Assembly (NCBI GenBank): GCA_044358425.1
Contig: CP054849.1
Coordinates: forward strand, 1,315,395-1,337,036
Direction: 5' to 3'
Length of the DNA stretch: 21,642 bases
Source of the DNA: Marine Group I thaumarchaeote
GTDB taxonomy: Archaea; Thermoproteota; Nitrososphaeria; Nitrososphaerales; Nitrosopumilaceae
The notes beneath the pieces were generated by a model. It saw nothing but the letters and a program-made list of their open reading frames with translations, was not told where the DNA came from and did no database searches. Positions 1 through 21,642 of the stretch are shown here, in pieces (the first letter of the stretch is position 1; each line of letters opens with the position of its first letter). The position numbers were made by a program, and so were the translations under genes.

Positions 1-183
1 AATTGGAAATGGTGGAAAACACCTACTGAATTTAATCAAAATGAGGCTAGAGAAGAATTAATTGACATATGGCATTTTGTTGTTCAAGCATCATTAGAAT
101 TGAAATTAACACCTGATGATATTTTAGACGAATATAAGAGAAAAAACCAAATTAATCATGAAAGACAGAAAAATGGTTACTAG
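1..183 (+). CDS. Dimeric (all-alpha) dUTPase / MazG-like NTP pyrophosphatase, C-terminal part (truncated by window start)
   Basis: Not in ORF track. Frame +1 reads NWKWWKTPTEFNQNEAREELIDIWHFVVQASLELKLTPDDILDEYKRKNQINHERQKNGY*, stop TAG 181-183. WKWWK, EELIDxWHF and KNxINHxRQxxGY are dUTPase_2 family motifs. Confidence 0.85.
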   Translation, partial: NWKWWKTPTEFNQNEAREELIDIWHFVVQASLELKLTPDDILDEYKRKNQINHERQKNGY

Positions 184-656
184 TTTTTTCCAATTGTTTT
201 AATGATTGATTCAATATTTGTTTCATTAATTAAATTTACAAGTGTTATTTCTTTTTGAAAATATTGTATTTCAGAATTTGAAACAGTTAGAAATGGTTCA
301 GGACTTGTTGAATTTATTATTCTCTTATCATTGTCAATTCCATTTTTATGTAATTCAAATAATGAATGTCCAGATTTATGACCCCAAACTTCTTTTCCAC
401 ACACAATAATTGTTTTAATTTTTTTATTTTCATTTACATGCTTTATCATAGAGTCAATTCCTTTATTTTCAGTAAATAATCTTCCAGCAATTGCAACATT
501 TTCAAAAATTTTTGAATTTTTTATTTCTTTTAATAATTTAATACTAGAAAGTGTGCATACACAAATTGATGAATTTGTATTACCAATATAGAATTCTTCT
601 GGAATGGGTAAAAGTACCTCACAAATTTTTCCAATGGCATCGCTTAGTTTATTCAA
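180..656 (-). CDS. MtrA-like (tetrahydromethanopterin S-methyltransferase subunit A-like) corrinoid-binding protein, soluble
   Basis: Motifs VCTLSS, AIAGRLFTENKGID, IIVCGKEVWGHKSG (cobalt-ligand His region), NGID..RIINS...PFL match MtrA/MtxA; no C-terminal membrane anchor; TTG start overlaps DegT stop by 4 bp. Confidence 0.8.
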   Translation of the reverse strand: MNKLSDAIGKICEVLLPIPEEFYIGNTNSSICVCTLSSIKLLKEIKNSKIFENVAIAGRLFTENKGIDSMIKHVNENKKIKTIIVCGKEVWGHKSGHSLFELHKNGIDNDKRIINSTSPEPFLTVSNSEIQYFQKEITLVNLINETNIESIIKTIGKN

Positions 657-1735
657 AGTATTTCAAAAATTGATTTTGAGATAAATTCAATATTTTTTGA
701 AGTTACTTTAGGATGAATTGGTAAAGAAAGTACTTTAGAAGCAGCCCACTCTGTAATTGGTAACTTTGTTTTAGATTTGTAAAACGGGGTTTTATGCACA
801 GGAATTGGATAATATGAGGCTGCACCTATTCCTTTTTCATTAAGTTTTTTCAAAAGAGTATTACGTTTTGGTGAAGTAATTGTGTAAAGATACCAATTTA
901 CTTTTTCGTGTTTTCTTTGAATTGGTAAAGTCAAATTTGATTTTGAAAGTAATTCTGATAAAAGTTCTGCATTTTTTTGTCTAGATTGTAAAAATTTTGG
1001 TAATTTTTTCATTTGTATTTTTGCAATTGCTGCATTAATTTCAGGTAATCTCAAATTAAGTCCAAGCATTCTACTGTCATATCCTTTTACCATCCCATGA
1101 TTTCTAATCATTAGTAATTTATCTCGTAATTTTTTGCTGTTTGTAACAATAAATCCTCCTTCACCTGCAGTCATTACTTTTGCGGGATACATACTATAAC
1201 ATCCCATTTCAAAAAATGTTCCTGTATGTTTATTTTTAAAAGTAGAACCAAGTGATTGAGCTGAATCCTCTATAATTGGAATGTTAAATTTTTTTGCAAT
1301 CTCAGAAATCTTATCCAGATAAGCAACATTTCCATAAAGATGTACAGGGACAATTGCCTTGGTTTTTTTTGTAATTTTTTTCTGAAGTTGATCTGGATCC
1401 ATTGTAAAATTATCTTTTAAAATATCAACAAAAACAGGTTTTGCACCAGTAGATAAGACAGAATTTGCAGTTGCAACAAAAGTAAAAGACGGAATTAAAA
1501 CTTCATCGCCATGCTTGATGTCTAAAGCATATAGTGCTGCTTGTAATGCTGCTGTTCCAGAATTTACAGCAACAGTATATTTTGAATTTACAAATGAAGA
1601 AACTGATTTTTCAAAATCTTGAACATATTTTCCGCCTTGATTTGCTGAAGAAGTTAAAGCTCCATTTTTAAGAATGGATGTGACTACTGAGATTTCTTCC
1701 TTGCCTACAAAAGGAATGTTTATGGGTATTTTCAA
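653..1735 (-). CDS. DegT/DnrJ/EryC1/StrS family PLP-dependent sugar aminotransferase
   Basis: NSGTAAL, GDEVLIPSFTFVAT, PVFVDI, PVHLYG, IIEDSAQSLG, SMYPAK (PLP Lys), GEGG, GLNLR. Confidence 0.95.
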   Translation of the reverse strand: MKIPINIPFVGKEEISVVTSILKNGALTSSANQGGKYVQDFEKSVSSFVNSKYTVAVNSGTAALQAALYALDIKHGDEVLIPSFTFVATANSVLSTGAKPVFVDILKDNFTMDPDQLQKKITKKTKAIVPVHLYGNVAYLDKISEIAKKFNIPIIEDSAQSLGSTFKNKHTGTFFEMGCYSMYPAKVMTAGEGGFIVTNSKKLRDKLLMIRNHGMVKGYDSRMLGLNLRLPEINAAIAKIQMKKLPKFLQSRQKNAELLSELLSKSNLTLPIQRKHEKVNWYLYTITSPKRNTLLKKLNEKGIGAASYYPIPVHKTPFYKSKTKLPITEWAASKVLSLPIHPKVTSKNIEFISKSIFEIL

Positions 1736-1759
1736 TAATTTTACCTAGTCTAACTCCGC

Positions 1760-1793
1760 TATAAATCTCATTTAATAGGTATGAATTTTTATA
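1760..1793. promoter_or_regulatory. Divergent TATA boxes for degT (minus) and the membrane protein gene (plus)
   Basis: TTTATA on minus strand at 1765-1760 (25-30 nt before TTG 1735); TTTATA on plus strand at 1788-1793 (25-30 nt before ATG 1818). Spacing fits leaderless archaeal transcripts. Confidence 0.55.
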
Positions 1794-1817
1794 TTTCAAA
1801 ATTTGGCAAATCATAGA

Positions 1818-2381
1818 ATGAAACCACGACATTTAGAAAAAACTGATTCAGGTTACAAAGTCTATTTGTACATTTTTTACACTTGTGGAGCAATTATGGT
1901 TTCATCGTTAATTTTTGGTGTTTATGCTACAATGTTAGAATGGTTAGAACATGGAACATATGTTATGGGAGAAGTAATTCACAACACTACTATTCCATTT
2001 GAAAATTTTGCAAGAGTTTCAACTTGGATATTCTTTTCAACAATAATTGGATGGTATTGTTGCACTAGAATTGGTTGGAGACGAACTGCAGGAGATAAAA
2101 TTGTTGGAACTAGAATGGCCTTACTTCAATTAATGTTACTTGGATTTGCAATAATTTCTTTTTATGAAGTTTTATACAATTTTACAGTTTTAAATGCACA
2201 AATGACAGCAGGAGTAGTAAATGGGGTAGTACCAGATATTGATAAATTGTTAGTAGCTTATCCAGATCCTGATCGTCCATGGAACTTGGTTTTTGCAACT
2301 AAAATATTTCTTGCAGCATTCATAATTAGTGCACATGCATTCTATCTAAGTGTAAAACCTAGAAAAAGTTTAGATGAATAA
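1818..2381 (+). CDS. Hypothetical integral membrane protein (~4 TM helices)
   Basis: Four hydrophobic stretches; ATG 1818 preferred over TTG 1803 because of TATA spacing. Confidence 0.75.
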   Translation: MKPRHLEKTDSGYKVYLYIFYTCGAIMVSSLIFGVYATMLEWLEHGTYVMGEVIHNTTIPFENFARVSTWIFFSTIIGWYCCTRIGWRRTAGDKIVGTRMALLQLMLLGFAIISFYEVLYNFTVLNAQMTAGVVNGVVPDIDKLLVAYPDPDRPWNLVFATKIFLAAFIISAHAFYLSVKPRKSLDE

Positions 2382-2402
2382 AAATTATAATAAATAATCT
2401 TA

Positions 2403-2425
2403 TTTTTTGAAATAATTTCAAAAAA
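2403..2425. repeat. Perfect 11-1-11 inverted repeat (operator or terminator)
   Basis: TTTTTTGAAAT-A-ATTTCAAAAAA in the intergenic region, about 20 bp upstream of the TATA (2445-2450) of the zinc-finger gene. Confidence 0.6.
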
Positions 2426-2472
2426 ACATTTGATGAAATTATGTTTTATACTATTAGATACATTGTAAACTA

Positions 2473-2661
2473 ATGGGACTATTTGGATCAAGTAAGAACG
2501 ATTTAAAATGTAAAAAATGTGGAACCGTGTTACCAGATTCTGAAAGATTGAAAAAACACCAAGAAAAAGCCCATAACAAAAAAAAGGAAAAATGTCGAGC
2601 ATGTGGAGCTGAATTTGACTATAGTGAAGAATTAAGAAAACATAAAAAAAATTGTAAATAA
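2473..2661 (+). CDS. Small C2H2-type zinc-finger protein (two fingers)
   Basis: CKKC-x12-H-x4-H and CRAC-x12-H-x3-C, basic; TTTATA 23-28 nt upstream of ATG. Confidence 0.85.
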   Translation: MGLFGSSKNDLKCKKCGTVLPDSERLKKHQEKAHNKKKEKCRACGAEFDYSEELRKHKKNCK

Positions 2662-2682
2662 TGATTTTAGAAATTTAAAAAA

Positions 2683-2874
2683 TTAAGATTTTGAAGGCCT
2701 TAATAGTGATTTTTCAATTGCTTCTAAATTTGCAATTTGATTTTTAGAGTTTAAAGTCAGTACCTGAATCATTTCTGAGCCTAATTGAACAGACTGTTCA
2801 GGTAGTGTTTCTAAAAATTTTTCTAATCCTTTCTTGTAATTATTGATCAGTTCTAATCCTTCTTCAAGAGTCAT
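2683..2874 (-). CDS. Hypothetical small helical protein (63 aa)
   Basis: Fills the gap between zinc-finger gene and tyrS; amphipathic helical pattern; ATG start. Confidence 0.7.
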   Translation of the reverse strand: MTLEEGLELINNYKKGLEKFLETLPEQSVQLGSEMIQVLTLNSKNQIANLEAIEKSLLRPSKS

Positions 2875-2977
2875 AACAATAGTAGAATTTAAGCTATATT
2901 CAAAGATTCAATTCAATAAGTTGTTGAATAACTAAGAAACAATGTTTATAGGTTTAGATTTTAAAAGTTGTTTTGAT

Positions 2978-4024
2978 TTGGATATAATTGAAAAAGTAGA
3001 TTTAATTGAAAAGCCTCCAACTGAAGAGGTTGTAACGCGTGAAGAATTAACTGAATTATTTAAAACAAATTCTTCCCCAAATCATTACATTGGATTAGAA
3101 ATTTCTGGTTTCTTACATTTAGGTAGTCTAATCAGTACTGGTTTTAAAATAAATGATTTTGTCAAAGCTGGAGTTAATTGTAAAATTTTTCTTGCAGATT
3201 GGCATACTCTAATCAATGATAAATTAGGAGGAGACTGGGATACAATTTCTAAGGTTTCAAAATATTATCAAGATGCCTTCAAACTAGTTTGTCCAAATGC
3301 AGAAATTGTTTTAGGATCTAAATTGTATGAAGAAAAAACAGAATATTGGTCTGAGCTTGTAAAATTTACAAAACATATGTCAATTGCCAGAACAATGCGA
3401 ACCTTAACTATCATGGGTCGTTCTGAAGACGATAACAAAATAGATGTAGCTAAATTATTGTATCCAGCAATGCAAGCAGTTGATATTCATTCTTTAGATG
3501 TAGATATTGCACATGCAGGAATGGATCAAAGAAAAATTCACATGTTAGTAAGAGAAATTTTTCCTAAAATGAAATGGAAAGTCCCAGTTTCTGTTCATCA
3601 TAAATTATTACCAGGACTATCAAAACCAGCAGATACTGATAATTCTCAAGTTTTAGGAAAAATGAGTAAATCAGATCCAAACTCAGGCATATTTATTCAC
3701 AATACAGATAATGAAATTAAGAAAAAAATTAGTAAATCTTGGTGTGAGGAGCAAAATGTTGAAAGTAATCCTGTATTAGAAATTGCAAAAAATGTAATTT
3801 TTCATGAATTTAATGAAATTAATGTTGAAAGACCAGAAAAATATGGCGGTAATGTTTCTTATTCTAATTACAATGAACTACATACAGATTTTGCAGAAAA
3901 TAAATTACATCCAGGAGATTTAAAACAAACTGTTGGAAACTATCTAGTTAAAGTGATTAGTCCTATAAGAGAAAAACTAAATCTTAGTGATGAAATTTCT
4001 GAAGCCATCAAGAAAAGTTTCTAA
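2978..4024 (+). CDS. tyrS: Tyrosine--tRNA ligase (archaeal type)
   Basis: YIGLEISGFLHLGS (HIGH-like), LADWH, LYPAMQAVD, GMDQRKIH, KMSKS, LHPGDLK. Start probably TTG 2978 (MDIIEK) rather than ATG 2942. Confidence 0.95.
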   Translation: MDIIEKVDLIEKPPTEEVVTREELTELFKTNSSPNHYIGLEISGFLHLGSLISTGFKINDFVKAGVNCKIFLADWHTLINDKLGGDWDTISKVSKYYQDAFKLVCPNAEIVLGSKLYEEKTEYWSELVKFTKHMSIARTMRTLTIMGRSEDDNKIDVAKLLYPAMQAVDIHSLDVDIAHAGMDQRKIHMLVREIFPKMKWKVPVSVHHKLLPGLSKPADTDNSQVLGKMSKSDPNSGIFIHNTDNEIKKKISKSWCEEQNVESNPVLEIAKNVIFHEFNEINVERPEKYGGNVSYSNYNELHTDFAENKLHPGDLKQTVGNYLVKVISPIREKLNLSDEISEAIKKSF

Positions 4025-4815
4025 ACTTTTAGATCAGGATTAGTTTGTTCTTCTAAATTATATTTTGATTTGTATCCTCTTGGATTAATCATTAAATCTT
4101 TGTAAGTATATGTTGATGAGTTACCAATTATTACAGTACTTGTCATACCCAACTCTTCATCAAAATTTAGTAAATTATCTAAATTAGTCATTACAATTGT
4201 TTCAGATTCTCTATATGCACTTTTAATAATTGCAACAGGGGTAGTAGGTTTTCTATGTTTAAGCAGAATTTTTTGAGTATCTTGTAATTGATGAACTCGT
4301 TTCTTACTTTTAGGATTATAGATTACAAGTACAAAATCACCTTGAGCAGCTGATTCTACACGTTTTTGAATTATCTCCCAAGGTACCATCAAATCACTCA
4401 TACTAACAACAGCAAAATCTGTCATTAGTGGTGAACCAACAATTGATGCACATGAATTCAAAGCAGATACACCAGGAATAATTTCCACTTTAAGCTCATC
4501 AGAAGGATCCCAGCCTATTGTTGCAAGCGTTTCATAAATTAATCCAGCCATTCCATAAATTCCAGGATCACCACTAGAGACCAGAGAAACAATTTTTCCA
4601 GATTTTGCAAGATCAATACATTGATGTGCTCTTTCGACTTCTTGGGTCATAGCATATCGATGAATAGTTTTTCCTCCTATCAGATCTTGAACTAAATTAA
4701 CATAAGTTTCATATCCAACAATGGTATCACTTTCAGAAATTACTTCTTTTGCTCGAAATGTCATGTGATCATGATGTCCAGGACCAACACCAACAATGTA
4801 GAGTTTACCAGTCAA
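4021..4815 (-). CDS. cbiH: Precorrin-3B / cobalt-factor III C17-methyltransferase (cobalamin biosynthesis)
   Basis: GKLYIVGVGPG, IVGYETY, MTQEVERA, VSSGDPGIYGMAG, IPGVSA, GSPLMTDFAVVSMSD, IYNPKS, GMTSTVIIGNS, MINPRGY. Confidence 0.93.
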   Translation of the reverse strand: MTGKLYIVGVGPGHHDHMTFRAKEVISESDTIVGYETYVNLVQDLIGGKTIHRYAMTQEVERAHQCIDLAKSGKIVSLVSSGDPGIYGMAGLIYETLATIGWDPSDELKVEIIPGVSALNSCASIVGSPLMTDFAVVSMSDLMVPWEIIQKRVESAAQGDFVLVIYNPKSKKRVHQLQDTQKILLKHRKPTTPVAIIKSAYRESETIVMTNLDNLLNFDEELGMTSTVIIGNSSTYTYKDLMINPRGYKSKYNLEEQTNPDLKV

Positions 4816-4861
4816 TTAAAAATAATTTTTTCTCAACTAATTTATCCGTTTAGTGATATTT

Positions 4862-6322
4862 TTATTGAAATGGATCAACTATTGGAGAATTAATGATGTA
4901 TTCACTATTTGATGGACGTGCAATGCTGACTGTAATTAGATCATCATTATGAAATGAATCAATATCAGATTTTGTTTGTAGAATTTGTGCAAATTTAGAA
5001 TCATGCCATTCTACAAGATATATTTTTGAGATGGGGTTATAATTTTCTTCATCTGAGGAAAAATTGAAAATTTCTGGTTGAAAATCTAAAGAACCAGATC
5101 CTATAATTCCATTTTTGAATTGATATTGTTCAACAATAGACGAATTTGTTAATAGATCTGACATTGATGGAGAATGTTTCACACCAATTAATTTTGATGG
5201 CCCAATTGGAGTTACATCAGTAATAATATAGTAAATTGTTTTTCCGCTTGAATCCCAGCTTCGATGGGCAACAAAAGTTACAATCAATTCATCTTCATTA
5301 ATTTCAGTGATTTGACCTCCAGAAAATGACATTTTGTTACTGATTTGTTTATCAGAACGTTCAGTCATTTGTCCACCTGACCACTTTATTTGAGGAGTAT
5401 TTACGACTACATTTGTTTCATTAAATTTAATTCTACCAGATTGTTCAGCATCAATAATATCAGCAGCTGATTCAAAAATAATTTCTTTTTGACCAGATTT
5501 CCATGTAACTTCAATTAGAGATCCTAATGGGGAATAATTAGATTGTTGTGGAGTCTCAGAAAAAATATCAGTTTGAAATCCAAAAAGTCCATCTCCCTCA
5601 ATTCCATTTTTAAAAAGAAAAATTTTTTGTAAATTATTTTCTGGAATATTTTTGAGTGATTTTGACAATTGAATATTCAATTCTTGTTTTTCTGAAATAG
5701 TATTGACATAATCTTTGTCACTTGCATCAGTAATTATGTAAAGAATTTCATTTCCATTGTGCATTCCTTTATGCATTGGAATTTCTATAGGGACATTAGT
5801 TCGTGAAAGTAGTAATGAAGGATCCTCTTTTTGAAATTCAAGTTTTTGTTCAAGTACTTGAGTTGGTTGTCCTCTAATCCAACCATCAACACTTACAGTT
5901 GTAGTAAATTCTTTTGAGTTTGTTGAATGTAATGCAACTCCGGCTCCTGTAAATTCAATTGATCCTGATTTCTTTTCTGGGTTTAGTAAAGATAGACCAT
6001 AAATTTTATTGTCATTGACAGCCCATGTATCTTGCCCATTTACTTCATTTTGATTAATTTCATGTAAAACAATTACATTAACTAATTCGCTAGAAGTAAA
6101 TGTCATTGAACCATCATAGATTGTACCTTCATTTGGGGATAAAACAAGAGCCAATTGATGATCCTCATGTCCCAATCCAGGATCTTGAGAAGAGGTGATT
6201 GTTTGAGTGAAATGAACTTTTTTTGTAGATCCTGCATCAACATATTGATCTGAAAAAGTTGAAAGTGAAACAATTCCAGTAACAAAAATTCCAATTATTA
6301 AAATAATAATTATTTTTTTCAA
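4862..6322 (-). CDS. Secreted or membrane-anchored hypothetical protein with two internal ~135-aa repeats (tentatively DUF7482-like)
   Basis: N-terminal basic plus hydrophobic signal/anchor; duplicated motifs YIITD, FKNGI-G-G---FQ--IF, NY-P, V-W, N-P. Confidence 0.8.
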   Translation of the reverse strand: MKKIIIILIIGIFVTGIVSLSTFSDQYVDAGSTKKVHFTQTITSSQDPGLGHEDHQLALVLSPNEGTIYDGSMTFTSSELVNVIVLHEINQNEVNGQDTWAVNDNKIYGLSLLNPEKKSGSIEFTGAGVALHSTNSKEFTTTVSVDGWIRGQPTQVLEQKLEFQKEDPSLLLSRTNVPIEIPMHKGMHNGNEILYIITDASDKDYVNTISEKQELNIQLSKSLKNIPENNLQKIFLFKNGIEGDGLFGFQTDIFSETPQQSNYSPLGSLIEVTWKSGQKEIIFESAADIIDAEQSGRIKFNETNVVVNTPQIKWSGGQMTERSDKQISNKMSFSGGQITEINEDELIVTFVAHRSWDSSGKTIYYIITDVTPIGPSKLIGVKHSPSMSDLLTNSSIVEQYQFKNGIIGSGSLDFQPEIFNFSSDEENYNPISKIYLVEWHDSKFAQILQTKSDIDSFHNDDLITVSIARPSNSEYIINSPIVDPFQ

Positions 6323-6359
6323 TAATTTTGACTAATTTTATTACTTTAAATGATTTGTC

Positions 6360-7763
6360 TTAATTGATTTTATCTAGTGTAAATGCATCATGGATTGCAC
6401 GTACAGCAGTATTTGTATCAGAATTTTTTACTACCAATGCAAGATTAAGTTCTGATGAACCTTGAGTAATCATAGATACATTTACTTTATTTTTTTCAAT
6501 TGCTGCAAAGACTTTGGATGCAACACCAATTGTTCCTCTCATTCCTGAACCAATTAATGCAATAATTGAAACTCCTGTAGTAACTTCTAATTTTTTGATA
6601 ATTTTACCTAATAGATCCATTTCTAAAACACTAACCGCCTTGTTAAGATCAGAATTTTTTACTACAATTGTAATACTAGATTCAGAAGGATTTTGAGAAA
6701 TCATCATTACGTTAATTCCAGCTTTTGCTAAAGTAGCAAATATTTTTGCGGCAGTTCCAGGTGTTCCAATCATGCTTCCACCTTGTATATCGATTAATCC
6801 ATTATTACGAATATTACTAACACATTTTACAGTATTTTTTACAGATGCAGAAGGCGAAGAGGTTACTAAAGTTCCTTCATTTTTTGCATTAGATGAATTT
6901 CTTATTTTCATTGGTATTTTTTTTGCTAAAAGTGGTTCAAATGTTCTTGGATGAATTTGTTTTGCTCCAAACAAAGCCATTTCAATTGCTTCAGTATATG
7001 ATACTTCTTTGAGTAATTTTGCATTTTTCACAATTTTTGGATCTGCTGTCATTAATCCATCAACATCACTCATTAACCAAATTTCATCAGCTTTTAAGCA
7101 AGAACCAATAATTGTAGCTGAATAATCAGAACCACCTCTACCAAATGTTGTTGTGTGTCCATGTTGATCTGCACCTGAAAATCCACCAACTACAGGTATA
7201 GTCTTTTTAGAAAATAATGTATCAATACTTTTTGAAACTCTTAATCTTGTTGTATCCATAAGTGGTTTTGATTCACTAAAATTAGAATCAGTTACAATGC
7301 CTACTTCCTTACCAGTCAGTGGAATAGCCTTTTTTCCTAAATCATTTATTGCAGCTGCAAGTAATTTTCCAGAAAATCTTTCGCCAAAGGAAATTAAATA
7401 ATCCATTGATCTAGATGTTACTTCTCCTAACAAAACTAATCCATCTATCAGTGCAACAAGTTCTTTAAAATCATCATTTAATTTAATTAACAATTTTTTT
7501 TGAATGTCAGATTTTTTGATTGTTTGTTTTGCTAATTGCTTATGCCTATTAGTAATTTTTGATGCAAGTTGTTCTGCTTTAGATTTATTTTCTTTTTTGA
7601 TAGATTCAGATATTTCAATTAAATCATCTGTTGTTCCACTTGTTGCTGAACAGACTATTACAAGTTGATTTTTTTTGGATAATGAAATTACATGTTTGGC
7701 AACTGATTGAATATCTTTGGTATTAGATATTGATGTTCCACCGTATTTTAAAACAAGTTTCAA
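6360..7763 (-). CDS. lysC: Aspartate kinase with two C-terminal ACT domains
   Basis: VLKYGGTS, SATSGTTD, SFGER, TTFGRGGSDYSA, DVDGLMTADP, FGAKQIHP, ACT repeats (INVMMISQ, VNVSMITQGSSE). TTTAAA at 7789-7794 upstream. Confidence 0.95.
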   Translation of the reverse strand: MKLVLKYGGTSISNTKDIQSVAKHVISLSKKNQLVIVCSATSGTTDDLIEISESIKKENKSKAEQLASKITNRHKQLAKQTIKKSDIQKKLLIKLNDDFKELVALIDGLVLLGEVTSRSMDYLISFGERFSGKLLAAAINDLGKKAIPLTGKEVGIVTDSNFSESKPLMDTTRLRVSKSIDTLFSKKTIPVVGGFSGADQHGHTTTFGRGGSDYSATIIGSCLKADEIWLMSDVDGLMTADPKIVKNAKLLKEVSYTEAIEMALFGAKQIHPRTFEPLLAKKIPMKIRNSSNAKNEGTLVTSSPSASVKNTVKCVSNIRNNGLIDIQGGSMIGTPGTAAKIFATLAKAGINVMMISQNPSESSITIVVKNSDLNKAVSVLEMDLLGKIIKKLEVTTGVSIIALIGSGMRGTIGVASKVFAAIEKNKVNVSMITQGSSELNLALVVKNSDTNTAVRAIHDAFTLDKIN

Positions 7764-7798
7764 GTTAAACTATCTGAATTATTCAATGTTTAAATGCT

Positions 7799-8545
7799 TT
7801 AACTTTCCACGCGTGGAGCAAGATAAAAGTGGATTCTTCCTATATTTGCAACTTTAAACTCAATTCTAAGTGGTTTTGCACTAGAAAATTCACATGTGAT
7901 AAATCCAGCATTGCTGCCTACGGCTTTAACTACAGGATTGAGATATTCAAGGCTGTAAGTACCTTCACTATCAGATTTTGAAGATATTTCCTCAATATCA
8001 TCAGCATCCTTATCAAGATCAATTATTACTTCACCTGAATCGCCCTTTCCAGAAAAATTACCTTTTGAATCAGACGTATTGATTGTTAAATAATCAGAAA
8101 CAACTTGCACATCACCAAGAATTTTATCAAACTTTGATGAAGTTAAAATAATTTTTGAGTCATAAGGAATTTTTGGTAACGGTGTGTCAGTTGCAGAACT
8201 TTCAATTAGACGAATTTTGTATTTTTTATTTTTTCCAACTGTTACAAGTAACATATTTTCTTCAGAAATACTAATTTCTATACTGTCTTTTTTATCTGCA
8301 CGTTTGATAAGTTTTGAAAATTCATCTATCCTAACTCCAAATTTAATATCGCTATCACATTCATATTTCTCAAATGCTGAATTTGGCCAAGATATATCAA
8401 TTAAAGCAACATGAGATGGATCCATTCCTCTAAAAGAAATTCCTTCTGCCGTTGCAACAAAAGTTGCTTCTTCAACTAAAGTGGATATTGCAGAGATGAT
8501 AGCTTTTAGATCATCTGAACCATTTGTTTTAGCTCCAAAAGTCAA
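7799..8545 (-). CDS. pcn: DNA polymerase sliding clamp (PCNA)
   Basis: GMDPSHVALID, FEKYECD, YSLEYL, KPLRIEF, FYLAPRVE; 248 aa. Confidence 0.97.
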   Translation of the reverse strand: MTFGAKTNGSDDLKAIISAISTLVEEATFVATAEGISFRGMDPSHVALIDISWPNSAFEKYECDSDIKFGVRIDEFSKLIKRADKKDSIEISISEENMLLVTVGKNKKYKIRLIESSATDTPLPKIPYDSKIILTSSKFDKILGDVQVVSDYLTINTSDSKGNFSGKGDSGEVIIDLDKDADDIEEISSKSDSEGTYSLEYLNPVVKAVGSNAGFITCEFSSAKPLRIEFKVANIGRIHFYLAPRVES

Positions 8546-8579
8546 TTTAATTTTCTTGGCTATAAGTTCCAGTTAAACG

Positions 8580-8897
8580 TTATGTGTAATCACGCCAAGT
8601 GTATTTACATTTTTGACAACGGTAAAATCTAGTTGTAGGTTCATCTGCACTTCTAGTTTGAAACATCCAACCAACTGCTTCATCATGACCACATTTTTCA
8701 CAATCAATTTTTACTGTAGGATGAGATTCTTCACCTTCATTTCCTTCAAAAGCAAGTAGTGAGAAATCAGGTTCTTCTTCGGCAACAATTTTTTTCTTTT
8801 TTTGTACTTTTTCTCCATCAATGTAACCACATTTAGAACACTCTAAACCAGATTCACTTTTTTTTAGTTTAACCTCACATTTGGGGCAAAATTTCAA
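8580..8897 (-). CDS. tfs: Transcription factor S (TFS, RpoM-like)
   Basis: MKFCPKC...CSKC and CEKC...QTRSADEPTTRFYRCQKC zinc ribbons with the acidic DE hairpin. Confidence 0.95.
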   Translation of the reverse strand: MKFCPKCEVKLKKSESGLECSKCGYIDGEKVQKKKKIVAEEEPDFSLLAFEGNEGEESHPTVKIDCEKCGHDEAVGWMFQTRSADEPTTRFYRCQKCKYTWRDYT

Positions 8898-8903
8898 TTT
8901 TAT

Positions 8904-9176
8904 TTACCCTAATTTTGAACTAAATAATTGTTTGAACTCATCAGCCATCTTTATTGCAGATTCTGCTGATTTTTTAACCTCAGTTAGTGGTTTTGAACTA
9001 GAATTAATTCTCATCCAGCACTCATTAGTTAATGGGTGTTTGACAATTACACCTGCAAAATCAACATTTGAGGCCTTTAGAAGCTCGTGTTGAATAATGT
9101 ATAATATTCCAATATCAGCTTCTGTGACAGAAATACTGATTTCTTTGGGTTCTGAACTGATTACTTCTGCATTCAT
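8904..9176 (-). CDS. rpoL: DNA-directed RNA polymerase subunit L (Rpo11)
   Basis: 90 aa, VDFAGVIVKHPL motif, directly upstream of tfs as in the conserved archaeal cluster; TTTATA at 9209-9204. Confidence 0.88.
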   Translation of the reverse strand: MNAEVISSEPKEISISVTEADIGILYIIQHELLKASNVDFAGVIVKHPLTNECWMRINSSSKPLTEVKKSAESAIKMADEFKQLFSSKLG

Positions 9177-9225
9177 GTATTCAGAAAAAGCACTTATTGC
9201 GGATATAAATCATATGAACTATAGC

Positions 9226-9762
9226 ATGACAGAAAGCAAAATTTCACAAATAACACTAGAAAAATCCAAAGAAGAGTACTCTTCAGATGAAAATATTGAG
9301 ATAAATGTCCAATTTTCGATTGAAGGGGGCCTTAGAGATGCATTCAATGAAGCAAATTGGACTAAAGCATACAATAACAACGATGTTTCAATGAAACTGA
9401 AATATGGTGTAAAATTGACATCTGGTGGTTTTAGAAAGAAGGAATTGGGAAGAACTATTGATTCTTATCGAAAAGCCGCTATTTTTTGGACTAGAAATCC
9501 AAAATTAGTTAATCCAATGAAAGATAGAAGAATTTGGGTTCAAGTTGCAAAAAACTTTGAGCCATTTATCAGACTAAGTGAAGAAGAAGTTAGAGAAGAA
9601 TTCTTAGACTTTAATGAAAAGTTTGTATTCAAAGCATCTGATTTAGGAAAAGGTAAACACAAGATAGGAGCTGAAGTATTTTCATCATGGCAAAAACATG
9701 ATTATACTGAACCAGGTAATATCAAAAATAATTCTAATGAAATAGAAGTCGTAATCAATTAG
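9226..9762 (+). CDS. Hypothetical protein (~178 aa, beta-rich termini)
   Basis: The ORF-track start 9097 overlaps rpoL head-to-head; ATG 9226 (MTESKIS) removes the overlap. Confidence 0.75.
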   Translation: MTESKISQITLEKSKEEYSSDENIEINVQFSIEGGLRDAFNEANWTKAYNNNDVSMKLKYGVKLTSGGFRKKELGRTIDSYRKAAIFWTRNPKLVNPMKDRRIWVQVAKNFEPFIRLSEEEVREEFLDFNEKFVFKASDLGKGKHKIGAEVFSSWQKHDYTEPGNIKNNSNEIEVVIN

Positions 9763-9792
9763 GATATAAGGAACTTTTTTCTTTGATTAACA

Positions 9793-9945
9793 ATGGCAAA
9801 ATATGACGGTCTATTAGGACAACCAATTCTTGAAGTCGAAGAACCTGATAAGGAAGGTGGAATAACTTTCATCTTTAAAGATAACAGGTTTATGTTTATC
9901 AAAGCAGTTGATGGAAAAATTGAAACCGTATCAATTCCAGAATAG
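9793..9945 (+). CDS. Microprotein A (50 aa), paralog of microprotein B
   Basis: Not in ORF track. MAKYDGLLGQPILEVEEPDKEGGITFIFKDNRFMFIKAVDGKIETVSIPE*; TATA-like GATATAAG at 9763-9770. Confidence 0.85.
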   Translation: MAKYDGLLGQPILEVEEPDKEGGITFIFKDNRFMFIKAVDGKIETVSIPE

Positions 9946-9950
9946 GTGAT
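9944..9950 (+). promoter_or_regulatory. Shine-Dalgarno site for microprotein B
   Basis: AGGTGAT overlapping the stop of microprotein A, 5 nt before ATG 9956; archaeal SD consensus GGTGA. Confidence 0.7.
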
Positions 9951-9955
9951 TATGA

Positions 9956-10102
9956 ATGGAAAAATTTGATAAACTCAAAATGTTGGAATTGGTAAAAGTT
10001 GAAGATCCAGATGCTGAAGGTGGAATGACTTTACATTTTCAAGAAAACATTACGTTGAAAATTAAAAACGTTGATGGAAAATTAGTTTCAGAATTTGTAT
10101 AA
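9956..10102 (+). CDS. Microprotein B (48 aa), paralog of microprotein A
   Basis: Not in ORF track. MEKFDKLKMLELVKVEDPDAEGGMTLHFQENITLKIKNVDGKLVSEFV*; stop abuts the convergent phosphatase stop. Confidence 0.85.
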   Translation: MEKFDKLKMLELVKVEDPDAEGGMTLHFQENITLKIKNVDGKLVSEFV

Positions 10103-10597
10103 CTAATTTCTCACATATTTTTCATAATAACTTATTGCTAATTCCTGTACATCTGATTGAATAGATCCAGGTCTTTCTTTTCTAATTTTTTCAATTGCTT
10201 CTTTAGCTGAAAAATTTTTATATTTTATAAAATAACATGCAAGAATTGTTCCAGCTCTTCCTAATCCTGCAGCACAATGAACCATCACAGATTGATTATT
10301 TTTTATTTGATTTTGAATAAATTCAACTGCAGAATCTATTCCTTCCATATCAGGAGCATGAAAATCAGCTGTTGGAACATGTAGATAATCAATTTTATGA
10401 GTCCATTCATCTGGTAGAGGATTTTCAGTCATAGTAACAATTGATTTTACACCTTGAGTTAGAAGCCAATCAAATTCATGAAGTGATGTAGGTATTCCTG
10501 AACCAGCTAATTTTTCGTCAATTAACCAAGAAAAATTCGTAGGTTTTTTTGTAATTTTTCCATGAACTTTTCTCCAAATATTACCTGGCTTACTCAT
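10103..10597 (-). CDS. Dual-specificity protein phosphatase (DUSP23-like)
   Basis: VHCAAGLGRAGT (CX5R P-loop), NFSW...LAG, DFHAP general acid, RPGSIQ. Confidence 0.93.
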   Translation of the reverse strand: MSKPGNIWRKVHGKITKKPTNFSWLIDEKLAGSGIPTSLHEFDWLLTQGVKSIVTMTENPLPDEWTHKIDYLHVPTADFHAPDMEGIDSAVEFIQNQIKNNQSVMVHCAAGLGRAGTILACYFIKYKNFSAKEAIEKIRKERPGSIQSDVQELAISYYEKYVRN

Positions 10598-10722
10598 ACC
10601 ATTATCTGATCAACATACTATATTTTTAGCATTACGAAAATATTGAAAATGAATCATTTTAAAAAAATTAAATTAATTTTAAAATTATGAAAAGTTAAAT
10701 ACTGTTTTATCAAAATCATATT

Positions 10723-10980
10723 GTGCCTACTGCTTATGTATTATTGAATTCAGATTTAGGTACAGACGTTTCAATAATTGCTGAAATAAAACAAATTCTT
10801 ACTGAGGAAAATGTGGAATATGAAGTTAGAGGAGTTTATGGAGTATATGATATTGTTTTAAAAATTTCATCAGACGATGCAGAGAAATTAAGAGCAATAA
10901 TTACAAATAAAATTAGAAAAATCAGTAAAGTTCAATCAACACTTACTATGATGGTTATTGAAGAGCAAGAAAATCTATAG
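10723..10980 (+). CDS. Stand-alone Lrp/AsnC ligand-binding (RAM) domain protein
   Basis: AYVLLN, VYGVYDIVLKI, IRKISKVQSTLT; no HTH; GTG start; GAAAAG-TTAAAT BRE/TATA at 10689-10700. Confidence 0.9.
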   Translation: MPTAYVLLNSDLGTDVSIIAEIKQILTEENVEYEVRGVYGVYDIVLKISSDDAEKLRAIITNKIRKISKVQSTLTMMVIEEQENL

Positions 10981-12126
10981 TTTTTTAATTTCATCAATTA
11001 CTTTTAGCATATCTGATTCATTATTAAAAAAATGAGGTGATACACGAATAATCTTTTTTTCCATTATTTCCCTAACTGCTAAAATAATATTTTGTTTTTC
11101 AAGTTTTTTGACAACTTTTTCTGAATCAAAATTCTTGATGTTAAACGAGACAATACTGGTTCGTTTATCTGGATCCTCTGGACCGTATAAAACAACGTCA
11201 GGGATTTTCATTAATTCATCTCTAAAAATATTAGATAAATTTTGATTTTTTTTGCGAATATTTTCCATACCAAAATTTAACAGATACTTTACTGAAGATT
11301 CTAATCCAACAATTCCAACATAATTTCTAAAACCAGTTTGAAACTTTTCAGGTAAATCCTTAAAAATTAAATTATTGTCATTTTCAATAATTGCAGATTC
11401 ACCTCCAATAGTTTTTGGCTCTAATAATTCACTTGATTCTTTTTTACAATAAAATAAACCTGTTCCCATTGGTCCACACAACCATTTAGACCCATTAAAT
11501 GACATAAAATCACATCCTAATTTTGATACATCATGTGTACCAATACACCCAATTGTTTGTGCACTATCAATAAAAAATGGGATTTCCTTTTCTAGTGAAT
11601 CAGAAATTTTTTCAACAGGTAAAATGGAACCAGTATTATACAAAGCATGACTTATAGCTAATAATTTTGTATTATTATCTACATTTGATTTTAAATCATC
11701 AAGTTTAAAAAACCCATTTGAATCAATTGGAAGACTTCTAACTGAAATTTTATTTTTTAATTTAATCCATGGATAAAAATTGGAATGATGTTCATGAGTC
11801 ATTCCTCTAATTATGATATTAGAGGAATCATCAAAAGATAAACCATTTGCAACAATGTTAATTCCATCAGTAGTACTTTGAGTTAAAATTACTTCTTCAG
11901 ACTTGCAACAAATAATTTTAGCAATAATTTTTCTTACATTATTGAGTTTTTCTTCAATTAAACTTGCTGAATCGTTAGAATCAGGTCCTAGAGAATTATA
12001 TGAAATTAGAAAATCATTCATTGCATTAATGCTCTGAGAAGGCATTAAAGAAACAGATGCATTATTCAAATAGATTTTGTTTGATATAGGAAAATCAGCA
12101 GAAATATCTTTTGACATTAAATTCAT
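10975..12126 (-). CDS. Class V PLP-dependent aminotransferase-fold enzyme (SufS-like fold, no catalytic Cys)
   Basis: IYLNNAS, EHHSN, IDSAQ, SFNGSKWLCGPMGTG (PLP Lys), IRVSPHFFN. Confidence 0.88.
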   Translation of the reverse strand: MNLMSKDISADFPISNKIYLNNASVSLMPSQSINAMNDFLISYNSLGPDSNDSASLIEEKLNNVRKIIAKIICCKSEEVILTQSTTDGINIVANGLSFDDSSNIIIRGMTHEHHSNFYPWIKLKNKISVRSLPIDSNGFFKLDDLKSNVDNNTKLLAISHALYNTGSILPVEKISDSLEKEIPFFIDSAQTIGCIGTHDVSKLGCDFMSFNGSKWLCGPMGTGLFYCKKESSELLEPKTIGGESAIIENDNNLIFKDLPEKFQTGFRNYVGIVGLESSVKYLLNFGMENIRKKNQNLSNIFRDELMKIPDVVLYGPEDPDKRTSIVSFNIKNFDSEKVVKKLEKQNIILAVREIMEKKIIRVSPHFFNNESDMLKVIDEIKKL

Positions 12127-12149
12127 TATTATATCTGTAAAGTCCTACT

Positions 12150-12764
12150 TTGGTGTTGGATAAAAATCCTGAGATAAATCTAAATGATAATCTTAAGTGT
12201 ATTCAAAATGAATTTAAAAATAATGTACCTAGTCTAGTTTTATGTTTAAATTCATTTCATAAAATTGAATTTTTAGATAAATTAATTTCTTCTATAAAAA
12301 ATCCAATTATTTTTGTGGATATGGATTTGTTATATTCTGGGTATATTGAGTCAAAAATGATTAAAGAAAAAGGGAATGTAGAAATTTTTAGACCAAATAA
12401 GCTTGATTGGAAAGAAAGATTATCAGAAATTATTTGTAAAATTTCAGAAAAAGAATTTTTTATTATTATTGATTCGTTTAATGGAATTTACAATTTATTT
12501 GATGATTTAGAATCTGCCAGGTTTGTTAATTCATGTCTAATGCTACTTTCATCATTAAGTAAACAAAGTGATTGTACAGTTGTAGTAACTGGGATGGCTA
12601 GAAATAAAGATAATTATGAATGGATTTTATCTCCAGGTGGTAAACATGTTATGAAATTATCTAAAACTAATCTATATTTTTTAAAAAAAATTCAAAATAA
12701 ACTCACAATTAGAATTATTGATAACGAACAGAATACAGTAAAAGAAAAAAACAAAGCGATCTAG
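12150..12764 (+). CDS. Hypothetical protein, possibly a degenerate RecA/RadB-like fold
   Basis: IIFVDMD and FIIIDSFNG (Walker B-like), VVVTG, SPGG; no Walker A; start uncertain. Confidence 0.6.
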   Translation: MVLDKNPEINLNDNLKCIQNEFKNNVPSLVLCLNSFHKIEFLDKLISSIKNPIIFVDMDLLYSGYIESKMIKEKGNVEIFRPNKLDWKERLSEIICKISEKEFFIIIDSFNGIYNLFDDLESARFVNSCLMLLSSLSKQSDCTVVVTGMARNKDNYEWILSPGGKHVMKLSKTNLYFLKKIQNKLTIRIIDNEQNTVKEKNKAI

Positions 12765-12767
12765 ATC

Positions 12768-12800
12768 AAACGCCGTTATAAAATTTGAAACGCCGTTATA
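12768..12800 (+). repeat. 13-bp perfect direct repeat (x2), probable transcription factor binding site
   Basis: AAACGCCGTTATA at 12768-12780 and 12788-12800, 20-bp period, upstream of TATA-like TTATATTAAG (12821-12830). Confidence 0.8.
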
Positions 12801-12854
12801 GGTCTAAAAATTTAGGTAAATTATATTAAGCACGAATCTCGATTTAATTTTGTT

Positions 12855-13154
12855 ATGCCAGTAGGAATTATTCCAGACATAAGTGAACAAATGTGTATCG
12901 GATGCGCACTCTGTGTAGAAATCTGTACAACACTTGGTCCTGATGTCCTTAGAGTAAAACCAGTTGAAGGCTGGAAAAGAGGTAAAGCATTTGTTTTCTA
13001 CCCAGAAAGATGTATTTCTGATGGTGCATGCATCGGTGTATGCCCAACAAAAGCAATCTTTTGGATGAGACCAATGGACTTTACAGTTGGACAACCAGTT
13101 CCACTCTACAAGAACTCAGTCTTCGTCAAAGGTTGGACTGAATTAATCGATTAG
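12855..13154 (+). CDS. Dicluster Fe-S ferredoxin
   Basis: CIGCALCVEIC and CISDGACIGVCP cluster motifs; frequent C-ending codons (TTC, TAC, ATC, GTC) suggest high expression. Confidence 0.93.
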   Translation: MPVGIIPDISEQMCIGCALCVEICTTLGPDVLRVKPVEGWKRGKAFVFYPERCISDGACIGVCPTKAIFWMRPMDFTVGQPVPLYKNSVFVKGWTELID

Positions 13155-13166
13155 ATTAGTTCTACA

Positions 13167-13192
13167 ATTTTTAATTTCTTTTTATTATTTTT
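13167..13192 (+). terminator. Oligo-T terminator of the ferredoxin gene
   Basis: TTTTTAATTTCTTTTTATTATTTTTT shortly after the stop codon. Confidence 0.6.
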
Positions 13193-13215
13193 AGTTAAGT
13201 TTACTTGTATCAAAT

Positions 13216-14370
13216 CTAATTTTTAGAAAATTTGAATTTTGATTTCCAATTTGAAGTTGATTTCTTAGTTGGTTTTTTGGATAAATTATCCAACATGTCA
13301 TAAGTAATAGTAAATCCATTTCCAACCATAGTAGCATCCTTATTGTAATTTTCTTTATGAGGAACAAATTCATCAGCTAAGTCTTTAATTTTTTTAGTTT
13401 TAAGATCAAACAATCGTATCTTTTTACCATTTTCCAATTCAATAATTGCATCACCACTTAATCCTTGAATAGAAAAAGTTTCAAAAAATCTAATTGTACC
13501 ATTTTGTTTTAATTTAATTATACAATCATAAGTTAACTTGCTTCCATAAAATAAAATTTCACGTGCAGAAATAACTGCATCCTCTTCAACATTTAAAACA
13601 ATGATTGAATCTGCTGTGAGAGATACAGTATTTACAACATTTTCAGCAACAATTTTTCCTTCTGGTGCAGATATAGTTGTTCTGTGTTCTTGAATTTGAA
13701 AAACTCCAACTCTACCTTCTTTATCTTCAACTCTAAATTTTCTACCGTAAATATTACCTACAACTGCATTTCCATTATCTACAAAAATTTGTGCACCATT
13801 TTCAATTTTATATTTATTTTCTAGTGGTTCAATGAATTTAAAATCACCTTTAGTTAAATGAATATTAGTTTTATATTCTTGAGTCCATGAAGGGCTAGTA
13901 ATACTTCCTTGCATAATTATAGGTCCATCATAAGTTAAACTTCCAGCCATAAAATTACCTTTAATAGATAATGTTCCTGTTGCTTTTCTTTCTAATTCAA
14001 TTTCACCAAGAGTTTTAGAACCAAATAATCTAGTAGCAGTTGCATTTGAACGATTTAAAGCAGATGCCCATTCTTCAGCAGTTTTCATTTCTTTAGATAA
14101 TTCTTGACCTAAAATCTGATTTTTCCTTCTAACATCTTCTTCGCTTTCATCAGAATAAACTCTAGAGTTTTTGATTTTTTCGATATCTGTGTCAGGATAT
14201 TTTTTTCCAATTTTTAGATCATCGTATGCCTGTTTGATTTTAATGAATTGTTCATTTTCTCCTCCTCGATCTGAGTGAAATTGTAAAGCTAATCTTCTAA
14301 ATGCGTCCCTAATCTCTTTTTCAGTAGTTCCTTCTACAATACCTAAAATATCATAATTAGATTCTACCAT
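13216..14370 (-). CDS. J-domain (DnaJ-like) protein with HSD motif and a beta-rich C-terminal region
   Basis: NYDILGI...EIRDAFRRLALQFHSDRGG...FIKIKQAYDDL; no G/F-rich or zinc-finger region. Confidence 0.85.
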   Translation of the reverse strand: MVESNYDILGIVEGTTEKEIRDAFRRLALQFHSDRGGENEQFIKIKQAYDDLKIGKKYPDTDIEKIKNSRVYSDESEEDVRRKNQILGQELSKEMKTAEEWASALNRSNATATRLFGSKTLGEIELERKATGTLSIKGNFMAGSLTYDGPIIMQGSITSPSWTQEYKTNIHLTKGDFKFIEPLENKYKIENGAQIFVDNGNAVVGNIYGRKFRVEDKEGRVGVFQIQEHRTTISAPEGKIVAENVVNTVSLTADSIIVLNVEEDAVISAREILFYGSKLTYDCIIKLKQNGTIRFFETFSIQGLSGDAIIELENGKKIRLFDLKTKKIKDLADEFVPHKENYNKDATMVGNGFTITYDMLDNLSKKPTKKSTSNWKSKFKFSKN

Positions 14371-14476
14371 TTTTTTATCAACCTAGTTAGGATCTGTAAT
14401 CATTTTCCTATACTTGTAGTTTATCACATTAGAGAATATCAATGATTTGGAAATTCTTTTAAAAATACTCGTAGAG

Positions 14477-15154
14477 TTAATTTTTTCTTGTTTTTAACAA
14501 GGCAATAATTGCTATTATGATGCCAATAATTGCAATTGGCAATACTACAACATATGCTCCATCTATTTCATCCTGTTTTTTATCATTAGAAACTTCTAAA
14601 TTTTTAATGGTATTTTCTAATGAAGTAATTCTTTGTTCAAGTTTTGAATTATCATCAATTACTTCAGTTAAAGCCAAATCAGCAGATTGAGGAAATTCAA
14701 TATATGATCTTTCTGCAATTGGTGGTGGATGCATGGATAAATTAACAGGTGTCTCCAATATTTTTCCAATTAGATTTGCCTGAAAATATCCTGATACAGT
14801 AGGAGTAATAAAGGCATAATATTTTCCGGGAATGTCATGATCTGCTACAAAAGGTAGAGTAATAGTTTGAGTGTTATCATGTACAAATTGAATTTTTAAT
14901 AATTTTCTTAATCCTTCAATACCATTTTTAAATTCTTGAGAATTTGCACATTCTAGTAAAATCGGAATATCAGGACATTCTTCTAACGGACTCACATACA
15001 ATTCAAGTCCATTGGTCTCACCTGATATAACGGGTTCATTCATCCAACCAATTTCCACACGATATTCCCCAACTGCATCAACTGTATGCCCATATGCAAT
15101 TCCAGCAAAACTGGGAATAAGCAATAATGAAAGTAAAAGAAATTTGTAATTCAT
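14477..15154 (-). CDS. Secreted, C-terminally membrane-anchored hypothetical protein
   Basis: Signal peptide ending IAYG|H, IGWMNEP motif, coiled coil, C-terminal TM helix plus KTRKN tail. Confidence 0.8.
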   Translation of the reverse strand: MNYKFLLLSLLLIPSFAGIAYGHTVDAVGEYRVEIGWMNEPVISGETNGLELYVSPLEECPDIPILLECANSQEFKNGIEGLRKLLKIQFVHDNTQTITLPFVADHDIPGKYYAFITPTVSGYFQANLIGKILETPVNLSMHPPPIAERSYIEFPQSADLALTEVIDDNSKLEQRITSLENTIKNLEVSNDKKQDEIDGAYVVVLPIAIIGIIIAIIALLKTRKN

Positions 15155-15206
15155 AATAAAAAATTAAAATCTAATTTTAAAAATGTTATTTTTGAGATTT
15201 GTACCA

Positions 15207-16652
15207 CTAAGCATCCGCATACATAGAAACTTCCCAAGCGGTAGGAGTTTGTGCAAATGCAGTATATTCCTTGTATTTTAATTCAGAATAAGTTTCAAGA
15301 AAATCTTTTGTAAAAACTTCCTCTAAAAAGTTAGAATCACTACTTAGAGCATCTAGTGAACCCTTTAGTGATACAGGTAATGAACCAATATTATATTCTC
15401 TTTTCTTTTCTGAAGAAAGTTTGTAAACATTTTCTTCAATAGGATCTCCAGGATCAATTTTATTTTTTATTCCATCAAGACCTGCTAATAGTAATGCAGC
15501 TTCTAACAGATAGATATTTGCAGTAGGATCAGGTACACGATATTCAATTCTTTTACTTTTTTCTTGATTTCTATTATACATTGGAATCCTTATTGCTGTT
15601 GAACGATTTGCTAATCCCCAACAAACATTGACTGGTGCCTCAAATCCAGGAACAAGTCTTTTGTAAGAATTAGTTGTAGGATTTGAAATAGCACATAATG
15701 CTGATGCATGACTAAGTATTCCACCAACATAATATCTACCAGTTTGACTCATTTGAGCAACTTCATCATCGTGATCATACATGACATTAGTGTTATTTTT
15801 CCATAAACTTTGATGTGTGTGCATAGCTGATGCATTATCACCAAAAATTGGTTTTGGCATAAAAGTTGCAACTTTATTTTTTCTTTTAGCTTTGACTTTA
15901 ACTAAATTTTTAACTGCAATGACATTATCAGCCATTCCAATCATTTCATCATAAACTAAATTAATTTCACATTGACCTGAAGTTGCAACTTCATGATGTT
16001 CTGCTTCAATTTTTATTCCAAAATAATTATACAAATCATCACATACATCTTTTCTAAATCCTTCAAGTGTATCCTTTGGTTGTGATGGATAATATCCTTC
16101 TTTGATATCTATAGCAGTACTGACATTTCCTTTGGCCCATGGTGATTCTTTAGATTCAATTGAATAACCTGAACCACCACCTGAATGGGTTGCAGCATAT
16201 GGTGATGGATAAACACTAATTGAATCAAAAACAAAAAATTCAATTTCAGGACCCCAATTTGTGTGAGTAAATCCAAATTCTTCAAGTTTTTCTGCTGACT
16301 TATGTGCAATTCCTCTAGAATCTCTATTGTATCTATCTTCTTTGTTTGTACTCCCATCATAAAGATCACAAAAGATCCTTGCATTTTTTCTATGTCCTGG
16401 ATCATAGTCACTTGGTAAAATTTTAAATGAATTTGGATCAGGCATTAAAATCATATCAGAATTATTAACAGATTTGAATCCAACAATTGAACTAGCATCT
16501 AGTTTTTCAAGACCATTTACAAAACTAGTTTCATCAATTGCATAACTAGGCATTCCAACATTATGAAGTTCACCAAAAATATCTACAAACCAAAAATCAA
16601 TGAAAGAGATTTTTTCATCTTCAATAGTTTGTAGTACTTGTTTAGAATCCAA
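15207..16652 (-). CDS. glnA: Glutamine synthetase type I
   Basis: DASSIVGF, SDMILMPD, GPEIEFF, EAEHHEVATSGQCEI, ATFMPKP, MHTHQSL, NSYKRLVPGFEAP, NRSTAIRIP, RIEYRVPDP. Confidence 0.96.
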   Translation of the reverse strand: MDSKQVLQTIEDEKISFIDFWFVDIFGELHNVGMPSYAIDETSFVNGLEKLDASSIVGFKSVNNSDMILMPDPNSFKILPSDYDPGHRKNARIFCDLYDGSTNKEDRYNRDSRGIAHKSAEKLEEFGFTHTNWGPEIEFFVFDSISVYPSPYAATHSGGGSGYSIESKESPWAKGNVSTAIDIKEGYYPSQPKDTLEGFRKDVCDDLYNYFGIKIEAEHHEVATSGQCEINLVYDEMIGMADNVIAVKNLVKVKAKRKNKVATFMPKPIFGDNASAMHTHQSLWKNNTNVMYDHDDEVAQMSQTGRYYVGGILSHASALCAISNPTTNSYKRLVPGFEAPVNVCWGLANRSTAIRIPMYNRNQEKSKRIEYRVPDPTANIYLLEAALLLAGLDGIKNKIDPGDPIEENVYKLSSEKKREYNIGSLPVSLKGSLDALSSDSNFLEEVFTKDFLETYSELKYKEYTAFAQTPTAWEVSMYADA

Positions 16653-16739
16653 TTACTAAATCTTAGAAATTATTTTACTAATGTTGTCTAGTAAGATAGA
16701 ATTGTCAATAAAGTCAGGTAATTTTCAGGGTAAAAACTC

Positions 16740-18086
16740 TCAATTGAGTTTATTTTTTTGGATTTCCATCATTCCTTCTTCAAAGAAGAATTTTTCATCA
16801 AATATGGGTTTTAAATCATCCAACCATATTGCATTTTCATCATATTTTGCGAAAAATGGCATATCTACCCAATCAGGATTTCGGCCTTGTATGAATCTCA
16901 AGACAATTACTTTCTGATCATTTACACTTGTAGTTCCCATTACATGGACTTTTCCGGGTGTTGCAGACATACTTGGTCCACGAACAGTTCTAGCTATTCC
17001 ACTAACCGAAGAATATGCTTTCTTAAAAATTTCATGCGCTTTAATTAAAGAAATTCCAAAGTAATGTTGAGCACCTGTATCTCTAACTACAAACATGTAA
17101 TATGGAATACAACCTAATTCAACTTGTTTTGTCCACATTTTTGCCCACATTTCTGCATCATCATTGATATGTGTTAAAAGAGGAGATTGAGTTCTAATTT
17201 GAGCACCTGTTTTTCTAAGTTCTTTAATTGCATCCTTTACAGCTGGTGTAGATAGTTCATTTAGATGATTGAAATGAGCCATAAATGCAAGATGCAAACC
17301 ACTTTCAGTGATTTTCTTAAAAACTTGTAACATTTCTTGAGAATCTGAATCTGTCAAAAACTTGTAAGGCCAATATGCAAGTGCCTTTGTTCCAATTCTA
17401 ATAGTTTTAAGATTTGGAAGATTTGCATCGATTATTGCATCAATATATTTTGAAAAGATTTTTGCTTTCATGATCATTGGATCACCTCCTGTAAATAATA
17501 CATCTGTAATTTCAGGATGTTCTCTAACATATTGAACCAGTTGTTCACCTTCTTGCATTGCAAATTTCATTTCATCCATTCCAACAAATTGTGGCCATCT
17601 AAAACAAAAGCTGCAATATGCATGACAAGTTTGACTTTGGCTGGGGAAAAATAAACAAGTTTCTTTGTATTTATGTTGCATTCCGTATAATTTTGTACCA
17701 TCATTTAATGTTGGAACATTAAGTTCCATTTGGCCTGCAGGATGTGGATTTAATTGTAATCTAATTTCATTTGCAATTTTAGTTATTTCTTTTTTATCAG
17801 CATTATTTTTTAATGCATCAGCCATCTTATCATAATGTTCAGGTTTTAACATTCCTTTTTGTGGAAATGTTAAAACAAAAATAGGATCATTTGGAATATT
17901 ATTCCAATCAATTAATTGTTCAACGACATAATTATTTGCTTTAAATGGCAATACATTTCCTACAACCTCCATCTCAAATTGTTTTTCTTCAGAAAGTTGT
18001 TGAATTTGTGGAAGTTGACGAAAATTTGATAATGTATATGATTTCATAGAAGGAGTTTCGTTCCAAATTGATTTTTGATAGGTCAT
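16740..18086 (-). CDS. KamA-family radical SAM/PLP amino acid 2,3-aminomutase-like protein
   Basis: QHKY, CHAYCSFCFR (CxxxCxxC), DVLFTGGDP, IRIGTK, HFNH, QSPLL, INDD, PYY, PGK (PLP Lys). ATG 18086 (MTYQK) preferred to the ORF-track start at 18170. Confidence 0.88.
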   Translation of the reverse strand: MTYQKSIWNETPSMKSYTLSNFRQLPQIQQLSEEKQFEMEVVGNVLPFKANNYVVEQLIDWNNIPNDPIFVLTFPQKGMLKPEHYDKMADALKNNADKKEITKIANEIRLQLNPHPAGQMELNVPTLNDGTKLYGMQHKYKETCLFFPSQSQTCHAYCSFCFRWPQFVGMDEMKFAMQEGEQLVQYVREHPEITDVLFTGGDPMIMKAKIFSKYIDAIIDANLPNLKTIRIGTKALAYWPYKFLTDSDSQEMLQVFKKITESGLHLAFMAHFNHLNELSTPAVKDAIKELRKTGAQIRTQSPLLTHINDDAEMWAKMWTKQVELGCIPYYMFVVRDTGAQHYFGISLIKAHEIFKKAYSSVSGIARTVRGPSMSATPGKVHVMGTTSVNDQKVIVLRFIQGRNPDWVDMPFFAKYDENAIWLDDLKPIFDEKFFFEEGMMEIQKNKLN

Positions 18087-18230
18087 TTTAAGATTAGTGC
18101 TGAAACCCTTGTTAAAGGTTACATCAATTGTAGGCACAAAATAATGAGTAATAATTGGTAGTTTTTTCAATATAATCCTGATCGCTTAACATTTTATTCT
18201 AGAAAATAGAACAAAGTAAGACGACAAATT

Positions 18231-19964
18231 ATGAGCGAAGACGATATTTCACAAATTTCTGTTGGCGAATTTGAAACTGTTTCACAATTATTGGCATCAT
18301 CAGAATCACTTCAATTAGCATTTATCATCATGATAGTTGGAATAATTGCAATTGTTGCTGCTTATAGAAAATTTTCGTCATTAATTAAATCAAAAAAAAT
18401 TTTTTACACTAGACCACATTTGTCAAAATTTGTACAAAATGCAGTATTACCATTTTTTGCAATTGCATTAATTTCATCAACAAATGCATATATTCAAACT
18501 TCAGAATTATTTGAAAATGATTCAAATTCATTAACAATGGAATTAACTCCAGAAGAAACTTTTGCAAAAATTCTCAATACTTTTAATATTTTAGTTATAG
18601 GCTATACCATTTCCCATTTAATTCCCATTATGCTTACAAAACGAGATAAATCAATTCTTGAAAAAGAAGATTTTGGTATGTGGTATGATATGCAAGGTTT
18701 TGTTGACGATAATGATCTTTTTCATAAATTATACAAATGGGTTGCACCAACAATTACACCAGAAGATTTTACTGATGAAGAATTTAAAAAATTATGTAAA
18801 ACAAAAGAAGGAATAAATCAATTAGAACAACATCGTAATTCAAAGGGAAATCCTATTGGAAGTTATGAAAAATTAGTCAATAATCCATTTGAAAAATGGA
18901 AAGAATCTGAAAGAGCAAAATATTTGAAATATTTTAACAACTGTGTTACTGGAAATAATCAATCAGGAAGAAAATTAAAACCAGGAGCAAAACCAGATGA
19001 AATATTTCCAATAGACATATGGAGAGAAGAGAAGAGAATCAATGGTTTTGAGCCATTAATTCCTAGTAATAGACCACCGGGATATGCACGAAAGAAAAGA
19101 GAAGGAATTCCTAAATCTTTTAAACAAATTTTACCAGTAGGAATTTTTGTTGCAACAATTTTAGGAATTGTATCATGGTGGGGAGTAGATTTGTTTGTAT
19201 TAGCAACAGCAACAGGCGGACTTGCAATTGGTATCGGTTTAGCTCTACAAGAAACAATGCAAAATTATTTTGCCTATTTGATGATTAGAAAAGACAATAT
19301 TTTCAAAGAAGGAGAAAGAATTCAATTAGAATCAGGGTATAACGGAATTGTTCATAAAATAACACCTAGAGTTACATATGTTAGAGATGCATTACATGAA
19401 TCAGTAGCAATAATTCCTACTAGACAGTTGGTGACAGCACAAATTATTAACTATACAAAAGAAAACAAACTTGTCCCAGCACTCGTTACAGTAGGTGTTT
19501 CATATCTCAATGATCCAAAACAGGTGGCAGCAATTTTAGTTAAAATTGGAAAACGTGGCATGGTTGAAATTAAAGATGCTAAAGGAAGACACCTAGTTCG
19601 ACAAAATAGATGTCCAAACTTGGATGAAAATAAATCAAGTTGTGGTTGTGATAAGGATTTACATGTAGATATTTCTCAACCAGTTGTACGATTTAATCAA
19701 TTCAATGATTCTGCTTTGGATTTTTCAATGTGGTTGTACGTAAAGGATTACGGTTCACAATTTAAGACAAAAACAGATCTAAGAATGATAATGTATGAAG
19801 AATTCAAAAAATATGATATTAGAATTCCATGGCCAATTAGAACTGTCTATCAAGGAGATGAGAAGAGAGAGCAAATAGAAATTGATGAAAAAGATGAATT
19901 TAGAAATAAAGTAATAGATGAATATGGATTAGGTGATTTAGCTCGTGGAGAAGGCGACGAATAA
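18231..19964 (+). CDS. MscS-family small-conductance mechanosensitive channel with large insertions
   Basis: GGLAIGIGLALQETMQNYFA pore helix, FKEGERI, GIVHKI, IIPT, IINYT, VGVSY, PVVRF, IRIPWP. Confidence 0.9.
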   Translation: MSEDDISQISVGEFETVSQLLASSESLQLAFIIMIVGIIAIVAAYRKFSSLIKSKKIFYTRPHLSKFVQNAVLPFFAIALISSTNAYIQTSELFENDSNSLTMELTPEETFAKILNTFNILVIGYTISHLIPIMLTKRDKSILEKEDFGMWYDMQGFVDDNDLFHKLYKWVAPTITPEDFTDEEFKKLCKTKEGINQLEQHRNSKGNPIGSYEKLVNNPFEKWKESERAKYLKYFNNCVTGNNQSGRKLKPGAKPDEIFPIDIWREEKRINGFEPLIPSNRPPGYARKKREGIPKSFKQILPVGIFVATILGIVSWWGVDLFVLATATGGLAIGIGLALQETMQNYFAYLMIRKDNIFKEGERIQLESGYNGIVHKITPRVTYVRDALHESVAIIPTRQLVTAQIINYTKENKLVPALVTVGVSYLNDPKQVAAILVKIGKRGMVEIKDAKGRHLVRQNRCPNLDENKSSCGCDKDLHVDISQPVVRFNQFNDSALDFSMWLYVKDYGSQFKTKTDLRMIMYEEFKKYDIRIPWPIRTVYQGDEKREQIEIDEKDEFRNKVIDEYGLGDLARGEGDE

Positions 19965-20011
19965 GAAAAATTTCTCAAAACTTAAGAATCCCTTCAAATC
20001 ATATTTTCTTA

Positions 20012-20890
20012 TTGAGTCAAATATCAGTTATTTCAGGAAAAACTTCAGAAGATTTAGCAAAGAAAATTGCTAAAAAAATAAAGGCAAATCTGGTTAAATC
20101 AGAAATTAGAATATTTCCTGATGGCGAAAGTAAAATTACCTTAATTGGAACAATTTCAAAAAAGAGATCAATTGTAATACAATCAATTTTTCCACCAGTA
20201 GATACCAATTTGATTCATACATTATCGCTAATCACAAAAGCAAAAGAAAATTCAGCTCAAGTGGATGTTGTAATTCCATATATGGGGTATGCTAGACAAG
20301 ATAGAGAATTTTTATCCGGTGAAATTGTAACAATGAAAGTACTTGCGAAATTATTCAAAGGAGCAGGAGCATCAAAAATAACTGCAATAGATATTCACAG
20401 TTTGATTGGATTGAAATATTTTAGTATCAAAACAGAAAATGTGACTGCAATTCCGGACCTTGTTAAATATTTTAAAAAATTGAGCCTAAAAAATCCATTA
20501 ATTGTATCACCTGATCAAGGTGGTAAAAAGAGAGCAGAAGAATTTGCAAAGGAATTAGATTCCGATTACATAGCATTAGAGAAAATAAGAGACAGAAAAA
20601 CAGGTAAAGTAAAAATTAAGACGAAGAATTTGTCTGAAGTTAAAAATAGAGATTTAATTTTAGTGGATGATATGATTAGTACTGGAGGTAGTATAATCAA
20701 AGCTACACAATTTCTTAAGAAACAAAAATCTAAAAGGATCTATGTTGCATGTACACATGCATTATTAATGAATAATGCAGAAAAGAAAATTAGAAAAGCT
20801 GGAGTAACAAGTATTATCAGTACAAATACAATTCCGGGCAAAACATCAAAAGTAGATATTTCAAATACTATTGCAAAGGCAATAGCGTAA
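20012..20890 (+). CDS. prs: Ribose-phosphate pyrophosphokinase (PRPP synthase, archaeal type)
   Basis: FPDGE, PYMGYARQDR, IDIH, SPDQGG, LVDDMISTGGS, ACTH, STNTI. Confidence 0.96.
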   Translation: MSQISVISGKTSEDLAKKIAKKIKANLVKSEIRIFPDGESKITLIGTISKKRSIVIQSIFPPVDTNLIHTLSLITKAKENSAQVDVVIPYMGYARQDREFLSGEIVTMKVLAKLFKGAGASKITAIDIHSLIGLKYFSIKTENVTAIPDLVKYFKKLSLKNPLIVSPDQGGKKRAEEFAKELDSDYIALEKIRDRKTGKVKIKTKNLSEVKNRDLILVDDMISTGGSIIKATQFLKKQKSKRIYVACTHALLMNNAEKKIRKAGVTSIISTNTIPGKTSKVDISNTIAKAIA

Positions 20891-21642
20891 TGCCAGAAAG
20901 TTTTTTTATTTTATCAAAAGAATATTTAGAACTTGGAATAGACGAAATTACTGCAATAACAAAAATGTTTGATCGATTTGCTAAAATAAAAATTATCTCA
21001 AATTTGATAATTGTTCAATCAAAAACAAATTGGAAAAAAATTTCTGAACGTGCTACATTTGTTAAAACATCTGGACAAATATTAAGAAAAATGTCAGGAC
21101 TTTTCTTGGATGAAGAAAATTTTCAGGTATTAAAAAATACACAAAGTTTTGTATGTAGAGTAATTAATTTGTCATCAAATCAATTAGATGTATTAGAGTT
21201 AGAAAAATCTATGGGAGACATGATATTAAAATTCACACAAGCAAAAGTGAATTTAAAAAATCCTGAAATTACAGTATATTTAATTTTCACAGACACAGAA
21301 AATTTTTTTGGTTTTTCAGAAAAAAATGAAAATAAAAAGCGACCTAAAAAATCCAAAAAATATCCTCATGAATTAGATTGGAAATTAACAAGAGTAATGA
21401 TAAATTTAACTGGATTAAAAAAAGGTCAAACTATATGTGATCCATTTTGTGGTACAGGCACAACATTACTTGAATCTGAGTCTATGGGCATTAACGCTAT
21501 TGGAATTGATTTTGATGAAAAAATGTGTAATTTGACAAGAGAAAATCTTGAATTAAATAATTATAATTCAAAAGTTTTGAAATCTGATTTTCAAGAATTA
21601 GTGAAAATTTCAGATAATTTTGATGCAATTGTAACTGATTTA
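20890..21642 (+). CDS. THUMP-domain SAM-dependent tRNA methyltransferase (Trm11/TrmG10-like), truncated by window end
   Basis: Not in ORF track. ATG overlaps prs stop (TAATG); MPESFFILSKEY...KVNLKNPE (THUMP)...MINL...CDPFCGTGTTLLE...GIDFD...DAIVTDL; open to window end. Confidence 0.85.
   Translation, partial: MPESFFILSKEYLELGIDEITAITKMFDRFAKIKIISNLIIVQSKTNWKKISERATFVKTSGQILRKMSGLFLDEENFQVLKNTQSFVCRVINLSSNQLDVLELEKSMGDMILKFTQAKVNLKNPEITVYLIFTDTENFFGFSEKNENKKRPKKSKKYPHELDWKLTRVMINLTGLKKGQTICDPFCGTGTTLLESESMGINAIGIDFDEKMCNLTRENLELNNYNSKVLKSDFQELVKISDNFDAIVTDL

Follow-up and report, generated by a model that had tools for sequence, protein, structure and literature searches.

A probable glutamate 2,3-aminomutase beside a divergent MscS channel and a glutamine synthetase paralogue in Nitrosopumilus

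We propose, with a probability of roughly 65%, that a three-gene cluster in Nitrosopumilus serves the synthesis and release of beta-glutamate: a KamA-family aminomutase would make the compound, an MscS-family channel would act as its valve, and a glutamine synthetase (GS) paralogue, GS-A, would be an accessory in the glutamate/beta-glutamate economy. The cluster lies in a window of 21,642 nucleotides, the whole stretch of DNA that was analysed, from a 1.36-Mb Nitrosopumilus genome in which amoA is present. ORF calls put the three genes where the initial annotation had them, with the GS 87 nt downstream of the aminomutase and the MscS gene divergent from it, as follows:

15207-16652, minus strand: GS-A, type I glutamine synthetase paralogue, 481 aa (TIGR00653, PF00120, PF03951)
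16653-16739, minus strand: spacer of 87 nt between the aminomutase and GS-A, holding the palindrome TTACTA-N8-TAGTAA at 16675-16694
16740-18086, minus strand: KamA-family radical SAM/PLP aminomutase, 448 aa, probable glutamate 2,3-aminomutase (TIGR00238 family)
18087-18230, no strand: divergent spacer between the aminomutase and MscS, with AACCTTTAACAAGGG at 18106-18120 (minus strand) and a TAGAATACAAAGGTTAA-like element
18231-19964, plus strand: MscS-family mechanosensitive channel, 577 aa, with a long N-terminal membrane/soluble extension (PF00924, PF21082)

The aminomutase ORF (16740-18170, minus strand) is open to a first TTG at 18170, which would give 476 aa. The most likely start is nevertheless the ATG at 18086, since Nitrosopumilus database proteins have the same length of 448 aa, with 95-100% coverage of the query from this ATG, and since a conserved promoter-like AACCTTTAACAAGGG lies 20-34 nt upstream of it in 32 orthologous spacers aligned by eye. 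In the same alignment by eye, the TAGAATACAAAGGTTAA-like element is conserved on the MscS side of the divergent spacer.

Beta-glutamate has a firm place in this genus. The initial annotation had named it as an archaeal osmolyte, and in the accessible part of a metabolite study it is the dominant solute of Nitrosopumilus: N. maritimus contained ~730 mM beta-glutamic acid, more than of any other metabolite identified (PMC8269262). The annotation had also called the route unrecognised, which stands for the gene assignment in the literature searched but not for the metabolite, already reported. We found no published gene assignment for beta-glutamate synthesis in ammonia-oxidising archaea (AOA) in that literature, whose supplementary tables may list the gene, and a search by N. 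maritimus locus tags returned no relevant match. The AOA osmoadaptation literature found dealt only with ectoine, betaine, spermidine, transporters and channels, leaving the gene for beta-glutamate unnamed, and no ectoine synthase scored over the cut-off in the whole genome. Persephonella accumulates beta-glutamate too, and we left this out of the evidence.

Family, fold and pocket of the aminomutase

The aminomutase fits no curated model. The KamA-family model TIGR00238 matched all 43 subfamily members at E <= 1e-10 (best E 1.3e-43), and the window's aminomutase, the one member compared with the cut-off, scored 140.5 bits, under the required 199.2. All six NCBIfam subfamily models stayed far under their cut-offs for this protein, including AblA (TIGR03820, 123 bits, cut-off 525), EpmB (109 bits, cut-off 369) and Eam (TIGR04368, 96 bits, cut-off 650), and its protein atlas clusters bear generic "KamA / lysine 2,3-aminomutase" names alone. 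The CxxxCxxC motif is present as CHAYCSFC, with C154, C158 and C161 invariant in alignments of 43 and 16 sequences.

Lysine 2,3-aminomutase (LAM) of Clostridium subterminale (2A5H; AblA/KamA) is the best PDB match both by sequence (E 4.7e-20) and for the AlphaFold model (pLDDT 89.9; TM 0.65/0.71, E 1.4e-18, the next match at 2e-5). The two proteins have in common the fold, the CxxxCxxC and GGDP motifs and a PLP-aligned lysine; this residue, K379, is at least 90% conserved and is paired with the PLP-binding Lys337 of LAM by HMMER, whereas MAFFT puts its loop elsewhere. They differ in that identity is ~20%, HRY of LAM is HKY in the aminomutase, the AblB partner is missing here, and C268 of 2A5H (NDC), which we take to be a zinc ligand, aligns with D (NDD).

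The pocket differs as well. Arg335, invariant in the clade, replaces the first lysine-binding Asp (Asp293 of LAM), and the second (Asp330) is matched by Ser372 or by Arg369, according to how the sequences are aligned; these two Asp are presumably the residues that hold the epsilon-amino group of lysine. R335 and the adjoining D336 are invariant or nearly so across the subfamily, while both Asp persist in two proteins annotated as AblA and 2A5H also has Asp at the first. The initial annotation had noted that the usual partners, AblB or an EF-P ligase, were missing from the window, and this extends to the whole genome, where AblB (TIGR03827) gave no match and the best matches to EpmA (TIGR00462) reached 77 bits against a cut-off of 287. 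Because both lysine-binding Asp are lost, with Arg335 at the first, and neither AblB nor EpmA is found, sequence and genomic setting support the view that lysine is not the substrate of the aminomutase.

The Clostridioides difficile type of Eam shares the proposed reaction but, by the score given above, belongs to a different clade. Lys and Asn reportedly replace Asp293 and Asp330 in that enzyme, an observation attributed to Ruzicka and Frey (2007), which would place a basic residue at the first Asp as in the aminomutase. Clostridial Eam is catabolic and occurs in anaerobes. As a separate observation, the aminomutase is a radical SAM protein inside an aerobe, which counts against our explanation.

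An incednine-type context also links the clade to glutamate. In the incednine cluster, the aminomutase IdnL4 supplies beta-glutamate to the decarboxylase IdnL3, and the accessible part of a review ties the gene to beta-glutamate supply by disruption of IdnL4 and gives its in vitro activity as yet to be demonstrated (PMC11284099). The window's aminomutase shares 45% identity across 417 aa with that of a Streptomyces type I PKS cluster, whose layout of PKS, radical-SAM aminomutase and PLP enzyme matches the incednine description as far as the available text gives it (PMC11284099). RDTG and GPxMSxxxGK signatures are common to both proteins, and the likeness to the IdnL4 type (3-aminobutyrate-starter macrolactam) is drawn through this Streptomyces homologue. 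From what is described, IdnL4 works in secondary metabolism, with a decarboxylase acting after it, unlike the osmolyte role proposed here. The Streptomyces cluster also encodes a proline-iminopeptidase-like hydrolase, a PLP enzyme and an AMP-binding protein, the first and last of which presumably fill the roles given to them in an incednine-type layout.

It is improbable, in our judgement, that the enzyme acts on something else, whether glutamine, 2-aminoadipate, some other amino acid with an acidic or polar side chain, or a residue bound in a protein, with the beta-glutamate of AOA made by a different route. The poor fit to curated models would agree with such a substrate, as would homologues in NRPS clusters of unknown product and the aminotransferase-fold neighbour seen in 12 of 59 bacterial loci with an orthologue. 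A different route also has a parallel in methanogens, for which, in the accessible text of an older review, NMR labelling spoke against synthesis through a glutamate aminomutase and a CoA-dependent route was proposed (PMC1224877). Glutamate is nonetheless favoured by the invariant basic residue at the lysine-binding Asp position, which suits an acidic side chain, by the very high beta-glutamate of Nitrosopumilus and by the incednine-type context. Control by c-di-AMP likewise fits an osmolyte: the riboswitch RF00379 lies directly upstream of the aminomutase orthologue, on the same strand, in 7 of the 32 loci scanned, and these make up 7 of the 8 Chloroflexota loci (69-97 bits, cut-off 38).

An archaeal KamA-family enzyme of methanogens, said to have been described by Tunckanat et al. 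(2022, Biochemistry 61:1077), is reportedly a glutamate 2,3-aminomutase that provides beta-glutamate for salt tolerance and carries an N-terminal extension of ~160 aa. Compared by this description, the aminomutase of the window is without such an extension, as it has 448 aa and its residue 103 aligns with LAM residue 78. Methanogen names sought among the N-terminally extended homologues did not appear.

Retention of the channel and of GS-A alongside the aminomutase

Orthologues of the aminomutase are widespread among bacteria (57-69% identity). They were absent from 86 genomes in 13 other families of the class and from some genera of the family itself (0 of 5 genomes), and they occur in loci named Nitrosotalea, presumably an acid-soil genus. 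Given the Nitrosotalea loci and the absence from other families, carrying the aminomutase does not simply signal a marine way of life.

The channel has significant matches to PF00924 (residues 342-410, 32.1 bits, cut-off 20.2) and PF21082 (residues 475-532, 28 bits, cut-off 21). A divergent arrangement with the aminomutase holds for 28 of 30 near loci, for 16 of 20 family loci that are more distant and for 20 of 21 named loci. Of the 151 family genomes, 93 carry an orthologue of the channel, and 92 of these 93 are aminomutase-positive; the family counts take in three genomes that are flagged as unpublished (G077, G092 and G093). Conserved synteny had been suggested as a check on the cluster, and for the channel the pairing is conserved, with the orthologue nested within the aminomutase-bearing genomes. 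The nested pattern overstates functional dependence, since related genomes do not count as independent cases and one deletion can remove neighbouring genes together. A similar pairing is seen in Ca. Methanoperedens, where, in the accessible text, kamA-ablB is found with the MscS-like ynaI (PMC11337218), so that an MscS-type channel adjoins a beta-amino-acid osmolyte gene in both. Unlike ynaI, the channel here is divergent, has 577 aa and would release anionic beta-glutamate.

The adjacency could be meaningless if three unrelated housekeeping genes had stayed together because gene order is strongly conserved in streamlined genomes, a reading that seems to us distinctly improbable. It draws on the block Prs-MscS-aminomutase-GS-hyp225-DnaJ being syntenic in many relatives and on the lack of such a neighbourhood outside AOA, as none of 59 non-AOA loci with an aminomutase orthologue had a GS-A or MscS orthologue alongside. 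RNA-library contigs enter on both sides: those from four runs in three studies cover all three genes (at least 99% in X1, X2 and X4), which counts towards the explanation that we prefer, and none of the contigs listed bridges the spacer 16653-16739, which could be read as meaningless adjacency, with GS contigs ending at 16639, 16540 and 16558 and aminomutase contigs beginning at 16830, 16827 and 16886. Contigs cannot show transcripts, however, so they leave co-transcription across the spacer undecided. Against a meaningless adjacency, the MscS orthologue and GS-A are nested in aminomutase-positive genomes while the second GS type, GS-B, is near-universal; the aminomutase, MscS and GS-A are missing together in several genera; and MscS stays by the aminomutase in loci that lost GS-A. 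Within the family, the arrangement of the cluster is more than chance.

GS-A scores as an ordinary GlnA (TIGR00653, 520.8 bits, cut-off 429) with all catalytic residues kept, and its metal and substrate motifs align with those of S. typhimurium GS, the sole exception being NGSGMH, which reads NASAMH. The resulting DNASAMH loop (canonical DNGSGMH), mapped on the S. typhimurium enzyme, is invariant in 26 GS-A sequences. Four positions alone separate these 26 from GS-B, from the GS of a sister family and from a Dehalococcoidia GS. Two of these four, G265A and G267A, fall within the NGSGMH loop, which contacts the amino end of glutamate. The sister-family GS, 51-52% identical and from genomes with no aminomutase, retains DNGSGMH.

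Some GS is found in 148 of 151 family genomes. GS-A is an accessory paralogue. A second GS in the same genome (C1:1348090-1349559) shares 43% identity with it, and GS-B, 45-49% identical to GS-A, is the only GS found in genomes that lack GS-A. It occurs in 76 aminomutase-positive and 2 negative genomes (76/78), both negatives having the GS at a contig edge, and its co-occurrence with the aminomutase is exact in two patchy genera (4/9 each). GS-A lies downstream of the aminomutase in 27 of 30 near loci (three partial or broken), 10 of 20 more distant loci and 11 of 21 named loci. New support for the link to the GS comes from the accessory paralogue with its DNASAMH loop being tied to aminomutase genomes. 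On the other side, 30 aminomutase-positive genomes have no GS-A, and among Nitrosopumilus 12 of 47 are without it. Among near relatives it is broken in G060, by a TGA, and in L055, where it is in pieces.

GS-A also has a conserved upstream element of its own. The palindrome lies 23 nt before the GS-A start and is present in strict form in 12 of 43 distinct aminomutase/GS-A spacers, and a ATTAGTAAA-like element, judged by eye and uncounted, recurs in many orthologous spacers. This element probably marks a separate promoter or operator. A genome-wide search gave 18 loose palindrome matches, against 2-5 in shuffles, and as they form no coherent gene set we claim no regulon.

These findings bear on the full three-step module first proposed for the locus, in which GS-A would be a dedicated beta-glutamine synthetase, glutamate would pass through beta-glutamate to beta-glutamine as a neutral osmolyte or nitrogen store, and MscS would release it. 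We regard the full module as tentative and, on balance, unlikely. It would account for an extra paralogue nested among aminomutase-positive genomes and for the loop substitutions that the sister-family GS lacks, and there is precedent in Methanohalophilus portucalensis, whose GS amidates beta-glutamate to beta-glutamine (Robinson et al. 2001, as given in the accessible part of PMC1224877). There an ordinary GS does the amidation, whereas the candidate here, by analogy, is a distinct paralogue whose loop reads DNASAMH. The full module is weakened by the genomes in which GS-A is absent or broken, by its own upstream element and by its ordinary GlnA score; five bacterial genomes with an orthologous aminomutase have no GS-A-like gene (best match 44% identical), and we found no report of beta-glutamine from AOA in the literature searched.

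Proposed role and meaning for AOA

In the explanation that we prefer, the aminomutase would form beta-glutamate, the chief organic solute of Nitrosopumilus, from L-glutamate, and the divergent MscS would be a dedicated emergency valve at osmotic downshift. GS-A, under its own promoter and retained only alongside the aminomutase, would take part in the same glutamate/beta-glutamate economy; it may amidate beta-glutamate, and the core function would not require it. Gene identities, fold, motif changes, distribution, co-occurrence and the riboswitch control of orthologues are observed here, while substrate, product and the roles of the valve and of GS-A are inferred from them. That the cluster makes beta-glutamate and pairs this with a valve is a well-supported prediction, and the beta-glutamine step is plausible.

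The linked paralogue is a defined candidate for beta-glutamine synthesis. It is conceivable, though we think it rather unlikely, that coastal and benthic AOA use GS-A to turn part of their anionic beta-glutamate pool into neutral beta-glutamine. If true, beta-glutamine would be a combined osmolyte and nitrogen store in AOA, and no GS paralogue adapted by evolution to a beta-amino acid would have been known before GS-A.

The gene assignment would correct a "lysine 2,3-aminomutase" label that is widespread and reaches many bacterial phyla, and would provide a testable case of a radical SAM aminomutase at work in an aerobe. It would also serve as a marker for metagenomes and transcriptomes. Few cells in the ocean are as abundant as AOA, and with beta-glutamate at ~0.7 M in such abundant organisms, this solute would represent a large deep-sea pool of carbon and nitrogen.

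Locus and host genome

The host genome is a single contig of 1.36 Mb with ~30% G+C that carries archaeal amoA (386 bits), and its proteins find their top database matches under the name Nitrosopumilus. The three-gene arrangement described in the initial annotation was recovered by ORF calling and profile searches, with a spacer of 87 nt between the KamA-family gene (the aminomutase) and the adjoining glutamine synthetase paralogue (GS-A).

The three genes and nearby elements, in window coordinates
15207-16652, minus strand: type I glutamine synthetase, GS-A (TIGR00653, 520.8 bits, cut-off 429)
16675-16694: palindrome TTACTA-N8-TAGTAA, 23 nt ahead of the GS-A start
16740-18170, minus strand: ORF of the KamA-family radical SAM protein, the aminomutase (ORF calling and profile search)
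18106-18120, minus strand: promoter-like element AACCTTTAACAAGGG, 20-34 nt before the aminomutase ATG
18231-19964, plus strand: MscS-family channel (ORF calling and profile search)

The aminomutase is probably translated from the ATG at 18086 as a protein of 448 aa: database proteins are also 448 aa long and AACCTTTAACAAGGG is conserved just upstream; this element is strongly conserved in the orthologous family spacers compared, G+C-rich ones included. Upstream of GS-A is a conserved element of its own, ATTAGTAAA, which is half of the palindrome. Visual inspection recognized this half in many orthologous spacers, and 12 of 43 hold the strict palindrome; a genome-wide search for its regulon found none. 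In marine metatranscriptome libraries from three studies, contigs cover each of these genes and are silent on levels and operon structure. On the 3′ side of GS-A (window 13216-15154) lie genes for a 225-aa protein matching no family and a 384-aa protein with an N-terminal DnaJ domain only, part of a block kept in many relatives.

Subfamily and distribution of the aminomutase

The aminomutase is genuinely related to lysine 2,3-aminomutase (LAM). Clostridium subterminale LAM (2A5H) was the sole match in a PDB sequence search (E 4.7e-20), and a structure search with an AlphaFold model (16-sequence input, mean pLDDT 89.9) returned the same protein (TM 0.65/0.71, E 1.4e-18), the next match being at 2e-5. 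Aligned subfamily sequences all share the cluster cysteines and nearly all share K379, the residue that HMMER pairs with the PLP lysine. The protein fell under the cut-off of every curated subfamily model tried.

Scores of the aminomutase against curated models
KamA family: 140.5 bits, cut-off 199
AblA: 123 bits, cut-off 525
EpmB: 109 bits, cut-off 369
Arginine aminomutase: 101 bits, cut-off 600
Eam: 96 bits, cut-off 650

LAM has two Asp residues that bind the lysine side chain. At the first of these positions in 2A5H and in two annotated AblA proteins, one of them adjoined by ablB, the clade has an invariant Arg335 (motif V-x-R-D-T-G). The second corresponds to Ser372 in an ungapped HMMER alignment or to Arg369 with the V-x-P motif as anchor, and is non-acidic under either alignment. 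The clostridial glutamate enzyme has Lys and Asn in place of the two Asp. The lack of an AblB or EF-P ligase partner, first remarked for the window, extends to the whole genome, where we found no AblB and no EpmA above cut-off. Two family genomes carry a second, distant KamA-like ORF (G096:C1:302541-303410 and G148:C6:7080-7946; 392 aa, 30% identity).

Among the class genomes searched, the orthologue is confined to the Nitrosopumilaceae: it occurs in 92 of 114 genomes of this family and in none of 86 from 13 other families. In the larger family sample it was found with strong E-values in 110 of 151 genomes; these counts take in three genomes flagged as unpublished (G077, G092, G093), without which 109 of 148 are positive and the GS-A and MscS counts stay the same. 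Beyond the family, its closest relatives are found in bacteria (57-69% identity; Bacteroidota, Chloroflexota, Ignavibacteria, Balneolales, sulfur-oxidising Gammaproteobacteria and Persephonella), and Thermoplasmatota are also among the carriers. The simplest account of its origin would be a gene transfer at the family's base.

Neither GS-A nor this MscS lies nearby in any of 59 loci outside the ammonia-oxidising archaea (AOA), and the only recurrent neighbour, at 12 of the 59, is a class I/II aminotransferase-fold PLP protein (L098:1946-3307 and its counterparts at 11 more bacterial loci), possibly acting as decarboxylase or transaminase on beta-glutamate. It shares 35% identity (E 4e-66) with the PLP enzyme (L148:13353-14630) that adjoins the homologue of Streptomyces sp. 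NBC_00334. That homologue (45% identity over 417 aa, RDTG and GPxMSxxxGK signatures kept) belongs to a type I PKS cluster, where it is flanked by a proline-iminopeptidase-family hydrolase and the PLP enzyme, with an AMP-binding protein next. By gene context, the layout is of the incednine type. According to a review, IdnL4, a radical SAM enzyme of incednine biosynthesis, presumably converts L-glutamate to beta-glutamate for the decarboxylase IdnL3; gene disruption backs this role, and in vitro activity was never observed (PMC11284099). Homologues 45-52% identical occur on actinobacterial and Mycetohabitans replicons, and further ones sit in NRPS clusters. Separately, an Ilyobacter polytropus 'ablA' (L181:2863-5013) encodes 716 aa, far beyond the usual length, with an aminotransferase-fold gene on each side.

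An Rfam scan covering 32 of the 59 loci placed a c-di-AMP riboswitch (RF00379; 69-97 bits, cut-off 38) directly upstream of the orthologue in seven, which are seven of the eight Chloroflexota loci.

RF00379 riboswitches preceding the orthologue, all co-oriented with it
L075:3824-3962
L113:4719-4859
L131:7666-7804
L080:7646-7790
L082:7623-7767
L126:4090-4237
L129:7761-7905

As c-di-AMP governs potassium and compatible-solute homeostasis, these seven orthologues are therefore under osmoregulatory control. Locus L113 has a second such riboswitch (4465-4599) on the opposite strand, facing the divergent gene.

The channel and the glutamine synthetases

Synteny of the aminomutase with a divergent MscS gene, as seen in the window, is kept in 28/30, 16/20 and 20/21 loci of three sets, and the channel still adjoins the aminomutase at loci devoid of a glutamine synthetase. 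Its orthologue occurs in 93 of the 151 family genomes, 92 of them aminomutase-positive, the exception being a fragmented assembly. A similar pairing, kamA-ablB with an MscS-like gene, has been published for Ca. Methanoperedens (PMC11337218).

The genome has two glutamine synthetase genes, GS-A and GS-B, which are 43% identical. A glutamine synthetase was found in 148 of the 151 genomes, those with a single match carrying the GS-B type; GS-B is thus near-universal in the family and GS-A accessory. GS-A is nested within aminomutase-positive genomes (76 of 78), and in the two remaining genomes it sits at the edge of a contig, so that an adjoining aminomutase would be lost from the assembly. In two genera with a patchy aminomutase (4/9 each), GS-A is in exactly those four genomes. 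On the other side, it is missing from 30 aminomutase-positive genomes, including 12 of 47 Nitrosopumilus. Because GS-A is broken in near relatives, by a TGA in the very close L002 (G060:C1:17603-18541) and into three pieces in a Nitrosopumilus-like MAG (L055:9440-10701), its sequences suggest ongoing loss.

All 26 GS-A sequences examined have a DNASAMH loop where GS-B has D[AS]GSGMH, and DNGSGMH is found in the enzymes of S. typhimurium and Synechocystis, in that of a sister family (51-52% identical) and in one from Dehalococcoidia. Just four positions set all GS-A apart from GS-B and the outgroup enzymes, and two are the Gly-to-Ala changes of this loop, which touches bound glutamate at its amino end; adaptation to a beta-amino substrate might call for changes of this sort. 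One related-genus genome has a third glutamine synthetase (L176:2037-3548, G091:C70), 52% identical to GS-A, with the intermediate loop DNGSAMH.

Beta-glutamate in the family

In the literature searched, we found no assignment of a beta-glutamate gene in Nitrosopumilus, Thaumarchaeota or AOA, and three papers on AOA osmoadaptation mention no such gene in their main texts. A methanogen glutamate 2,3-aminomutase was reportedly described in 2022. Evidence against the beta-glutamate assignment comes from an older review, according to which NMR labelling in methanogens spoke against a route through an aminomutase (PMC1224877). Published metabolomics (Heal et al.) give beta-glutamic acid as the identified metabolite of highest abundance in N. 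maritimus, at 730 mM (PMC8269262), and describe an increase of ocean beta-glutamate with depth. Ectoine and hydroxyectoine are reported from N. maritimus; unlike it, the window's strain is probably unable to make ectoine, since the best ectoine synthase match in its genome (C1:516294-516539) scores 21 bits, under the Pfam cut-off of 27.

The initial annotation had proposed a module from glutamate through beta-glutamate to beta-glutamine with MscS as release channel. Its synthesis and release parts stand as the best reading of the cluster, and the putative beta-glutamine step by GS-A, which would be a dependent yet dispensable third member, is its boldest part. On this best reading, the ancestor of the family acquired a gene for beta-glutamate synthesis together with a paired release valve.
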